Source of the DNA: a virus
Strand: one strand, 5' to 3'
IMG/VR virus record: IMGVR_UViG_3300037882_001264
Location: 1-64,000 of that record
Length of the DNA: 64,000 nt
This document shows positions 1 through 64,000 of this stretch, one piece after another. Both the position numbers and the translations under genes were made by a program. Positions within the stretch are counted from its first letter, which is position 1. The number at the start of each line of letters is the position of its first letter. Under the pieces are notes generated by a model. It did not search any database. It was not told where the DNA came from and worked only from the letters and a program-made list of their open reading frames with translations.

Positions 1-2770
1 CCGTCGTGCCAGTCGCGGGAGCCACGACTGGCACGACGGCCACTGCCGCGACCCCGCCACCCAGGCTCAGCGATCCAGTGATCGAGGGCACTACCGTGGC
101 AGCGGTACCACCCAGTGTGATCGACCCTACTGCGGCTGCGGTGGCCTGCGCAGTGGTGGTGCCGCCCAGCGTGATGGAGCCCGCGATGCTGGGCACGATC
201 GTCGTAGCCGATCCGCCGAGCGTGATCGAGCCAGTGACGGAGGGCACCGTCGTCGAGGCAGACCCACTGAGTGTGATCGAGCCGGTGGCAGACGCACGGG
301 CCTGGCCCGAGGTAGAGCCACCGAGTGTGATCGAGCCCGAGGCAGTGACTGGAGTCTGCGCAGCAGCCGACCCACCGAGGGTGATCGAGCCAGTGGCTGC
401 GGCTGCTGCCTGTGCGGAGACCGAGCCGCCGAGCGTGATCGAGCCAGCAGGGGTCGCGGCTGCGCGTGCAGTGGCCGACCCGCCGAGTGTGATGCTGCCC
501 GCGATGGCGGGGATGATGGTGGAGGCGCTGCCCCCGAGGGTGATTGATCCACTGACGGCAGGAACAATCGTCGCAGCGGACCCGCTGAGGGTGATCGATC
601 CACTGACAGCGGGGATGATCGTCGAGGCAGACCCACCGAGCGTGATCGACCCAGTGGCAGACGCACCACTCGTCTGGGCGGACCCACCGAGTGTGATGCT
701 GCCAGACGCAGTAGCGGGTGCCTGTGCAGTGACCGATCCGCTCAGTGCGATGGAGCCGGAGACTGCTGGCACAACCGTTGCAGCGGAGCCGCCGAGGGTG
801 ATCGATCCGGAGGCAGTGGCAGCACCTCGCGCTGTTGCTGATCCCGCAAGGGTGATCGAGCCAGAGGCGACAGCAGCAGCCTGGGCCGAGACTGTTCCGG
901 CAAGGGAAAGCGAACCGGACGCCGACGGCACGACCCAGTTCGCAGTTCCACTCAAGGTGATTGACCCAGCCGCGACTCCTGGCGCGCGGGCTGTTGCTCC
1001 ACCACTCAGTGCGATAGAGCCGGTGATCGTGGGGACCACCCACACCGTGGTGCCGCCAAGTGTGATGCTGCCGCTAGCCGTTGCTGCGGCCCGAGCCGTG
1101 ACCGTCCCGCCCAGGCTCAGTGACCCAGACGCAGTAGCCGCAGCCCTCCCAGTGACTGTGCCGCCAAGGGTGATCGATCCACTGACGGCCTGCACGCGCC
1201 AGTCGGCCGAGCCACCGAGGGAGATCGAGCCGGACGCAGTGATCGCTGCTCGGGCAGCGACAGATCCGCCGAGACCGATCGAGCCGGTCGGCTGCTGGAT
1301 AAGACCTGCGCCGAAGTAGGTGTCGTCAATGTAGTGCGTCGAGCCAGGGCCACTTACCGGGTAGTCGAACTTGAAGTATGGGATCGCCAGCGCAGCAGTC
1401 GCGGGTGCCGTTCCTGTGACGGTGATCCTCGTCCACCCGCCTGTCGTGCTGCTGACGACCGTCCCGGTGCTGGAGGAGATGTACGATCCGCCTGAGGTGT
1501 ACCAGTCGATCCACGCCCCCACGTCGGCGACATTGGTGCCAGCGCGCACATAGGATGTCAGCGTGTAGACAGTGTTCGCCGTGACCGAGTACCCGTCGAG
1601 GGAACCATCGATGCAGGTGTACATGTACATGATGGACGAGGAACTCAGGCCAGCGACAGAGTAGGTCCCGGTACGCGCCTGGGCAGAAGAGCGACTCAGG
1701 GATCCGTTCCCGACAGTCCACGCGCCCAGACTTTCCTCTAGGGTCTGGGTGTCGATGCCAAGTATGTTGCGGCCGACAGCCACGTTCCCTCGCGCGACCA
1801 CCGACCCGCCAAGGGTAATCGACCCAGCGACACTACTGATGCGCCAGTTCGCTGATCCACCGAGGGCGATGCTGCCGGACGCAGTGGCGCGGCCCCGGGC
1901 TGTCGCAGAGCCACCGAGCGTGATCGAGCCGGAGGCTGTCGCGGGAGCCCTGGCTGTAGTCGAGCCCCCAAGCGTGATGGACCCACTGGCAGTCGCAGCG
2001 GTGCTGCCCGCTGTCGCGGTGCCCGAGCCGCCGAGGGTGATCGATCCGTTGATGGCGGGGGTCTCTACCCGCACCATGAGATCATCGAAGTAGAAGCGGT
2101 CATTAGTGTCTGTGAGGGGGACGATTAGGGTGGGGGTGATGAATCGTGCGTTGACGTCAAGGGTGAACAGGCGAGAGTGATATGTCCACTCAGTAGTGGT
2201 GGGCGTGATGTTGTTGAAGTAGGAGTTCGACGCAACCGTTGTCTGGTTCTGCTCCCACTCCTTGATGCCGAACCCAACGCTCTTGCCACTGACATTGGCC
2301 CTTACCCAGCCGGTGAATCTAATCTGGCTCCCACCCACAACTGGGCGCTTGGCCATGGTGCTCGGGTCAATGGCAATCTCGGCGGCTCCGCCACCTGAGT
2401 ACAGCGGAGTAGCCATGATGGAGCCGGAGCCGCTCCGCGCTTGAGCCGTCGTCGTGGTGACGATGACGAGGCCGTCATAGGTCGGTGAGACGTACCAATC
2501 GTAGGGTACGTCGTTCTCGCCAGTAGCCTCATCATCGGTGAGGTAGTTACTTCCGTCCCGGATGTAGATAGACTGGCTAGATGACCCGCCAAGGGTGATG
2601 GACCCAGAGGCAGCGGCTGGCGCCTGTGCCGTGGTCGAGCCACCCAGGCTAAGTGATCCAGTGGGCGCTGCTTGAGCAGCAGCGTTGACCGACCCACCAA
2701 GCGTGATGGAGCCGCTCGCCGTGGCATAGGTGGTGCCACCGTGCGGGAAGCCAAACCTGAACGCGAACAC
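1..2770 (-). CDS. Large virion fibre/decoration protein with ~30 GSITLGGS repeats (17-18 aa period) and two CBM4/9-like carbohydrate-binding domains; runs off the left edge
   Basis: Not in the ORF track because there is no stop in the window. Hand translation from GTG 2770 after an AAGGGGGG RBS gives MFAFRFGFPHGGTTYATASGSITLGGS. The same frame, where checked, gives TAQARSGSGSI...FYFDDL (~2080-2560) and ...HYIDDTYFG (~1310-1790), typical CBM4/9-like ends. Confidence 0.8.
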   Translation of the reverse strand, partial: MFAFRFGFPHGGTTYATASGSITLGGSVNAAAQAAPTGSLSLGGSTTAQAPAAASGSITLGGSSSQSIYIRDGSNYLTDDEATGENDVPYDWYVSPTYDGLVIVTTTTAQARSGSGSIMATPLYSGGGAAEIAIDPSTMAKRPVVGGSQIRFTGWVRANVSGKSVGFGIKEWEQNQTTVASNSYFNNITPTTTEWTYHSRLFTLDVNARFITPTLIVPLTDTNDRFYFDDLMVRVETPAINGSITLGGSGTATAGSTAATASGSITLGGSTTARAPATASGSITLGGSATARGRATASGSIALGGSANWRISSVAGSITLGGSVVARGNVAVGRNILGIDTQTLEESLGAWTVGNGSLSRSSAQARTGTYSVAGLSSSSIMYMYTCIDGSLDGYSVTANTVYTLTSYVRAGTNVADVGAWIDWYTSGGSYISSSTGTVVSSTTGGWTRITVTGTAPATAALAIPYFKFDYPVSGPGSTHYIDDTYFGAGLIQQPTGSIGLGGSVAARAAITASGSISLGGSADWRVQAVSGSITLGGTVTGRAAATASGSLSLGGTVTARAAATASGSITLGGTTVWVVPTITGSIALSGGATARAPGVAAGSITLSGTANWVVPSASGSLSLAGTVSAQAAAVASGSITLAGSATARGAATASGSITLGGSAATVVPAVSGSIALSGSVTAQAPATASGSITLGGSAQTSGASATGSITLGGSASTIIPAVSGSITLSGSAATIVPAVSGSITLGGSASTIIPAIAGSITLGGSATARAAATPAGSITLGGSVSAQAAAAATGSITLGGSAAAQTPVTASGSITLGGSTSGQARASATGSITLSGSASTTVPSVTGSITLGGSATTIVPSIAGSITLGGTTTAQATAAAVGSITLGGTAATVVPSITGSLSLGGGVAAVAVVPVVAPATGTT
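55..1300 (-). repeat. Coding tandem repeat of 51-54 bp units (GSITLGGSA)
   Basis: gtgatcga/gtgatgga core recurs at 117, 171, 222, 273, 327 and onward on the + strand; further units lie at ~1790-2060 and ~2580-2730. Confidence 0.85.
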
Positions 2771-2785
2771 AGTTCGCCCCCCTTG

Positions 2786-3133
2786 TTAGTCGAGGGTGAC
2801 GACGTGCCAGTCGAAAGCGCGACCCGTGCCGACAGTCTGCTTCAGAGAGAACAGACATCCGTAAGCAACCGGGATCGGTACGGTCTGCACTACGGGATCG
2901 GCGACTGCCCCAGAGAAGGTGGCCAAGTACACGAGGTGTGTGGTAGTGCCTGTGATGAGTGAGTCGGTGCTGATGGTCTTGTTGTAGACGCGGATCTCAA
3001 CAACATCCGTCCCAGTAAGGTTCCTGAGATTGACAGTGAGCACACGAGTCTTGGCCGTCGTCGGCGTAAGAAGCGTGTGTTCAGTGCCGATCGTGGCAGT
3101 CTGGGTGTTGACCGACTCGACTACGGGCGCCAT
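2786..3133 (-). CDS. Small virion structural protein
   Basis: ORF restarted at MAPVVESVNTQ after an AGAAGG RBS; Thr/Val beta-rich; tail block context. Confidence 0.65.
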   Translation of the reverse strand: MAPVVESVNTQTATIGTEHTLLTPTTAKTRVLTVNLRNLTGTDVVEIRVYNKTISTDSLITGTTTHLVYLATFSGAVADPVVQTVPIPVAYGCLFSLKQTVGTGRAFDWHVVTLD

Positions 3134-3146
3134 GATCCAGATCCTT

Positions 3147-4004
3147 CTAGGTGAATGCGTGAACAGTAATGCCGAATCCTTGCGAAGCGACAGACGAAGC
3201 GATTCGTGCTGAGATACGCGACCCTGCGGGGATAGCCAGACCGTCAATCGGAACAGTCAGCCCCGGGCCCTGCTGGACGATGAACTCCGTAGCGTCAGTA
3301 GCGAAGAACATGTCGGGCCCTACCTGGGCCTCCGACGCTGCCGCCCCGATCCCGATCTGGACCCTTGCCGTGCTTGCTGTTATCGCCGCTGAGGAGTTGC
3401 CATCCACCCTCACGAGCAGGGCGCGAGTCACACCAGTGGATGATGCGACGATCTGCGTCCACGCACCGAGGGTGTTGATGGTCGCCGAAGCAGTGACGGA
3501 CGTCCCCCTCGAAGAGCCTGTGACTGCCCCATAGGTATTGCAGGTTCCGTAACTCCTCTGCCCCGGCCCCACCGCTCCCCGGTTTGAGGCTGGGACCCCG
3601 ACAACCCTGAGGATCTGCGTCTTAGACGCTACGACCGACTGTGTCCTCACTGCGATCCTAGTTCCGCTGGGTACCGTCAGCGGAATGTATATCCAGTGAA
3701 CTCCGGGACTCGCGCTGTTGTACCCGACGCTCATGTTGGCAAGTTGGACAACCTCAGAGGCAGCCGCGCCCGTCGCGACATCGATGAGCGTCGATGTGTT
3801 AGTGGCGGTGACAAAGTTGCTCGACACAAGTAGCCAGAATCCATCCCATGCGCTTGGGGTGGATGCCACTACCTGGATGTACGAGCCCTTGGTGTTGATG
3901 GTGGCTGATGCCGTAGCGGTGACAGAAGTCGGCCAGGAAGAAGCGAGCGTCCCCGGTTCATGAGGACGCTCGCCTGCCGTCTTGTGGAGCGGCCACCACG
4001 CCAT
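3147..4004 (-). CDS. Virion structural protein with two tandem homologous domains
   Basis: Start MAWWPL. TSVTATASATINTKGSYIQVVAST recurs as TSVTASATINTLGAWTQIVASS; TGAAASEV/IGAAASEA and VPSGTRIAVR/IPAGSRISAR are also duplicated. Confidence 0.7.
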   Translation of the reverse strand: MAWWPLHKTAGERPHEPGTLASSWPTSVTATASATINTKGSYIQVVASTPSAWDGFWLLVSSNFVTATNTSTLIDVATGAAASEVVQLANMSVGYNSASPGVHWIYIPLTVPSGTRIAVRTQSVVASKTQILRVVGVPASNRGAVGPGQRSYGTCNTYGAVTGSSRGTSVTASATINTLGAWTQIVASSTGVTRALLVRVDGNSSAAITASTARVQIGIGAAASEAQVGPDMFFATDATEFIVQQGPGLTVPIDGLAIPAGSRISARIASSVASQGFGITVHAFT

Positions 4005-4006
4005 GG

Positions 4007-4378
4007 TTACGACGCCGTGAGAGAGATGGCACCCGCAGCGATGGTGATGGAAGCAGCCGTGACCGAGGAGCCGAGCGCAGCGCCGATGGCGAACGTGCCA
4101 CCCGCGTAGGTGGCCGAGTTCCACAGACCGACGTGCGTGACCGCAACCGTGCCAGCAGTGGAGAACGTGAGCGCACCGGAGTTCGTGATCGCCGAGGAGG
4201 CGGCAGCGTTCCACGCCACGGCCTGGCGAGCATACGAGCCGGTGTTCGCGTTCTCGTTGGTGCCGGTGGTGCCAGTCGTCGCGGAGTGCAGCGCACAGTG
4301 CGTCATCTGGTTCGTGGAGCCGGTGCCAGCCAGGCCGTTGAGGGCCGCGTTGGCAGCGGTGGTAGAGGCGAGTGCCAT
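4007..4378 (-). CDS. Minor tail/baseplate-associated structural protein
   Basis: YARQAVAW...TNSGALTF...VTHVGLWNSAT..G pattern is common in phage tail-region proteins. Confidence 0.7.
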   Translation of the reverse strand: MALASTTAANAALNGLAGTGSTNQMTHCALHSATTGTTGTNENANTGSYARQAVAWNAAASSAITNSGALTFSTAGTVAVTHVGLWNSATYAGGTFAIGAALGSSVTAASITIAAGAISLTAS

Positions 4379-4381
4379 GGG

Positions 4382-4687
4382 TCAGTCCTCCGTGGTGGCT
4401 GCGGGCCCAGCCGGGGTGTGAACGAAGTCATGCGGCTCGTTCTCGAACATGGGGTGTCCCTCGGCGACGTGGCGCACGGCGATGGCCTCGGCCACCGCGA
4501 GCGCTTCAGCCTCGGTGTCGACCTCGATGACCGCGTCGGTCACGTCGATGGTGGCACCTCCGGGGAGAGTGACGGTGCCGCTGATCGGCCCCGTGACGAC
4601 GACCGACTTGGTCGGGTCGTCCTGCGCGTAGTGGTACAGCGGGGTGCCGTCCTCGTTGGTGCCGAGGCGGGTCTTGATCAGGGTCAT
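4382..4687 (-). CDS. Hypothetical protein (tail block)
   Basis: GAGGAG RBS before MTLIKTRLG. Confidence 0.65.
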   Translation of the reverse strand: MTLIKTRLGTNEDGTPLYHYAQDDPTKSVVVTGPISGTVTLPGGATIDVTDAVIEVDTEAEALAVAEAIAVRHVAEGHPMFENEPHDFVHTPAGPAATTED

Positions 4688-4731
4688 GCGGTTCTCCTCA
4701 GGATGGTGCCGGAAGGGTGGAGGGCGGAAAC

Positions 4732-4760
4732 TTGACAAAGCAGCCTTGTCATGCTATAAC
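4732..4760 (+). promoter_or_regulatory. Near-consensus SigA/sigma70 promoter on the antisense (+) strand
   Basis: TTGACA(4732-4737)-17 nt-TATAAC(4755-4760) with an extended -10 TG. Confidence 0.5.
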
Positions 4761-5183
4761 CCACCGATACTGGATGGTAACGCTCTTCGGTGGGACGCTC
4801 CCCACCGGGGTCACACAGGCGAACTGAATGACGTCCCCGGCCGAGCATGGGTACGAGACGGGGAAGGCCTGGTAGGTGTTCCCCGAGAGCAGCGTCATGA
4901 CCGACCCCAGAGCAACCCCGTTGCGGATCGTCTGGAGCCCGACGTTGGCGTTGCCAGCCTCACAAGCGACTGCGACAGACACCAGGGTGCTGTCCTTGTC
5001 GATCGGGAGGCGTGCGCTGTAGGTCTTCTGCGCGAGCGTGGTGATGCCGCCGAGCACGGTCACGACCTCGTCAGCAGGAGCGGCGGGTCCAGGAGGGCCA
5101 GTGGGACCAGGAGGGCCGAACGCAGCGCCAGGGCCCCCAGTGGGGACTCTGACGAACGCGGTGATGGCCCTGTGGTCAGTCAT
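4749..5183 (-). CDS. Short collagen-like fibre protein; C-terminal domain paralogous to 10297..11556
   Basis: GPPGPTGPPGP followed by YQAFPVSYPCSAGDVIQ, versus [17 protein letters not shown] in the paralogue. Confidence 0.7.
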   Translation of the reverse strand: MTDHRAITAFVRVPTGGPGAAFGPPGPTGPPGPAAPADEVVTVLGGITTLAQKTYSARLPIDKDSTLVSVAVACEAGNANVGLQTIRNGVALGSVMTLLSGNTYQAFPVSYPCSAGDVIQFACVTPVGSVPPKSVTIQYRWVIA

Positions 5184-5189
5184 GGCGGA

Positions 5190-5447
5190 CTACTTCGCCG
5201 CCCAGCCGGTGTTGCCCACGCCGACTTCCTTGACGTAGAGCGTAGTGCCCACGCCACCATCAGTGCGGAGGAAGAGGGTGCCCACCGGAGCGGTGACAGC
5301 AGCCTCGGGCGAGCCATCGCCGAACAAGATCTTCCCGTTGGTCAGGGAAGCCTCCGCGATGCCAGCCTCCATGTGGTTCAGTTTCACGGCTGTGATCGGG
5401 GTAGCGCCGATAGGGTCATCGGCCCAGGTCTGCACGATGTAGGTCAT
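5190..5447 (-). CDS. Small tail-fibre-associated protein
   Basis: GGAGG RBS; PITAVKLNHMEAGI plus the GSPEAAVTAPVGTLFLRTDGG...LYVKE..GNTGW module seen in phage fibre proteins. Confidence 0.7.
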   Translation of the reverse strand: MTYIVQTWADDPIGATPITAVKLNHMEAGIAEASLTNGKILFGDGSPEAAVTAPVGTLFLRTDGGVGTTLYVKEVGVGNTGWAAK

Positions 5448-5455
5448 GGCACCTC

Positions 5456-5493
5456 CTCTACCCATTACGGGCAGCGAGGGGGCGTCCCACAGG
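5456..5493 (-). promoter_or_regulatory. Phage-specific (late-type) promoter
   Basis: CCTGT-21 nt-TAATGGGTAGAG; matches six other copies upstream of structural genes. Confidence 0.65.
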
Positions 5494-5592
5494 ACTGAGG
5501 GCTAGTCCTCGTCGGCGTCCATGGCCAGACCCCAGCGGGAGTCTGCACCGCTGGGTGGGGGAGTCGCCTCGGTGGCGACGATCCAGACAGGC

Positions 5593-6045
5593 CTACCCTC
5601 CATCGGACGCCAGCCTCTCTGTGATCCTGTTGGCAGCCTCGATTGTACGCAGAGAGGACTCGTACGTGTTACCCAGGCTGGCACTATCGTCGTAGTTCTT
5701 GGGGATGATCAGGTCGTAACGGCTCGCGAGGAGCCTCCCGAACGCTCCGATGCTGGCGACGTAGACTCGATCAATCCCCAACTGCCCCTTGGTCCAGAAG
5801 AACAGTTCCTTGAAGATGCCTTGCTGCTGGTAGTCAGCCCTGGTCCAGACAGCGGTCTCGCCACCGGCACACTTGCCTGTGCACGAATCGCACCAACTGC
5901 CCCTATCAGTCCATCGGAGGGACGCCAGTGAGACGCACTCGCCGTCCTCGTTGAGGGCGGCACCGATCGCCTGGTCCGGCGCGTAGAGGCCGACATCCCG
6001 AGTCTCCTGCTCGGTCAGGAGGCGGAAGGAGATCCCGTCTAGCAT
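5593..6045 (-). CDS. GNAT-like acyltransferase
   Basis: VWTRADYQQQGIFKELF resembles GNAT motif A (V..xYxxxGIxxxL); start overlaps the stop of the AMP-binding gene. Confidence 0.55.
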   Translation of the reverse strand: MLDGISFRLLTEQETRDVGLYAPDQAIGAALNEDGECVSLASLRWTDRGSWCDSCTGKCAGGETAVWTRADYQQQGIFKELFFWTKGQLGIDRVYVASIGAFGRLLASRYDLIIPKNYDDSASLGNTYESSLRTIEAANRITERLASDGG

Positions 6046-7328
6046 CGCGCTGCGCCCCACTCATCCATACTGACGAACTCGACCACCTTGGGCGCGTAGG
6101 CGAAGGGGAGCAGTTCGTTGAGCCGGGCGCGGACGACCTCGGGGTCTTCCTGCATGCCGGTGTAGCGCATCTTGATGGCTGCGGAGGCTTTGCCTGTCGA
6201 GGCCACGGTGATCTTGAAGTCGAGCACGCCATCGATTGAGCCCGCTGCGCGGTTGACCAACTCCAGGGGGACGGAGAAGCCGCTCACGCGGACCTTCTTC
6301 ACCTTGCGCCCCACGGGGGTGATGGCGTTGCCATCATGCTCGACGATGTCGTCGATGACGCGATCGGCGCCGTATTCGAGTCCACCCTCGCCATCGTAGA
6401 GCCCCATGATGAACGAGGAGCGCACTGTGAAGTTATCCCCCTCGCTGGAGACGATTGCGACTCCGGGGAGGATCTCGAAGGGGCCTCCGGCGAGCGCGTC
6501 CCTGATACCAATGAGCCCGGCCTCGGTGGTGGCGTAAGCATCCACGATGTGCTCGACGCGCATCGACTCGCGGGCGTAGGCCAACTGCTCCTCGGTGAGC
6601 GGAGCCCCAGAGGATAGGAGCGCTCTAATGCCGGGGATCTCCCCCACGCCTTGCGCCATGAAGCGCTCAAGCATCGAGGGGCGCGCACTGAGCATGGTGA
6701 TCCCATACTTCTGCGCCATAGCGCTAATGACCTCAGTCGAGGGGCGCTCGTTGGTCAGGTAGGTCTTGAATCCCAGCCCCGTCAAGCACAGGAAGACGCT
6801 CGCTGACGCCATCAGCGGGGGCGAGTAGAAGGCCTTGCGGGGGAGATCGCCCGTGACGGCGCTCATGGTCTCCCCCATGCTCTCTGCCGAGAAGGTGAAG
6901 GGGCTGACGAGGCTGACCTTCGGGAGGCCGGTGCTGCCCGACGATGACGACACGATCCCGCCGAAGACGCTCGCGAACTCTCCCTCGGGCCGGTCGAGGA
7001 ACAGGAGCGGGTCGGAGTGGTCGAACTCAGAGCCGTAGCCGATGAAGTCCTCGCACTTCGTCACACGGATCAGATAATCATTGGCCATCCCGTCCATCAG
7101 TGATGCGAGGGGTAGGACATTGCGTCCAGTCGCTGCGACCCCCACCACGAGCGCGAGCCCGTAGATGTTGTTGTCTCCGCGCACGCCGACGATGCCAGCA
7201 TCGGGGAAGGTCTCGTCCACGTAGCGCGCGGTCTTACGGACCAGCGTGAGGAACTCAGCCTTGGTCAGCAGGACGTCGTCCTGCCCGAACACCACCTCGT
7301 CGCTGGCGAACGGTTCGAGGATCTTCAC
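6039..7328 (-). CDS. Adenylate-forming (ANL/AMP-binding, acyl-CoA ligase-like) enzyme
   Basis: SSSSGSTGLPK (A3 loop), LLSSGAPL, YATTEAG (A5), GRKVKKVRVSG (A8); the A10 lysine is not obvious. Confidence 0.8.
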   Translation of the reverse strand: MKILEPFASDEVVFGQDDVLLTKAEFLTLVRKTARYVDETFPDAGIVGVRGDNNIYGLALVVGVAATGRNVLPLASLMDGMANDYLIRVTKCEDFIGYGSEFDHSDPLLFLDRPEGEFASVFGGIVSSSSGSTGLPKVSLVSPFTFSAESMGETMSAVTGDLPRKAFYSPPLMASASVFLCLTGLGFKTYLTNERPSTEVISAMAQKYGITMLSARPSMLERFMAQGVGEIPGIRALLSSGAPLTEEQLAYARESMRVEHIVDAYATTEAGLIGIRDALAGGPFEILPGVAIVSSEGDNFTVRSSFIMGLYDGEGGLEYGADRVIDDIVEHDGNAITPVGRKVKKVRVSGFSVPLELVNRAAGSIDGVLDFKITVASTGKASAAIKMRYTGMQEDPEVVRARLNELLPFAYAPKVVEFVSMDEWGAARC

Positions 7329-7837
7329 AGGGCATCCAATCGTGCGGCGAGAGCCGAGAGCCTGGACTCCAATGCAGCGATCCGGATCTCGTAGTTCAGG
7401 ACTGTCGAGGCGAGGTTCGCCTGGTTGGCACCAGCGACAGACAGCAGCATGCTGTACGCATACGATACCTGCGATAGCACGAGGAAGGCAAGCCGATCGA
7501 TCTCAGGATGGTTGTACGGGTAGTCCCGGTAGGCCAGCAATGCAGTCTGCACCAGCGGGTTCGCGTCCCTGAACTCTGTCGCCGTGACGGCCGAGTCGGC
7601 CGTGGCGCTGCGCAGTGCAGTGAGCGCTGCGTACATCTTCGCGCCGATGTCGTTCCGTGCGTTGATCTCCTCCTGGCTGGCGTCAGGGAAGAAGGAGATG
7701 TACTCGGCGAGTTCGTCATCAGTGCAGGCGCGCGGTGTTCCGAGCGGCTCACCCGATGCGTCCAGGTACTGGATCAGCCTGGTGTTGGTGTCGAAGCGGG
7801 CCCTGTTGCCATCGACTCGTAGCCATTCCCTGATCAT
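7325..7837 (-). CDS. Tail-fibre-associated protein with C-terminal coiled coil
   Basis: TGATG overlap start MIREWLRV; ends EIRIAALESRLSALAARLDAL. Confidence 0.6.
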   Translation of the reverse strand: MIREWLRVDGNRARFDTNTRLIQYLDASGEPLGTPRACTDDELAEYISFFPDASQEEINARNDIGAKMYAALTALRSATADSAVTATEFRDANPLVQTALLAYRDYPYNHPEIDRLAFLVLSQVSYAYSMLLSVAGANQANLASTVLNYEIRIAALESRLSALAARLDAL

Positions 7838-8808
7838 CAGGCACCCGACCCCTTCTTGATGATGATGTTCGGGCCACAGACGGTGCTCCACGTTCCCGCT
7901 GATGCCCCGGAAGCGAACGACGTAGCGTTCTTGCACTGGCCGAGCGGGGAGTAGCCCTGCGCTCCACTAGCAGTGCAGGGAAAGTACGCGGGCTGCGTGA
8001 GCACGTAGTTGTCCCCATTGACGACGAGATCGGGGGAGGATGCCAACTGCCCAAAGACGTCATCCCCGATGTTGTAGTTGTCCCCGCCGAAGGCCACGTT
8101 CTTTAGCCGACCTCGTGCCCCCAGGGGCAGGGCCTCGAAGACGAGGAGCGGCCAGTAGCCCAGGCCGCCTGCAAGAGCCTTGCCAGGGAACAGGTCACCT
8201 AGCGCGACGACATCCTGCACTGCGGGGCGCATCGTGCCCAACTCGCACAACTTGTTCGTCGTCCCGTCAGTACCGCGCTTGACGACGACCGCAGCAGACA
8301 TGCCAGCGACGGGAGGGTTGCTAACGATGGAGTACGCAGCGAGCGAAGTCGCAGCAGCCCTGGTTGATGCCACCACTGCGACGAGGTCTGCCGCGACGTT
8401 GTCGGTCGTGACGTAGGGGATGATCGGAGTCAGCATGACGAACGAGGTCGGGCTTCCGTAGGCTGCATCGGTGGCGCCCACGCCCCCGCCAGCCGGGCCC
8501 TGCACGCGGATGTAGAGGAAGTCCGGCGCGGCCGACACCTCCAGCCCGACGAGGGCACCGTTGACGGTCGAGAGCGCAGTCAGGAGCGTGATGTCGACAC
8601 CCTGCACCACCATGCCGATGTTGCCACGCACGTCCGGGACGGTGTCGGTGAAAGTGATCGTATAGGTGACGCCGCCCGAGATGGACTGGTAGGTCTCCCC
8701 GCTCACCAGAGACCAGCCCGAGTCGGCAGCCGTGAGGATGCTCTTGATGGTCGTGACGATCTCAGAGCCAGTGGCTCCGAGCGTGAGGACCGACTTGCTG
8801 TAAGCCAC
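7837..8808 (-). CDS. Virion structural protein
   Basis: 323-aa ORF, Gly/Thr/Val-rich, coupled to neighbours. Confidence 0.65.
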   Translation of the reverse strand: MAYSKSVLTLGATGSEIVTTIKSILTAADSGWSLVSGETYQSISGGVTYTITFTDTVPDVRGNIGMVVQGVDITLLTALSTVNGALVGLEVSAAPDFLYIRVQGPAGGGVGATDAAYGSPTSFVMLTPIIPYVTTDNVAADLVAVVASTRAAATSLAAYSIVSNPPVAGMSAAVVVKRGTDGTTNKLCELGTMRPAVQDVVALGDLFPGKALAGGLGYWPLLVFEALPLGARGRLKNVAFGGDNYNIGDDVFGQLASSPDLVVNGDNYVLTQPAYFPCTASGAQGYSPLGQCKNATSFASGASAGTWSTVCGPNIIIKKGSGA

Positions 8809-9269
8809 TACTGCTCAGCCCTCTCGTAGGAGTAGTCGGTCCCGAGGTAGACAGTTGCCACCTTAGCGGTGAGGCCGGGTGTGCCCGTATTCAGGGGGTC
8901 GCGACATGTTGCGCCGTACGACGATCCATTGTCGTAGGTCGACGGGATGTAGTTGTACCACGCCCCCGACCTGAGCGTGCTCAGCGGGGCAGACTCCAAC
9001 TTGAGGAAGTCGAGATACCCAGCGAAGCCAGACCGCGAGAACGGGGCGATCGAGGTGATGATCCCACTGCTTACCGCAGCCGCAGTCAGCACGGGCACGT
9101 CCCCCGACACTGGGCGCGCGGCCTGAACGTAGACCTCGATGGACGGCGAGTCCGTCACTGCCCCGGCCCAGTTGCTCACCGATACTCCGAGCCGGGGGAT
9201 GATCCACACCTTCTCGTACTGGACACCGCCAGCGGTGTACTCGTAGGTAGGTGTCGGTGCTCCGCTCAT
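8808..9269 (-). CDS. Virion structural protein
   Basis: 153-aa ORF with overlapping stop/start. Confidence 0.6.
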   Translation of the reverse strand: MSGAPTPTYEYTAGGVQYEKVWIIPRLGVSVSNWAGAVTDSPSIEVYVQAARPVSGDVPVLTAAAVSSGIITSIAPFSRSGFAGYLDFLKLESAPLSTLRSGAWYNYIPSTYDNGSSYGATCRDPLNTGTPGLTAKVATVYLGTDYSYERAEQ

Positions 9270-10300
9270 CAGGATGTCCCGTTGGTTTCGATGGTGACCG
9301 CGTGGAAGGTCCCTGGTGTGGCGATGTCCGAGTTTAGATAAATGTGCCGGGTCGCTCCCCCGATGGCCACCTTGATCGCAGGCTGCCCTCCCGAGGTAGT
9401 CTGCGTGGAGAGGATGTGCTGGGCCTGCTGCTCGAAAGCGGCCGAGCCTGCGGCGGGGCTCATGATCTCAAGCGAACCGGTGTTCGGTACGTAGAGGGCA
9501 CCCCCGTTCTTGTAGGGTCCGACCTGCGTGGAGAACGTCGCTTGAGTCGTGTTGGCTACTGCTGCGCCGTCGGGGATCGCGCCGTACTGTCCAGCGACCG
9601 CTGGACTGCCGACGAACTGGTCCTCGTAGATGGTCTTGAACCCCTGGCCACTGTCGCCACGGATCGGCACTGCGGCGACCATGAGCGTCGAACACGAGAC
9701 GCCGTTCTTGTTGGCGTAGAAGCCAGCGCTCACGTTCGCGGGGTTGTTGAGCAGCAGCGCGGGGATTCCGCTACCGCCCTGGTGTGGATCCACCGAAGAG
9801 TAGAGCGGGTGCACCAGTTCGAGCAGGGGCACGGGCGTCGAGCCACGGAGCGCAGACACGCACCATCCGTACTTGTTGACGTTGAGGAAGAAGGTGAAGG
9901 TCGCACCTCGGCTCATCCATGACGGGAGCAGCGCCTCGGCGACACCGATGGTCGCGCCGGACGGGCCGTTCACCGACGTGAGCGATGGGTTCCTGGCCCG
10001 CAGCGTAAGGAGCGTCTCGGCCCCGAAGTACTTGATCTCGAAGAAGATTCCCGAGGAGAAGATCCCCGAGGCTACGCTGTCGGTTGAGCAGAACAGGCCC
10101 GCGCCCTCTTGCACAGCCATCACACAACGCACAGCCTGGGCGGGTCTCGGGGTGTTGGCGCCAAGGAGGCCGCCGCTCCCGTCAGCCCCGCTGTAGACAG
10201 CCTTGGACGCAGAGATGGCGAAGTTGGTACGCAGGGGCGCGACCGTGATTGGGTCCGACGCCCAGTTGGCTGTCATCACTGGGGAGGGGGCGAGGGTCAT
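9269..10300 (-). CDS. Virion structural protein
   Basis: 343-aa ORF with overlapping stop/start. Confidence 0.65.
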
Positions 10301-11556
10301 ACTCGGTATCCTACCGACACGGTGACGTTGGTCGGCGCTGTCACCCCTACGGGCCCGAAGCCGACCTGGATCACATCACCGGCCGAGCCCGCGAGCGACA
10401 CCGCGAACGTCTGGTACGAAGCCGACGACAGTCCGGTGACGGGCGACCCGAACGCGGCTTGCGATCCAGCGAGCGGAGTGCGGTACAACTGCGCATTGAC
10501 GTTGGCCGAGCCAGCGACCCACGCGATGGTGATGCTCTCGATCGTGTAGGCGCTGGGCATCGGGTAGAGCGCAGCGTAGATCTTGTTCTCCAGCGTGGCC
10601 ACTCCACCGAAGACGGCTTGCAGCAGGGGCGCAGGTCCAGTCGGGCCTGGCACAGTCGAGGCGGCACCCGTCATGCCGGTCGAGCCAGTGGGTCCGGCTA
10701 CCGTCGAGGCCGGACCAGTCGGGCCGGGCACCGTCGAGTCGAGCCCCTGGACACCCTGAGGGCCAGTGGGTCCGGCGACCGAGGAGACGGGTCCAGTCGG
10801 GCCCGTCACCGTCGAGGGTGCACCCTGAGGTCCCGTGGGGCCTGGGACGTACGAGTCGAGCCCATCGCTACCTCGCGGGCCGGTGTCCCCCTTCGGGCCC
10901 GTGACTGTCGATGGCGTGCCAGGGCTGCCGGGCGCACCAGTGTCGCCGACCGACCCTTGAGGACCTGTCGGCCCAGTGACTGTCGAGGGGGCGCCCTGCA
11001 TGCCAGTCGGGCCAGTCGGCCCAACGATGGCGGCTCCTGTGGGTCCAGTGACCGTTGAGGGGGCTCCAGTGTCTCCCGTGGCTCCGCGAGCACCAGTGGG
11101 GCCCGGCACCACCGAGGGGTCTCCAGGGGCGCCCTGGTCTCCAGTCGGGCCCACCGCTCCTCGGGCTCCTGTGGGGCCTGGGACGGACGAGGGGGCGCCT
11201 ACAGCCCCAGTGGCCCCAGTGGGCCCAGTGACGGTCGAGGGCGTCCCTGGGGTGCCCTGGTCGCCTGTGGGGCCGGTGACCATCGAGGGCGCTCCGGTGG
11301 GGCCGACAGCACCCGTGGGCCCCGGGATGGTCGAAGGGTCACCCTGATCACCAGTGGCACCGGTCGGGCCCATGGCTGTCGAGGCCGCACCGGTAGGGCC
11401 CGGCACGGTCGAGTCTTCGCCCTTGGGTCCGGTAGCACCAGTAGCGCCTGTGACCCCGCTCGTGTTGTCGATGTACGTCTTGGCATCAGCCCACGCCGTC
11501 GAGAAGGGGTCATACCACGGATCCTCCCCCAGTGGGGGCAGCGGGGGCCAACTCAT
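10297..11556 (-). CDS. Collagen-like (Gly-X-Y) tail fibre/decoration protein
   Basis: About 270 aa of interrupted GPT/GAT/GPQ triplets with recurring PSTVT(G) hinges. Confidence 0.9.
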
Positions 11557-11559
11557 GGG

Positions 11560-11880
11560 CTATGCTCCTGCGCCATCTGGGAGTACGACCCAGGTGTCAC
11601 TGACGTCATCGTAGTAGTGGAGCGGGTGCGCGCTGACCCACCCGCGCCCGTTCCAGTAGCGCAGTGGGCGAGGCTCCCAGGAGTCACCATCCCAGACCTC
11701 GATGTTCTGGGGGATCTCCAGTTCGACGTCACCCACCAGGGTGAACTCAGATCCAGGCCATGGCCCTGTCTCGAAGAGCAGCCCTGTGTTGGAGACGGTG
11801 TACTCGACACCAGGCCATGCGCTCGTGTCGGGAGCGAGCCCTGTGTTGGAGACGGTGTACTCGAATCCTGAAGTCGGCAT
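11560..11880 (-). CDS. Small structural protein with tandem EYTVSNTGL repeats and Trp-rich C-terminus
   Basis: GFEYTVSNTGL/GVEYTVSNTGL repeats; WDG..W/WNG..W motifs; TAATG overlap. Confidence 0.65.
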   Translation of the reverse strand: MPTSGFEYTVSNTGLAPDTSAWPGVEYTVSNTGLLFETGPWPGSEFTLVGDVELEIPQNIEVWDGDSWEPRPLRYWNGRGWVSAHPLHYYDDVSDTWVVLPDGAGA

Positions 11881-12740
11881 TACGTCCACGACCCTGGGAT
11901 GGCCTTGGTGATTGCCACATACGGCCCGAGGGGCTGGGAGATGGCCCAGGTCCGCCGCATGGTGATGACCGAGGAGATGGCCCCAGGAGCAAGGGCGCCG
12001 ATGTTCTGGGTTGAGGCGTACCCGCCACCCGTGCTGAAGTCAATGCCCGCAGCCATGGCACCCGACGGAAGCGAGTCCTCCGCACTGATCACCACGCTGT
12101 TGGCCGTCAGGGTGGCGGACTGGTTCTTGACCCGGAAGGTCCTGGTGGCCGAGGACGACCTTGGTGAGTTGCCCCAGTCCAGCGCGGCGGGCGCGATGCG
12201 CTGATCCAGCACCGGGTCCCAGAAGTCGAGCCGATCATTGGCTGATGAGACCCTGCCAAACAGGTGAATGTTGCCCATGTCTGCTTCGTTGTAGAAGTCA
12301 GTGTCAAGATAGAACTGTAGCCCCTTGATCCCGGTTCCCGCCGAAGTAATCGGGACGATGCCCGTCCGGTGGGTGGTGCTTGTGCCGCCCGTCGTGATCC
12401 CCGTCGCCCCCGTGTTGACCCAGGTGCCGTCGAGCCCATTGGTCGTGTCCACTGAGGTCCACACCTGGAATACATCGACGACGTCACCAACCGAGATGGT
12501 CTGGTAGAGGTAGTGGGTGATATCCCTGGGCTCGGGGAAGAGGAAGTAGGTGCGATGCACCTCGTTTCGATCCTGGCTGAATAGTTCGACTGTGTTCGCC
12601 TCATTGTTTAGGGCGGCCACAGTACCCCCGGAGTGAGGGTAAAGCACGCCCCCCAGGGCAAGGCTCGTGTAGTGCACCTGTGTGCCATCGAGGTGATAGG
12701 CGAGCCGATTGTTGGGGTAGTCGGGGTAGTTGCCAGCCAT
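11880..12740 (-). CDS. Virion structural protein (possible discoidin/F5-8-like domain)
   Basis: FPEPRDIT...VWTSVDTTNGLDGTW pattern; tail block context. Confidence 0.6.
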   Translation of the reverse strand: MAGNYPDYPNNRLAYHLDGTQVHYTSLALGGVLYPHSGGTVAALNNEANTVELFSQDRNEVHRTYFLFPEPRDITHYLYQTISVGDVVDVFQVWTSVDTTNGLDGTWVNTGATGITTGGTSTTHRTGIVPITSAGTGIKGLQFYLDTDFYNEADMGNIHLFGRVSSANDRLDFWDPVLDQRIAPAALDWGNSPRSSSATRTFRVKNQSATLTANSVVISAEDSLPSGAMAAGIDFSTGGGYASTQNIGALAPGAISSVITMRRTWAISQPLGPYVAITKAIPGSWT

Positions 12741-12946
12741 CAGGCAGTCCCCCCGAAGGGGCCTAGACCGAATGGGCCTAGACCGAACCCGGATCCCAGG
12801 GGGATCGAGACACGCACAGCAGGGACATCCACTTTGACCGCCTGACGTCGAATGACTGCCGATCGCTGGGCAGGTGCGACAGGCTTACCCGGCGAGGGGA
12901 ACTGGAGCAGGGCCATGTGGACACGGGCCGTGCGCTCATCTGACAT
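12740..12946 (-). CDS. Small structural protein with GFGLGPFGLGPFGG motif
   Basis: GGAGG RBS; first gene after a late-type promoter. Confidence 0.6.
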   Translation of the reverse strand: MSDERTARVHMALLQFPSPGKPVAPAQRSAVIRRQAVKVDVPAVRVSIPLGSGFGLGPFGLGPFGGTA

Positions 12947-12968
12947 GGCCCCTCCTGTTCCGTCCCGC

Positions 12969-13007
12969 CTCTACCCTTTAGGTGGTAGCCCTGCGGGAGC
13001 GGACAGG
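12969..13007 (-). promoter_or_regulatory. Phage-specific (late-type) promoter heading the tail/decoration block
   Basis: CCTGT-22 nt-TAAAGGGTAGAG. Confidence 0.65.
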
Positions 13008-13231
13008 TTGATCTGGGGCGGCACAGACGACGACAGGCCAGTGTTGATGGGGTTCATCCCGTACAGCACGGAGACCAGCACGTACCCGAGCAGCGTCTCG
13101 TCCTCATACGTGAGCCCCAGGACTCGCGCGGCCATGATGACGCGGTAGTGGAACTCAGCGTCGTGCTCAAACCGGTAGCGCGCATCAGCGATGATCTGGT
13201 CGCGCTCGGCCTCGAAGAGAGTGTCGTTCAC
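12971..13231 (-). CDS. Hypothetical protein
   Basis: ORF with GTGA overlap. Confidence 0.55.
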   Translation of the reverse strand: MNDTLFEAERDQIIADARYRFEHDAEFHYRVIMAARVLGLTYEDETLLGYVLVSVLYGMNPINTGLSSSVPPQINLSAPAGLPPKG

Positions 13232-13899
13232 GGCAGCGACCCAGGGTTGACGATGGGGCCGGGGCCGGGGATGGCGAACACCGGCTGGCCATTCTCGTCT
13301 GGCACGACCTCTGCGCCATTCAGCACTTCGCGGGCAGCCTGCCTCCAGACCTCATCAACAGCAGCCCGCAGGAGTCGGTTCTCGGCCTCGATCAGGAGCA
13401 GTGGTCGGGCCTTGCCCTCCACTGCCGCCTTGACATACAGCCGGGCGAACCTCGCGTGGTCCTCCCAGTAGCCGGGAGTCTTGTCGTTCCCGTCATCCCC
13501 GAGGTAGGCGTCGGTGAGGAGCAGTTCGAGGCTCGCGCGCAGGTCAGTGACCTCAGCGTCCTTCCGGAGGATGATCTGCTGGTACTCAGTCTCGCGCGAG
13601 TTAGCCCTTCGGAGGTCCTCGTGCCAGCCCTCCACCTCGGCCTCCAACTCCGCGATGCGGTTGCCCCTGATGTTGATCTCAGCCTGAGCCTGGAGGATCA
13701 GCCGGTCGTGGTACTCAGTGGTGACGGTGCCGGGCAGCCGACTCGACTCCATGATGCGATTGGCAGCGAGCAGGCACCCCTGCCACTGAAGGACATCGAG
13801 GATCACCCCATCGTCGACAGTGCCGAACATCACGTCCGCGATGTCCCTGGCGATCGAGTTGCGCGCCAGGGTGGCATCGAGGCCGACCGGGTCGCTCAT
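13228..13899 (-). CDS. Hypothetical coiled-coil protein
   Basis: RIAELEAEVE heptads; ATGA overlap. Confidence 0.65.
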   Translation of the reverse strand: MSDPVGLDATLARNSIARDIADVMFGTVDDGVILDVLQWQGCLLAANRIMESSRLPGTVTTEYHDRLILQAQAEINIRGNRIAELEAEVEGWHEDLRRANSRETEYQQIILRKDAEVTDLRASLELLLTDAYLGDDGNDKTPGYWEDHARFARLYVKAAVEGKARPLLLIEAENRLLRAAVDEVWRQAAREVLNGAEVVPDENGQPVFAIPGPGPIVNPGSLP

Positions 13900-14201
13900 G
13901 ATGCATCCTCGGGCTCGAAGATGATGGTGCCGTCGCTGACGTCATCCCAGTCGAGCGTCCGGCCGTTCCCTGGTGAGTACCACCTGGACGACATGCGCGA
14001 GCGCTGCCACGCCACGCCCTCCTTGACCACGACAGTGCCCACAGGGGGCTGGGGGCGGCCGATGCGGGTGAGGGCTTCGCGCTTGAACGCAAACGTCGGG
14101 CCGGAGTCGCCCTCGACAGTCACGTTCACGTACTCGCCGCCAATGCTGCGGACCCTTGCCTTCAGTTGCACGGTGTCGCCCTTGCGCAGTTCGCCGCTCA
14201 T
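13896..14201 (-). CDS. Hypothetical protein (PPVG-VV family; paralogue of 27320..27649)
   Basis: QPPVGTVVVKEG...WDDVSDGTIIF. Confidence 0.65.
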   Translation of the reverse strand: MSGELRKGDTVQLKARVRSIGGEYVNVTVEGDSGPTFAFKREALTRIGRPQPPVGTVVVKEGVAWQRSRMSSRWYSPGNGRTLDWDDVSDGTIIFEPEDAS

Positions 14202-14809
14202 GCCGACACCGTCTCTTCTGCCTTGAGGCGCTCGATCTCGTCCTTCAGGGTCTTCATCCAGGCCTCGCTCTTCCTGCGGCGCGCGGTGGCCTCTGCGAGG
14301 TCATCCGCAGCCAGGTCCAGGCGGCGCTGGGCGTCCTTGCGCTCGTCGTCGATCCACTCTTGCGGGTTCATGAACGGGAGCGACTCGGTGTCACGCTTCA
14401 GGACGCCGTAGCACGACGTCTCCAACTGCTGGATCATGAAGTCCTTGACGTTCGACAGGGCCTCGGGGGCATCCCATGCCATGACTTTGGCCTGCATCGC
14501 AAGGAAGGGCTCGTTGTTCCTCTCTCGCCACTCGACCGACTCGCGCTGAGCCCTGATCAGGCCCTCGTTATAGTTGCGGGCGCCAGCGACGATCTCCTCG
14601 TAGGAGAGGGTAGCCAGGGCAGCGACCTTGGCGCGAGCCTCGTCGACAGCCTGCTGGTAGCGGGGATTCATGGGCCGCATGTCAGGGATCGGGGATCCGA
14701 TCTTGGCCTCGCGCATGTCGATGATGAACGCGCTCGCGACGGTGTGGAGGAACTCGCTGAGGCTGTTGACCTCGCCGTCCGCGATGGGCGCTGTGTATCC
14801 AGTGGGCAT
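14198..14809 (-). CDS. Conserved phage hypothetical protein (MPTGYT family)
   Basis: MPTGYTAPIADG start, recalled from many phage proteins. Confidence 0.7.
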   Translation of the reverse strand: MPTGYTAPIADGEVNSLSEFLHTVASAFIIDMREAKIGSPIPDMRPMNPRYQQAVDEARAKVAALATLSYEEIVAGARNYNEGLIRAQRESVEWRERNNEPFLAMQAKVMAWDAPEALSNVKDFMIQQLETSCYGVLKRDTESLPFMNPQEWIDDERKDAQRRLDLAADDLAEATARRRKSEAWMKTLKDEIERLKAEETVSA

Positions 14810-14810
14810 C

Positions 14811-15230
14811 TCAGTTGCTCTCTCTCTCGAAGATGGTTTCGTTGGTGACCCGGTCGACGGCAGTCAACCAGAACTTGCTGCGGAGTTCCACCGGCACGAC
14901 GTACCAGGTGTCAGCCTTCTCGGGACCGCCACCAGCGGCGATCATGATCGAGCGCCACTCGGGATCCATCATGGCGGTGTACTGCCAGTCGGTCCACTTG
15001 ATGGCTAGGCGCTCGGAGACATCGACGGTGAACTGCACCTGGCGCTTCAGCGCGTAGACGCCATGCTCAATATCGTCGCTCAGAGACGCCTCCAGGTCGC
15101 TGGTGAGCCAAACGACGTCCGGCCCTTGGTGAGGGACCATCATGGACACGTTGCTCTCAGAGGTGCACAGGTAGCCGCACTCCAGGATCGCGGGGACGTG
15201 GAGGGGGCTGGTGTAGTGGGCGAGAATCAT
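14811..15230 (-). CDS. ADP-ribosyltransferase-fold-like protein
   Basis: LAHYTS....AILECGYL...VVWLTSD pattern resembles HxT-type ART/DarT-like domains. Confidence 0.45.
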   Translation of the reverse strand: MILAHYTSPLHVPAILECGYLCTSESNVSMMVPHQGPDVVWLTSDLEASLSDDIEHGVYALKRQVQFTVDVSERLAIKWTDWQYTAMMDPEWRSIMIAAGGGPEKADTWYVVPVELRSKFWLTAVDRVTNETIFERESN

Positions 15231-15481
15231 GGCGCGGACCCTACAGGCAGGGGCCACCAGCGGTCAAGCAACTCGACCGGCGTGGGGAAGCCGAACTTCG
15301 CTTGCCACATCGCTGCGTACTGCCTGCGGGCGTACTGGTTCGCGTGCCCCACCTCGATGAAGGTGGTCAGCACCCGGACACCGTTACGCTCTGTGACCAG
15401 TTTCCGGCTCTGGTAGTGACCGGAGATGTTCTCGATCATGTCTCCGCAGAACTCGTAGACCTCGCTACCCACGGCACTCAC
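15227..15481 (-). CDS. Hypothetical protein
   Basis: ORF coupled to neighbours; start uncertain. Confidence 0.5.
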   Translation of the reverse strand: MSAVGSEVYEFCGDMIENISGHYQSRKLVTERNGVRVLTTFIEVGHANQYARRQYAAMWQAKFGFPTPVELLDRWWPLPVGSAP

Positions 15482-15770
15482 CTCGGCACTCGGCGTCGAA
15501 CTGCCCTGTGAGCACGCAGGGGTGCCAGTCGGGGTCATCGGGCTCGTCGTCGAACTCGGTGATCAGGTCACGGATGCTCGGGCCCGACGGCCACTGCTTG
15601 ACCATGACGAGCAGGCAGTTCTTGCGGCACTCCTCATCGATCCATGAGGGGCGCCCGTTGATGGGGCGATCCAGCGAGGTGGGGCGCTCTTCCCTAGGCC
15701 AGTGCGGGGACTGGAGATGCAGCACGGCGTACTCCCATCCCACGGGAGGGGGCGGGTAGTACTCCATCAC
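15465..15770 (-). CDS. Hypothetical protein
   Basis: ORF with overlap start. Confidence 0.55.
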   Translation of the reverse strand: MMEYYPPPPVGWEYAVLHLQSPHWPREERPTSLDRPINGRPSWIDEECRKNCLLVMVKQWPSGPSIRDLITEFDDEPDDPDWHPCVLTGQFDAECRGECRG

Positions 15771-16078
15771 TCCACCCCCACAAGGCCGACTGGCCAGTGC
15801 GGCGAATGGTTGACGACGGGGGCCTCGACGAGCCGGTAGTGCGGCAGCCCCTCCATGGGCTCGTCACCATCCCACCAGAGATCGGCGTGCTGCTCGCACA
15901 CCAGGACGAACCTCAGGCCGTAGCGCTGAGGGGGGAGGGCCTGGGCATCGGGCCTCGCCCTGACGAGGGCGTCGACCTGGGGCAGTAGCCAGACAGCCGG
16001 GGACGCCAGTTGCGAGTCAGCACAGTTGCCGACCGCGCAGGGCGGGGTCTTGTCTGGGGCCGGGATCTTGTAGGTCAT
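15767..16078 (-). CDS. Hypothetical Cys-containing protein
   Basis: TGATG overlap start MTYKIP; CAVGNC...CEQH. Confidence 0.55.
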   Translation of the reverse strand: MTYKIPAPDKTPPCAVGNCADSQLASPAVWLLPQVDALVRARPDAQALPPQRYGLRFVLVCEQHADLWWDGDEPMEGLPHYRLVEAPVVNHSPHWPVGLVGVE

Positions 16079-16545
16079 CAGAACCCCCTCGGGGCGCACA
16101 GGCCCGACTCGCCGATGTAGGTGGAGACGTAGCAGGAGACGTTGAAGTAGTCGGTCATCGAGTCGACGTCGCTGCGGACGTAGGCCTGGCCGATGCCGTC
16201 CACGATCGGGCTGAGGGTCAGGGCTTGCTCGGTCCACTCCCACTCGCCGATGCTCCGGCCGTAGTTGCGGTCGCCCGGCTCGGAGTCGCGGCGGGCCCAG
16301 CCCTCGCCATTCGACTGGCCCTCGGTGTTAGGGCCAACGATGTGGATCGAGACGCTCTGACCCATCGAGTAGCGCTTCGAGGTCACGCGGTAGGTGAAGC
16401 CCTCGGCCTTGCCGGGGATCGTGCCAGCAGCCTGCGCGGCCTTGAGGTCCTTGCGGATCGCGGCGGCGATCTGGGCGGAGGTGAGGCGAGCCTCGGGGTC
16501 GTACTTCTCCCCGACGGTCAGCGTGCCGTACGCGGTGGCGGTCAT
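16078..16545 (-). CDS. LPD29-like (large polyvalent protein-associated domain) protein
   Basis: AAAIRKDLK...YRVTSKRYSMGQSVSI...DSMTDYFNV signature. Confidence 0.7.
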   Translation of the reverse strand: MTATAYGTLTVGEKYDPEARLTSAQIAAAIRKDLKAAQAAGTIPGKAEGFTYRVTSKRYSMGQSVSIHIVGPNTEGQSNGEGWARRDSEPGDRNYGRSIGEWEWTEQALTLSPIVDGIGQAYVRSDVDSMTDYFNVSCYVSTYIGESGLCAPRGF

Positions 16546-16559
16546 GCGATCTCCTCGTG

Positions 16560-16608
16560 GTCTCTGGCGGTGTGGTGTCAGTCTAGGCCATCGAGCCCAG
16601 GATGTCAA
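16560..16608 (-). promoter_or_regulatory. SigA-type early promoter plus CCGCCAGAGAC leader
   Basis: TTGACA-17-TAGACT, then CCGCCAGAGAC-cacg-AGGAG. Confidence 0.75.
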
Positions 16609-16907
16609 GCAGACGCGGGGAAGGTGGCAGACGAGGTGGTGTAGTCGATCTCGACACCGGGCAGTTCCTCGAACTCCTCGGCGAGTTCCCAGAAGGTGTC
16701 TTCAGCAGCACCGTCGTAGGGGTGCGAGCCCTCGTCGTCGGGGCGGACGCGCTGAGCGACCACGCACTCGCGGAGGTTGTCGACCTTGTGGGCCAGGTAG
16801 GGGTCGAGCAGGCCCAGGCTCTGGATGTGGCTCGCGAGGGCGAAGGTGACGTTGGCGTCGTTGCGGTCCTGGATGATGAAGGTCTTGGTCTCGTTGGCTG
16901 TCGTCAT
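16605..16907 (-). CDS. Hypothetical protein (probably leaderless mRNA)
   Basis: ATG 7 nt downstream of a -10 box. Confidence 0.65.
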   Translation of the reverse strand: MTTANETKTFIIQDRNDANVTFALASHIQSLGLLDPYLAHKVDNLRECVVAQRVRPDDEGSHPYDGAAEDTFWELAEEFEELPGVEIDYTTSSATFPASA

Positions 16908-16913
16908 GGGAGA

Positions 16914-16942
16914 AGTGTACGCCCCTGAGCAAGGCTTGTCAA
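16914..16942 (-). promoter_or_regulatory. SigA-type promoter
   Basis: TTGACA-17-TACACT. Confidence 0.75.
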
Positions 16943-16943
16943 G

Positions 16944-17288
16944 TCACGGCACGCACCCAGATCCGTTGGGGCCGCACAGCCCGCTATGAAGTCCGCAGGT
17001 GGGGACCGACTCCGCGTGGTCCATGCCGTCCTCGTCGATCCAGACCTTGCCGACGATGCCCGAGGCGCCCATGAGTTGCTCCAGGCTCCAGCCCTCGATG
17101 GTGTACCAGGCGTAGTTGGTGCGCATGCTCAGCGCCCACTCGCCACTGCCGCTGATGAGGTTGGCCGCCTTGATTACAGCATGGTCGGGGATCTGCGGGT
17201 TGTTCGCTCGGTAGGACAGGTAGTCGGCGCGCGCCTCATCGGCGCTCACCCACAAGGGGCTCGTGCGCCCCCACTCCTTGTCAGTCAC
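16944..17288 (-). CDS. Hypothetical protein
   Basis: GTGA overlap start (VTDKEW). Confidence 0.55.
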   Translation of the reverse strand: MTDKEWGRTSPLWVSADEARADYLSYRANNPQIPDHAVIKAANLISGSGEWALSMRTNYAWYTIEGWSLEQLMGASGIVGKVWIDEDGMDHAESVPTCGLHSGLCGPNGSGCVP

Positions 17289-17494
17289 GGCAGTTCCCGC
17301 ACGCCGGTCGCATAGTCCCTGGTCGCAGACGGCCACGACTTGCCACCGGCCTCGCAGTATGCCCTCCATGCAACCCGCAAGGAGGCAAGTTGAGCCTCGG
17401 GGTGGTTAGAGCCAGCCATGAGCCAGAGCATGGGCTCGGACTCCATCACGTCGAGCGCAATGTCGATCGCCTCTTGAGTCGGCTTGTCAGTCAT
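17285..17494 (-). CDS. Hypothetical protein
   Basis: Start MTDKPTQE. Confidence 0.5.
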   Translation of the reverse strand: MTDKPTQEAIDIALDVMESEPMLWLMAGSNHPEAQLASLRVAWRAYCEAGGKSWPSATRDYATGVRELP

Positions 17495-17732
17495 CGTCGT
17501 CCCCCTTCTTGCCACGCTGCACCAGGATGTGCCAGGTGAACCACCCGATGAAGGCGATGAAGCCGATGGCGCCCAGCGGGCTGTTGGTGACCCAGCGCAC
17601 CGACTCCGAGAGCGTGTCACCCTGGTCGGGGTTGACAATCGCCACCGCTTCTGGTACGGCGAACGCTAGCACTCCGAACACGGCAATCCAGTAGATCAGC
17701 CACGGCTTCTTGGGCGGCGGTACGTCGGTCAC
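17487..17732 (-). CDS. Small membrane protein (2 TM)
   Basis: Two hydrophobic segments. Confidence 0.6.
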   Translation of the reverse strand: MTDVPPPKKPWLIYWIAVFGVLAFAVPEAVAIVNPDQGDTLSESVRWVTNSPLGAIGFIAFIGWFTWHILVQRGKKGDDDD

Positions 17733-17932
17733 AGTCTCCTCCAGATCACGGATGCCATCCAGGATATCGCCAAGCCTGCCACCGATGCAGTGAGCACCCC
17801 TGCGAGCAGCCCCTTGCTGTTGTCGAGCGCCAGCGCCGAGGTGAAGTAGCGGATCGAGAGCGACTCAGCGACCAGCGCGACCAGCATCAGGCCTCCCACC
17901 AGGAGGACGTCGCCTTGCTTGGCTCTCACCAT
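17729..17932 (-). CDS. Small membrane protein (2 TM)
   Basis: Two hydrophobic segments. Confidence 0.55.
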   Translation of the reverse strand: MVRAKQGDVLLVGGLMLVALVAESLSIRYFTSALALDNSKGLLAGVLTASVAGLAISWMASVIWRRL

Positions 17933-18144
17933 GGACCGCCGATACCTCTGCCGCGTTGTGGTCGGTTGAGGGCGCGCTCGATGCCCTGGAGCGACTGGGC
18001 GATCGAGACCAGCGCGTAGAGTTGCGCCTCATTGATCGAGTCGTCGAGCGACACATCCGTGGTGACGGGGTCGCCCCGGTAGATGCCGCCAGCGATCTCG
18101 GTGGCGATCTTCAGAGGGTCGACCCTCTCCTCGACGGTGGCCAT
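17926..18144 (-). CDS. Hypothetical protein
   Basis: GGAGGAG RBS, TGATG overlap. Confidence 0.6.
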   Translation of the reverse strand: MATVEERVDPLKIATEIAGGIYRGDPVTTDVSLDDSINEAQLYALVSIAQSLQGIERALNRPQRGRGIGGPW

Positions 18145-18617
18145 CAGTGCTCCTCCTGGTTCGGCGGGACGACATGGGTGCCGCAGTTGGTGCAGATCGG
18201 GTTCGAGATGCGCTGTCGGATGACCTCAGCGATGTCGACGAGCGCGTCGGCATAGATCAGCGCATTGCGGCGCTGCTTCTTGCCCAACTCGCGCTTCTTC
18301 TTCTTGCGCTGGTCGTCCTCGTAGACGATCTGCCAGATGGTGCGGGCGTCGTCCTCCACCCCCAGCGCGATGTCGAGCATGAGGTTGTCGCCGAACATGA
18401 AGCGCTCAGCGACCAGGGGAGGGGCGATGTCCGAGGCCAGCGACATGGCGCCCTGCTGCACGGCATGGTCGGTGTCGACGCCAGCGGTCACCATGGTCTC
18501 GGAGTCGACGATGGCGGTGAGCACCACCTCGCGGTACTGGTCCATGACGTCGTGAGTCGCCGAGAGGATCCGCATGTGCTCGACCATCTCCGGATCGATT
18601 TCTTCTGGCTCGGTCAT
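18144..18617 (-). CDS. Hypothetical protein with C-terminal CxxC
   Basis: CTNCG; coupled ORF. Confidence 0.65.
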   Translation of the reverse strand: MTEPEEIDPEMVEHMRILSATHDVMDQYREVVLTAIVDSETMVTAGVDTDHAVQQGAMSLASDIAPPLVAERFMFGDNLMLDIALGVEDDARTIWQIVYEDDQRKKKKRELGKKQRRNALIYADALVDIAEVIRQRISNPICTNCGTHVVPPNQEEH

Positions 18618-18985
18618 GACGTCTCCTCGATGATGGGGGTGACCTTGACATCGTAGGGATGCAGGTGGCTCTTGCTGTGGCCATCGGGCAGGATGCAGGG
18701 CTTGGGCGGGCCGAACTCGTAGTGCCTGCCCTTGTGGTCGTAGGGCTCACGAGCGCCTTCCTCGGATGGCCTGGCGCACGGCTCTCGCTCGCCGTCGTCA
18801 CCGTCAAACACGCTGATCGCGCCGTCCTCGATGTTGTCCCAGCGCAGCAGGCAGTTGTTGCAGTAGGCCACCCCGTCCTCGATCTCGACATCTGCGCGGC
18901 ACTTCGAGCAGAACGCAGAGGAGAAGACCAGTTCGGGCAAGTGCTTGTGGGTGGTGTACGAGAACGCCTCCTTGAGTTCGGTCAT
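18614..18985 (-). CDS. Zinc-ribbon protein
   Basis: CSKC...CNNC and PCILPDGH...H. Confidence 0.6.
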   Translation of the reverse strand: MTELKEAFSYTTHKHLPELVFSSAFCSKCRADVEIEDGVAYCNNCLLRWDNIEDGAISVFDGDDGEREPCARPSEEGAREPYDHKGRHYEFGPPKPCILPDGHSKSHLHPYDVKVTPIIEETS

Positions 18986-19167
18986 CGCTCCACCCCTATC
19001 TCCTCGAAGAACCTGTCCATGCCCTCGGGGGTCATCTCGAACGTGACCTTGACACCGAGGGACTCGATGATCACCGAGGTCTTACCCTCGGCGGCTGGTG
19101 GGATGGGCACCGGCTGGCCGTCGGCAATGATCTGGAGACGTGGCTGTGATGGATCTGGTGCGGTCAT
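18982..19167 (-). CDS. Hypothetical protein
   Basis: Coupled ORF. Confidence 0.55.
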   Translation of the reverse strand: MTAPDPSQPRLQIIADGQPVPIPPAAEGKTSVIIESLGVKVTFEMTPEGMDRFFEEIGVER

Positions 19168-19460
19168 GAGTTCTTCTCCACAACGTCGAGGATGAGCGGG
19201 GCCTTGGGTCGGTACACGAGGTTCGCGCCCACACCGAAGATAGCCTGGCTGGTCCAGCGGTGCAACTCCTCAGAGGACTGGAGGTAGACACGGGCCCACT
19301 TGGCCTGGCTGTTCCTGTCCATCGTGGGGAGCCCCTCCGCGATCACCTTGTAGCCCTGCTCGCGGTAGTACTCCTGCATGGCCTCGATCGAGACGGTGCG
19401 ATCCGCCTCGTAGACGGTTGGGTCTGTCCACCTCACGGTGACGTCGATGGTGTCGGTCAT
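19164..19460 (-). CDS. Hypothetical protein
   Basis: AGGAGG RBS; start MTDTIDV. Confidence 0.6.
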   Translation of the reverse strand: MTDTIDVTVRWTDPTVYEADRTVSIEAMQEYYREQGYKVIAEGLPTMDRNSQAKWARVYLQSSEELHRWTSQAIFGVGANLVYRPKAPLILDVVEKNS

Positions 19461-19933
19461 CACCCCTCCTTGACCAGGGTCAGGGCATCGTGAGGAGTGT
19501 AGAACTCGTCGCGACCGATTCCGTCTCGGGGGTCGCGGCTGATGGCGTAGGCGAGCACCTCGTTGCCAGCCGTCCATCCCCTCCACTGGGGGTCGACGAC
19601 GACGTACACAGCCTTGGACTCACGCCGCGTAGCCCACGCGCCGATGCCGCTGCCGGTGTAGGTGACGAGGTCTCCAGCCTTCAACGGGCGGGTGGGCTCC
19701 AGCCCCAGGTCCTGAAGGATCGGCGAGGGCTCACCCCTGGCGTACTGCTCCGCAAGAGCGTCCAGGCGTTCCAGGGCGTTGAGGGCGCGCTCTAGCGAGA
19801 TGTGGGCATTGTTCTGCCCCACTGCCGATCCGTCCAACTGGCCCAAGGCGACACGCAGGCTGGACAGTTCCAGCCCCAGGATGGCCATCGGCTCCCGGAT
19901 ATCAGCCACGAAGTCGCGGCGAGTGGTGGTCAT
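19460..19933 (-). CDS. Hypothetical protein
   Basis: Coupled ORF. Confidence 0.6.
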   Translation of the reverse strand: MTTTRRDFVADIREPMAILGLELSSLRVALGQLDGSAVGQNNAHISLERALNALERLDALAEQYARGEPSPILQDLGLEPTRPLKAGDLVTYTGSGIGAWATRRESKAVYVVVDPQWRGWTAGNEVLAYAISRDPRDGIGRDEFYTPHDALTLVKEG

Positions 19934-20577
19934 GGGATGTCCTCTCCAGCATCGAGCATCAGGGGCGAGGTAAAGGTGGCTGGGTCGAGCGCCAGGTGCT
20001 CGGAATGGCGAGCCACCATCGCCTCCAGGTCAGCACGAGCCTTGGTCACGGTGTTCTCGACGTGCTCAGCCACCGTCTTGGCAGCGTAGTCGACGTTGGG
20101 GGCCGAGTTGTCCAGGGCGATCCGCAGGGCCCTGATGTTGGCCTTGGTCGGCTTCTCCTCGACAGCAGCCAGCGCCTCCTTGGCACGCTCGAACATCTTG
20201 CCCGCAGTCTCGTGCGCGTAGTCGAATGACTGCTGGAGCCGGGGCTCGTACGGGATGTAGGGCAGAGACTTGTTGTCGATGGCAGAGATGGTCACGGGCA
20301 CGCCACTGGTGTTCGTCGAGGACACGAGCGCAGCCCACTGGGCCTCGCTCAGGTTGATCTCGATGAGTTCACGCCCACCGTGGATCCAGTCGTGGTTGAG
20401 TTCACGCATGCGCGTGGCTCGCTGGATAGTGAGGGTGACGTAGTGCCGGTGCTGGATCTCCGAGTCGAACATCACCTGCCCATGGCTGGCTGAGGTCCTG
20501 TGCACGGCGGCCATGCCGAAGGCTGGGTGGGTCTCGGAGCCGTCCTCGTTGACCTCGATCGGCTGAGTGTCACGCAT
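19930..20577 (-). CDS. Conserved phage hypothetical protein
   Basis: HPAFG...FDSEIQH...LSEAQWAALVSS.N..GVPVTI motif widespread in phages. Confidence 0.7.
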   Translation of the reverse strand: MRDTQPIEVNEDGSETHPAFGMAAVHRTSASHGQVMFDSEIQHRHYVTLTIQRATRMRELNHDWIHGGRELIEINLSEAQWAALVSSTNTSGVPVTISAIDNKSLPYIPYEPRLQQSFDYAHETAGKMFERAKEALAAVEEKPTKANIRALRIALDNSAPNVDYAAKTVAEHVENTVTKARADLEAMVARHSEHLALDPATFTSPLMLDAGEDIP

Positions 20578-20788
20578 AGTCGATCAGCCCCATGAGATTC
20601 TCGCCGACTGCGAGTGGGACAGCGATGAACATCTGGTCCCCCTCCTCGCGGAAGAGGACGTCCCCCTCGGGGATGTCCAGCAACTGCTCGATCTGCACGC
20701 ACACCTTGACGGCGCGCTCGCGGCGATCACGGCGGTCCTTCTCCTGCTGCTCGATGCGCTTCTGCGCGACAGTCTTGCGTGGCTTCAT
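20570..20788 (-). CDS. Hypothetical protein
   Basis: Start MKPRKTV after GGGAG. Confidence 0.55.
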   Translation of the reverse strand: MKPRKTVAQKRIEQQEKDRRDRRERAVKVCVQIEQLLDIPEGDVLFREEGDQMFIAVPLAVGENLMGLIDYA

Positions 20789-20790
20789 GA

Positions 20791-20889
20791 TCAGATTCTC
20801 CCTAGCAGGCGGATGACGGGCATGGGCAGGATGGGCAGGATGGGGTAGAGGGCCATGAAGAGCAGGCCGCGCAGGTAGGAGAGGATCAT
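20791..20889 (-). CDS. 32-aa hydrophobic peptide
   Basis: Hand translation MILSYLRGLLFMALYPILPILPMPVIRLLGRI; ATGA overlap; fills the gap exactly. Confidence 0.5.
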   Translation of the reverse strand: MILSYLRGLLFMALYPILPILPMPVIRLLGRI

Positions 20890-21152
20890 CGCACACCCCA
20901 GTACCGGACTGACTCCATCTTCCAGTCTGCCACACGCTCGATGAATCGTCGACCCTCACGCAAACCGCCGTCGCTGACAAACTCGACGTCAGCGTGGCGA
21001 GTCATGATGTAGAAGTCTTCGAGCCCGAGGTCGACCCGGTGACCCTCCCAGCGGAGGAGCCAGTCACCTGAGTCATCGGACTCGTAGATGCCCAGCCAGT
21101 CCTGGTCAGGGTCAACGACGACGACGTCTCCGTAGAGGTGCTCGGTGGCCAT
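20886..21152 (-). CDS. Hypothetical protein
   Basis: Coupled ORF. Confidence 0.6.
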   Translation of the reverse strand: MATEHLYGDVVVVDPDQDWLGIYESDDSGDWLLRWEGHRVDLGLEDFYIMTRHADVEFVSDGGLREGRRFIERVADWKMESVRYWGVR

Positions 21153-21382
21153 CAGATCGTCGCCTCCTGCACGTACTCGTGCGCCTCGGCTTCGAGGTAC
21201 TCGGCCAAGCGCACGGCCTCGCGAGCAGCGGCGAGGATGCTCTCGCGGAGCAGGGCTGCGATCCGGTCGTTGGTCAGGCCATCCTGCTTCTCGGTCTCGT
21301 AGGTCGCGATGGTGTTGGCGACCTTGCTCATGCCCTTGCGGGCCTTGATGGTGGCCTGGGCGATGCTCGTCATGGTCGCCAT
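21152..21382 (-). CDS. Hypothetical protein
   Basis: Coupled ORF. Confidence 0.6.
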   Translation of the reverse strand: MATMTSIAQATIKARKGMSKVANTIATYETEKQDGLTNDRIAALLRESILAAAREAVRLAEYLEAEAHEYVQEATI

Positions 21383-21735
21383 CAGACAGCCACCACTTCG
21401 GCGATGTACTTCGGGTTCAGACGGAAGGTCTTGTAGCCAGCCTTCTGCGTGAGGATCCGAGCGAGGGGCTGGCCACCACCGGAGAAGCCGGTCACCTGGA
21501 CGACTGCTCCCGAGAGGTACTTGGGGCTGATGCCCTCGACCAGGCGGACCTTGTCGTTGATCGCGACGTCGATGCCGATCGGGATGGGGTTGCGGACGGG
21601 GCGCGGGTTGGGGAAGGGCGCGTCGTCGTTCTCCGGGTACGTGTCCTGGCTGTTGGCGATCGTGGCGTCGATCTGGTCGCGCGCCTGGATCAGCGCTGCG
21701 GTCGACATCCTGTCGAGCATGGCCTGGTCGAGCAT
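21382..21735 (-). CDS. Hypothetical protein (SH3-like C-terminus)
   Basis: AGGAG RBS; start MLDQAML. Confidence 0.6.
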   Translation of the reverse strand: MLDQAMLDRMSTAALIQARDQIDATIANSQDTYPENDDAPFPNPRPVRNPIPIGIDVAINDKVRLVEGISPKYLSGAVVQVTGFSGGGQPLARILTQKAGYKTFRLNPKYIAEVVAV

Positions 21736-21756
21736 GGTGGCTCCTCGTGTCTCGTG

Positions 21757-21804
21757 GTCTCTGGCGTGTGGCATCAGTCTAGGGCATCAGCGAGGGCGTG
21801 TCAA
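21757..21804 (-). promoter_or_regulatory. SigA-type early promoter plus CGCCAGAGAC leader
   Basis: TTGACA-17-TAGACT. Confidence 0.75.
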
Positions 21805-22063
21805 GTCCATCAGCGGCCTCCTGGTCCTTGACTGGAGTGTGCTGCTCGATGGCGCTCTCGGTGATGATGGTCTGGGTCTTCACGACGCGCCAGGCCTTGT
21901 CGGGCTGCTTTCCCACAGCCTCAGCGTAGTGACCCCTGATGTACTCCTCGTCCTGGCTGGGGAAGGTCAGGTCGCTCCATACCCCCTCACCCTCAGCCCA
22001 CCAGGGCTCTTTCCAGACCTGGAGGCGGTACTCGTTGCGGTAGACGTTCCTCAGGTCGGGCAT
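21779..22063 (-). CDS. Hypothetical protein
   Basis: TGATG overlap start MPDLRNV. Confidence 0.55.
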   Translation of the reverse strand: MPDLRNVYRNEYRLQVWKEPWWAEGEGVWSDLTFPSQDEEYIRGHYAEAVGKQPDKAWRVVKTQTIITESAIEQHTPVKDQEAADGLDTPSLMP

Positions 22064-22260
22064 CACGCGGTCGCCTTCGAGGCGTTCAGGTCGGCTGCGG
22101 AGAGGGCGGCCATGACCATGGGCAGGTCGACGACCAGGATGTCGAGGTAGGAGATGCGACCGGTGCTCGACTCCAGGCGGAGCGAGACTTCCTTGTCGCT
22201 CATGCTGTAGACGGTGGCCTTGGCGGAGGTGGTGGTCTCTTCGGCGATGATGCTGGCCAT
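22063..22260 (-). CDS. Hypothetical protein
   Basis: AGGAG RBS after promoter. Confidence 0.6.
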   Translation of the reverse strand: MASIIAEETTTSAKATVYSMSDKEVSLRLESSTGRISYLDILVVDLPMVMAALSAADLNASKATA

Positions 22261-22275
22261 GGTGTGCTCCTCGTA

Positions 22276-22326
22276 TCTCTGGCGGCTGATGGGTAGAACA
22301 ATACGCTACCCCGAGCAGCATGTCAA
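22276..22326 (-). promoter_or_regulatory. SigA-type early promoter plus CCGCCAGAGA leader
   Basis: TTGACA-17-TATTGT. Confidence 0.75.
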
Positions 22327-22339
22327 GTCCTTGAGGCAA

Positions 22340-22576
22340 TCAATCTTGCACCTCGCATCGTGCATAGCAGTGCTCAGTCCAGTGGCCCTCACCGGCAGGG
22401 CAGAGATCGAGGCTGCGCCGGGCCTCCTCCAGACTGAGGAATGTCCCTGGCGACCGGACCCACATGGCGATGTCGTTCATGTTGTCGCGCACCCAGCGAC
22501 CATCGACGTTGCCCCAGTCAAGCCGGAAGGCGCTCCCGTACTCGGTGACTACCTGAGCGATCTCCTGTGCACTCAT
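22340..22576 (-). CDS. Hypothetical protein
   Basis: ATGA overlap start MSAQEI. Confidence 0.55.
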   Translation of the reverse strand: MSAQEIAQVVTEYGSAFRLDWGNVDGRWVRDNMNDIAMWVRSPGTFLSLEEARRSLDLCPAGEGHWTEHCYARCEVQD

Positions 22577-22911
22577 ACTGCCCTCGATCCTCTCAGGGTC
22601 CACCGGTTTGCATCCTCGTGCTGGCACTTGGTGAGCCTGTCGTCGAACGTGTTGCTACCGCAGACGAACTCGAACAGGCCAGGGTGCTCATCGTGCTGGC
22701 CCTGGGGTGGCATGCGCCCATGCTCGCCGTACTGCTTCGCGAGGCGCTTGTGCCTCCTCTTGGCCCGGCGTTCCTCGCGACGCCACTTGCCCTGGTATCG
22801 CCAGTCGGTGTTCCAGTACAGGATCCATGCCATGCGCAGGCTCGCGAGCAGGGGGAGCAGCAGCATGCCCATGAGTAGCCAGAGCAACTGGTCGGGGATG
22901 GTGACGGTCAT
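22573..22911 (-). CDS. Membrane-anchored hypothetical protein
   Basis: N-terminal hydrophobic helix. Confidence 0.55.
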   Translation of the reverse strand: MTVTIPDQLLWLLMGMLLLPLLASLRMAWILYWNTDWRYQGKWRREERRAKRRHKRLAKQYGEHGRMPPQGQHDEHPGLFEFVCGSNTFDDRLTKCQHEDANRWTLRGSRAV

Positions 22912-23126
22912 GCGACACCCCATGGGTCGTGCGGCTCGAATCCAGAGACGGTGCGCAGGCAGGTCTCTTCGTGCCCTGGAAGGAGGAAGCAGAACAGTTG
23001 GCGACCAAGGAACTCTCCTCGCGACCCGCACTTGTCATGCGCCTCTCGCAGGTGCGCGGAGAAGTCGTCGTCGCTCGTCTCACGGCTACGCATCTCGGGG
23101 TGGTCGCACTCATGCAACTCGGTCAT
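22908..23126 (-). CDS. Hypothetical Cys/His protein
   Basis: Coupled ORF. Confidence 0.5.
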   Translation of the reverse strand: MTELHECDHPEMRSRETSDDDFSAHLREAHDKCGSRGEFLGRQLFCFLLPGHEETCLRTVSGFEPHDPWGVA

Positions 23127-23341
23127 GCGACCCCCTCGAACAGTTCGGGGTGGACGTTGCGCCCATCGGACTCGCAGAGTGCTCCGCGCTGCCAGTGGCC
23201 TGTGCCGACGTCGCCATCGTTCGGCGTGGCCCTGACCTCGACGTAGGTCATGCCGGGCCAGATGCGATGGTCAGCAGCCCAGGTGCCATCGTTGAGGCAG
23301 TGGTGGCTCTTGCGAGCACGACGCAGGTTGGCGATGATCAT
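23123..23341 (-). CDS. Small zinc-binding-like protein
   Basis: RRARKSHHC...IWPGMTY pattern common in phages. Confidence 0.55.
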   Translation of the reverse strand: MIIANLRRARKSHHCLNDGTWAADHRIWPGMTYVEVRATPNDGDVGTGHWQRGALCESDGRNVHPELFEGVA

Positions 23342-23838
23342 GCCTCCCCCAGGGCCTCGTCGAGCGCGTCCGCCAGCACCAGGTAGTCGCCATCGCGGTT
23401 GTACCGAGCCAGAGCCGCCCTCACTGCGCCGAGCGTGGCTCGATCAGCAAAGCGATCCCGATGCTCCTCCTGGGCCAGGATGCGGGTCTGTCGTTCCCAC
23501 TCGGCCTTCTCGGCAGCGTGAGCGGCCACCAACTCATCGACGGCCTCGTTGGCCATCCGCAGTTGGTCGATGTAGCCGTCGAGCAGGGCGGCGTGACGGA
23601 CAGCCATGGGGTCGATGACCTCTCGACGCAGATCAGACACGGCCTCGGCCTTGTCCGCATCGCTGCACGGCGGCATCCACCACGAGATCGTCTCGTCGCT
23701 CACGTCGGCGGTCGGGAGCACCGCGACCACAGCGCGGGCGAGCGTCAACGCCTCTGTCGATGTCAGCGAAGGTGTTGCCGGGTCGTCCCATGCGCCGTCA
23801 ATCAGCGCCTCAGCGATCCGTTCTTCCAGCGTGGTCAC
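23338..23838 (-). CDS. Hypothetical protein
   Basis: Coupled ORF. Confidence 0.6.
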   Translation of the reverse strand: MTTLEERIAEALIDGAWDDPATPSLTSTEALTLARAVVAVLPTADVSDETISWWMPPCSDADKAEAVSDLRREVIDPMAVRHAALLDGYIDQLRMANEAVDELVAAHAAEKAEWERQTRILAQEEHRDRFADRATLGAVRAALARYNRDGDYLVLADALDEALGEA

Positions 23839-24068
23839 ACCGCACCTCCATCTGGCTGGCCATCGTTGACGACCTCGTTGTCTTCATCGTCCAGATGCCA
23901 GCAGCCCGAGCAGTAGTCCCCAGAACCAATGGCCGTCCAGCCCGAGTCGTCAGCCTCATCGCGAGCGCTTGCTGGCTCGGCCCAGGCACTGAACTCGCTA
24001 GCCTCCGTAGACTTGGCCCCGCAGCGGTTGCACTCCAGCCAGTAGTACGGCGCGCTCTTGATGCTCAT
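23835..24068 (-). CDS. Small zinc-finger protein
   Basis: CNRC...GW...DYCSGC. Confidence 0.6.
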   Translation of the reverse strand: MSIKSAPYYWLECNRCGAKSTEASEFSAWAEPASARDEADDSGWTAIGSGDYCSGCWHLDDEDNEVVNDGQPDGGAV

Positions 24069-24655
24069 GCCTCACCTCTCTGGGGGACCTGGAACTGGGT
24101 GAAGAAGGGCTTGCGCATCTCAGCGAACCACATCTGGTTGCCGTTGCGCGACCCGATGGTGATGGGCAAGTTCGGCACTCCCCCGTCGAACCAGCGCTCA
24201 TCGACGTAGATGTCCTCCACCGACAACTCGATGTACGTCGCACGCTCAGTCGAGGAGTGGTCGAGGTAGAGGCACCGAATGGCCTGCACGGCCTCCTGAA
24301 TGGCCCCATCCTCGGCGTAGGTGAAGGGGTTGAGCGCATTGCGCTCGTCAGCGCTCAGGAACGGGTTGCCCAACTGGGTAATGGCCTCGATGCGCTCGCG
24401 ACTGTCGAACTCGACGTAGTTGAGTGTGCAAGAGCCTTGGTAGATGATGTTGTCGGCCGTGGCAGCGTTCAGCCTGGTGACCAGGGTGATGGTGGGGTTG
24501 CTGCCCTCGATGTCCTGGGGCATCACCAACTGGTAGGGGCGCAGGATCCTCTTGCCGCTCCAGTGATGCTGGCTCGACACCAGGGCGAACGAGGAGGCGA
24601 AGAAGGAGTCGCGCTGGTACCAGTTGTTCCGGATGCGCTCTCGTCTCTTGAGCAT
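24065..24655 (-). CDS. Hypothetical protein
   Basis: 196-aa ORF. Confidence 0.6.
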   Translation of the reverse strand: MLKRRERIRNNWYQRDSFFASSFALVSSQHHWSGKRILRPYQLVMPQDIEGSNPTITLVTRLNAATADNIIYQGSCTLNYVEFDSRERIEAITQLGNPFLSADERNALNPFTYAEDGAIQEAVQAIRCLYLDHSSTERATYIELSVEDIYVDERWFDGGVPNLPITIGSRNGNQMWFAEMRKPFFTQFQVPQRGEA

Positions 24656-24658
24656 CAG

Positions 24659-24886
24659 TCAGTTCTCTCTCTCGGGGTGCCAGCCGATAGTATCGATCCC
24701 CAGCAGGTCTGTCAAGGCGTGCCCACAGGCGTGGCACAGGTCGACGTAGAGCAGCCCCTCCAGCGAGTCGTAGAACTCACCGTAGGAGCCGCTGAGCGCC
24801 ACGGTGAGCCCCCTGTCGCTGTTGAAGGGGTGCAGGTAGGGGATCGGCTCCTTGCAGCGCCTGCAAGGCGTCAGGGCGCTAGGCAT
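24659..24886 (-). CDS. Small zinc-finger protein
   Basis: CRRC...GSYGEFYD...LCHAC. Confidence 0.6.
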   Translation of the reverse strand: MPSALTPCRRCKEPIPYLHPFNSDRGLTVALSGSYGEFYDSLEGLLYVDLCHACGHALTDLLGIDTIGWHPEREN

Positions 24887-25250
24887 TGCTCCCCTTCGCG
24901 TCCTGGTACTTAGCGGCGAAGTCGGAGTGCGACATGCGCTCCTTGAGGACCGTGAAGCCGTACGCGCCAGGCTTCGTGTTCTCGATGACCAGGACTTCGT
25001 GATCGTATACTGACTGCGAGGCTAGGAGTTCGCCCTCCAGATACGCCTCCAGCGTGAGGCATTGGGCCACCGTGGATTCCGGGTAGAACGATACCGTGAG
25101 GACGAAGTTGTACGGAGTCTCTTCGTTCAGGTCGATCGGCATCTTGGGTTCCAGCAGGCGGCGGAGTCCGTCCAGGGTTTCGTCGAAATGGATGTGACCG
25201 AGGGCGCGGAACGGGACGGCCTCCAGGGTGGACCGGGGCTCAATCTTCAC
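24879..25250 (-). CDS. Hypothetical protein
   Basis: AGGAGG RBS. Confidence 0.6.
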   Translation of the reverse strand: MKIEPRSTLEAVPFRALGHIHFDETLDGLRRLLEPKMPIDLNEETPYNFVLTVSFYPESTVAQCLTLEAYLEGELLASQSVYDHEVLVIENTKPGAYGFTVLKERMSHSDFAAKYQDAKGSNA

Positions 25251-25521
25251 TGCTCTCCTCCTTTGAGTACTTCTGGCGGACCTCGTCGAGCCTGGTGGCT
25301 ACCTGCTCGAATGGGATGGTGAACTGAGCATACGCTCGGCGGGGGTCCTCGTCCACCAGATCGATCATCATCCCTGCCGTCCCGCGAGCGTCTCGTGCAG
25401 CCACCTCGGCGAAGTAGTCGACGACCTCCTCGCGATCAGCGTCGTACACGATGATGTCATCCACGATCGTCGACCAGATGAGGTAGCGCCCATCAGGCTG
25501 CTTGATGATCTGGTGAGCCAT
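25240..25521 (-). CDS. Conserved phage hypothetical protein
   Basis: MAHQIIKQPDGRYLIWSTIVD start. Confidence 0.65.
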   Translation of the reverse strand: MAHQIIKQPDGRYLIWSTIVDDIIVYDADREEVVDYFAEVAARDARGTAGMMIDLVDEDPRRAYAQFTIPFEQVATRLDEVRQKYSKEESSED

Positions 25522-25928
25522 CAGATCCTCCACTGAGCGGTGATGGTCCACCCGAGGATGAGGTCGACCCCGCTGGTGGGGGTGCCGCTGCTCGGGTTGA
25601 GGTTGACCGGCTCGAAGGCGACCTCAGCGGTGTCAGGCATGCCGTAGCGCTCCGCGAACATCCCCAGGGCGTAGTTGATGCCACGGGCGTCCAGGGCAGC
25701 CACGGTCAGGCGAGCGGTGTGGATCTGCCGCTCCTTGTGATCTGCTGTGGCCTTCAGGGCGGCCTCTGCTGCCTCACGGTCGCTGACGGCCTGCCTGATG
25801 ATGGCACGAGCGTCCTCGACAGCCTTCAACATCCCGGGCCCCTGCCCTTCCAGGATGTTGCTGACCCCGCTCAGGCGGTGGTCGAGTTCCCAGGTGGCTA
25901 GTGGGGTGGTGGGGGCTTGACTGGTCAC
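25521..25928 (-). CDS. Hypothetical protein
   Basis: GAGGAG RBS before GTG. Confidence 0.6.
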   Translation of the reverse strand: MTSQAPTTPLATWELDHRLSGVSNILEGQGPGMLKAVEDARAIIRQAVSDREAAEAALKATADHKERQIHTARLTVAALDARGINYALGMFAERYGMPDTAEVAFEPVNLNPSSGTPTSGVDLILGWTITAQWRI

Positions 25929-26045
25929 GGTGGGCTCCTCAGTGTGTGAGTATGCAGGGTAGTGCATGGGTATGCAGTTCGTCGAGTTATCTGTAGGTTT
26001 GCCTAAACCCTACCTGTAGTTTGGTGATAGGTAGGGTGTAGGTGA

Positions 26046-26516
26046 CTAGCCCAGGTAGTCCGAGATGATCTTGGCTACCCCGTACATCGCCAGACCGACG
26101 AAGATGGCTGACCCCCAGATGGTGGCCATGGCCTTGATGGTGCGATTGCGCTGGGACCTCTTGATGGCCTTCAGGCGCTTGTTTGCCTGCCTCTCGAACT
26201 CCTGCTGGTACAGGTGGTCGATCTGCCCTGCGAGGTTCGGGTAGCGGTCAGAGAGGTACTGGACCTGCTGTGCGATCCCCTGCTGCATCTCGATCATGAT
26301 CTGGTACTGGGTCAGGATGATCTCGCGAGACTCCTGCGCGTAGAGGCCTGCCTTCCTGAGACGATCCTTGACGTCGTCCAGGGTGGAGGTGACTCCCGAG
26401 GATCCTGAGATGGAGGGTGCCCATACGGGGCCCACTTCACCCCCGCGATCCCCGTGAGATCCTGGCAGCCCCTGGGCCCCCTGGAAGTCATGCTCGCTGC
26501 TTGTGCCTACACCCAT
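26046..26516 (-). CDS. Coiled-coil protein with C-terminal TM helix
   Basis: Hydrophobic C-terminus IWGSAIFVGLAMYGVAKII. Confidence 0.55.
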   Translation of the reverse strand: MGVGTSSEHDFQGAQGLPGSHGDRGGEVGPVWAPSISGSSGVTSTLDDVKDRLRKAGLYAQESREIILTQYQIMIEMQQGIAQQVQYLSDRYPNLAGQIDHLYQQEFERQANKRLKAIKRSQRNRTIKAMATIWGSAIFVGLAMYGVAKIISDYLG

Positions 26517-26902
26517 GATGCGTCCCCTCCCTGGGGCTCGGCGACTTGCTCGTCTGTGGTGATGGTGACTCCAGCCAACTGGGCCCCCAGGAGGGCGCTG
26601 AGGACCATGTCCGCGTTGTCGACCATGACCTGGACCCCCTCGCGCGGGAGGACCTGCTCAGGGCTGAACCTGACGTCGACAACGCTGACCACGGGGATCC
26701 CATAGCGCTGGAAGTTCTCGTAGCGCAGGAGGCCGAAGGCCTTACCCCTGACGATCTCCCTGACGCGCCTGGACTCGGACTCATTGGCGACCAGGAGGGC
26801 TCGTGTCCATCCTAGGCTGTTCGAGGCCCTGTCGCCCTCCAGGAGCCACTCGATGGCCTCAGTGGTCTTACCACCCCCTCGGGGGCGGGTGACGATCTTC
26901 AT
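26507..26902 (-). CDS. Small P-loop NTPase-like protein
   Basis: Walker A RGGGKT; Walker-B-like VMVDNAD. Confidence 0.6.
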   Translation of the reverse strand: MKIVTRPRGGGKTTEAIEWLLEGDRASNSLGWTRALLVANESESRRVREIVRGKAFGLLRYENFQRYGIPVVSVVDVRFSPEQVLPREGVQVMVDNADMVLSALLGAQLAGVTITTDEQVAEPQGGDASWV

Positions 26903-27114
26903 GCTTCCTCCCAGGAGCACTCCATGTCGACCCCGCCATTGCCAGGCGAGGAGTCTTTGCTCACCTCGATGTCGACGCGAGCCCCGGGTGTCGCCCCGTG
27001 ACCCCGGCAGAACTCGAAGAAGCCCTCGATCTCAGCGATCGTCGGCAGGGACGGCAGAGTCCGCGAGATGCTGATCGTTGCCTTGCGCACGGGGCGAGTC
27101 GCTGCGGGGCTCAC
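26899..27114 (-). CDS. Hypothetical protein
   Basis: GTGA overlap start. Confidence 0.5.
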   Translation of the reverse strand: MSPAATRPVRKATISISRTLPSLPTIAEIEGFFEFCRGHGATPGARVDIEVSKDSSPGNGGVDMECSWEEA

Positions 27115-27323
27115 AACTTGCCATCCAATCCGAGGCCGAAGCCCCCGGCAACCAGCCCGACGATGACCAGCACCACGCCGGTCTCGCCTAGGTTCTGTCC
27201 CAGGCTGGGCGAGATGCTGTCCATCCAGATGCCGACAAACGACATGATTAGGATGGCGCTGGCACAGAGGGCAGCGATGGTGAGCAGCGCGATGCGCGCC
27301 ACTCGGCGCGATGCGGGACTCAT
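27111..27323 (-). CDS. Small membrane protein (2 TM)
   Basis: Two hydrophobic segments. Confidence 0.6.
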   Translation of the reverse strand: MSPASRRVARIALLTIAALCASAILIMSFVGIWMDSISPSLGQNLGETGVVLVIVGLVAGGFGLGLDGKL

Positions 27324-27649
27324 GCGTCACCACCGGGGATGAAGATGATCTTGCCGTCGCTGATGTCGCCCCAGGTCGCGTATTCCGGCTGCATGTAGTG
27401 GTCCCAGCAGCGCACGTCGCTGTCAGTGAATCGCGTGTACGCCAACCCGTCCTTGACGACGACGCTGCCCACAGGGGGCTCAGTGGGTTCGACACGGGTG
27501 AGGTCGGAGACGAACTCCCAGACGATCTCCCGCGTGGCAGTCTCCCAAGCGACCTCGACAGCGGGCGCGTCGACCCCGACGCCCGAGGTGACGACAGTCC
27601 CCAAGGAGGCTCGCGCGACTCGGTCACCAACGCGGAGCGGGCGGTTCAT
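27320..27649 (-). CDS. Hypothetical protein (paralogue of 13896..14201)
   Basis: EPPVGSVVVKDG...WGDISDGKIIF. Confidence 0.65.
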   Translation of the reverse strand: MNRPLRVGDRVARASLGTVVTSGVGVDAPAVEVAWETATREIVWEFVSDLTRVEPTEPPVGSVVVKDGLAYTRFTDSDVRCWDHYMQPEYATWGDISDGKIIFIPGGDA

Positions 27650-27924
27650 GTCAGCACCTTTCCGGTCGAGCCGTGGGGCAGGAGGGCCGTGGGATCGTCC
27701 AGGTCGACGATGTCCTTGAACGTGTCGGGATCCGGGATGAACCAGTAGGCGTCGTCGATGCGCCGGATCTCTCCGACTTTGCCACCGCCCTCGTCAGTGA
27801 GGACGACAGGGCCATCGACGAAGACGATCCCGCTGTGCCCCTGCTCTTCGAGGCGCTTGTCCTGCTTCTCCAGGTCCTTGAGGATCAGGGCGATGTCGTT
27901 GAGGTAGTACGAGGACATCATCAT
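27646..27924 (-). CDS. Hypothetical protein
   Basis: Coupled ORF. Confidence 0.6.
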   Translation of the reverse strand: MMMSSYYLNDIALILKDLEKQDKRLEEQGHSGIVFVDGPVVLTDEGGGKVGEIRRIDDAYWFIPDPDTFKDIVDLDDPTALLPHGSTGKVLT

Positions 27925-28139
27925 GAGATCTCCCCGCGATCTAGCAACTCCCCGAGAGCCTCCTGGAGGGCCCTGACGTCTCGGTGGTCGACCTGCATGT
28001 CGGCGACCATGGACCCGTTGACGATGATGGTGAACATGGCCATGCAGTCTTCCTGCTGCGCCTGACTGACGACCAGCGCGAAGGTGGCGCCCGATCGATC
28101 AGACTTCTCCGAGATCACCAACTGCTTCTCATTGGCCAT
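27921..28139 (-). CDS. Hypothetical protein
   Basis: Coupled ORF. Confidence 0.55.
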   Translation of the reverse strand: MANEKQLVISEKSDRSGATFALVVSQAQQEDCMAMFTIIVNGSMVADMQVDHRDVRALQEALGELLDRGEIS

Positions 28140-28141
28140 GA

Positions 28142-28915
28142 TCAGTTACCCGCCCAGGGCTTGCGGTGCCTGGCCGAGGTGGGCCAGGGGTCGTTCGGGA
28201 AAGCGACGTCATCCGCTGTCAGCGGGCGGTTGGGGAACCGGTCACGCTGGTCGAGGTCGGCCGTGGACCACTGCGCAGGCTCGGTGCTGGCAACTGCGTC
28301 ATCCAGCCAGGACAGGAACTCATCGAGCGTGAGCGTGGGCTGCTCCGGAGGGGGCACCAGGGTGGCCCAGGGCACCTCCGGCAGGCTGTCGAGCACGAAC
28401 TCGTGGCGCCCACCGCTGAGGGTCTGCAACTCGATCTTGCTGAGGGCGAACTCACCGGCCTCGGCGTATGTGAAGGGGCCGTACGAGCGGACGTACTTGC
28501 CCTTGCGCGTGGTCTCGATGACCAGCGTGTCCTCGGCGACCTTCACCACAGGAGCGGGCTCAGGCTCGGGCTCAGGCGTGCGGTACTCGTCGATGGTCGC
28601 GTGGTACTTGTCGCGCCACCGAATGGCGGCCTCGATCCACTGAGTGGTGCCCTTCACGTCGGCATCGTGGTTGATCCAGTCCGAAGCGTTGGCGATGATG
28701 CCCCAGGCCACCTCCAGTTGTTCGAGGAGTGGGCTGATCTGCTCGATGAAGATATCCCCCAACTCCTCACCGATCTGCTTGGCGAGGGCATCCATGAAGA
28801 CGCCATCCTTGTCCCAGCAGACGCTGGCAGCCCCTAGGGCCTGGTAGATCATGTCCTGGACGGTGTCATCGTCACCGGGGACGAGGATGCGCTCGGTGAT
28901 CTGGTCGGTGGTCAC
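28142..28915 (-). CDS. Hypothetical multi-module protein
   Basis: YQALGAASVCW...GVF and LEVAWGIIANAS modules common in actinophages. Confidence 0.65.
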   Translation of the reverse strand: MTTDQITERILVPGDDDTVQDMIYQALGAASVCWDKDGVFMDALAKQIGEELGDIFIEQISPLLEQLEVAWGIIANASDWINHDADVKGTTQWIEAAIRWRDKYHATIDEYRTPEPEPEPAPVVKVAEDTLVIETTRKGKYVRSYGPFTYAEAGEFALSKIELQTLSGGRHEFVLDSLPEVPWATLVPPPEQPTLTLDEFLSWLDDAVASTEPAQWSTADLDQRDRFPNRPLTADDVAFPNDPWPTSARHRKPWAGN

Positions 28916-29193
28916 TTCTTCCTCCGGTTGATCTTGCGGGACTGCTTGGCGGACTTGCTCTTGGCGCGGCGCTTGGCCAGTTGCTCCGGGCGAGCACGCA
29001 TCGCATGGTTGTGAGTACCCGCGAGAAACGGCTCAGTGGCCCCCGTGGGACCGAGGAGTACTGGCGGGCCGTTGAGGAGAAGCGAGATCGCCTCGGCCTC
29101 AGTGAGACCAGCGCCCTCGATGAGGTCGGCAATCATCTCCTCATCAGTGGCTAACTCTCCTGGCTGGAATACCAGGTCGTTATCCCCGTTCAC
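28912..29193 (-). CDS. Hypothetical protein with basic C-terminus
   Basis: GTGA overlap; ends KRRAKSKSAKQSRKINRRKK. Confidence 0.55.
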   Translation of the reverse strand: MNGDNDLVFQPGELATDEEMIADLIEGAGLTEAEAISLLLNGPPVLLGPTGATEPFLAGTHNHAMRARPEQLAKRRAKSKSAKQSRKINRRKK

Positions 29194-29888
29194 GGGTGAC
29201 CGCAGATGGATGCGTAGGACTTGGGACCGACGATGCCGTCCGGAGTCCAGAGCCACGGGCGGGCCTTCTGGTAGTTCCGAACCCACTGGACCGGGTTGCC
29301 CCCCTCGGAGGTGGAGGACACGTCGGTGTACCACTTGTGGCCGAGCGTCGAGTTGATCGGGTCGTAGCCGCGACGTCGGTTGATGGAGCGAAGCAGTTCA
29401 TCGACGTCCTCGCCCACCATGCCGGGCTTGATCGTGCGGTACCACTTGACCGGCACGGACGGGTACGAGTTACCCATCGGGCGCGGACGGGGATCGTAGG
29501 TGAGGACTTCGAGCGTCAGCGCGCCAGTCCCCCACGGCGAGTTCTTCAGCGCGATGGCCGTGTCCTTGGCCGACTGGCCCAGGCGGATCTGGCGCAGCAG
29601 TTCGGGGTACTTGCCGTTCTGGAGCGTCTTGGACGTCGCGGCGACTCCGTCCTGCCACGTCGCGTAGTTGTAGACGCTCATCTCGGCACCGTTGCCAGCA
29701 GTGAACAGGTTGAACTTGGTGGCGTTCGGGAGCGGCAGGGTCGTGGCGAACGGGTTGAACGTCGCCATGCAGCCCTCAGCCTGCGCCCATGCGCGGAGGT
29801 AGAGGTCGTTCTGCTTGTTGAACGGGGCGTCGAGCGCGTAGCACAAGCGCTTGGCCCAGGATGTGGTGTAGACGGTGCGGGCGGTCAT
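29190..29888 (-). CDS. Peptidoglycan hydrolase (lysozyme-like domain plus peptidoglycan-binding domain); endolysin candidate
   Basis: AWAQAEG...NPFATT...Y.TWQDGVAAT..TL..G.Y...SPWGT catalytic pattern; C-terminal IKPGMVGEDV...DGIVGPKS PG-binding motif. Confidence 0.7.
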   Translation of the reverse strand: MTARTVYTTSWAKRLCYALDAPFNKQNDLYLRAWAQAEGCMATFNPFATTLPLPNATKFNLFTAGNGAEMSVYNYATWQDGVAATSKTLQNGKYPELLRQIRLGQSAKDTAIALKNSPWGTGALTLEVLTYDPRPRPMGNSYPSVPVKWYRTIKPGMVGEDVDELLRSINRRRGYDPINSTLGHKWYTDVSSTSEGGNPVQWVRNYQKARPWLWTPDGIVGPKSYASICGHP

Positions 29889-29916
29889 TGGGTCTCCTCC
29901 GGGAGAGTGGGTGTGA

Positions 29917-30108
29917 TCACGGGGCGATCTTGCCAGATGCCTGGGCGGATCGCAACCCGGTTCCGAGATACTTGCCCAACTCACCGAGGGTGGTGAACCG
30001 GGGGCGCTCGTCTGATGCGTTGTGGCCGACAGCCAGCAGGAAGCCGAGGTGGTCCATCATCTCTGCTGGACTGTCGTACCGCCTGGCGATGACGATGGTC
30101 TTCATCAT
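29917..30108 (-). CDS. Hypothetical protein
   Basis: Coupled ORF. Confidence 0.45.
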   Translation of the reverse strand: MMKTIVIARRYDSPAEMMDHLGFLLAVGHNASDERPRFTTLGELGKYLGTGLRSAQASGKIAP

Positions 30109-30308
30109 GCGTCACGCACCGGGTAGATCATGCCTGAGGCCAGGCGCGGGAGGACGTAGTCATCCATGGTCCAGCCGTGCGAGTCGACGCCCTCGATGGT
30201 GACGACACCACTGGGGTGCTCGGCGACAACCTTGTAGTTCTCGGGCAGGTAGCGCGCGACGGTGCTCGCCTTTGCGCCCTTGACGTTGGCGGTCTTGACT
30301 TCGGCCAT
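30105..30308 (-). CDS. Conserved actinophage small protein
   Basis: YLPENY...IEGVD.HGWT.DDYVLPRLASG motif. Confidence 0.65.
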   Translation of the reverse strand: MAEVKTANVKGAKASTVARYLPENYKVVAEHPSGVVTIEGVDSHGWTMDDYVLPRLASGMIYPVRDA

Positions 30309-30313
30309 GATGA

Positions 30314-30892
30314 TCAGTTCTCCTTCGCGGCGGTGTAGTTCAGGGACAGGTCGATGTGGCTGGTGACGACGCCGTTGAAGTGCATGTCGACCCAGGAGCC
30401 GTCGATGGCCTTCTCAAGGCGCAGCGCAGAGGGGCTGTGAGCCTCGGTGCCGATGCTCGGCGTGATGCAGGTGCCAGCGGGGAGTGCGTTGAGGTCCTCG
30501 ATCGACTTGATCTCCACGGTGGGCTTGCGGACGGCGGCGTAGTAGTGGAACTGGTCGGTGGTCACGGCCTGGATCCAGAGGGCGTCGGCAGCCTCGCGGT
30601 CCCCATCAGTCTCGATCATGAGGACGGCCAGGGCCATCTCCTGGAGGGCGGCGAGGGATGACGAGTGGGCAGCGACCTCGTTACCCTCTTGCCCGAGCAC
30701 GTCCACGTAGGAGATCGTGCGGCCCGGGGCGACGCCCTGCTTCAGCGACTCGCGGGCATCCTTGACGCGGCCCTCGACACCAGCGAGTGCACGGCCCAGG
30801 CTGGAGGCAATGCGGTTGGCCTGGTTGAGCAGAACGGCGGCGGCCTGGGTGTTGACCAGGGCCTGGCGGTTGGCTGCGTGGGTGGTAGTCAC
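30314..30892 (-). CDS. Hypothetical protein
   Basis: AGGAG RBS before GTG. Confidence 0.65.
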   Translation of the reverse strand: MTTTHAANRQALVNTQAAAVLLNQANRIASSLGRALAGVEGRVKDARESLKQGVAPGRTISYVDVLGQEGNEVAAHSSSLAALQEMALAVLMIETDGDREAADALWIQAVTTDQFHYYAAVRKPTVEIKSIEDLNALPAGTCITPSIGTEAHSPSALRLEKAIDGSWVDMHFNGVVTSHIDLSLNYTAAKEN

Positions 30893-30906
30893 GGTGTCTC
30901 CTGAGT

Positions 30907-30979
30907 GTCTCTGGCGGCTGATGGGTAGAACAATACGCTTATGCTGAGCAGGTGTCAAGCACCTGAGCGAAGTTTCTTT
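30907..30979 (-). promoter_or_regulatory. SigA-type early promoter with conserved upstream element and CCGCCAGAGAC leader
   Basis: AAAGAAACTTCGCTCAGGTGC-TTGACA-17-TATTGT. Confidence 0.8.
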
Positions 30980-31233
30980 CAGACGCCAGCGATGTCCCTA
31001 GCCTCAACCGCCTGACATCGGAAGACGATAGAGATCAGGTCGAGGAGGGCCTCCTCGCGGGTACGGACGAATCGCGTGTGGCCAATGCCGAACTTCACCA
31101 TGTCACGGACTGCGGCCCACTGGTTAGACCTGCCCTCGATGAAGCCGATGCTTTCGCCATTCAGGAAGACCTCCTGCTTCGAGGTCTCCATCGTGCGGTT
31201 CTTGCTGACAGTCACAAGGCGGACGTTGCTCAC
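30979..31233 (-). CDS. Hypothetical protein
   Basis: AGGAG RBS before GTG. Confidence 0.6.
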   Translation of the reverse strand: MSNVRLVTVSKNRTMETSKQEVFLNGESIGFIEGRSNQWAAVRDMVKFGIGHTRFVRTREEALLDLISIVFRCQAVEARDIAGV

Positions 31234-31246
31234 GATGTCTCCTAGA

Positions 31247-31318
31247 GTCTCTGGCGGGTACGAGTAGAACAATACACGCCCGCCAGATGCGCGTCAAGTA
31301 CCTGAGCGAAGTTTCTTT
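31247..31318 (-). promoter_or_regulatory. SigA-type early promoter with conserved upstream element and CCCGCCAGAGAC leader
   Basis: AAAGAAACTTCGCTCAGGTAC-TTGACG-17-TATTGT. Confidence 0.8.
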
Positions 31319-31599
31319 CAGCGATCTTCGATCTCGCTGGCCTGCTTCTCCCAGCGCCGGATCGAGTCGTCGAGGTAGTCGTGCATGGCGTCCTCGGGGT
31401 ACAGGCCATCCTTCTCGGTGCGATCGATCTCAGCGGAGCGCAGACAGCCATCCTTGCCGACGCCCACGTAGGGCTCACGACGAGCGAAGCCCTGCTCCAT
31501 CTCCACGATGCGCCGGACCTCCTTGGCCATCTCGGTGTAGTGCTCGTCGTTGCCCTGCGGATCGATGCGATCACGCAGGTAGCGAGTCAGCAGGCTCAT
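31318..31599 (-). CDS. Hypothetical protein
   Basis: Coupled ORF. Confidence 0.6.
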   Translation of the reverse strand: MSLLTRYLRDRIDPQGNDEHYTEMAKEVRRIVEMEQGFARREPYVGVGKDGCLRSAEIDRTEKDGLYPEDAMHDYLDDSIRRWEKQASEIEDR

Positions 31600-31847
31600 G
31601 ACTTGTCCTCCACTTCGATGAAGCCGATGATGAACTCACGCACGCCGAGGTAGGTCCAGGTCAGGGGCCAGATGACCGCTCCGGCGACACCGATCATGAT
31701 CGACTCATCACGGTCAAAGTCCTTGGTGTCTTGCCTCGTGTATTGGTCCCACGAGCGCTTGCTGTCGGCGTAGAGCCTCAGGGCGAACCTGGGGGCAGAC
31801 CAGGCCACCCCACAGCAGTAGATGAGGAGGAACAGCCAGGCGCTCAT
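31596..31847 (-). CDS. Small membrane protein
   Basis: Two hydrophobic segments, IWPL motif. Confidence 0.6.
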   Translation of the reverse strand: MSAWLFLLIYCCGVAWSAPRFALRLYADSKRSWDQYTRQDTKDFDRDESIMIGVAGAVIWPLTWTYLGVREFIIGFIEVEDKS

Positions 31848-31848
31848 G

Positions 31849-32748
31849 TCAGGCCCCCAATGCCGTGCGTGAGCCGGAGATGGCGCCCTGCGAGCCGATG
31901 CGGGCGTTGGCGCCAGCAGTGTGGCCAGCAGAGCGAGCGGCGCTGGAGGAGGAACTGGAGCGCCCACCCTTCCAAGAACCACGGGCGGTCGAGGCGCTCT
32001 TGTAGAAGTCCTTGACCTCCAGGTCGCGGCTGACCAGTGCCAGCGCGGTGCCGGTCTGAGCCTGCTCGGCGTCCTGGGACTCGACGGCACTGGTGCCGAC
32101 GATCAGGTCCTCGGCCTGCTCGGCCTCCTCGCGAGCGTTGCGGACGATCTCGCGGATGCGGTCCTCGATCTTCGAGGTGAAGCCCCGGTAGAACGAGCGA
32201 CGAGCCACAGCGCCGTGCACGGGGGCCTCGACGGTCTCGTAGTGGGAGAAGTAGCGCTGGGGGCGCCCGTAGTAGTTCTCCTCGGTGACGTAGATGGCCT
32301 TGCGCTTGCGGACGGTCTCCTGCTTGAAGACGCCGGACTTGATGTAGTCGTCGCCATCACGGGTCATCTGGATGACCAGCGAGGAGTACAGGGCCGAGAC
32401 CATGTCGATGTCGCTGGGGAAGCCGTAGGCGATGACGTAGGTGGAGTTGTGAGCGATGTCGATCTTGACCCCGTTCGGGCCAGCGATGGCGCTGAACAGG
32501 TTGACGCGGTCGGCGAGGTAGCGCTCGCGGTACTTGCCGGGGGTCGAGAGGCTGATGCGACGACGCTCGGGGGTCTCGCGGACCTCCTTGGTCTTCTGGT
32601 GCATGCGAGCCACGGCGAGGTCGATCGAGTTGGTCGCGGCGAGGTGCTGGGCCTTCGCGAAGTAGGCCTCGGCCTCAGCGGCGTTGTCGGTGTTCTCGGC
32701 CTTGCTCAGGAGGGCGCTGATCTTGTCGAGCGTCTTGCTGGCGGACAT
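31849..32748 (-). CDS. DUF2786-domain protein (Rv0184-like)
   Basis: LDKISALLSKAE...EAEAYFAKAQ.L...SID N-terminal signature. Confidence 0.85.
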   Translation of the reverse strand: MSASKTLDKISALLSKAENTDNAAEAEAYFAKAQHLAATNSIDLAVARMHQKTKEVRETPERRRISLSTPGKYRERYLADRVNLFSAIAGPNGVKIDIAHNSTYVIAYGFPSDIDMVSALYSSLVIQMTRDGDDYIKSGVFKQETVRKRKAIYVTEENYYGRPQRYFSHYETVEAPVHGAVARRSFYRGFTSKIEDRIREIVRNAREEAEQAEDLIVGTSAVESQDAEQAQTGTALALVSRDLEVKDFYKSASTARGSWKGGRSSSSSSAARSAGHTAGANARIGSQGAISGSRTALGA

Positions 32749-32784
32749 CTGATGCTCCTAGTTGTCTCGTGGTGTGATGAGAGA

Positions 32785-32813
32785 AGTGTACGGGATGGAT
32801 GGGTGGGTGTCAA
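32785..32813 (-). promoter_or_regulatory. SigA-type promoter
   Basis: TTGACA-17-TACACT. Confidence 0.75.
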
Positions 32814-32818
32814 GCAGG

Positions 32819-33544
32819 TCAGGCGGTCTTCTCGACCGGCTCTCCGAAGCGCACGGCCTTGTCTTCACCGTAGACCTGGCAGTAGAGCGCGATGTAGTCG
32901 AGGACCTCCTGCTTGGTCTCGAAGCCAAGAGGCTTGCGGGCACCGTCGAAGTAGACCTCCCAGGTGGTGCGCACGGGGTACGCAGCCTGGATGGCAGCGA
33001 TCTTCTCGGCAACGATCCGGGCCTTCTCCACTGCGATCTCTGAGGCGTAGCGAGCCAGGATGATGTCGGTGGCCTCAGACTTGGCCTCCCAGTCAGAGCG
33101 CTCAATGAGGTAGGCGCGAGTGGCAGCGTGCGCACCGAGGGCCGAGGCAGCAGTGCGGACGGCCTCCAGGCGGGTGGCCACGGCCTGGCGCTCATCGTTG
33201 CGCTGCTTGATCTCGGCGACCGTGGCGGCGTCGGTGACGTACACACCCTTCTTGGTGTAGCGGTAGGAGCCGCTCGACTCACGGTCGGCGATGTTTGTGA
33301 GATCGATGTCGGGCAGGGCGCTGAGGTTCAGGCGCGACTTCTTGCCATAGCGGGCGTTACCCGTGATGGACTTGTCGGAGATCTTGACGACCGTGGCGGT
33401 CACCCCGACCGAGCCATTCCAGCCATCAGTGACGCTGTACTCGATGCGGTCGCCGACCTCAAGGGGGCGGAAGGAGTGGTCATCGTTGAGGACAACGGGG
33501 ATCTCGCTGTTGACATCGAAGTAGAGTTGGCCCTTGGCGGTCAT
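32819..33544 (-). CDS. Hypothetical protein
   Basis: AGGAG RBS after promoter. Confidence 0.7.
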   Translation of the reverse strand: MTAKGQLYFDVNSEIPVVLNDDHSFRPLEVGDRIEYSVTDGWNGSVGVTATVVKISDKSITGNARYGKKSRLNLSALPDIDLTNIADRESSGSYRYTKKGVYVTDAATVAEIKQRNDERQAVATRLEAVRTAASALGAHAATRAYLIERSDWEAKSEATDIILARYASEIAVEKARIVAEKIAAIQAAYPVRTTWEVYFDGARKPLGFETKQEVLDYIALYCQVYGEDKAVRFGEPVEKTA

Positions 33545-33564
33545 GGTGTCTCCTAGAGTCTTGG

Positions 33565-33634
33565 CTGGCGGGCTGACAGGTAGAACAATACGCGCTCGTC
33601 AAGCAGGTGTCAAGTACCTGAGCGAAGTTTCTTT
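33565..33634 (-). promoter_or_regulatory. SigA-type early promoter with conserved upstream element and CCCGCCAG leader
   Basis: AAAGAAACTTCGCTCAGGTAC-TTGACA-17-TATTGT. Confidence 0.8.
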
Positions 33635-33642
33635 GGCGAGTT

Positions 33643-34149
33643 TCAGGCGGCGCATCCGCAGTGCTCGACCTTGACACCGTCGAGGTGGCAGTGGTAGGCG
33701 AAGATCAGCGCGGCCTCGGGGCCCATGAAGGTGCGGAGCAGGAACTCCAGCGCGCCGACGAACTTGGGCCCGTGCTGCTCGCCGAACGCGAGGTGGTGGG
33801 CGATCTCGTGGAGAACGACGATCTCACGCATGGCCCAGTTCTCACCGAGCCGGTGGGCGACGTGGATCGCGATCTCACCGGCCTGGTAGTGAGCGAACTT
33901 GTTGGCCTTGCGCTGGCGGACCCGGATCGGGCGGCTCGCCATGGTGTAGGCGGCCTGGACGTCCTCATGGGCCAGCACACGGTCGACGTAGACCTGGACG
34001 GCTGCGAGGTTGCCGAAGCGCTTCTCGGTCGAGGGCACCACGACGGTGCTGCCGAAGGCCTCGTACATCGGGTAGTCGAGGGCCTCATCGAAGATCTTGC
34101 GCACGGCCTGCTCGGCGGCGTAGACCTTGGACTTCTGGTAGTCCCTCAC
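33643..34149 (-). CDS. HEXXH metallohydrolase (TIGR04338/Rv0185-like)
   Basis: RD.QKSKVYAAE...WAMREIVVLHEIAHH...HGPKF. Confidence 0.85.
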   Translation of the reverse strand: MRDYQKSKVYAAEQAVRKIFDEALDYPMYEAFGSTVVVPSTEKRFGNLAAVQVYVDRVLAHEDVQAAYTMASRPIRVRQRKANKFAHYQAGEIAIHVAHRLGENWAMREIVVLHEIAHHLAFGEQHGPKFVGALEFLLRTFMGPEAALIFAYHCHLDGVKVEHCGCAA

Positions 34150-34325
34150 TTGGCACCCCGCTCGATATTGGCGGGACCGGCCGGATGGCAGGGGCACTGG
34201 CAGGTCCACTGCGAGTAGATGCCCATGCTGAAGGTGTAGACGTGCTTGCAGTTGCCGTGCGACTTGGACTTGGGGTCTGCGTTGCAGAAGCCAGTGATGC
34301 TGCTGGCGGTTCGTTCCTTGCTCAT
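34146..34325 (-). CDS. Small Cys/His protein
   Basis: GFC...HGNC...CQCPCH. Confidence 0.6.
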   Translation of the reverse strand: MSKERTASSITGFCNADPKSKSHGNCKHVYTFSMGIYSQWTCQCPCHPAGPANIERGAK

Positions 34326-34340
34326 GAGCGACTCCTGGGT

Positions 34341-34391
34341 GTCTCCGGCGGGTACCAGGGAAGTGTACCCGATGAGACACCCAAGAGTCAA
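34341..34391 (-). promoter_or_regulatory. SigA-type early promoter plus CCCGCCGGAGAC leader
   Basis: TTGACT-18-TACACT. Confidence 0.7.
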
Positions 34392-34408
34392 GCCTTCGGC
34401 GTGTCGGT

Positions 34409-34690
34409 CTAGTAGCCGAACCCCTGAATGGCCTCGATGTGCAGGGCCACCCTGCTACCCACTGTGTAGATATCGGTCTCGGCGAGATCGAAGTGGACGT
34501 AGGGCCCGCTGATCACCGGCTTGCTCTTCAGGCTGGTGAGGTACTTCCCCGTAGCGGTAACGAACCACCGGATCTGGTTGGCCTCGATCACCTCGGCTAG
34601 CGGAGTGGTGAACGGGGACCAGAGGTCCTCCTGGACATGCACGATCTCAGGCTCTTCGCCATTCAGCGGGTTGACAACTTGCTCGGTCAT
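34409..34690 (-). CDS. Hypothetical protein
   Basis: ATGA overlap start MTEQVV. Confidence 0.6.
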   Translation of the reverse strand: MTEQVVNPLNGEEPEIVHVQEDLWSPFTTPLAEVIEANQIRWFVTATGKYLTSLKSKPVISGPYVHFDLAETDIYTVGSRVALHIEAIQGFGY

Positions 34691-34908
34691 GCGGATTGCT
34701 CCCTCTTGGTGTTGGTGATAACCCAGTGCCGTGTTTGGCCCAGGCGGGCTTGAATGTCGACTACCTTCATACCGTGCTCCCAGCGAAGGTGGCGGGCCTG
34801 CTCGACCAGCAGGCGGTGGATGCCTTCCACGCACCCCTGGATCGTGTTGAAGGTGTTCGCCGAGGCGTACGGATCAGTCCAACTTAGAGGGCGGGGGAGT
34901 TCATACAT
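34687..34908 (-). CDS. Small HTH DNA-binding protein
   Basis: HLRWEHGMKVVDIQARLGQTRHWV helix-turn-helix pattern. Confidence 0.55.
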   Translation of the reverse strand: MYELPRPLSWTDPYASANTFNTIQGCVEGIHRLLVEQARHLRWEHGMKVVDIQARLGQTRHWVITNTKREQSA

Positions 34909-35254
34909 CGTCCCCACCGGCCCCGATCTCGACCTCGGGCTTGATCTTGGGTGACGGCGCGTCGAAGATGGTGAAGAGGTCGTCGTACCCAGAGAGGTAC
35001 GACCAGTCGACACCGGAGCCCCCAAGCGGCACTGAACTGGCTGCATACCACCAACCGTCCGTGCCGCGCACGTAGGGCTGGCCGCCTGCGAGCACAACCG
35101 ACTTGGGGTGGGGTTGTCGAGGCATCACTACCTCGAAGGAGTGCACCTTGCAGGGCACGCCCTCGAAGAGCAGCGGGCGCTCTTCATCACCGAGGATGCG
35201 GACGCGATCGTCCTCCTCGATCTCCATCTCCAGTGTGACGTGGTAGGTCCTCAT
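34901..35254 (-). CDS. Hypothetical protein
   Basis: Coupled ORF; distant PxxVV...W module. Confidence 0.6.
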   Translation of the reverse strand: MRTYHVTLEMEIEEDDRVRILGDEERPLLFEGVPCKVHSFEVVMPRQPHPKSVVLAGGQPYVRGTDGWWYAASSVPLGGSGVDWSYLSGYDDLFTIFDAPSPKIKPEVEIGAGGDDV

Positions 35255-35484
35255 GCTGCGACCCCGCAGTTGATTCGGCCGAGGTGGTCGACGTAGGTGA
35301 CGGTGCGCTCGGCGTCATTGAGCACCACGGGGAAGACGACGTGATGGCATGAGGGGCACTTGGAGTGCTTGATGTCGCGGGGCTCGATGCCGAGCGAGCG
35401 CAGGTAGCGCGAGCGGTTGTAGGGCTCACGCTTGGGCCTAGCGACCTGCTGAGCGCGCTTGGCGGGATTGCCTGACCTACCCAT
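35251..35484 (-). CDS. Small zinc-ribbon protein
   Basis: MGRSGNPAKRA start; CPSCH. Confidence 0.6.
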   Translation of the reverse strand: MGRSGNPAKRAQQVARPKREPYNRSRYLRSLGIEPRDIKHSKCPSCHHVVFPVVLNDAERTVTYVDHLGRINCGVAA

Positions 35485-35779
35485 TGATGATCGGCTTGTT
35501 CAGGTCGTCATCGACGTGAGTGACGCCGTGCTCAGCGTCGATCTCAAGGTGGACGTCGCGGCGGATGTCGCTGCGGATCTTGGGCAGCAGGACCTTCTTG
35601 AAGAAGAGTCCCCAGACCAGGAACAGCAGGACGAAGTCGATGAAGACCGTGAAGGTCAGTTCGGCAAGGATGTGGGCGGGATCGAAGGCGACACCGAGGT
35701 AGTCCTCCCAGAGGGGGATCCCTTCAGCATGCTCTTCCGCTTGCTCTGCGCTGGCGCTCAGGGCGCTGGTGAATGTCAT
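35477..35779 (-). CDS. Membrane protein (probably leaderless)
   Basis: TM segment; DPAH.LAE...D.EHG motif. Confidence 0.65.
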   Translation of the reverse strand: MTFTSALSASAEQAEEHAEGIPLWEDYLGVAFDPAHILAELTFTVFIDFVLLFLVWGLFFKKVLLPKIRSDIRRDVHLEIDAEHGVTHVDDDLNKPIING

Positions 35780-35786
35780 GCGCCAC

Positions 35787-35815
35787 AGCGTAGTCCACTG
35801 CGGCTAGGGTGTCAA
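35787..35815 (-). promoter_or_regulatory. SigA-type promoter
   Basis: TTGACA-17-TACGCT, ATG 8 nt downstream. Confidence 0.7.
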
Positions 35816-35816
35816 C

Positions 35817-36308
35817 TCAGAACGGCTGACCCTTGACGGTGAAGAGCGGGCCCTTCACTGGTCCTACGCATTCGGGGAACGGCGTCGGATTCTCGGTGCA
35901 TGCCGTCACAGTGATCTGGTACTTACCGTTCGGCAGGTTCGACGGGATGATGATCCGCGTGCGGTCGGGCTCGCCGCAATAGGGCTCAGTGAGCACGTAG
36001 GAGCGAGACTGCAAGGTCGTGGACACTGAGCCCAGGACTGTGCCGTCCTCGCCCGTGGGGAAGATGAAGGTGGCCTTGATCTCGGCGGTCGTCTTGCCCA
36101 CGGGGATGCAGACCTTAGGCAGCGACCAGGAGACTTCCGTACCGACCTCCTGCGGGGCCAGCAGTGGGAGGTCCTGCGGGGCCTCGATCACGCTCACCTT
36201 GGGGTAGGGCTTGTTCAGCCAGATCCCGAAGGCGACCACGAGCAGGAGGAAGACTACTCCCGAAACGAGAGTGGCCCACTTCTTGGCGCTATCGAGGCGG
36301 TCCATCAT
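35817..36308 (-). CDS. N-terminally anchored extracytoplasmic protein (possible lysis accessory)
   Basis: One TM helix then a Cys-containing beta domain. Confidence 0.6.
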   Translation of the reverse strand: MMDRLDSAKKWATLVSGVVFLLLVVAFGIWLNKPYPKVSVIEAPQDLPLLAPQEVGTEVSWSLPKVCIPVGKTTAEIKATFIFPTGEDGTVLGSVSTTLQSRSYVLTEPYCGEPDRTRIIIPSNLPNGKYQITVTACTENPTPFPECVGPVKGPLFTVKGQPF

Positions 36309-36629
36309 CTACTTACCCAATCCCTGTTGTACCAGCCATACAATGATGCTGAAGAGGGCTGTGACTGCGGCACCGACAAATAGCCGGTAGGTCCAGACGG
36401 CAGAGGGGTTCTTGGAGACCTTGTCCTCTTCGAGTTGGTCGATCCGGTCGTGGAGCGCCCGGACCTGCTGGATCCGCTGGCGCTCGATGAACAGCAGATC
36501 GTCTCGGACTGTGGCGAGTTCCCGAAGAGCCTCTTCAGGGTTGGCCTCACCGCCGCTGACGATCCTTTGCCAGCGGTCCCGGGCATCGTCAAGCCGGGCA
36601 ATGGTCGGATCGACCGAGTAGTCTGCCAT
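36309..36629 (-). CDS. Coiled-coil plus C-terminal TM protein (holin/XhlA-like candidate)
   Basis: LHDRIDQLE heptads and hydrophobic C-terminus; directly after a late-type promoter. Confidence 0.5.
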   Translation of the reverse strand: MADYSVDPTIARLDDARDRWQRIVSGGEANPEEALRELATVRDDLLFIERQRIQQVRALHDRIDQLEEDKVSKNPSAVWTYRLFVGAAVTALFSIIVWLVQQGLGK

Positions 36630-36657
36630 CTGAGCCCCTGCTTCGATCGGAGTGCCG

Positions 36658-36696
36658 CTCTACCCATTAGGTGCGGTTCGTGTGGGGGAGGACATG
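36658..36696 (-). promoter_or_regulatory. Phage-specific (late-type) promoter
   Basis: CATGT-22 nt-TAATGGGTAGAG. Confidence 0.6.
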
Positions 36697-36741
36697 ATCG
36701 ATTCAGGCGATTCGCCCGGTTCGGTGCCTGCCCCTCCATGA

Positions 36742-37416
36742 TCATTCCCCGGATCCTGCCCTCTTATGCGGCGGCCCGGGATCTTCATCAGTCCAGCCGT
36801 GCTCCAGGGTGTGGTCGGCTGGGAATCCGTGCTTGTCAGCGTCGTAGACCTTGCCCTCGATGTGGCTGTCTCCGCGCATCAGCGCAGCGGCCACGCGGTG
36901 GTGGCCGTCCACGACGTGCATGCGCCCCTGGTACTTGATGAAGCCAGGGTGATGAGTGAAGGGGTAGTGGTCGATCGCCTTCCGCGTCTGCTCATCGGCC
37001 CCGGAGTACTTCTCCTTGGTCTCGGTGTCAGCGTGCGGGTCGTCGAGGTACTTCTCCAGGTGGTACTTGTGCACGAACGGCTGCATGGCGTGGATCGGCT
37101 GGGAGAGGTCGACCTTCTCCTTGTCCATGTCATGCCAGCGCTGTGGGAAGAGGGGGATCCTCCGGCCGAACGTGTACATCTCCGGGGTGGCCGCGACCGG
37201 GCGGTACTTCTTTGAGGCGCTCGCATGATCTTCGCCGTCGTCGTATGCGCCCTCGTGCAGTCGACCTGTGTCCATCATCCCATCGGGGAAGGGGTGCACG
37301 CGACCAGCAAACCCAGCCTTGGTGACAGCGATCTCGCTGGGCCAGTGGCGGATCTTCGAGAGGGGGTCGCGCTCGTCGGCAGCGGCGCTACGCCAGAATG
37401 CTAGGACAGTGTTCAT
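36742..37416 (-). CDS. ParB/Srx N-terminal-domain protein
   Basis: HVVDGHHRVAAAL motif. Confidence 0.75.
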   Translation of the reverse strand: MNTVLAFWRSAAADERDPLSKIRHWPSEIAVTKAGFAGRVHPFPDGMMDTGRLHEGAYDDGEDHASASKKYRPVAATPEMYTFGRRIPLFPQRWHDMDKEKVDLSQPIHAMQPFVHKYHLEKYLDDPHADTETKEKYSGADEQTRKAIDHYPFTHHPGFIKYQGRMHVVDGHHRVAAALMRGDSHIEGKVYDADKHGFPADHTLEHGWTDEDPGPPHKRAGSGE

Positions 37417-40262
37417 GACCAGAGTTGGTCGTCGTCCTCGGCATCACTGAGTGAGGCCTCGACTTGCTCGTAGTGGGTCCCAGCGATGTCGAGGCGGTCG
37501 AGGTTCGCGGCCTTCTGGTCGGCGCCCTCGTTGATGATGGCGGCCTGCTCAGCGGGGCTGAAGGTCTTGACCGATTCCTTGGCCAGGAACTCGCGAGCAG
37601 CCGCAGCGATGTCACTGCTGTCCGCGCTGACTGCGCCATCGACTGCAAGGTGCCCAGCGCTCTTCTGGAACTCGGCGACGATGTCGTCGACCGAGCCCAT
37701 GGTGGCGATGCTCAGGTCCTCAGGAGTCAGTTCCTCGTCGTTGCTGAGGTCCTGCCAGGGGCTCTTGCCGTTGGGCATGCCTGAACTCTCCGCAGGCATG
37801 ACGTTCTCATCGTGCCGGGGCAAGTCGATGGTGACACCGTCAGTAGACGGGAGCGCTGCCTCGGGCTCATCGTGCAGGATGGCCTCGGCGCCCTCTTCGT
37901 TGTCAGAGGCCTCGAAGAGGAACTCGTCATTGAGGCTGGCCGAGACTCCGCCCATCCCCTCGGCGTTGTTCATGCTGGGGTTCATCATGCCCCAGCCCTG
38001 GGGGTCAGGAGCAGACGCGAAGCCCATCGAGCCAGGGTTGTCGTTCGGGTTATGCGGCTTGGTCGCGCCGGGCGCCTTGGGCTGCACATCGGAGATGGGC
38101 TCACCCCACGGCGAGTTGACGGCAGCCGTCATGTCGATGCCCATCGCGAGGATCAGGTCACCATCGAGGACTCCTTCGCGAACGAGCGTGATGGCGGGCG
38201 CCTCTGCGCTCATGTCGAGCAGCGAGGAGCGAGCCTTGAGGCTCTTGTCCGCGTCGATGTCGTACTTGACGACGACCTTGCGCGGCACCCACTTCGGCTT
38301 GTCGTTGTCCTCGTACACACTCTTGCCGAACATGCCACGCGACTGCGCCTCAAACTTCAGCGCGAGGACGTGCGAGCACATACGGCCCGCGAAGCGCGAG
38401 TTGTCGTCAGCAGCACCCCAGTGGTACGCGCCCCACTTGCAGCCGCAGGACCATGCCTGGATCGACTGCTTGCCGGGCATGCGCTGGAGGCCGCTCTCGT
38501 AGACGTTGGTGTCACCCTTGACGTTGCCGACGACCATGCCCTCGGTAGCGAGCGTGACGTGCACGCCGCCCTCGGCACGGATGCGCTTGGCCTTGCGCTG
38601 CACGTCACTCCATGCAGCCGTCAGTTGGAAGCGGAAGTCGACGTCACTGACTGCGGTGACCAGGAGTGCATCGACGTCGAGCGAGGAGTACTTGCTCGGC
38701 CCCTGCTCCTGCTGGTCGAGCAGCCAGTCCGAGTCCTCGGGCATCGCAGAGTTGATCGCCTCGTTGGCGTTCTTAGCATCGCCGATGCGGCGCTCAGAGC
38801 GCTCAACCTGCTCGCGAGGAGCGTCAGGGTGGTGGTCGTAGACGTTCTCGTAGTACTCGCGCGAGTAGGGCGCATCCTTCGGATCGTCACCGTCGTGCAG
38901 CACCTGGATCTTGTTCGACTTGCCCGGGTGGCCAGAGTCGCGCACTGAGTGGACCGTGCCAGCCTCGCCACGGAAGTCGATGACTCGATCGCCCACCTCG
39001 AACTTGGGCGGGAGGTGGCCCATGCCAGCGGTGTGTGGGTTGACACAGAAGCCACAGTCAGGATCCGGGTCTTCCCACGAGTGCTGCTCATGGGCGCGCA
39101 ACTGCTGCTGCACCTTGGCCTTGGAGAGGTCGTCCATGTCGTCCCAGGCGTAGGCGACCTTCGCAGCGGTGGTGGAACTAGAGTCCCCAGAACTGTCGCT
39201 CGACTCGGATCCTTCCGAATCGGCGTCGCTGTCCACGTCGCTGTCGGTGAAGTCCGAGGGATCGTGTACCTGGTTGGCTACGTCGCTGGGACTTCCCGCG
39301 ACCATCTGGCTTCCGCAAAGAGGGCAACTCATACCTCCCCGGTAGTTGACGCCCCAGTACCTGCACCGCGAGCAGTGCGCACCGAGTTCGTCCTTCTCGT
39401 CCTGCTCCTCCTTGGCCGAGTACTTCGTTGGGCCTGTGGGGTTGCTGTCGAGGAACTTGGCTTGCTCGGGGGATGCGTGCACGGCGTCATCGACGCGACT
39501 GGTGAGGTCGTCAGCATTCAGCACTGCGTGAGACTTGGGATCGTGCTTCGCGAGCCAAGCGCTGTTGTCATGCTCCCAGAGGTGCCTGTCCTGGCGGACG
39601 TCCTCGCGTCGATCGACCTTCTCGTTGACGTCGCGATGCACTACCTCGCCCGAGTCATCTCCGGCCTCGTGCATCGTGTGGTAGAGGTGGTGGCGCGCGA
39701 CAGCCTCACTGGGGTAGTAGCCGAGGTAGTGGCCCTTCCAGGTAGCCATGTGGCCATCTGCGTGCTCGCCCGCAGGGGACGCTTGCAGTTCGGCTGCGTC
39801 AGCCTGACCCTCGTGCAGTTCACTCGGATCTAGCGGAGTCTTGATGGTGCGGGTCGAGTCGTACCAGGAGCGGATGTCTGCCTCGCTGGCTGCGACCTTC
39901 GAGCCGAGCCGGGTGTTCGGGGCGATGTCAGGCCGGTCCACGAGGATGGTCCCGAGTTCGGGGTAGTCATCGGCAGCGGTGTGGATCGAGGAGGCCTCAG
40001 CGACCTGCGCAGACGTCGAGGACACCGTCGAGATCTGGGTCTCGGTGTACTCGCCGCCACCCAGACCGCCGTCCAGGGCGACGTGGTAGACATCGCTGCC
40101 CGGGGAGAAGCCCGAGGAGATGGCCTCGATGGTCCCTGGGAAGCCGTCCAGCGTCATGACCTGCTGGCCCACGCTGTAGCCCCCAGATTCGCCTGGGGCG
40201 GCGCTGAAGGACTGGATGGCCGCAGTGTCGTGACGGCGAGCGTCGCGTCGTCCTAGCCCCAC
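37413..40262 (-). CDS. Large modular head-region protein with SWIM-like zinc finger and zinc ribbons
   Basis: WSCGCKW...MCSHVLAL; CSRC/CPLC; directly downstream of the portal. Confidence 0.75.
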   Translation of the reverse strand: MGLGRRDARRHDTAAIQSFSAAPGESGGYSVGQQVMTLDGFPGTIEAISSGFSPGSDVYHVALDGGLGGGEYTETQISTVSSTSAQVAEASSIHTAADDYPELGTILVDRPDIAPNTRLGSKVAASEADIRSWYDSTRTIKTPLDPSELHEGQADAAELQASPAGEHADGHMATWKGHYLGYYPSEAVARHHLYHTMHEAGDDSGEVVHRDVNEKVDRREDVRQDRHLWEHDNSAWLAKHDPKSHAVLNADDLTSRVDDAVHASPEQAKFLDSNPTGPTKYSAKEEQDEKDELGAHCSRCRYWGVNYRGGMSCPLCGSQMVAGSPSDVANQVHDPSDFTDSDVDSDADSEGSESSDSSGDSSSTTAAKVAYAWDDMDDLSKAKVQQQLRAHEQHSWEDPDPDCGFCVNPHTAGMGHLPPKFEVGDRVIDFRGEAGTVHSVRDSGHPGKSNKIQVLHDGDDPKDAPYSREYYENVYDHHPDAPREQVERSERRIGDAKNANEAINSAMPEDSDWLLDQQEQGPSKYSSLDVDALLVTAVSDVDFRFQLTAAWSDVQRKAKRIRAEGGVHVTLATEGMVVGNVKGDTNVYESGLQRMPGKQSIQAWSCGCKWGAYHWGAADDNSRFAGRMCSHVLALKFEAQSRGMFGKSVYEDNDKPKWVPRKVVVKYDIDADKSLKARSSLLDMSAEAPAITLVREGVLDGDLILAMGIDMTAAVNSPWGEPISDVQPKAPGATKPHNPNDNPGSMGFASAPDPQGWGMMNPSMNNAEGMGGVSASLNDEFLFEASDNEEGAEAILHDEPEAALPSTDGVTIDLPRHDENVMPAESSGMPNGKSPWQDLSNDEELTPEDLSIATMGSVDDIVAEFQKSAGHLAVDGAVSADSSDIAAAAREFLAKESVKTFSPAEQAAIINEGADQKAANLDRLDIAGTHYEQVEASLSDAEDDDQLWS

Positions 40263-40281
40263 AGCAGCCTCCTGGTCGTTC

Positions 40282-40319
40282 CTCTACCCCTTCGGGGCCC
40301 TGGCACCTGGCAAGACAGG
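40282..40319 (-). promoter_or_regulatory. Phage-specific (late-type) promoter
   Basis: CCTGT-21 nt-GAAGGGGTAGAG. Confidence 0.65.
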
Positions 40320-40322
40320 CCC

Positions 40323-42443
40323 TCAGGCGTCTCCCAGGGGCACCTTGGGATCGAGAGCGAGGTGCTTGCGCATCCCGACATGCTTCGGGGTGGCGAAGGT
40401 TCCACGCGGGATGCCGTCGGGAATGGCCTCCTCCCGGATGACTTCCTGGTCCTCGTTGAGGATCGAGGTGGTCTTCAGTTCCGGCGGAGCCTCGTAGTGA
40501 GACTTGGCGATGGTCCTCATGCGACCGGCCTGCTGGAACAGGGCTGCGGGCTTGGGCATGCTGGACCTCATCTCGTCCGAAGGAGCGATCTCCTCACCTG
40601 GCTGCTCACCGAAGGGCTGCGTCTCCATGCCAGGCATGGGGGTGCCACCTTCCGGCGGAGTCATCATCATGTCCTCAGGCGTCGGCGCGAAGTTAGGCGT
40701 CGCAGGGTCGGGCGCAGTACCGAGCATCGGGAGCATCATCTGCTGGCCGCCCATGCCGGGCTCAGCCAGGATGACGGCACCGAAGTCTGCGGTGAGGTCG
40801 GGCGGAATCGGGAGCCCCTTGTCACGCAGGGACTCGAAGATGGCCTTACGAGTCTCCTGCTCGGCGACGGCTAGTTGCACCTGCTCATCCTTGGTTCGCT
40901 CCATCTCCTCGTCGAGATCGATGGGAGCGTTGACCAGGCGAGTCTTCATCGAGATCGGGACACCGGCTGCACGCAGGGCCTCGAAGAACTGGCGCTGCCC
41001 TTCGTCGTCGGAGAGGTTCATGGTCTTGAAGCGCAGTTCAGGGATGAGCAACTTGGGCTGCTCGACGATACGCTCCTCGCCGGTCTCCTCGTCGACTTCG
41101 AGGATCTCCTCCATGATGACGTAGCGCTTGCCGTCACGCACCTCGTAGTCGAAGTGCTCTTGTGCCTCGGCGACGATGAGTGCACGCTGACGGTAGTGGT
41201 TGGCGATCTCGTCCTGGTAGGTCGTGAGCAACTGGCTCACCAGGTCGCGGTTGAGTGCATCAGCCGCGTACGTCTCGCCAGAGGATGCGCCAGTGAGCAT
41301 CGTGCGGCTCAGCCCGAAGGACTGGAGCATGCGGTCCTCAAGGCGCTCGAAGTCGGCGCCCATGTCGGGCATGTTCTCGCGGCCGAACACCGACTCCATC
41401 TGGATGCCGAAGTGGTGGACCAGCACGCGGAAGTCGGCGGCGAGAGCCTGGTCGAGCGCTTCCTCGAAGGAGGCCAAGTCATCGTCGTTAGGGATCCAGG
41501 GCACGTCGGTGCCGAGGTCTGTGGCACTGGCTCCGAGCCGGGCCAGGATGAGCGGGGTGTAGAGGCGGTCGGCGATGGCGTCCTGGGCGGCGTTGAGCAT
41601 CTCCTCCTGCATGACAGCACGCATCGCACGCATGAGGATCGGGATGCCGCGCTTGTTGAACGTGTCGGCGGTGAACTTGATCTGCTGGAGCAGCACGTTG
41701 CTGACCGGCATGAGCGCGCCGTCGGCTGCGTAGTGGATCAGTTCGGGGTAGGTGCTGACCAGGCGCTCATAGTCGTACGCCGGGGTGCGCTTGGTGATGA
41801 CCTCGCGCAGCGTCTCGGGCAACTTGATGAAGAAGCGGGGCTCGCGAAGGAACGGGCTCCGCTCGACCTCGACGTCGTCGGGGTTGATCAGTTCGTCGTC
41901 TTCCCACACACCGAGGGCCTCGTTGAACGAGCCGAGCGGCCAGGCCTCACCGACGGTCCAGTACTCGCGGCCGATGTCGCGCAGGAACTTGTCGTAGTTC
42001 AGGCCCTCGGGGCTGAAGAAGAGATCGGTGTAGAAGTCGGTCAGTTGCTCGTCCTTGCAGACCAACTCGGAGCCGAGCAGCGGGTACTTCGAGTAGATGT
42101 CGACGCACGAGGCGATGATCGGGTGGGTCAGGTAGAGCAGTCGGCAGAAGGCGCGGATCTTCTTGATCTCATCGTGCTTCTCGACGTCGTAGGGGAGGTT
42201 GTTCTGCTTCCAGTAGAACATCGGGTCGCGAGGGCGACCAGTAGCAAACGAGAGGGACGAGCCACCGCCCCCAGCACCATTGGCGGCAGCGGTCTTGGCA
42301 GCGACCTTGCGGTTCCTGCGCATCTCGACGAGAGCGGGGTCGTCTTCTCCGGGCCCCTCGGCGCGACGGCCGAACGGCCCGCCCGTGCCCAACTTCGCGG
42401 CAATCTTGTCGAAGGCGCTGGCGCCCTCATTAGTGTCAGCCAC
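40323..42443 (-). CDS. Portal protein
   Basis: 706 aa; LYLTHPIIASCVDIYSKYP...REYWTVGEAWPL...RGIPIL.RA...AQDAIADRLYTPL pattern as recalled for Bxz1-type portals; head-gene context. Confidence 0.75.
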   Translation of the reverse strand: MADTNEGASAFDKIAAKLGTGGPFGRRAEGPGEDDPALVEMRRNRKVAAKTAAANGAGGGGSSLSFATGRPRDPMFYWKQNNLPYDVEKHDEIKKIRAFCRLLYLTHPIIASCVDIYSKYPLLGSELVCKDEQLTDFYTDLFFSPEGLNYDKFLRDIGREYWTVGEAWPLGSFNEALGVWEDDELINPDDVEVERSPFLREPRFFIKLPETLREVITKRTPAYDYERLVSTYPELIHYAADGALMPVSNVLLQQIKFTADTFNKRGIPILMRAMRAVMQEEMLNAAQDAIADRLYTPLILARLGASATDLGTDVPWIPNDDDLASFEEALDQALAADFRVLVHHFGIQMESVFGRENMPDMGADFERLEDRMLQSFGLSRTMLTGASSGETYAADALNRDLVSQLLTTYQDEIANHYRQRALIVAEAQEHFDYEVRDGKRYVIMEEILEVDEETGEERIVEQPKLLIPELRFKTMNLSDDEGQRQFFEALRAAGVPISMKTRLVNAPIDLDEEMERTKDEQVQLAVAEQETRKAIFESLRDKGLPIPPDLTADFGAVILAEPGMGGQQMMLPMLGTAPDPATPNFAPTPEDMMMTPPEGGTPMPGMETQPFGEQPGEEIAPSDEMRSSMPKPAALFQQAGRMRTIAKSHYEAPPELKTTSILNEDQEVIREEAIPDGIPRGTFATPKHVGMRKHLALDPKVPLGDA

Positions 42444-42741
42444 GAGACATCTCCCTGCTTGCTACATGAAAGTCCCAGGCCCGCTGGCCTAGGGCGCGAA
42501 TGAGATTGCCGTACATGCGACGCTCGGGCCACTCCATGCAGCCATCCGTTGCACTCATCCTTACCAGATACGCATTGAGGTTGTCAACACAAACTCCGCA
42601 CAGGGTGACCGTCTCCCCTGTGGGCCGGGCGAGAACTTCCACTGCATCCCCGAAGACGGCGCGCATGACGGCGATGTCGAGGCGGTACGGGTAGACCACC
42701 AGAGGGGTCGGGGAGTGGAACTTCGAGCCAAGACACTGCAC
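42436..42741 (-). CDS. Hypothetical zinc-binding protein
   Basis: C...H...LCGVC. Confidence 0.55.
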   Translation of the reverse strand: MQCLGSKFHSPTPLVVYPYRLDIAVMRAVFGDAVEVLARPTGETVTLCGVCVDNLNAYLVRMSATDGCMEWPERRMYGNLIRALGQRAWDFHVASREMSRG

Positions 42742-42746
42742 TGAGA

Positions 42747-43415
42747 TCAGCCCCGCGAGTCGCGTACTGCTGCCAGCGTTTCGGGTGCACGGTTGGCTGC
42801 CTTGAGGGCCAGGTAGCGCGCGTAGTTCTCCCGGTCCAGGATCGCGCCCGTCGAGGTCTTGAGGCTGGAGCCCTTGGCGAAGGGGTTGCCATCATCCTCA
42901 GCGGGCGGCCCCTCCTGCTCCGGGCCCTCTTCATCCTCATCCGGCAGGGCATCTGGATCCATCGGGTCGCCCTCGTCGAAGGGGACGGAGCCCATGGGGG
43001 CGCCACCCTGCTGCACGCCCTGGGCTGGGTCAGCGTCAGGGACGCCGGGCACGTTGACAGGCATGCCGTCCTGGGTCTGGGGCATGGCCGGGTAGGCGGG
43101 CTGCACACGGACGGTGAAGACGGCACCACAGAAGGCGCACTCTGCTCCACCGTCAGAGCGGGAGGTCAACTGGCCGGAGCCGCAGAAGGGGCAATGGAAG
43201 ACTCGGAACTGGTCGCCACTGTCGTGGGCGACCTTGTCAATCGGGGCCTTGCTCATGCCTTGCTCCATTCGCGATGCGGTCCATGGCTGGGCGGAGACGA
43301 GACCGCCTCGGGGCGTCTCGACGCATGCTGGGCATAGCATCTTGCCGCCGACTTGCTTGCGGGGAACGTACCTATCCATCGAGCGTCCGCAGTCGTGGCA
43401 CTGACGGCTAGTCAT
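42747..43415 (-). CDS. Zinc-ribbon head-region protein
   Basis: CHDC, CPAC, CPFC, CAFC; acidic linker. Confidence 0.7.
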   Translation of the reverse strand: MTSRQCHDCGRSMDRYVPRKQVGGKMLCPACVETPRGGLVSAQPWTASRMEQGMSKAPIDKVAHDSGDQFRVFHCPFCGSGQLTSRSDGGAECAFCGAVFTVRVQPAYPAMPQTQDGMPVNVPGVPDADPAQGVQQGGAPMGSVPFDEGDPMDPDALPDEDEEGPEQEGPPAEDDGNPFAKGSSLKTSTGAILDRENYARYLALKAANRAPETLAAVRDSRG

Positions 43416-43425
43416 AGGCACCTCC

Positions 43426-43464
43426 CTCTACCTCTTCGGGGGCCGTTTGAGGTGGCTCGACAGG
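43426..43464 (-). promoter_or_regulatory. Phage-specific (late-type) promoter
   Basis: CCTGT-22 nt-GAAGAGGTAGAG. Confidence 0.65.
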
Positions 43465-43466
43465 GG

Positions 43467-44363
43467 CTAGTAGGCCGAGGCGGTGAGCCGGAGGACCGGG
43501 TCCAGGGGGACCACAGCCAGCATCGCTAGCCGGTCCTCTAGGCCGAAGGAGGCCACGAGTCGGCCGTCCCACATGGTCAGTCCTGCCGCGAACTCGATGG
43601 TGGGGCGCTCGAAGTAGAACGGCGGGGTCGTGGACAAGGCGCCACGGTGCCTCCGAACGAAGCGGTTGACGTACTGCCTCTCGCCTCGATCGTAGTGGAC
43701 CTCATGGACCAGGGCGAGCCAGCCGTCGAGCATCCGGATCGCCTGAGACCCACCCCGGAGATCGGTGGTGGGGTCCAGGAGGCGGTACGGGATCCGGCCA
43801 TCCTCGTACAGTATCCCGTCCGCTGGGTCGTAGATGGCGAGCGGGGATGCCTTGTAGATGAACCGGCCGTCCTGCATCGGCATCCAGTTCTTCTCATGCA
43901 CCAACTCTGGGGCTCGCGACGGCATGATCTCTCGCTCGACCGATCGCCAGTCCTCAAGGCGATCAACAGCGATGCGGCAGACACCGTCGGCACGGTGCTC
44001 GCGCAACGTCCCGGAGACCTGCCAGTACCCATCGTCATGCCAGATAAGGCGAGCGTCCTCCATGTTCCTGACGTCGCCGTAGAGCATGGGGCCACGCACC
44101 GCGCTCTGGTCGATCTCCTGCATCCCCGTGACCCGGAGGTCATCATCGAGGTGCGCGACCCAGTTGCGTGTGTCGATGTAGCCGGGGTACTCGTACTGCC
44201 CGCGCGTGATGACGTAGTTCGAGGAGCGGACGATGCACTTGTACCCCTCGGTCGGGGAGTAGGCGATCGAGGGGTTGAACGAGGACCAACCAGGCCGCGC
44301 CGACATCGCGATGGGCCTGGTGGTGCACCAGCCGAAGAGTTCGGCGGCGGACTGCACTTCCAT
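43467..44363 (-). CDS. Five-bladed beta-propeller glycoside hydrolase/phosphorylase-like protein
   Basis: FNPSIA...EDARL...EKNWMP...LRGGS...IEFAAGL motifs. Confidence 0.7.
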   Translation of the reverse strand: MEVQSAAELFGWCTTRPIAMSARPGWSSFNPSIAYSPTEGYKCIVRSSNYVITRGQYEYPGYIDTRNWVAHLDDDLRVTGMQEIDQSAVRGPMLYGDVRNMEDARLIWHDDGYWQVSGTLREHRADGVCRIAVDRLEDWRSVEREIMPSRAPELVHEKNWMPMQDGRFIYKASPLAIYDPADGILYEDGRIPYRLLDPTTDLRGGSQAIRMLDGWLALVHEVHYDRGERQYVNRFVRRHRGALSTTPPFYFERPTIEFAAGLTMWDGRLVASFGLEDRLAMLAVVPLDPVLRLTASAY

Positions 44364-45412
44364 CAGAAGGCCAGGTTGGCAGTCGCCTGGTCCCGCTTGT
44401 ACTGGTCGAGCGACTCATCATTCGCGAGTTGGCGGAAGATCGAGCGGGCGGTCTCCTTGTCGTCGCCCCACCAGAGGGCCACGCCGACCTCCATGAGCAT
44501 GTCGAACGACTCGATGTCACGGTGCACGAAGAGGATGTCGGTGGAGGGCTCACGGGGCGCCTGGAGCGCGAGCACTTGGGCGGCGAGCCGGGCCTTACTC
44601 TGGTTGAGGATCTTGATCGCCTCGGTGAAGGCCTCCGCACGCGACGGCCGGTACGACCAGGCGACCAGGTAGTCCCCAAGGGAGCCCGTCAGTTTGGCGA
44701 TCTGGTAGTAGGCCCAGTAGATCTCCTGGTCCCAGTGGCCGATCTCCAGGTAGCGCCGGTAGGTGCGCAGAGAGTCCTCGTTGCGCCCCAGATCCTTGTA
44801 GGTCTGGGCGAGGTAGAACGCAGTGCGTGGGTCGTTCGGGTTCCTCTCGAACTCCCCCTCCAGCAGCGCCATGTCGCGAGTGAACTTCTCCGGCCGCGTG
44901 CCACCGTCGCCGTGGTGGTAGATGGTGAAGGTCGGGTGGTTCTCCGTCTTGTACGGCACTTCAGCCGACAGAAACTCGTGAGTGACTCCGTGGTAGCGCC
45001 ACGGCAGGGCTGCACTGACCAGGTAGGGCATCCACCACTCGAAGCCCCCGCCGATCTTGACCATGTAGCAGTCGGAGGTCAGTTCGCCGAGGTCGCCCGA
45101 CAACTCCATGTCGGCATCGACCAGCAGGAAGTAGGCGTTGTCCGCGTCCCAATCGAAGTCCTCAACGACCTCCTGGAGTTCGTCGAGCAGCGCGTTGCGG
45201 TTGTGGGCGAAGTTCACCCACTCTTGATTCAGCAGCGCGTACTCGACCGTGCTGTCCGCCATGAGGTCGTGGACCTTGCGCTTGGTGTTGTCAGTCGAGC
45301 CGGTGTCGATCACCACTAGGTAGTCGGCGTAGGGGAGGGCAGAGCGTAGGCAGCGCTCGATGACCTCGGATTCGTTCTTGACGATCATGCCGACAATGAC
45401 CTTGGGCATCAT
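44363..45412 (-). CDS. GT2 family glycosyltransferase with TPR repeats
   Basis: MIVKNE..IERCL.S...DTGSTD...DAD...HE; TPR-like FYLAQTYKDLG. Confidence 0.9.
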   Translation of the reverse strand: MMPKVIVGMIVKNESEVIERCLRSALPYADYLVVIDTGSTDNTKRKVHDLMADSTVEYALLNQEWVNFAHNRNALLDELQEVVEDFDWDADNAYFLLVDADMELSGDLGELTSDCYMVKIGGGFEWWMPYLVSAALPWRYHGVTHEFLSAEVPYKTENHPTFTIYHHGDGGTRPEKFTRDMALLEGEFERNPNDPRTAFYLAQTYKDLGRNEDSLRTYRRYLEIGHWDQEIYWAYYQIAKLTGSLGDYLVAWSYRPSRAEAFTEAIKILNQSKARLAAQVLALQAPREPSTDILFVHRDIESFDMLMEVGVALWWGDDKETARSIFRQLANDESLDQYKRDQATANLAF

Positions 45413-45484
45413 GCGGTGGCTCTCTTCGTTAGGGGGCTACGAGGCCACGCTAGCAGAGCCAGTTGAAACGGTCCAGCCGGTGGG

Positions 45485-45715
45485 TCAGCCGCCCAGCGCA
45501 GTCAGCCGCTGCGAGATCGTGAGCCCGCTGTTGTTCACCGGCCGGGTAGGGTCGGCCACGGTACTGGGGGTACCCAGGAGGGCTGTCTGTGCGGCAGAGC
45601 CGAGTGCGGTCCACTCTGCCTCGGTGAGCGTCGCGGTCTGGCCAGCCTGGAACACGCCATTGCGGTAGAGCCACACGTTGGTCAGCCCGGCCTTGACGAC
45701 TGCTTGCTTACCCAT
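45485..45715 (-). CDS. Small virion protein
   Basis: 76-aa ORF overlapping the upstream stop. Confidence 0.55.
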   Translation of the reverse strand: MGKQAVVKAGLTNVWLYRNGVFQAGQTATLTEAEWTALGSAAQTALLGTPSTVADPTRPVNNSGLTISQRLTALGG

Positions 45716-46196
45716 CTTCGTTCACTCCAAACGCATCGCGGATCAGACAGGCTGAGGCGAAGCGGATGACCCGCTCGCCCTCTTCGTCATCGAGTTGGCT
45801 GAGCACCTCGCGAAAGGAGACGTCGTTGCGGACGCGGCTGGCGACCAGCGCAAGCGCATCCTCGGCGATGTCCTGGAACGCGGCCAGGTGGCCTGTGTCG
45901 GCCATGGCATTGATGACCCCCGCCTCGCCAGCAGCGTCGTAGAGGTCGCGAGCGGCCACTGTCGAGATGCCAGACATCTCCAGCGAGTCATCGAGGTCGG
46001 AGTGCACCGTCATGACCGATCGTGCGGGAGCCAGGTCGTAGAGGGCCACAGGGACGATCTGACCGGCGAGCGTGCCGGTCTCCCAGGAGACGTGTGCTGA
46101 GCCCGATGCGAGCACGAGCAGGCGCCCATGGTCACCAAGGACCAGTCCCTCGTTGGCGGGACCGGTATAGGCGACCTTCTGGCCTTCCTTCAGCAT
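45708..46196 (-). CDS. Hypothetical head-region protein
   Basis: AGGAG RBS; 162 aa. Confidence 0.65.
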   Translation of the reverse strand: MLKEGQKVAYTGPANEGLVLGDHGRLLVLASGSAHVSWETGTLAGQIVPVALYDLAPARSVMTVHSDLDDSLEMSGISTVAARDLYDAAGEAGVINAMADTGHLAAFQDIAEDALALVASRVRNDVSFREVLSQLDDEEGERVIRFASACLIRDAFGVNEDG

Positions 46197-46204
46197 CTGA
46201 TCTC

Positions 46205-48829
46205 CTACTTCTTCGGGATCATCTTGTAGACGTCGACCATGGTCTCCGCGAAGTCCATGCCGTTCTTCAACTTCTGCTTGGGTGACCTACCCTCTTCACC
46301 CTCGCCCTTGGCGGGAGCAGTACCGGGGACGTGCATTGGGTTCTTCTTGACTTCGTCGATGACCTTCTTGGGGCCGTCTTCGATCGCCTTCTCAGTCAAG
46401 TGCGTGAGCGGGCCATCACCGCTGTGCTGCGGCGGCGCGAAGGATAGCGGGTTCCACTCAGCGACCACCGAGGGGAACCGGTCTACGGTCTCCCCCGCGA
46501 GCGCGAGTGCGGAGGTCACCGAGAGGCTCGGGTTCTCCTCGATCACACGGCTGGCCATCGCTGCGACAACCTGCTCGCGACGGCTGGCTTGCGTGCCGCT
46601 CGTGGGCTCGAAGTCGAGGTCGCTACCACCCTGCGCCTTGGGCGCGTTGCCGCCAGCGACAGCCGGGCCGCCCTCACGAGCCTCGGCCTTGGGCTGGGGG
46701 ACGTTGGGGTTCTCGTTCTGCGCGACGACGTCGAAGGCACCCTCGGCGACCATCTTGCGGAGGGAGGCCAGCGCCTCGCCGCCAGTGGCATCCTCGACGG
46801 CCTTCTTGGGCTTCGGCTTGAGGCCAGACCCCTTGCACTTCGGGCAGGCCTTCGAGGCATCCCACGGGTGCGTTCCGCCACCCTTGCAGGCGCCGCAGTA
46901 AGGAGAGTCGTCGACAGCGCCGTTGTGGTGCTGCGGGCGCTTCTTCAGCCAGGCCTCCTGCTCGGGGGTCAGTTCACCGCGCAAGGGAACTCCGCCCTCC
47001 GGGAAGAGGTCCTTGGGGACGCCGCTCTTGGGGGCGCCAGGATGCGCCTGGCGGTCCCACTGCCACGAGGTGGGGTCGTCCTTCGGGTCGTAGGCGTTGG
47101 CAGCGAGAGCATCGAATGCGCCCTCGCGCACCATGGCACGGACCTGGTCGAGCGAGTAGGTCCGGTAGCGATCCATCGCGTCAGCGTGACGGTCGTAGGG
47201 GTCCGACTCGTGGGCGCGGTTCGAGCGCTCATCGTCCCCATAGGTCTCGCGATGCTCAGCATCAGAGTTCTCGGCCTCCTGCTGGCAGTCGTCACAGAGG
47301 TGGTGGCCATAGGGGGCCTCGTCTCCGCAACCCTCGCACTCCCCAGCGGGGGGATTCGAGTGACCGTTCGCGACCTCGCTGGAGTACTGCGACATCTCGG
47401 CGTCGTTGATCGCGGTCTTGCCAGCAGCAGAAGCCAGCCCGTGCTCGCTCGCCATCGACTTCTGGCAGTTGGTGCAGGTCTCGTTGCCGTAGGCGTTGGC
47501 GAAGCCGCAGGACTTGCACTCCTGGCGATCGTTGGCGGTCTTGACCGAGGACTCCTTCATCGGAGCACTCTTGTCCCACTGGGACTGCCGGTAGACGTCC
47601 CAGACGTCCTTGCCGTACGTCGAGATGGCCCAGGTCTTGTGGGCGTCGTAGTCGGCCTGAGTCGGCTGAGTGCTGCCGCCGTCGGGGTCCTTGCTGCGGA
47701 TGTCGACGAGCGCGAAGCGACTCGACTCAGACTTCAGCGAGGCGTAGCGGTCGCTGTGGTCGGTGTGGTTGGCGCAGTACTCAGTGCCGGGCACCACGTC
47801 GTTCTCGCAGTACTCCGGGGGATTGATCGCAGTCGGGCCGTAACCCTCGCTGTGCACGATCGCATTGCACTGCGTGTCCTCATCGCCAGAGGCAGTCTTC
47901 GAGGAGGTCTTCAGGCTGACGGTTCCATCCCCACGACACGTCTGGCATCCAGTGTCGAACTTCCCGTCAGGCGAGACGACTCGACCGTGGCCGCTGCACT
48001 CAGGGCAGATGCCCCGCTGCTCCGGCGGCGAGTAGGGCTTGCCGTTCTGGGTGAGCGTCTTGCCACTGGAGTCGAACGTCTCGTCGCCGTGGTAGCCGCT
48101 GTAACCGTAGGAGCCGTCGTCGTTGACCGTGACGTGCCGGGGCCCGTCCCAGAAGTTGTTCGGGTCGTGGACCAGCGTGTTCGGCTTGGTGGGGTGCCAC
48201 ACGACCGGGCCTGAACCGTGCTCGAAGCGAGCGTTGAGCGCGTCGGCATGCTCCTTCGGAGCGACCGTGTACTCGCTGCCCTCGGGGTCATCGATCGTGT
48301 GCGAGCGCCAGGTGTCGCCCCCAGCAGTTACCTGGCTACCCTCGAAAGGGAGGCGGCTCCCAGACTTGCCGAAGGGGTTGCCCGAGTCGTCGTCCGAGTC
48401 GTCGTCATCGTCATCCGAGTCATCGTCGCCCGAGTCATCCGAGTCCGAGTCATCGTCTTGATCGTCCGAACCGGAGTCGTCAGCATCGTCGCTGCTGTCG
48501 TCATCGCTGTCATCGGAGTCGTCGGAGTCCGAGTCGTCAGCGTCGCCATCCGAGTCGGTCTCCCACGGCTTTCCGCTGGCCTCCATGAGGAGCGCCCACT
48601 GCGAGCGGAGGTGGGCCTCGACGTCAGAAGGACCCACTCCAGCCGAGGCTGCGACCGTGCTGATGGCGTCCTCCGCCAGGGCAAGGCGATGCCCCAACTC
48701 GGCCTCGGTGCGAGCCAGCGCCACGTAGGGCATCAGGTCTCGCGAGGCCACGCGGGTGCTCGCCTGCGTACGGAGGGAAGCCTCTTCGTTGATGTCACGA
48801 GCGGCTTCGTCCCAGAGTGAGTACGTCAT
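46205..48829 (-). CDS. Large modular head-region protein (acidic tract, multiple CxxC ribbons)
   Basis: Asp/Ser tract at ~48385-48555; CPECSG/CQTCRG, CKSC/CTNC, CEGC/CDDC, CGACKG/CPKCKG. Confidence 0.75.
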   Translation of the reverse strand: MTYSLWDEAARDINEEASLRTQASTRVASRDLMPYVALARTEAELGHRLALAEDAISTVAASAGVGPSDVEAHLRSQWALLMEASGKPWETDSDGDADDSDSDDSDDSDDDSSDDADDSGSDDQDDDSDSDDSGDDDSDDDDDDSDDDSGNPFGKSGSRLPFEGSQVTAGGDTWRSHTIDDPEGSEYTVAPKEHADALNARFEHGSGPVVWHPTKPNTLVHDPNNFWDGPRHVTVNDDGSYGYSGYHGDETFDSSGKTLTQNGKPYSPPEQRGICPECSGHGRVVSPDGKFDTGCQTCRGDGTVSLKTSSKTASGDEDTQCNAIVHSEGYGPTAINPPEYCENDVVPGTEYCANHTDHSDRYASLKSESSRFALVDIRSKDPDGGSTQPTQADYDAHKTWAISTYGKDVWDVYRQSQWDKSAPMKESSVKTANDRQECKSCGFANAYGNETCTNCQKSMASEHGLASAAGKTAINDAEMSQYSSEVANGHSNPPAGECEGCGDEAPYGHHLCDDCQQEAENSDAEHRETYGDDERSNRAHESDPYDRHADAMDRYRTYSLDQVRAMVREGAFDALAANAYDPKDDPTSWQWDRQAHPGAPKSGVPKDLFPEGGVPLRGELTPEQEAWLKKRPQHHNGAVDDSPYCGACKGGGTHPWDASKACPKCKGSGLKPKPKKAVEDATGGEALASLRKMVAEGAFDVVAQNENPNVPQPKAEAREGGPAVAGGNAPKAQGGSDLDFEPTSGTQASRREQVVAAMASRVIEENPSLSVTSALALAGETVDRFPSVVAEWNPLSFAPPQHSGDGPLTHLTEKAIEDGPKKVIDEVKKNPMHVPGTAPAKGEGEEGRSPKQKLKNGMDFAETMVDVYKMIPKK

Positions 48830-48838
48830 GTCGATCCT

Positions 48839-51091
48839 TCAGTTGCCGATGGCCGCGAGGCCAGCCTGGACGCGCTTGCGGAAAGCCAGCGTGCGGTCTG
48901 CACTCTGGAGGTTCCCCGAGTCGTCGATGGGGGCTTGCAGTTGCGATGTGCCAGTCGGCTCCGTGGGAACACCGGTCGGGACGACCGGGCTACCGAAGGG
49001 CTCGGTGCCGTTGTACGGGGCAGGTCCGCCAGGAGCAGCGGCGTCTGCCTGACCGGCCAGCGGGCCCGGACGACCGGGACCGTTGATCGGGGTCTCTCCA
49101 ACCGGGGAGGCGGTGCCGGAGGGGTTGGAGATATCGAGGTCGGTTGAGGTTGCAGACTCAGTCCGGATATACGGACCCTCGACGACACCTCCTTGGCTAG
49201 CCACCACTTTGCCGGAGAATGAAGCATGCAGCGAGATGCGCTCGCTGAAGTCGGGGTACTTGGCCGCCTGCACGGCGTGCGCCTGGACCCAGGCCGACTG
49301 CGCCGGAGCGTTGTCGGAGATGCCTGCGTAAAGACCGGCCTCGAACTCAGCCGAACCCTTCTTCACCAGCGGCTTGCTGGCGTTCCACTTGCTGGCGAAC
49401 CGGTAGGCCTTGCGGAAGTCCTCACCCTCGCGCGTGTCAGCGGTAACGAAGAGATCCGACACCTTAGTCAGCGCGGCGGTCTTGACGGAACCAGTCATCT
49501 GCGACTGGCCATTGTCGCCGCCGAGCGAGGAAGGCACGCTCTGCGGCTGGGCCGAGGAGACCTCGCCCATACCCTTGCCGTAGCCCTCGACGTAGCCAGC
49601 CGAGAAGGGCAGGCCAGCCGAGTTGTCGGCGTAGGTGGCAGCCTGCCCCGTCTTGGCATCAGCCAGACCGGCAGCGAAGCCAGCGGTGTACGAGCCACCC
49701 TGCTGCGGCTGCGGCGTGGTCGCCGGGGAGTTGGCGACACCAGGCTGGGGCACGGCGTGCGGAGCGTCCGATGCACCGAACATGTCGGCGGTCTTCTGCG
49801 TCTCGGCACTACCGAACGAGCGGAAGGAACTGAAGCCGCTGTTGCCACGACCATCGTCGTAGCGACCGTCATCGGTTGCGTGCATGGTGTCGCCGTAGTC
49901 GATGCGACCATCGCGCTTGGCGGCGACATCCTTGACGAACTTGGTGATGGTGTCGTGGTTGTCCTCGCCGAAGCGGTCGACGAGTTCGTCGTGCATCGCC
50001 GGGGGCACGTTGTGCTTGCGGTAGGCGGCCAACTGGGCACGCGACACGGTGCCGTAGGACTCGTGGAAGATCGGGGCAGCAGCGGCCTCAACCTCAAGCG
50101 AGGCCTCCTTCTTGTCCTCCTCATCGTCCCCACCGAGGACGCTGCCCGCAACCTCAGCCGCAAGCGGCAGGGCGCGGACGAGGAGCGGGAGGATGGCTTC
50201 CTTCTTGTCAGCCGTCACGGGGACGGCCTTGTTAGGGGAGCCTCCGGGAACGGCCTCCGGGTCAACCTCAGGGCCACCCAGCAGCCACGGGAAGGCCACC
50301 TCGCCAGGGAGCGGGGTGGGGCGCTCAGTCACGCCATCAGGTGCGGTAGTCTGCTCGATCTGATCCAGACCAGAGGCAGCCTGACGGCTCAGAAACTCGT
50401 CCATGTTGTAGAGGTAGCCCAGCGCGACGCTGCCTTCCTGGTGGTAGTCCTGGACCTCGCCCTGGCTCTGGCCACCGCCGCCCTGCACGATCTCCTGAAG
50501 GAGAGGATTGCGCTCGGAGGTCTCGGTGCCGACAACGCCCTGGTTGATCGGGTGGACCTCATCCGCGAAGTTGTCGAAGACCTCCGGGGGCACCGGGGTG
50601 GGCTTGTTCGTGACACCATCGGGCGCAACGGTCTGATCGATCTGGTCGAGACCAGAGGCCGCCTCACGGCGGTAGAGGAAGCCGACGTAGGAGAGGAAGT
50701 CGGCCTGGGCGTCGAGCGCGTCTGCGCCGTAGACACCGGCAGTGCGGCGGGCCATGCCCTCCGCCTGCGCACCGAACTCGTGGACGTCGGCCTTGACCTC
50801 GGGGGAGACCCGGCCGTACCAGAGGGCCGCTTCAGCCATGATCGGCTGGTGGTACTCGACACGGTCCTCATCGGAGCCGAGCCAGTCCGTCGCAGCGGTG
50901 TGCGGGACGAAGGTCGGAACCGAGGCCATGGTGGGAGTGATCACCGCGTCAGCGAGGTCGATCGCCCGAGCGTCACGGGAGGCCTGCGCCTGCTTGCGGT
51001 CAAAGTCGTCCAGTGCTTCGACGAGCGACATCTGCTCGCTGAGGCTGGACGCCTTGTTGATGGCAGCGATGATCTCTGCACGAGTGTTCAC
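48839..51091 (-). CDS. Large head-region protein with internal repeats
   Basis: GTGA overlap start; AASGLDQI.QT.APDGVT..PTP duplicated. Confidence 0.75.
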   Translation of the reverse strand: MNTRAEIIAAINKASSLSEQMSLVEALDDFDRKQAQASRDARAIDLADAVITPTMASVPTFVPHTAATDWLGSDEDRVEYHQPIMAEAALWYGRVSPEVKADVHEFGAQAEGMARRTAGVYGADALDAQADFLSYVGFLYRREAASGLDQIDQTVAPDGVTNKPTPVPPEVFDNFADEVHPINQGVVGTETSERNPLLQEIVQGGGGQSQGEVQDYHQEGSVALGYLYNMDEFLSRQAASGLDQIEQTTAPDGVTERPTPLPGEVAFPWLLGGPEVDPEAVPGGSPNKAVPVTADKKEAILPLLVRALPLAAEVAGSVLGGDDEEDKKEASLEVEAAAAPIFHESYGTVSRAQLAAYRKHNVPPAMHDELVDRFGEDNHDTITKFVKDVAAKRDGRIDYGDTMHATDDGRYDDGRGNSGFSSFRSFGSAETQKTADMFGASDAPHAVPQPGVANSPATTPQPQQGGSYTAGFAAGLADAKTGQAATYADNSAGLPFSAGYVEGYGKGMGEVSSAQPQSVPSSLGGDNGQSQMTGSVKTAALTKVSDLFVTADTREGEDFRKAYRFASKWNASKPLVKKGSAEFEAGLYAGISDNAPAQSAWVQAHAVQAAKYPDFSERISLHASFSGKVVASQGGVVEGPYIRTESATSTDLDISNPSGTASPVGETPINGPGRPGPLAGQADAAAPGGPAPYNGTEPFGSPVVPTGVPTEPTGTSQLQAPIDDSGNLQSADRTLAFRKRVQAGLAAIGN

Positions 51092-52170
51092 TGGGTCTCC
51101 TCTGAGTCGAGCACATTCCGGGCTCGTTGGGCGATAGCGGATCCTTGCCGCCAATCGCGGGGCTGCAAACTGGTGAATACGCGCCTCGAACCTTGGTCCT
51201 GATCGAAGGCCTTGAGCGTTGTCGGTGATGTCGTCGCGTTCGACGCGCCACCCGTGGGGTCGACGGCAGAGCCTGCCCCCACGTTCTCAGCATAGCCACA
51301 GCGCACGCAGGAGTAGTGATCGCCCTGCCTACGGAGTGACCCGTGCGCCCCACATACAGGGCAGTTCGTCGACTGGGCCTGGTTACTTCCCCCAGGTCCA
51401 TGCGGGTCGAACGGAAGTCGGTTGCTGTTCGCCCCAGGGGTCCCGTAGCCGGGGATCTCCTGCTGACGCTGGTTGTCAGGCACGACCTGGAACTGGCGGG
51501 TCCGGTCTTCGAGGTGCGTGCCCTGGTCGGTCTCGATGTAGACGTGCCGACCACTCGACTCGTGGTTGCGGACCTTCTTGACCTTCAGCGTCTGGCCCGT
51601 GGGGGTCCGGATGCTGTCGCCCGGGTTGAGGCGGTCGGCGCGCGTCTCGAACTGAGTTGCCTCAGCGGACAGGCTCGACTGCTTCTCGTGAAGGTCATCG
51701 TTGACAGTGTCGCAGGTGGGGACCCAGTCGTCCTTGTCCTCAGGCTTGTCCATTCCGCAGGCCGGGCAGTAGTCCAGGCTAGGACGCCAGTCGTGCGTGT
51801 TCTGGTTGGGGCCCGTGCGGGCAGAGCGCTTCTGGTCGAAGACCTCGTCGGGATCGTAGGTCTTGCGAGCGGGGGAGGGCGCCGAGGCGTACTGGTCGAA
51901 CGGCGAGTCCTGGCTGTTCTCGTAGGCCTCTTGGCGGTCGCCGTCCACGCAGGTCGGGCACTTCGGCGAGCGGGTGTTCTTCGGGACAACCATCGGCGTG
52001 CCACAGCCGACACACGAACCGCGCTCGGCCTTCTTGGTCATGCTGCGGCGGACCTTCTTCTGGTCCGTCGAGGGGTTACGGCGAATGCTGGAGGTGCTAC
52101 CACGCATGGGCTCGCGCTGAGGCTTATCCTCAGCGGCCTGAGCCTTGCTCTTCGCACTCTCGTGCTGCAT
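51088..52170 (-). CDS. Modular zinc-ribbon head-region protein
   Basis: CVGC/CPTC, CPAC, CPVC/CVRC; follows a late-type promoter. Confidence 0.7.
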   Translation of the reverse strand: MQHESAKSKAQAAEDKPQREPMRGSTSSIRRNPSTDQKKVRRSMTKKAERGSCVGCGTPMVVPKNTRSPKCPTCVDGDRQEAYENSQDSPFDQYASAPSPARKTYDPDEVFDQKRSARTGPNQNTHDWRPSLDYCPACGMDKPEDKDDWVPTCDTVNDDLHEKQSSLSAEATQFETRADRLNPGDSIRTPTGQTLKVKKVRNHESSGRHVYIETDQGTHLEDRTRQFQVVPDNQRQQEIPGYGTPGANSNRLPFDPHGPGGSNQAQSTNCPVCGAHGSLRRQGDHYSCVRCGYAENVGAGSAVDPTGGASNATTSPTTLKAFDQDQGSRRVFTSLQPRDWRQGSAIAQRARNVLDSEETQ

Positions 52171-52191
52171 TCGACCCTCCAGAGTCCCGTC

Positions 52192-52227
52192 CTACCCCTT
52201 CGGGGGCATCTACAACGGGGGGACAGG
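52192..52227 (-). promoter_or_regulatory. Phage-specific (late-type) promoter
   Basis: CCTGT-21 nt-GAAGGGGTAG. Confidence 0.65.
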
Positions 52228-52358
52228 GGTCATCCAACAGAGAATCTCCGAGACCCTCCTCGATCGCCTCGCGCTCCGTCAGCGGCTCGCGAGGGTCGCG
52301 CCCCTTATGCGGCCCAGCCGCACCGCTAGAGCGGAGGCCCTGGACACGCTGCACGCGG

Positions 52359-52973
52359 TCACCCATGGGCGCGTAGATCGCTCACGGCCTGGGCGTAGCC
52401 AGCCTCGTACCCCTCGGCGTAGGTGCGTGTGTCGCGACCTCCGTGGTCCTCGGTCTCCCGCCCCTCAAGGTGGTCCGGGTGCACGTAGATGCGACAGCCC
52501 GCTCGGCTCTGCGCGAGACGGTAGATCATGCCCGCCTTGTGGAGGCCACTGAGGACTCCGGACGACTGGCCGTGGTGCCACTCGGTCGACATGGAGAGGT
52601 CCTTCCACGTCATACCTCTGGCTCCAGCCTTGAGCAGGCGAGACAGGGTCTCTTCCTGACGCTCCGAGGTCTTCCCCGAGGAGTCGGCACTGTGGGCTCG
52701 ATCCCGGCTCGTCACCGATCCGGACCAACCCGAGGTACCTGCGTACTCCAGGGCAGGTACCTGTGACTTGGGCGCGGGCGAAACCGTAACCCCTGCGGCG
52801 AGGACGATCTCCTCCATCAGAGCCTGGTTCCTCTTGTGGTCCTGGGGGCTCGGGATCGGGATCCCTTCCCAGAAGATAGAGAGGGGGTCGTTAGCGTGCA
52901 TGCCGAATGGGTGCTCCGGCTTCGTGCAGAGCATCGAGGGGGTCTCGGGATTGGGTGCCCCACAGATGCCCAT
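52359..52973 (-). CDS. Winged-helix DNA-binding protein
   Basis: YAGTSGWSG...GMTWKDLS...HHGQSSGVLSGLHKAG.I.RL. Confidence 0.65.
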   Translation of the reverse strand: MGICGAPNPETPSMLCTKPEHPFGMHANDPLSIFWEGIPIPSPQDHKRNQALMEEIVLAAGVTVSPAPKSQVPALEYAGTSGWSGSVTSRDRAHSADSSGKTSERQEETLSRLLKAGARGMTWKDLSMSTEWHHGQSSGVLSGLHKAGMIYRLAQSRAGCRIYVHPDHLEGRETEDHGGRDTRTYAEGYEAGYAQAVSDLRAHG

Positions 52974-53413
52974 CAGTCCACCTCGGGGAACCGAGGCGCC
53001 CCCTGGAGGTAGCCAGCGATCTTGGTCAGCGACTCGTAGTAGATCGAGTCCTCGGGCACCCCGACGAGGGCGGCACGGATCTCCATGATTACGGTGTCGA
53101 TGCGCGACTCCAACTCACCGTGGTCGTTGACCAGGCCAGAGATCAGCATCGTCAACGGTGCGCCGCTCATCCCGTCATAGACCGGGACCTTGTCGAGCAT
53201 GCCCCTGATGACTGCGCGCTCGCGCCCCTCAGCGTCCAACTGCTGGCTCAGCGACTCGATCTTCAGCCGGAGGTCTGCTGCCTCGCTGTGGGCAGTGGTC
53301 GCCTGGCGTTGCAGCGCATCCTCGACAGCGTGCTGCTTGAGGACCGATTCCTCCCAGTAGCGGAGCATCGCCGTCACTCGACTGCGACGGATGAGGGGCC
53401 AACGGATGTTCAT
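52973..53413 (-). CDS. Hypothetical coiled-coil protein
   Basis: ATGA overlap start MNIRWP. Confidence 0.55.
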   Translation of the reverse strand: MNIRWPLIRRSRVTAMLRYWEESVLKQHAVEDALQRQATTAHSEAADLRLKIESLSQQLDAEGRERAVIRGMLDKVPVYDGMSGAPLTMLISGLVNDHGELESRIDTVIMEIRAALVGVPEDSIYYESLTKIAGYLQGAPRFPEVD

Positions 53414-53667
53414 ACCCGGCCGCCCATCCGCTCGGCAGCAGACTTGCAGGGCGGGCATACCGGAAGCCCCTGGGGGTCTCGGGAGGGGATCCAGACATGG
53501 CCGCAGAGGGCCTCGACCTCATGGCCGAAGACCATCGCCTCGGTCACCCGGGTCTGTCCGGACTTGCCTCCGCTGGGGCCGACGATGTGCGAGCAGGCAG
53601 GGCGGTCCCCACTGCCCGTGGTGGTCTTCGTCATGACGTCGGTGTCATGTTCAAGGAGGAGGGTCAT
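53410..53667 (-). CDS. DUF3039-family protein (probably leaderless)
   Basis: HIV...EAMVFG..VEALCG.VWIPSRDP...PVCPPCK signature of actinobacterial DUF3039. Confidence 0.85.
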   Translation of the reverse strand: MTLLLEHDTDVMTKTTTGSGDRPACSHIVGPSGGKSGQTRVTEAMVFGHEVEALCGHVWIPSRDPQGLPVCPPCKSAAERMGGRV

Positions 53668-53673
53668 GATGCC

Positions 53674-53710
53674 ATCCTAGCGGGCCGCAGCCAGGTTGGC
53701 CAACCTGGCT
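53674..53710 (-). promoter_or_regulatory. SigA-type promoter with a perfect 22-bp palindrome over the -35 box
   Basis: TTGGCC-18-TAGGAT with ATG 7 nt downstream; AGCCAGGTTGG|CCAACCTGGCT at 53689-53710. Confidence 0.55.
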
Positions 53711-53958
53711 GAGTCGTAGAGGGCAAGCGCAGGGCTCGTCATCCCTTCGCGCAGCACCTTGAGGTGGACGCGCTTGACGTTGCGACCGTGCTCGACCATG
53801 TGCTGGTCCCAGCGCTCGTCGGGGATGTCCATGGGGTTCGCGCACCGGCACTCAACAACGACCCAGAGGCCGCAGGTGCACTCGACGATCGTCTGTCCGT
53901 TCTGCGCCTCCGTCACGTCTACGTCGTGCCCTGGCACTTGGTTCTTCGGGGGTGTCAT
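53677..53958 (-). CDS. Small zinc-binding protein
   Basis: GH...CTCG...H. Confidence 0.6.
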   Translation of the reverse strand: MTPPKNQVPGHDVDVTEAQNGQTIVECTCGLWVVVECRCANPMDIPDERWDQHMVEHGRNVKRVHLKVLREGMTSPALALYDSARLANLAAAR

Positions 53959-54245
53959 GCGGCGTTCTCCTGGCTCTCTCGGGTCTTGGCGATGCGGTGG
54001 ACGCGCTTGACGCGATCCTCCTTGAACGAGCGGATCATCTTGTGGGGTTCGGGAGCCAGCGCGTCGATCCAGGTCGCACCGGTCTCATCGTTGGTGACCT
54101 TGCGGATGAAGAGCACCCTCCCCGGGATCCCCCGGACAGACAACTCTGTGCCTCGCGTGACGTTGCGCCCGTTGATCTGGATCTCGCCCTCGATGGAGCA
54201 CCCCAGTGGCGCGAGGTCATACATGGTGACCTTCTGCTTTGCCAT
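53955..54245 (-). CDS. Hypothetical SH3-like protein
   Basis: GTEL.V.G..GR..F...WID...RSF..DRV. Confidence 0.6.
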   Translation of the reverse strand: MAKQKVTMYDLAPLGCSIEGEIQINGRNVTRGTELSVRGIPGRVLFIRKVTNDETGATWIDALAPEPHKMIRSFKEDRVKRVHRIAKTRESQENAA

Positions 54246-54247
54246 GA

Positions 54248-55108
54248 TCACTTCCTCTTCTTCGCTCTGGCCTTGGCCTCTTCGATGACCTGTGCCTCGG
54301 TCTTGCCTTCCTTCCACGCGATGGCCGGAACCAGGGCGTCGATGACGGCCTGATTGCTCCTGCCGCCATACACAGCGCCCTCGTACTGGTCCGTCAGTAG
54401 CGTGCGCGCCGTGCGGAGAGTCTTGACTGTCTCTCTGCGGCGGTAGGCCTTGCCACGCGAGGCGACGTGCCAGTAGTCCTCGCCGTAGACACCCTCCTCG
54501 ATGACGATAACCAGCGGCTCTCCGTTGGGGGTGATGCCCTTGGCGACCTTGGCAGCCTGGCGCTCAGCCTTGGCAGCCTCGCGGGCCTCACGCTCAGCCT
54601 TACGGGCAGGCAGTTCGAGGCGGCCCGGGTTGTTCAGCACCTCAGCCGGGGCCGAGGGGTAGCAGATGGTGCAGGCATCCTGGCCAGCGAGGGCGACGAT
54701 CTCGTCCTCGTCCATTCCAGAGACCTGGGGGAGCCAGCCGAAGCGGGTGGTCGCGAAGCAGGTGTTGCACTCCATCGACTTGTGGACGTGGCCACCAGTG
54801 TTGTCGACGAGCCACGCACGGGTCCAGCCACCCCGGCGGAGGAACTCCTCGGTGAAGGGCTGGGTCTCCTGCTGCTTGGCCGAGATCTCATCACGCAGCG
54901 CGTCGAGAGCGAGCGTGGAGCGCTCGACATCCTTCTGGCTGTACTGCGACCAGCGAACCTCGCCGCTCTCCAGTGCCGCCACCTGTCGCTCGATGTACGC
55001 GAGGTGCTTCAGGCTGCGGTCGAAGTTGAGGTTGAGTTCCCAGAGTTCGTCATAGATGCGGGCAAGTTCGGTGTCGATCTCGGCGGGGGTCTGAGTGGTG
55101 AGGTCCAT
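54248..55108 (-). CDS. Conserved actinophage zinc-binding protein
   Basis: GGWTRAWLV...GHVH.SM.C.TC..TTRF.WLP..SG...ACTICYPSAP. Confidence 0.75.
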   Translation of the reverse strand: MDLTTQTPAEIDTELARIYDELWELNLNFDRSLKHLAYIERQVAALESGEVRWSQYSQKDVERSTLALDALRDEISAKQQETQPFTEEFLRRGGWTRAWLVDNTGGHVHKSMECNTCFATTRFGWLPQVSGMDEDEIVALAGQDACTICYPSAPAEVLNNPGRLELPARKAEREAREAAKAERQAAKVAKGITPNGEPLVIVIEEGVYGEDYWHVASRGKAYRRRETVKTLRTARTLLTDQYEGAVYGGRSNQAVIDALVPAIAWKEGKTEAQVIEEAKARAKKRK

Positions 55109-55118
55109 CTTGGCGCTC

Positions 55119-55198
55119 CTCTGGCGGTAGGGGCTGGGCTGCTGAGTGAAACAATACAGGAGCCTGGGGCTCAGGTCAAGTACCTGAGCAGACTTTCT
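55119..55198 (-). promoter_or_regulatory. SigA-type early promoter, palindrome over -35, CCGCCAGAG leader
   Basis: TTGACC-17-TATTGT; GCTCAGGT-caagt-ACCTGAGC. Confidence 0.75.
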
Positions 55199-55428
55199 CA
55201 GGACTTCTCGACCACGCCCTTGGAGTCCACGACGATGTCGATCGAGCCCAACTTGGTCCGCCACTCCGGGTTCTCGGCCTCGTAGCGGTCGCGGATCTCT
55301 TCACTCATCCGGACGGAGAACGAGGCGCAGGGGCCCGGGTGTGTCAGGGGCAACTCGCAGTAGTACACCTGGTGCTCGCCACCGACGGGCTCGCGACAGG
55401 TCTTCTCGGGGTAGGCGGCCTTCTGCAT
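55198..55428 (-). CDS. Small Cys/His protein
   Basis: C...YCELP..HPGPC. Confidence 0.6.
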   Translation of the reverse strand: MQKAAYPEKTCREPVGGEHQVYYCELPLTHPGPCASFSVRMSEEIRDRYEAENPEWRTKLGSIDIVVDSKGVVEKS

Positions 55429-55447
55429 GGGATCTCCGATCTTGGAT

Positions 55448-55705
55448 TCAGGACTGGTCTGAGGGGCGGCCGTTGTACTTCATGACGACCTCGATCGCCT
55501 TGTTCAGCAGTTCGGGCGAGTAGTGCGTAGCGACCAGTTCAGACCCGGCTGGCTCGCTGATGACGACCAGAACAGGTCGACCGTTGACGGGGGTGACGAA
55601 CTCCGGCGCCGAGCAGTCGTACCAGATGTCGATCTGCCGGACTGCCATCTGGGCTTCGCGCGTCGAGTAGAAGTAGGCGTACAGGACCGGCTTGGTCTCC
55701 ATCAT
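55448..55705 (-). CDS. Hypothetical protein
   Basis: ATGA overlap start. Confidence 0.55.
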   Translation of the reverse strand: MMETKPVLYAYFYSTREAQMAVRQIDIWYDCSAPEFVTPVNGRPVLVVISEPAGSELVATHYSPELLNKAIEVVMKYNGRPSDQS

Positions 55706-56067
55706 CGGAATCCCTGCTCCTTGGCATCTTGGCGCGACTCGAACCAGAGCGCGATGACGGCGGCCTGGACGACCAGAGCGATCTTCGGGGACTTTCGCCA
55801 CAAGACCTGCCACATCGCCTGGGCGAACAGCAGGCCAGTCAGCGCCAACTGCAAGATCATGGTCCCCAGGGCGTCCTCGGAACGCTGGAACTCGTCGAGG
55901 CCAGGCGGAGGGTTGATCAGAGCAGGCACCATGATGAAGGCGATGAGGGCTGCGGCTGCCCAGCCACCGAACCACATCCAGTCGATCTCGCGCATGGGGC
56001 GGCGCCAATCGGTGGACCAGTCGAAGGTGGCTTCGTCCGCTGTGTCTTGCTGGACGATGGTCTTCAC
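55702..56067 (-). CDS. Membrane protein (3 TM)
   Basis: Three hydrophobic segments. Confidence 0.65.
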   Translation of the reverse strand: MKTIVQQDTADEATFDWSTDWRRPMREIDWMWFGGWAAAALIAFIMVPALINPPPGLDEFQRSEDALGTMILQLALTGLLFAQAMWQVLWRKSPKIALVVQAAVIALWFESRQDAKEQGFR

Positions 56068-56306
56068 AGCAGTACCTCTATCTCTTCATCGGCTAGGTGT
56101 GATACTGAGTAGTCTTGGTCATTCGCCACGTATCGTAGCATCACGAGGGCGTCGTGTCCAGTCTTCCCTTGCTGGGTGCGCACATGGGTGATGTAGCCAC
56201 GCCCCTCCTGGACGCGGATCACGCGACCGCGCTCAAGGTTTGAGGCGGGCAGGGTCCATGCAACGGGCTCGGGCTCTTCCTCGGGAGTCAGCGGAGCCTC
56301 AGACAT
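56064..56306 (-). CDS. Small SH3-like protein
   Basis: Start moved to MSEAPL (GAGGG RBS) to avoid a long overlap. Confidence 0.5.
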   Translation of the reverse strand: MSEAPLTPEEEPEPVAWTLPASNLERGRVIRVQEGRGYITHVRTQQGKTGHDALVMLRYVANDQDYSVSHLADEEIEVLL

Positions 56307-59300
56307 TGCGACCCTCACGTATGCGTAGGCGAGCGAGCCGAGGGCTGCTGCGAGGAGGATCTTCCTTGCCCTCACTGAGTACCTCATCAGACGCAAAGAT
56401 GTGGGACGGGTGGATGTCGCTGGGCCAGTAGTCCTCGCCCAGGTTGCCCCGGTAGGGGGTCTCAGCGTGCTCCATGTGCTGTGCGGCTGGGTTGTTGACG
56501 CTACCCCTCACGACGCGCACCGGTACATGGCTGACGCCCTCCTCGTGAGCAGCCTGGACTCGGTGGTTGCCTTCGCCGAGGTAGGCATGGTGGGTCTTCG
56601 GATCGAAGATTACCATGGCCGGATCCTTGAACCCCTCGCCGTTGCGGAGGGACTCGCGGTAGTGCTCTACGCCGGAGCGCTCAGTCTCGTTGCCGTGCAT
56701 CTTGCGCAGCGCGTCGGTGCTGACATAGCCGATGACAGATCGGTCCTCGCCCTGACCGCCCATGCCGCTGTCACGGTAGTGGTTCATGTTCGGGTGCAGC
56801 GTCGTGGGGTCGACCTTCGAGGCGATCTTCTGACCGTGCTGGTCGCGCTTGATGAACATCCCCTCCTCGTCGAAGTCTTCATCCTTGGGCTCGGCCAGGG
56901 TCTGCTTGACGTCGTCGAACTCGTTGTGACCGAAGCCCCGGTCGCCAGTCATGTACCCCTTCCAGCGATTGTAGTGCTGGGTGTGCTGCTCGGGTGTCAT
57001 GTCGCGGACGTCAGGACCGTCGTAGTGGTAGCCCTCGCCGAAGTGATGGCGCGGGGGCTGATCCCAGCCGTCCCGCTCGATCGGCTTTCCAGAGTCAAAC
57101 TCGCTGCCGTGGTGGCTCTCGATGCGGCCATGCTCACCGAATGCCTCGCGCTCGTGCGCGTCGAGGGGGATGACTCGATGCACCTTCACCTTGTCGAAGT
57201 GCTCGGCGGGTATGAACTTCTCTCCGCCCCATCGCTCGTCGGTAGCGACTCCCTTGGGGGAGTGGATCTCTGCCACGTATGGGCGAACGTAGCCCTGCGT
57301 TCCAGTCCAGTCGCTAGGGCGCTCAGCCGTGTAGAGGCCCTTGTGCTCGCGAGGACGGATGGACAATGCGTTGTCCTCCGGCTGGTGGTCCGGGTTCAGC
57401 GCGAAGTGGGGGTTATCAGTAAGGTGGTAGGTCACCTCGTGATCCTGAGACGACGTCTTCTGGTCGGGGAAGCGAGCATCGACCAACTGCTGCCACAGCC
57501 CCGCCTGGTCGAGGTACTTCTCGACGGCGTTGCGGTAGTCGAACACACCCTGGCCATGCGGGCCGAATGCCCCCGAGCGCGAGGAGTGGATGTGCTCCCA
57601 GATGCGCTTGGCACGGTTCGAGCGCGCTGGCTCCGGGAGGGCGAGCGCACCCTTGACCTGCTGCGCGACGCCCTCGAAGTAGTACCACTCCGTCGGCGAG
57701 AACTTGTGGCCCTTCGGCTCGCTGACGGGGCGCACGGCCCACTCGTCGTCGGAGAGGTTGTACGCGGCGTAGGGCTTGATCACGCGGATGTCGTAGGAGT
57801 TCGGGTTGACGTAGAAGGTGCTCGACCAGGGGCCGACACGCACCTTGCCACCCTCGGGGTCGCCAGCCCATTCCCACTCGGGGACTTCGCTGGAGGGCAC
57901 GTTGAGGTAGACACCTTCGAGGTTGCAGTGCTCACGCAGTTCAGCGTTGAGGTGAGCCGACACCATCTTGGGGCTCATGCCAGCGAACTGCGGATTGGCC
58001 TCGACCAGCCCCTTGTACTCGACGCCGATCAGTGTGTCGAGGTCATCGTTGAGCCGGTACTTCGGGTCGACTTCGCGATCGGCTGCATGAGCCTGGATGG
58101 CGTTCTTGTCAGCCCACCACTCGGAGATGCTGGAGCCAGCGATGTAGACCTTGCTCCAGGTGCGCCAGTTGGAGTAGCGACCGTCCCACCATGCAGCCAG
58201 TCGCCCCATGGCGTAGTCGCGGACCTCGGGGCGGATCCTGTCGCCGTCGAACAGGCGCGGGTCAAGGCTACCGTTCGTCGGGGCGAAGAGGCGGTCGGTC
58301 GGTTGCCAGGTGTCGAGGACGTGAGACTCGCGAAGAAGCGCCTGCTTTATCGTCTTCCATGGGGTGTGCTTGACCTCCTTGCGGAGCGCGGGCATGTCGG
58401 GTAGATCAGCGATGTCCCACCAGGCCACGACCTCAATGTCATCACCCTTGGGGTCATCGGGATTGCGGACGTGACGGTCTTCGTGGTCGGGATTGAGGTC
58501 GATGTCATCCTCGGTGGGGATCGTCAGGACAAACCCCTGGTAGATCCCGTTCGGGCTGACCCAGTTCGCCGTGACCTCAGCGTCGCTGGGGATCTTCAGC
58601 CCGGTCTCCTCGGAGAACTCACGGCGTGCAGCGGCGAGGGGGTCCTCACCCTCATCGATATGACCTCCGGGGAACTCCCAGGTGCCACGAGCCGGGTCCG
58701 ACTCGTCCTCGTTGGAGCGCTGGATTAGCAGGATGCGACCGGAGTCCTTGGCCTTGAGGCACAGCCCCGCAACCTCGATGCTCTTCGCCTCAGCAAAGTG
58801 CTGGAGGATCGACACCGGCTGGAAGTCCTTCTTGCGGAGCCGAGGCCTTGCCTTGGTAGCGTCCTCGTATGCGACTTCGTGCTGGTCCCAGTCGTGCGGC
58901 TCGTACACGTCGCTGCCGTCAGAAACACTCTTGACGAATCCCCTGCCATCGCGGGTGAGGTCGTCAGAGTGCATTGGCAGGGTGTCGACGTGACCGGCGT
59001 CGTGCAGTTGCTGGGCGTGCTCCAGCATCTTGCGCGCGACACCCTTGCCGTCGTACCCCCGGCCCACCTGCACCCAGGTGATCTCACCGGGCTTGTACTG
59101 GCGGCTGCCGTCCTTGCCGACCCACGAGAGGCTCCCGACAGGAGCACCGCGATCTGGCAGCCGGGCGTGGATAACGTGCTTCTCCCCACCGAGGGTGGGC
59201 TGCTTCTCGTAGTGGAGTTTCAGACCATCGAGCGAGTAGTCATCGCCGAATCCACCAAAGTGCTGGAGAACCCCGAGAGTGTAGTCATGCTTGGTCCCCT

Positions 59301-59790
59301 TGGGGTCGGCCACCTCATCGTGGAACGCCCCGGGGTCCTTTCCGGACTCTTCGCCGTCCTCCCAGTTGCTGTCATCCCACCCTCTGGTGTTCATCCAGGT
59401 CCGACCGTCCTCAGACAACTCAGGAGAGTGGATGGGAAACGAATCGGCCTGGCCACTGGTGTAACGCTCCTTGGCGTGTTCCATCATGGCGCTGGCAATG
59501 CCCTTGCGACGATGGTCCTCATGAACCCACACATTGGAGATCTCACCCGGGTAGTGCCCATCGGACTCCGAGTACCTCTCCGATTCGCGAGGAGCCCAGG
59601 TCATGCTGCCCACGAGCCCACCCGAGGATGGGCTGTGAGCCTCAACAGCATGGTGGGGAGTTATGTAGTGGGGCGTTCCGTCACCCTTCCTGCGCCCCGG
59701 GAAGAAGCGGAACTTCAAGTCTGAGGGCAGATCTCCGCTGGAGCCGCCAAAGTGCTGAAGCAGGGAGGCACCATCGGGCTGCTGGCTCAC
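56299..59790 (-). CDS. Polyvalent protein: GNAT, GNAT, Nudix hydrolase, nucleotidyltransferase, ART-like and ParB-like domains
   Basis: VWVHEDHRRKGIASAM; VQVGRGYDGKGVARKM; GTWEFPGGHIDEGEDPLAAARREFSEETG; IAGSSIS...DDLDTLI; YHLT...GLYT...GGEKF; LGEGNHRVQAA. GGAGG RBS before GTG 59790. Confidence 0.85.
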   Translation of the reverse strand: MSQQPDGASLLQHFGGSSGDLPSDLKFRFFPGRRKGDGTPHYITPHHAVEAHSPSSGGLVGSMTWAPRESERYSESDGHYPGEISNVWVHEDHRRKGIASAMMEHAKERYTSGQADSFPIHSPELSEDGRTWMNTRGWDDSNWEDGEESGKDPGAFHDEVADPKGTKHDYTLGVLQHFGGFGDDYSLDGLKLHYEKQPTLGGEKHVIHARLPDRGAPVGSLSWVGKDGSRQYKPGEITWVQVGRGYDGKGVARKMLEHAQQLHDAGHVDTLPMHSDDLTRDGRGFVKSVSDGSDVYEPHDWDQHEVAYEDATKARPRLRKKDFQPVSILQHFAEAKSIEVAGLCLKAKDSGRILLIQRSNEDESDPARGTWEFPGGHIDEGEDPLAAARREFSEETGLKIPSDAEVTANWVSPNGIYQGFVLTIPTEDDIDLNPDHEDRHVRNPDDPKGDDIEVVAWWDIADLPDMPALRKEVKHTPWKTIKQALLRESHVLDTWQPTDRLFAPTNGSLDPRLFDGDRIRPEVRDYAMGRLAAWWDGRYSNWRTWSKVYIAGSSISEWWADKNAIQAHAADREVDPKYRLNDDLDTLIGVEYKGLVEANPQFAGMSPKMVSAHLNAELREHCNLEGVYLNVPSSEVPEWEWAGDPEGGKVRVGPWSSTFYVNPNSYDIRVIKPYAAYNLSDDEWAVRPVSEPKGHKFSPTEWYYFEGVAQQVKGALALPEPARSNRAKRIWEHIHSSRSGAFGPHGQGVFDYRNAVEKYLDQAGLWQQLVDARFPDQKTSSQDHEVTYHLTDNPHFALNPDHQPEDNALSIRPREHKGLYTAERPSDWTGTQGYVRPYVAEIHSPKGVATDERWGGEKFIPAEHFDKVKVHRVIPLDAHEREAFGEHGRIESHHGSEFDSGKPIERDGWDQPPRHHFGEGYHYDGPDVRDMTPEQHTQHYNRWKGYMTGDRGFGHNEFDDVKQTLAEPKDEDFDEEGMFIKRDQHGQKIASKVDPTTLHPNMNHYRDSGMGGQGEDRSVIGYVSTDALRKMHGNETERSGVEHYRESLRNGEGFKDPAMVIFDPKTHHAYLGEGNHRVQAAHEEGVSHVPVRVVRGSVNNPAAQHMEHAETPYRGNLGEDYWPSDIHPSHIFASDEVLSEGKEDPPRSSPRLARLRIREGRNV

Positions 59791-59800
59791 GGTCACCTCC

Positions 59801-59836
59801 ACACCCTTTCGGGGCCCCCACGCTGAGAGCGACAGC
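59801..59836 (-). promoter_or_regulatory. Phage-specific (late-type) promoter
   Basis: GCTGT-21 nt-GAAAGGGTGT. Confidence 0.55.
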
Positions 59837-59843
59837 AATGACT

Positions 59844-59884
59844 GAGGGGCCCCTCCCGGAACTCAGTCCAGGTCGGGGCCCCTC
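59844..59884 (-). terminator. GC-rich hairpin closing the intergenic RNA
   Basis: GAGGGGCCCC...GGGGCCCCTC 10-bp arms with inner pairing; no strong U tract. Confidence 0.5.
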
Positions 59885-59963
59885 TGCGTGCCGATCCTGC
59901 CACAGCAACCCGCCAGAGACGCTGGGCGGACCTTGCACGCTTGGAGGGGGTTACCCTCCGTCG
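59844..59963 (-). ncRNA. Candidate structured small RNA complementary to early-gene leaders
   Basis: Upstream TTGCAC-18-(TG)CATACT promoter; hairpin GGAGGG/CCCUCC; GCGUGC/GCACGC-closed junction; terminal hairpin; contains GUCUCUGGCGGG. Confidence 0.5.
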
Positions 59964-59968
59964 GCCAT

Positions 59969-59998
59969 AGTATGGCACAACCGACCCAAGTGGTGCAA
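59969..59998 (-). promoter_or_regulatory. Putative SigA-type promoter for the intergenic RNA
   Basis: TTGCAC(59998-59993)-18-CATACT(59974-59969), extended TG; overlapped by a CCGACCC/GGGTCGG inverted repeat. Confidence 0.45.
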
Positions 59999-60008
59999 CC
60001 CGGGTCGG

Positions 60009-62048
60009 CTAGAAGCGGTGCCTCTTAGCGCCCCTGCGCTGCGGGGCCCAGTCGGGCCGATCGGGGTCTCCTCGACGAGCGCCGTTCCCGAAGTTCGAGA
60101 GCGCATCGCCCGGGTCTTCGCGCATGCCCGGGAAGGGGTCCGCTCCGCCCTGGAGCGCGCCACGCGGGCGGAAGTTCGACAGGTCCGCGTGCATGAAGTT
60201 GTTGACCTGCTCGCCGATGAGGACGTGAATGACTTCCATCATGCAGTCGGCGATGTCCTTGGACTGCACCGGCCCAGCGGAGGGGTGGTCGACCCGGCCG
60301 TTCTTCATCTGGAGGAACCGCAGTTCGAGGTCGGCGCGCTCGTTGTATGGGGCGTGCACGAGCCCGAGGTTGATCGCGGCCTTGGCGCTCTCCTTGACGG
60401 TCCAGTCGTACTGGCGGGTCGTGGTCTTCTCGAAGACGGTGACACGCTTGGGCATCGAGGTGTTGCGGATGCGCTTCTGCAACTTCTGCACCGACGCCGG
60501 GGAGTTGTACTGGTCGTAGGTGAACTCCTCTGGGTAGAACTTCGTGATGACGTTCTCCCAGATCCAGTCGTCGACCTGCTCGTAGTCGATGATGCCGTCC
60601 GGGTAGTCGGCGGGATCGAAGTGCCGGACCAGGTCGAAGACGCAGTGCAGTCGCCCTGCCTCATCAGTCTCAGTGTGGGCAACGGCGAGGCCGTACTTGT
60701 CGTTCACCTTCGAGGGGTCAGCGTGCCCCTTGTAGGCGTACATGAGGAGCCCGCCGGTCTGGGTCGTGATGGCAGGAGGACCGTACTGCTGCGGGCGCTC
60801 CGTCCACGGTGCGAAGATGCCCGCGACCTTCTCGCTGTTGAGATAGGCATCGATCGCTGTAGCAAAGCGCGACTCGCGCTCGACGGCGAAGGTCTCGGGG
60901 TTGGCTCGCTTGAGCCTCTCCATCGACTCGTCGTAGGTCTGGATCGCGCCCTTGAGTGGCTCGAAGGTCGGGGGCATGCTCTCGCGGTACTCGCCCAGGT
61001 CGCCGTCGAACTCCGGCGGGAAGAGGGGGATCTGGTCAGCCTTCTCCCAGTCCTTGTAGATGTCCCATGAGGCCAACTGGAACATGGCGATCTCGGGGTA
61101 CAGCGCAGTGCCGTGCTCGTTCAGTTCGAGGGAGTGCTGGTAGTTCTCGTAGAACTGGCCCATCATCTGCCAGGGGCTCGACGGCTCGACGATGAAGGCG
61201 TCCTTGCCGAACTGGTCGAGGGCCGGAGTGGCGGCCTGGTAGACCTCTTCAGCAGAGCGGTTGGCGCCAGAGGCCACAACGTGAGCCATCTCGTCGTAGG
61301 CCTGCATGAACGACGTCGGACCACGACCGGCCATCAGGGTCGACTCCTTCGGCACGATGCCGAAGGATGCCATGTCCTGCTCAGCGTTGATGCCCTTGCG
61401 TTCCATCTCCTTCATTCGGACCCAGTCCGAGGGGGCGTAGATCGTCAGGCTCTCGCCGAGCAAGCGCGAGATGTAGGGAGCGAAGCACGTCGATCCGGAG
61501 ATGACGTTGACGAGGTCCTGCCACACCTGAGCCTTGGCCTGCTCGCGCTTACCGGCGAACACCATGGCCATCAACTTCTTGTCGCGGTCGACACCGTAGT
61601 AGGCCTGCGGGCCTCCGGGGCGCGACATGTAGTTCCAGAGCACGTAGGACATCATGAGAGCGGTCATGTGCCCCTTACCGGCACGTCGACCCATGACCAG
61701 CAGCACCTCGCGGAACCACGGGTAGCCCCGCGCCTTGAGGTAGCGCATGCGTTCGAGGATGTCTCCTGCGACGCCGTTATAGTTGGTCTGGCGGAACGAC
61801 TCCTGCCACTCGGCCACGACCGCGTAGTCGTAGTCGGTGAAGAGGTCTTCCCGGAGGAAGACGATCTTCATCAGCGTGGCCTGGCGCGGGTAGAGGCTAG
61901 GTCGGTTCAGATACTCCGGACTGACGATCCATGTGATCGGGTCGGGCACCTCGATGATGGAGCCGGATACGATCCGGTGCATGTCCTGGGGCGCGATCCC
62001 CTTGAGACCATCAGGAAGGATCAGGCCGCCGCGACTGGCGAATGCCAT
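60009..62048 (-). CDS. terL: Terminase large subunit
   Basis: Walker A MGRRAGKG, Walker B YDEMAH, RNase-H-like HADPSKVND and KDIADC. Confidence 0.9.
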   Translation of the reverse strand: MAFASRGGLILPDGLKGIAPQDMHRIVSGSIIEVPDPITWIVSPEYLNRPSLYPRQATLMKIVFLREDLFTDYDYAVVAEWQESFRQTNYNGVAGDILERMRYLKARGYPWFREVLLVMGRRAGKGHMTALMMSYVLWNYMSRPGGPQAYYGVDRDKKLMAMVFAGKREQAKAQVWQDLVNVISGSTCFAPYISRLLGESLTIYAPSDWVRMKEMERKGINAEQDMASFGIVPKESTLMAGRGPTSFMQAYDEMAHVVASGANRSAEEVYQAATPALDQFGKDAFIVEPSSPWQMMGQFYENYQHSLELNEHGTALYPEIAMFQLASWDIYKDWEKADQIPLFPPEFDGDLGEYRESMPPTFEPLKGAIQTYDESMERLKRANPETFAVERESRFATAIDAYLNSEKVAGIFAPWTERPQQYGPPAITTQTGGLLMYAYKGHADPSKVNDKYGLAVAHTETDEAGRLHCVFDLVRHFDPADYPDGIIDYEQVDDWIWENVITKFYPEEFTYDQYNSPASVQKLQKRIRNTSMPKRVTVFEKTTTRQYDWTVKESAKAAINLGLVHAPYNERADLELRFLQMKNGRVDHPSAGPVQSKDIADCMMEVIHVLIGEQVNNFMHADLSNFRPRGALQGGADPFPGMREDPGDALSNFGNGARRGDPDRPDWAPQRRGAKRHRF

Positions 62049-62051
62049 TGG

Positions 62052-62303
62052 CTAGATACCGTCCTCGGAATGGGCCATCTCTTCGAGCATGAGCCCGATT
62101 GCGGAAGGGGACGCCGTCGCGTTCGGGACTCGATGGCCGCATACCTGGAACCGGACGACGGCCTGGATCCCGAGGAACTCACCCCGGTCAGTGACGACGG
62201 CCTCCAGGCTGGTGGCAATCTCGTTGTAGTCGGCCACGCAGACCGGACACTTGACCTGACGCGGGACTCGCATGAGTACCGCAGTGCCCGGCTCGAACGT
62301 CAT
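62052..62303 (-). CDS. Small zinc-binding protein
   Basis: CPVC...CGH. Confidence 0.55.
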   Translation of the reverse strand: MTFEPGTAVLMRVPRQVKCPVCVADYNEIATSLEAVVTDRGEFLGIQAVVRFQVCGHRVPNATASPSAIGLMLEEMAHSEDGI

Positions 62304-62311
62304 GGATCCCC

Positions 62312-62734
62312 CTAGTGGCTGTGCCCCTGAGCACGAGCCTCCAGAGCACGGATGTCTTCCGCGCTCGTCTTGATGACTCCGCCCTCGTCGAGGCCGAGCA
62401 GGTTGTTCGTAACCTCGTGGACCTGCTGGTCCCGGTCGAACGTGAAGCCTGAATCTGCGCGGTCCTTGATGACGATCTCGGGGATGATGACATCCTTGAC
62501 GTTCGTGTCGTACCAGACGACGTCAACGATGAAGCCGATCGCGTGGAAGCGGTCTTTGATCTCACGCTGGAAGGAGTCGTAGTCCTGGGGGGACTGGGCC
62601 TTGTCCTGGAAGTACTTGAGCAGCCCCTCGATCGACTCGATCTCGGAGTCGTAGATGTCGAGGGTCTTGGTCAGATCGCTCTGGGGCGCAGCAGACCCGT
62701 AGGTGCTGGGTTGCCCGATGATCGGAACGCTCAC
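62312..62734 (-). CDS. Conserved hypothetical protein next to terminase
   Basis: 140-aa ORF; FDRDQQVHEV..NLLG. Confidence 0.65.
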   Translation of the reverse strand: MSVPIIGQPSTYGSAAPQSDLTKTLDIYDSEIESIEGLLKYFQDKAQSPQDYDSFQREIKDRFHAIGFIVDVVWYDTNVKDVIIPEIVIKDRADSGFTFDRDQQVHEVTNNLLGLDEGGVIKTSAEDIRALEARAQGHSH

Positions 62735-62815
62735 TGTGTTGCCGCCGTTCGGTAGTAGTTCTGGAACAAGGGTAATGCAGGGGTTGACTTCTCCGCATTC
62801 AGGGTGTATTGCGGG

Positions 62816-63514
62816 CTATTCCGCAATCTCTAGCGGGGTCTCCTGGATGACTACAGCCTGCCGCCGGGCCGACTCAGCGTAGAGCGCCTTGAGGATCGGG
62901 TGCTGCTCGATGGCCTTGCCGTACTCCTCACGCAGGTGCAGCGGGATGAACTGCTGGGCCAAGGTCAGGTGCACCAGCATGACGTCGCGCCAGACCTGCT
63001 CGTCGATGCCGCCACCAGTGGCTTGCTCGAACTGGTGGAGCAGCGCGGCTGCCCGAAGGACGTCGGGGATGTCCGGCTCAAGGTCTCCGGACTGGAGGCG
63101 CTCGAACCCACGCTGGACGATCAACTGTGCGACGAGGACCTTGTCTGCCTCAGCACCGACAGCGGCCTCGATGTCGACACCGAGGTCCTCCTGCCGACGC
63201 TCGATGACGGCACGCTGGACTGCCGCGCTCGCACCGCTGTGGCCAGACTTCGCGTGGGTGGCGATGCTGCGAACGCTCGGGTGGTCCCACTCATCGCCGT
63301 TCGGCTGGTGGGTGGGCAGGTCGGCCAGGATGCCGGTGTAGGACCTGCCGCCCAGGAGGGCAGCCTCGATCTCCATGCGGAAGGGGCTCTGGCAGACATC
63401 GCATGTGGCGACGGCCTTGCCGTTGTAGATCCGGTTGCCGACCTTGAACCCGACCGCCGCCTGAGGGACGACCTCGGCAGGGAGCGAATCGTCGTCTGTT
63501 GCCATGACGGTCAT
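62816..63514 (-). CDS. Probable terminase small subunit (CxxC plus HTH)
   Basis: CDVCQSP.R..IE..L..G.SY..I...S.RSIA.H...H; upstream of terL. Confidence 0.5.
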   Translation of the reverse strand: MTVMATDDDSLPAEVVPQAAVGFKVGNRIYNGKAVATCDVCQSPFRMEIEAALLGGRSYTGILADLPTHQPNGDEWDHPSVRSIATHAKSGHSGASAAVQRAVIERRQEDLGVDIEAAVGAEADKVLVAQLIVQRGFERLQSGDLEPDIPDVLRAAALLHQFEQATGGGIDEQVWRDVMLVHLTLAQQFIPLHLREEYGKAIEQHPILKALYAESARRQAVVIQETPLEIAE

Positions 63515-63515
63515 C

Positions 63516-63845
63516 TCAGGTGGGGTCCCAGGGGTCTAGGCCCGCAGCCCGCCCTCTGGTGTAGTCGACAGCAGTGCTCCGCTTGCCGCCCCCAGGAACC
63601 CCGTCCACGCTGTTCAGGTGAGGGGAGGTGCGGTTGATCTCGCGGTGGTACATGCCCTGGCGGATGGAGGAGTCCGGCGAGCCGCTGGCCGGGTAGACCT
63701 CGCGGGAGCGTCGGTTCTGCTCCTTCCACGGGGTCAGGATGTCGCTCTTGGCGGCCTGACTGGTCACTCCTTCGAGCGACTCCCGGATGAGCCTGTCGGC
63801 CTCTGCCTCAAGTTGGGGGTGGACCCCCGATCGCACGTATCCCAT
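63516..63845 (-). CDS. Hypothetical protein
   Basis: TGATG overlap start. Confidence 0.6.
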   Translation of the reverse strand: MGYVRSGVHPQLEAEADRLIRESLEGVTSQAAKSDILTPWKEQNRRSREVYPASGSPDSSIRQGMYHREINRTSPHLNSVDGVPGGGKRSTAVDYTRGRAAGLDPWDPT

Positions 63846-64000
63846 CAGACGGCCTGCTCGATTCTGTCGTCGTAGCGCTCCAGCATCCCAGAGTCGATCA
63901 TGAAGCAGAGTCGCTTCAGGCCGTCTGTGGCATACATGGCGACTGGGTTGGTACTGGAGACACCCATCCTCTCGGCGACGGCCTTCTCACGGATGTTCTC
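63845..64000 (-). CDS. C-terminus of a sigma-70 region-4-like HTH protein (partial)
   Basis: Hand translation ENIREKAVAERMGVSSTNPVAMYATDGLKRLCF...EQAV*. Confidence 0.55.
   Translation of the reverse strand, partial: ENIREKAVAERMGVSSTNPVAMYATDGLKRLCFMIDSGMLERYDDRIEQAV

Follow-up and report, generated by a model that had tools for sequence, protein, structure and literature searches.

Why should the gap downstream of a phage terminase gene hold, within a strongly folded RNA, the antisense of a word that stands just in front of the Shine-Dalgarno (SD) sequences of dispersed genes of the same genome? The DNA analysed here, called the window, is the first 64 kb (64,000 nucleotides) of a 102.8-kb, metagenome-derived viral contig from IMG/VR (genome G000), which has a GC content of 64%, an estimated completeness of 70% and minus as its gene strand. 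An initial annotation had proposed that the gap encodes a trans-acting RNA with many leaders as its targets. In the relatives of this phage the word in the leaders and its antisense in the gap change together, and on this ground we propose that the RNA most likely silences the tagged genes by base pairing.

A predicted structured RNA element downstream of terL

The large terminase encoded by terL shows 33% identity (tblastn) to the annotated terminases of Rhodococcus phage E3 and of cluster C mycobacteriophages. It is separated by 218 nt (59791-60008, minus strand) from the next gene, which codes for a 1163-aa protein with GNAT and NUDIX domains. Searches with the gap and its flanks against 50,697 phage records using megablast and blastn recovered no close relative, and an Rfam search recovered no family in the whole window, the gap and the corresponding locus L002 giving only chance-level matches (E-values of at least 0.5). 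The features of the region are as follows:

60009-62048, minus strand: terL, large terminase (679 aa), stop codon TAG at 60011-60009, with the RNA element 3' of it
59969-59998, minus strand: weak promoter-like site, with TTGCAC at 59998-59993, an 18-nt spacer and TGC-CATACT at 59977-59969 (extended -10)
59844-59962, minus strand: predicted structured RNA of about 120 nt, comprising 5' hairpin, closing helix, anti-leader hairpin and terminal GC hairpin
59943-59959, minus strand: 5' hairpin GGAGGG-UAACC-CCCUCC of the predicted fold, whose 3' arm has an anti-SD-like CCUCC
59940-59935 paired with 59891-59886, minus strand: junction helix GCGUGC/GCACGC of the minimum-free-energy fold
59893-59932, minus strand: anti-leader hairpin (central arm), with a stem that covaries in relatives and an invariant UGGC at 59915-59912
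59909-59920, minus strand: GUCUCUGGCGGG, antisense of the leader tag (C)CCGCCAGAGAC and the most conserved stretch of the element among relatives
59844-59884, minus strand: terminal GC-rich hairpin with a 10-bp outer stem (59884-59875 with 59853-59844), terminator-like, without a U run
59790-59815, minus strand: leader of the next gene, with a CCCC-GAAA-GGG hairpin, GGAGG at 59800-59796 and a GTG start at 59790

The predicted minimum free energy of the 123 nt from 59962 to 59840 is -81 kcal/mol, against -55 in shuffled sequences (z = -7.1; none of 200 shuffles equalled it), and this fold contains all four structures that the initial annotation had described, namely the 5' hairpin, the junction, the central arm and the terminal GC hairpin. 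The antisense claimed for the central arm is likewise present, reading cccgccagagac on the plus strand at 59909-59920. The display of part of it, CGUCU, in a hairpin loop belongs to an alternative fold; the relatives place the conserved loop at the UGGC of 59915-59912, which is closed by C-G and U-G pairs. The position of the terminal hairpin is occupied in every relative by a strong hairpin of differing sequence, which in L002 is followed by a GUUUU tail. As for the promoter that had been proposed, its letters are where they were said to be, but the site is weak, agreeing with the consensus at 7 of 12 positions plus the TG, and was not called by the scanner; a consensus scan of the gap called neither a promoter nor a U-tailed terminator. 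Several but not all relatives have TTGnnn, about 15 nt, TGG and CAnnnT at the equivalent position.

The element could be a separate transcript of about 120 nt or else form the 3' untranslated end of the terL mRNA. One assembled 237-nt contig from a soil metatranscriptome corresponds to 59888-60124 with no differences, running from inside terL into the hairpin; it is compatible with co-transcription of the hairpin with terL, and DNA carry-over is also a possible source. In both cases, a separate small RNA or a 3'-UTR segment, the antisense sequence is on the strand that is transcribed in a late region. The plus strand of the gap was considered as the leader of an antisense gene and rejected, since no open reading frame there has its start at the distance expected of an SD. 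The next gene's leader exemplifies a hairpin-plus-SD class that supplies the top-enriched leader word in genomes G003, G008 and G002; a scan for it in G000 gave just three convincing cases, from which no partition into early and late genes was drawn.

A tag in front of the SD sequence of dispersed genes

The 11-mer CCGCCAGAGAC occurs exactly four times, three times on the minus strand and once on the plus strand at 59910, against 0.15 expected, and none of 100 shuffles reached four. With near and partial copies counted, nine leaders of G000 carry the tag, at 0-15 nt 5' of the SD; one of these, a partial copy at 89626, lies beyond the window. The sites inside the window, together with the second antisense copy, are:

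16560-16570, minus strand: exact tag behind TTGACA-17-TAGACT, 4 nt before AGGAG; 155-aa ORFan
21757-21767, minus strand: tag mismatched at one position, the 5' end; 117-aa ORFan
22275-22285, minus strand: tag with one mismatch, the last base being U (G-U pair with the hairpin); 65-aa ORFan
30907-30917, minus strand: exact tag; 192-aa ORFan
31247-31258, minus strand: exact 12-mer tag; 84-aa ORFan
31280-31288: another copy of the anti-tag, reading TCTGGCGGG on the transcribed strand and placed within the spacer of the promoter at 31297, which serves the 84-aa ORFan
33565-33572, minus strand: partial tag CCCGCCAG; 241-aa open reading frame
34341-34352, minus strand: tag with one mismatch, an internal A-to-G change (U-G pair with the hairpin); 59-aa open reading frame
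55120-55127, minus strand: partial tag CCGCCAGA, which runs straight into GGAG; 286-aa open reading frame, phrog_15500

In agreement with the initial annotation, every sense copy lies between a promoter of the form TTGACA-17/18-TAnnnT and an AGGAG with its start codon, and the inverted copy that it had noted in a promoter spacer was recovered as the 9-mer at 31280-31288. Two of the three leaders with one mismatch still pair with the hairpin through G-U. The tagged genes code mostly for small proteins without known families and stand behind host-type promoters. Duplex energies computed between the whole RNA and 55-nt leaders do not discriminate in this GC-rich genome (-33 to -53 kcal/mol for the leaders, with a background mean of -46.7 kcal/mol), and an ungapped complementarity scan allowing G-U pairs returned hundreds of matches on both strands; our target calls rest on exact and near-exact words, not on duplex energies.

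Conservation and covariation of the hairpin in relatives

Relatives were collected by terL protein-guided searches of viral and metagenome contigs, with terL identities of 45-79%. Sixteen distinct sequences, with 45-68% identity in terL and 42-69% GC, keep the hairpin downstream of terL, as a single copy per genome, and the architecture of the whole element is also seen in 15 relatives; in more distant relatives (terL identity at most 51%) the gap is of a different kind. The 16 sequences have in common, 3' of terL, a helix-closed structured region, then a hairpin whose sequence includes (A/G)UCUCUGGCGGG(A/U) or something close to it, then a strong GC hairpin, and finally the leader that belongs to the next gene. 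The relatives also have an element of the CCUCC type, located 0-24 nt 5' of the conserved hairpin and, in G004, directly adjoining the anti-tag. UGGC is invariant across the 16 sequences and UCUCUGGCGGG nearly so, above a covarying stem, so that the loop has the form of a conserved exposed seed. When the 16 sequences are aligned on this loop, the five flanking pairs are 83.8% paired, as against 69.5% on shuffling (none of 500 shuffles reaching the observed value); four of the five stem pairs have changed on both sides in a compensatory manner, and slid registers score lower. The innermost stem pair is U-G in 12 of the 16 sequences, and consequently the fold exists only on the terL strand.

Some further readings of the element were tried. 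Pairing of the loop with a downstream GCCUGUCAG in a pseudoknot, considered for L002 and L003, was rejected as the partner is absent from L063-L066. Likewise, a gene for a small Zn-ribbon protein that follows the RNA in some relatives was examined as the source of a protein partner for the hairpin, and has no clear homologue in the G000 fragment. UGGC could also be read in terms of a tRNA 3' end (GCCA) or a T-box-like element, and here we take the element to be without a specifier or alternative helices.

Tag and hairpin change together

An unbiased count of 7-mers over the 30 nt that precede each SD-plus-start site placed CGCCAGA, GCCAGAG and CCAGAGA at the top in G000, G006, G007 and G009, as for instance with 19 occurrences found against 1.2 expected. 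Tags with at most one mismatch were found in leader as opposed to control windows of these four genomes in the ratios 10 to 2, 23 to 11, 14 to 6 and 15 to 1, and (C)CGCCAGAGA is present in about 17, 13 and 12 leaders of G006, G007 and G009, respectively, the former two being complete genomes. Comparison of the leaders with the hairpin of the same genome revealed three states:

G000, G006, G007 and G009: hairpin UCUCUGGCGG; leader tag CCGCCAGAGA
G008: hairpin UCUUGGCGGG, of which UCUUGGCGG corresponds to the tag; leader tag CCGCCAAGA
G004: hairpin CCUCCUUGGCGGG, of which CUCCUUGGCGGG corresponds to the tag; leader tag CCGCCAAGG, mostly as CCCGCCAAGGAG

The co-variation that had been suggested as a check on the proposal is thus seen across lineages. 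In G008, CCGCCAAGA has eight copies on the coding strand as against one on the opposite strand, which is the hairpin's own site, and one leader is an exact 14-nt complement of the hairpin. G004 has 22 coding-strand CCGCCAAGG sites, most of them in the form CCCGCCAAGGAG and 5-9 nt before a start codon; the tag is here fused to the SD in about 20 genes and matched by the hairpin, which makes the RNA of G004 a true anti-ribosome-binding-site. Correspondence extends to single bases: the base 5' of UCUCUGG is G in G000, where the leaders end in C, and A in G009 and G006, where they end in U. In G007 the antisense image of the RNA consists of the tag, a 6-nt spacer and AGGAGG, and aligns with the leaders of that genome through the SD. 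Perfect complements of at least 9 nt to the genome's own hairpin are found in 6 leaders of G000, 20 of G006, 15 of G007, 12 of G009 and 25 of G004, as against none in any genome in the sense-strand control. The putative targets are several translation-initiation regions that have been kept in evolution, nine in G000 and 12-25 in G006, G007, G009 and G004. At the level of sequence, then, the complementarity and its conservation, the covariation of the hairpin, its co-variation with the tag and the association between tag and translation start are all evident.

Two complete genomes depart from this pattern. In G003 and G002 the sequence of the hairpin has hardly changed, but their leaders show no enrichment of the tag: a complement of 9 nt or more is found in three leaders of G003 and in none of G002, which has one or two copies of the tag. 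Hence something besides the leaders must constrain the loop, which may have a further, older partner such as a protein, the RNA polymerase or a host RNA.

Alternative explanations

The tag might instead be a DNA site, asymmetric in sequence, for a DNA-binding protein of the phage, akin to the stoperators, with the copy in the terL gap as one inverted site. Many copies begin 5-12 bp after a -10 element, the classical position of an operator, and three promoter cassettes of G009 have a second direct copy over the -35 element. The inverted copy within the spacer of the promoter at 31297 also fits such a site, extra tag or anti-tag copies in promoter spacers being more simply explained at the DNA level. 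Stoperators, too, are sites of one orientation in short intergenic spaces (PMC9283540, PMC3203893), and a co-evolving DNA-binding protein would equally make the inverted word co-vary. Nevertheless, where the position of stoperators is set by transcription units, the present tag follows the SD and the start codon even in promoter-less spacers: in G004 tag and SD are fused and stand at a fixed 5-9 nt from start codons, and promoter-less copies are found behind terminator hairpins, right after a tRNA-Gly gene and, in G006 and G007, in a conserved 30-nt spacer between cistrons. It is always in the sense of the downstream gene, even in G009 with genes on both strands, and the promoters have separate palindromes that already resemble operators. 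Moreover, the only antisense intergenic copy of each genome sits in a covarying hairpin that needs U-G pairs, and the C-to-U change in the hairpin of L062 still allows G-U pairing with its few unchanged tags (three seen, with no enrichment there). An orientation-independent operator, the competing reading named by the initial annotation, thus fits poorly with a tag tied to SD and start, promoter-less copies, a single orientation and a U-G stem. The fixed relation of tag, SD and start codon, the promoter-less copies and the requirement for G-U pairs together favor RNA pairing, and we consider a DNA site highly improbable.

A cis-acting role is less remote, albeit still unlikely. According to this explanation transcription starting at the promoter-like site or reading through from terL would traverse a late leader or attenuator, in which the structured RNA and the strong terminator hairpin gate transcription into the GNAT-NUDIX gene and later genes, in the manner of lambda PR'-tR' or HK022 put; the partner bound by the UGGC loop would be RNA polymerase, a phage antiterminator or an RNA-binding protein, and complementarity to the leaders would be secondary, with early mRNAs for example titrating the loop. 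All relatives indeed keep the same order of promoter-like site, structured RNA, strong hairpin, a stretch of 30-70 nt, hairpin plus SD and gene, the space before the next gene is too short for another promoter, that gene codes for a small Zn-ribbon protein in some relatives, and the loop is conserved in G003 and G002 though their leaders are without the tag. What such a leader does not explain is the exact complement in 9-25 leaders per genome, nor its change together with the hairpin in G008 and G004. Mutually exclusive folds of the kind expected of an attenuator were not found: both hairpins coexist in the minimum-energy and centroid folds of the window, and as the anti-leader and terminal hairpins fold independently, pairing would not switch the terminator. 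The loop-to-downstream pairing of L003 is not kept in L063-L066, and no candidate binding protein was found. An even more doubtful explanation, to which we give hardly any weight, is that the hairpin mimics a piece of the host 16S rRNA, the tag being an rRNA-complementary translation signal and the RNA a decoy for ribosomes or an rRNA-binding factor. It draws on the identity of GGAUCUCUGG in the hairpin consensus, extending to 12 nt in L063 and L090, with the 3' strand of a helix in the central domain of actinobacterial 16S rRNA. The word AAGGCGGRTCTCTGGGC is present in at least 120 actinobacterial records, lying inside 16S rRNA genes in the two records checked, and the hairpins and the 16S word share an A/G difference at the same position (searched there with R). 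On a rough estimate, though, the chance of matching 10 nt somewhere in about 4.6 kb of rRNA is about 2%, and the matching rRNA stretch is itself base-paired (partner GGAGAUC), the leaders fit the phage hairpin better than 16S (CGCC vs CCC), and the invariant UGGCGGG is absent from the 16S word.

Proposed action of the RNA by base pairing

We therefore regard it as probable that the anti-leader hairpin RNA pairs with the tagged leaders and blocks ribosome loading on the tagged non-structural genes as late RNA accumulates. The conservation of the element, the three-state co-variation and the poor fit of a DNA operator all lend support to the trans-acting RNA on dispersed leaders that was originally proposed. 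In the predicted hairpin the 5' stem arm, the UGGC loop and the Gs following it form a Watson-Crick image of the tag. As late transcripts build up, pairing would nucleate at the loop and spread into the stem arm, producing 8-12 bp of duplex right next to the SD; where a relative has a neighboring CCUCC element, the duplex would cover the SD itself. Loading of the 30S subunit would then be blocked, the duplex might additionally be cut, and the tagged set of small non-structural genes would be shut off, while genes with the other type of leader, hairpin plus SD, would be unaffected. In this scheme the expression of the RNA, its timing, repression as the outcome and the involvement of an RNase are the steps that we infer. 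Counting against pairing is above all the retention of the loop in G002 and G003 despite their untagged leaders, which leaves some space for a cis-acting or protein-binding function; further points are the location of the antisense partly inside the hairpin's own stem, which has to be opened, the need for a single RNA to titrate 9-25 mRNA species, the negative promoter and terminator scan of the gap, and the non-uniform promoter-like sequences of the relatives.

Comparison with known systems

The closest parallel in layout is the Start-Associated Sequence (SAS) of cluster K mycobacteriophages, an asymmetric 13-nt word (GGGATAGGAGCCC) that includes or abuts the SD and stands, in one orientation, 3-9 nt before the starts of 13-19 non-structural genes (PMC3203893). 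Its role was still called unknown or ill-defined in 2024 (PMC11373665), no antisense RNA is proposed for SAS in the papers examined, and a 2025 survey of 188 genomes makes no mention of an antisense copy. In the genome of Adephagia we found 16 sense SAS sites and one inverted site, the latter in a 432-nt non-coding gap between genes 92 and 93. This inverted copy, CCUCCUAUCC (58682-58694 of the record), makes up the apical loop (10 nt) of a long hairpin, and the region containing it has a z of -6.5. In Pixie (K3) a search allowing one mismatch to a 10-mer gave no inverted copy. Adephagia thus resembles the present phage in having one inverted site in a hairpin loop of a non-coding gap, but the word and the phage group are different, its inverted copy lies close to the genome's right end and not after terL, and the tag described here stands 0-15 nt 5' of the SD rather than being GGGATAGGAGCCC at 3-9 nt before starts. 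The parallel is one of analogy and not homology, and suggests that the principle might be wider than the present clade. With due reserve, and at somewhat less than an even chance, we suggest that large actinobacteriophage-like viruses share an "anti-start" switch, in which one late hairpin RNA with an anti-SD, a lineage-specific extension or both silences all mRNAs with a matching tag; such a switch would explain the SAS of cluster K through its single inverted loop copy.

Nearest in mechanism are structured phage RNAs that pair with the phage's own transcripts at or near the ribosome-binding site and keep genes off; they include the c4 antisense RNA of P1 and P7, which acts at such a site, and the CI RNA of the satellite phage P4, and these are perhaps excised from a longer transcript. 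They act at one or two sites of a single operon in lysogenic immunity, in contrast to the 9-25 dispersed leaders per genome found here; the present RNA lies after terL in a large, apparently lytic genome and has no sequence or Rfam relation to them. Seeds in C-rich loops that pair with the SD regions of several mRNAs, with no known chaperone, are also characteristic of 6C/B11 of Actinobacteria and RNAIII of Staphylococcus. Here the seed is UGGCGGG with a lineage-specific arm and not a run of C, the putative targets are the phage's own genes, and in G004 a true anti-SD, CCUCCU, is present in addition. The stoperators found in cluster A mycobacteriophages are DNA bound by the immunity repressor, in the form of many asymmetric 13-14-bp words in short intergenic spaces with one orientation to transcription (PMC9283540, PMC6550527). 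The tag shares with them the many one-orientation copies of an asymmetric word, and differs in its tie to SD and start codon and in having its one inverted copy in a covarying RNA hairpin. In T4 the endoribonuclease RegB, a protein, cuts GGAG and in this way puts a class of early mRNAs out of action at their ribosome-binding sites as the phage switches to later expression (PMC3014915). The present phages would differ in that an RNA masks, or marks for cleavage, an extended ribosome-binding site by base pairing.

Implications

Phage antisense RNAs are so far known as immunity devices with one target. New here are a conserved single-copy hairpin family, a leader tag enriched in four genomes, the co-variation of tag and hairpin and the relation of the tag to SD and start codon. 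The hairpin constitutes an RNA family not described before, whose location after terL is fixed in phages ranging from 42% to 69% GC. If the pairing proposal holds, one RNA addressing a whole class of the phage's own mRNAs, through the tag that they share beside the ribosome-binding site, would represent a novel means of timing the lytic program and an RNA counterpart of T4 RegB. It further provides a testable hypothesis for the SAS of cluster K, whose function has been open since 2011, in phages that are culturable and engineerable and of which some are in therapeutic use. Pairs of tag and anti-tag could also serve as orthogonal translational switches in Actinobacteria. Among the assembled contigs of public sequencing runs, this phage or its near relatives are seen in freshwater, plant and soil libraries.

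Leader tags, promoters and putative operators

In many promoters the leader tag, which is the complement of the anti-tag and lies 5' of the Shine-Dalgarno (SD) sequence, starts no more than a few nucleotides from the expected transcription start. The relative G006 also presents a case in which a tRNA-Gly gene is directly followed by the tag, and processing of this tRNA would generate an mRNA with the tag as its first bases. The features pertaining to these promoters and leaders are:

L101:11306-11394 (G006 51306-51394): tRNA-Gly gene, then at once the leader tag, then SD and start
L099-L114 (G006 and G007), e.g. G006 59150-59190: palindrome of the CTCCAAGGATTCTTGGAG type in tag-bearing promoters
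L115-L119 (G009 3032-3065, 4262-4296 and 89408-89441): three promoter cassettes with a doubled tag
Window 31280-31288, transcribed strand: second anti-tag copy, TCTGGCGGG, inside the 31297 promoter spacer

Tag promoters in both G006 and G007 carry the CTCCAAGGATTCTTGGAG-type palindrome, which fills the stretch separating TTGAC from TAnnnT. Several promoters of the window (30958-31310) share GCTCAGGT(A/G)C upstream of the -35 element, together with a partial dyad. These palindromes and partial dyads are probably the true operator sites. Each of the three cassettes from the relative G009 contains two direct copies of GCCAGAGAT spaced by about 33 bp, with one copy covering the -35 element and the other positioned within the leader. 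The anti-tag copy at 31280-31288 is located 21 nt upstream of the leader tag of the same gene; at the DNA level the two constitute an inverted repeat flanking the -10 element, and in a read-through RNA they could pair with each other, thereby hiding the leader.

The anti-leader hairpin and the SAS hairpin of Adephagia

Window 59893-59903: degenerate second anti-tag copy, GUGGCAGGAUC, immediately 3' of the anti-tag
Window 59912-59922, minus strand: hairpin arm and loop resembling 16S rRNA (compared with L184:703-719, a 16S-containing record)
L256:48662-48716 (about 58661-58715 of the record): inverted SAS hairpin of Mycobacterium phage Adephagia (cluster K), the sole inverted copy

The 3' half of GUGGCAGGAUC agrees with the consensus hairpin of the relatives, GGCAGGAU (e.g. 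L071), and the arrangement looks like a local duplication. The consensus hairpin arm and loop, GGAUCUCUGG, which takes the form GUCUCUGG in the window, is identical to a segment of actinobacterial 16S rRNA; the word AAGGCGGRTCTCTGGGC is present in at least 120 actinobacterial records and, in the two of them that were inspected, falls within 16S genes. We estimate the chance of such a match to be about 2%.

Adephagia has 16 sense copies of the Start-Associated Sequence (SAS), all on one strand. Its inverted copy is found where genes 92 and 93 are separated by a non-coding gap, and makes up the 10-nt apical loop, CCUCCUAUCC, of a long hairpin (fold z = -6.5 for the surrounding region). No inverted copy was found in Pixie (K3) at up to one mismatch.

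Genes downstream of terL and a second leader class

L062:3750-3935, L071:3695-3880, L089:3530-3705, L005:9045-9195 and L073-L085: gene for a small Cys/His-rich protein
Window 59804-59815, with leaders of G003, G008, G002 and G007: CCC-loop-GGGG(U)GA hairpin, SD immediately after

Many relatives encode, downstream of terL or of the RNA, a small Cys/His-rich protein (50-100 aa; CxxCxH...H...C.A.GC), a clear homologue of which was not found in the G000 genome fragment. Freshwater contigs from the sequencing run X17 join across window positions 58326-58825 and 59266-59759 (about 495 nt each), which means that two polyvalent-protein modules are missing from a near relative. In G003, G008 and G002 no leader word is more strongly enriched than the CCC-loop-GGGG(U)GA hairpin, and G007 leaders show enrichment of it too; the window copy lies upstream of the polyvalent-protein gene.
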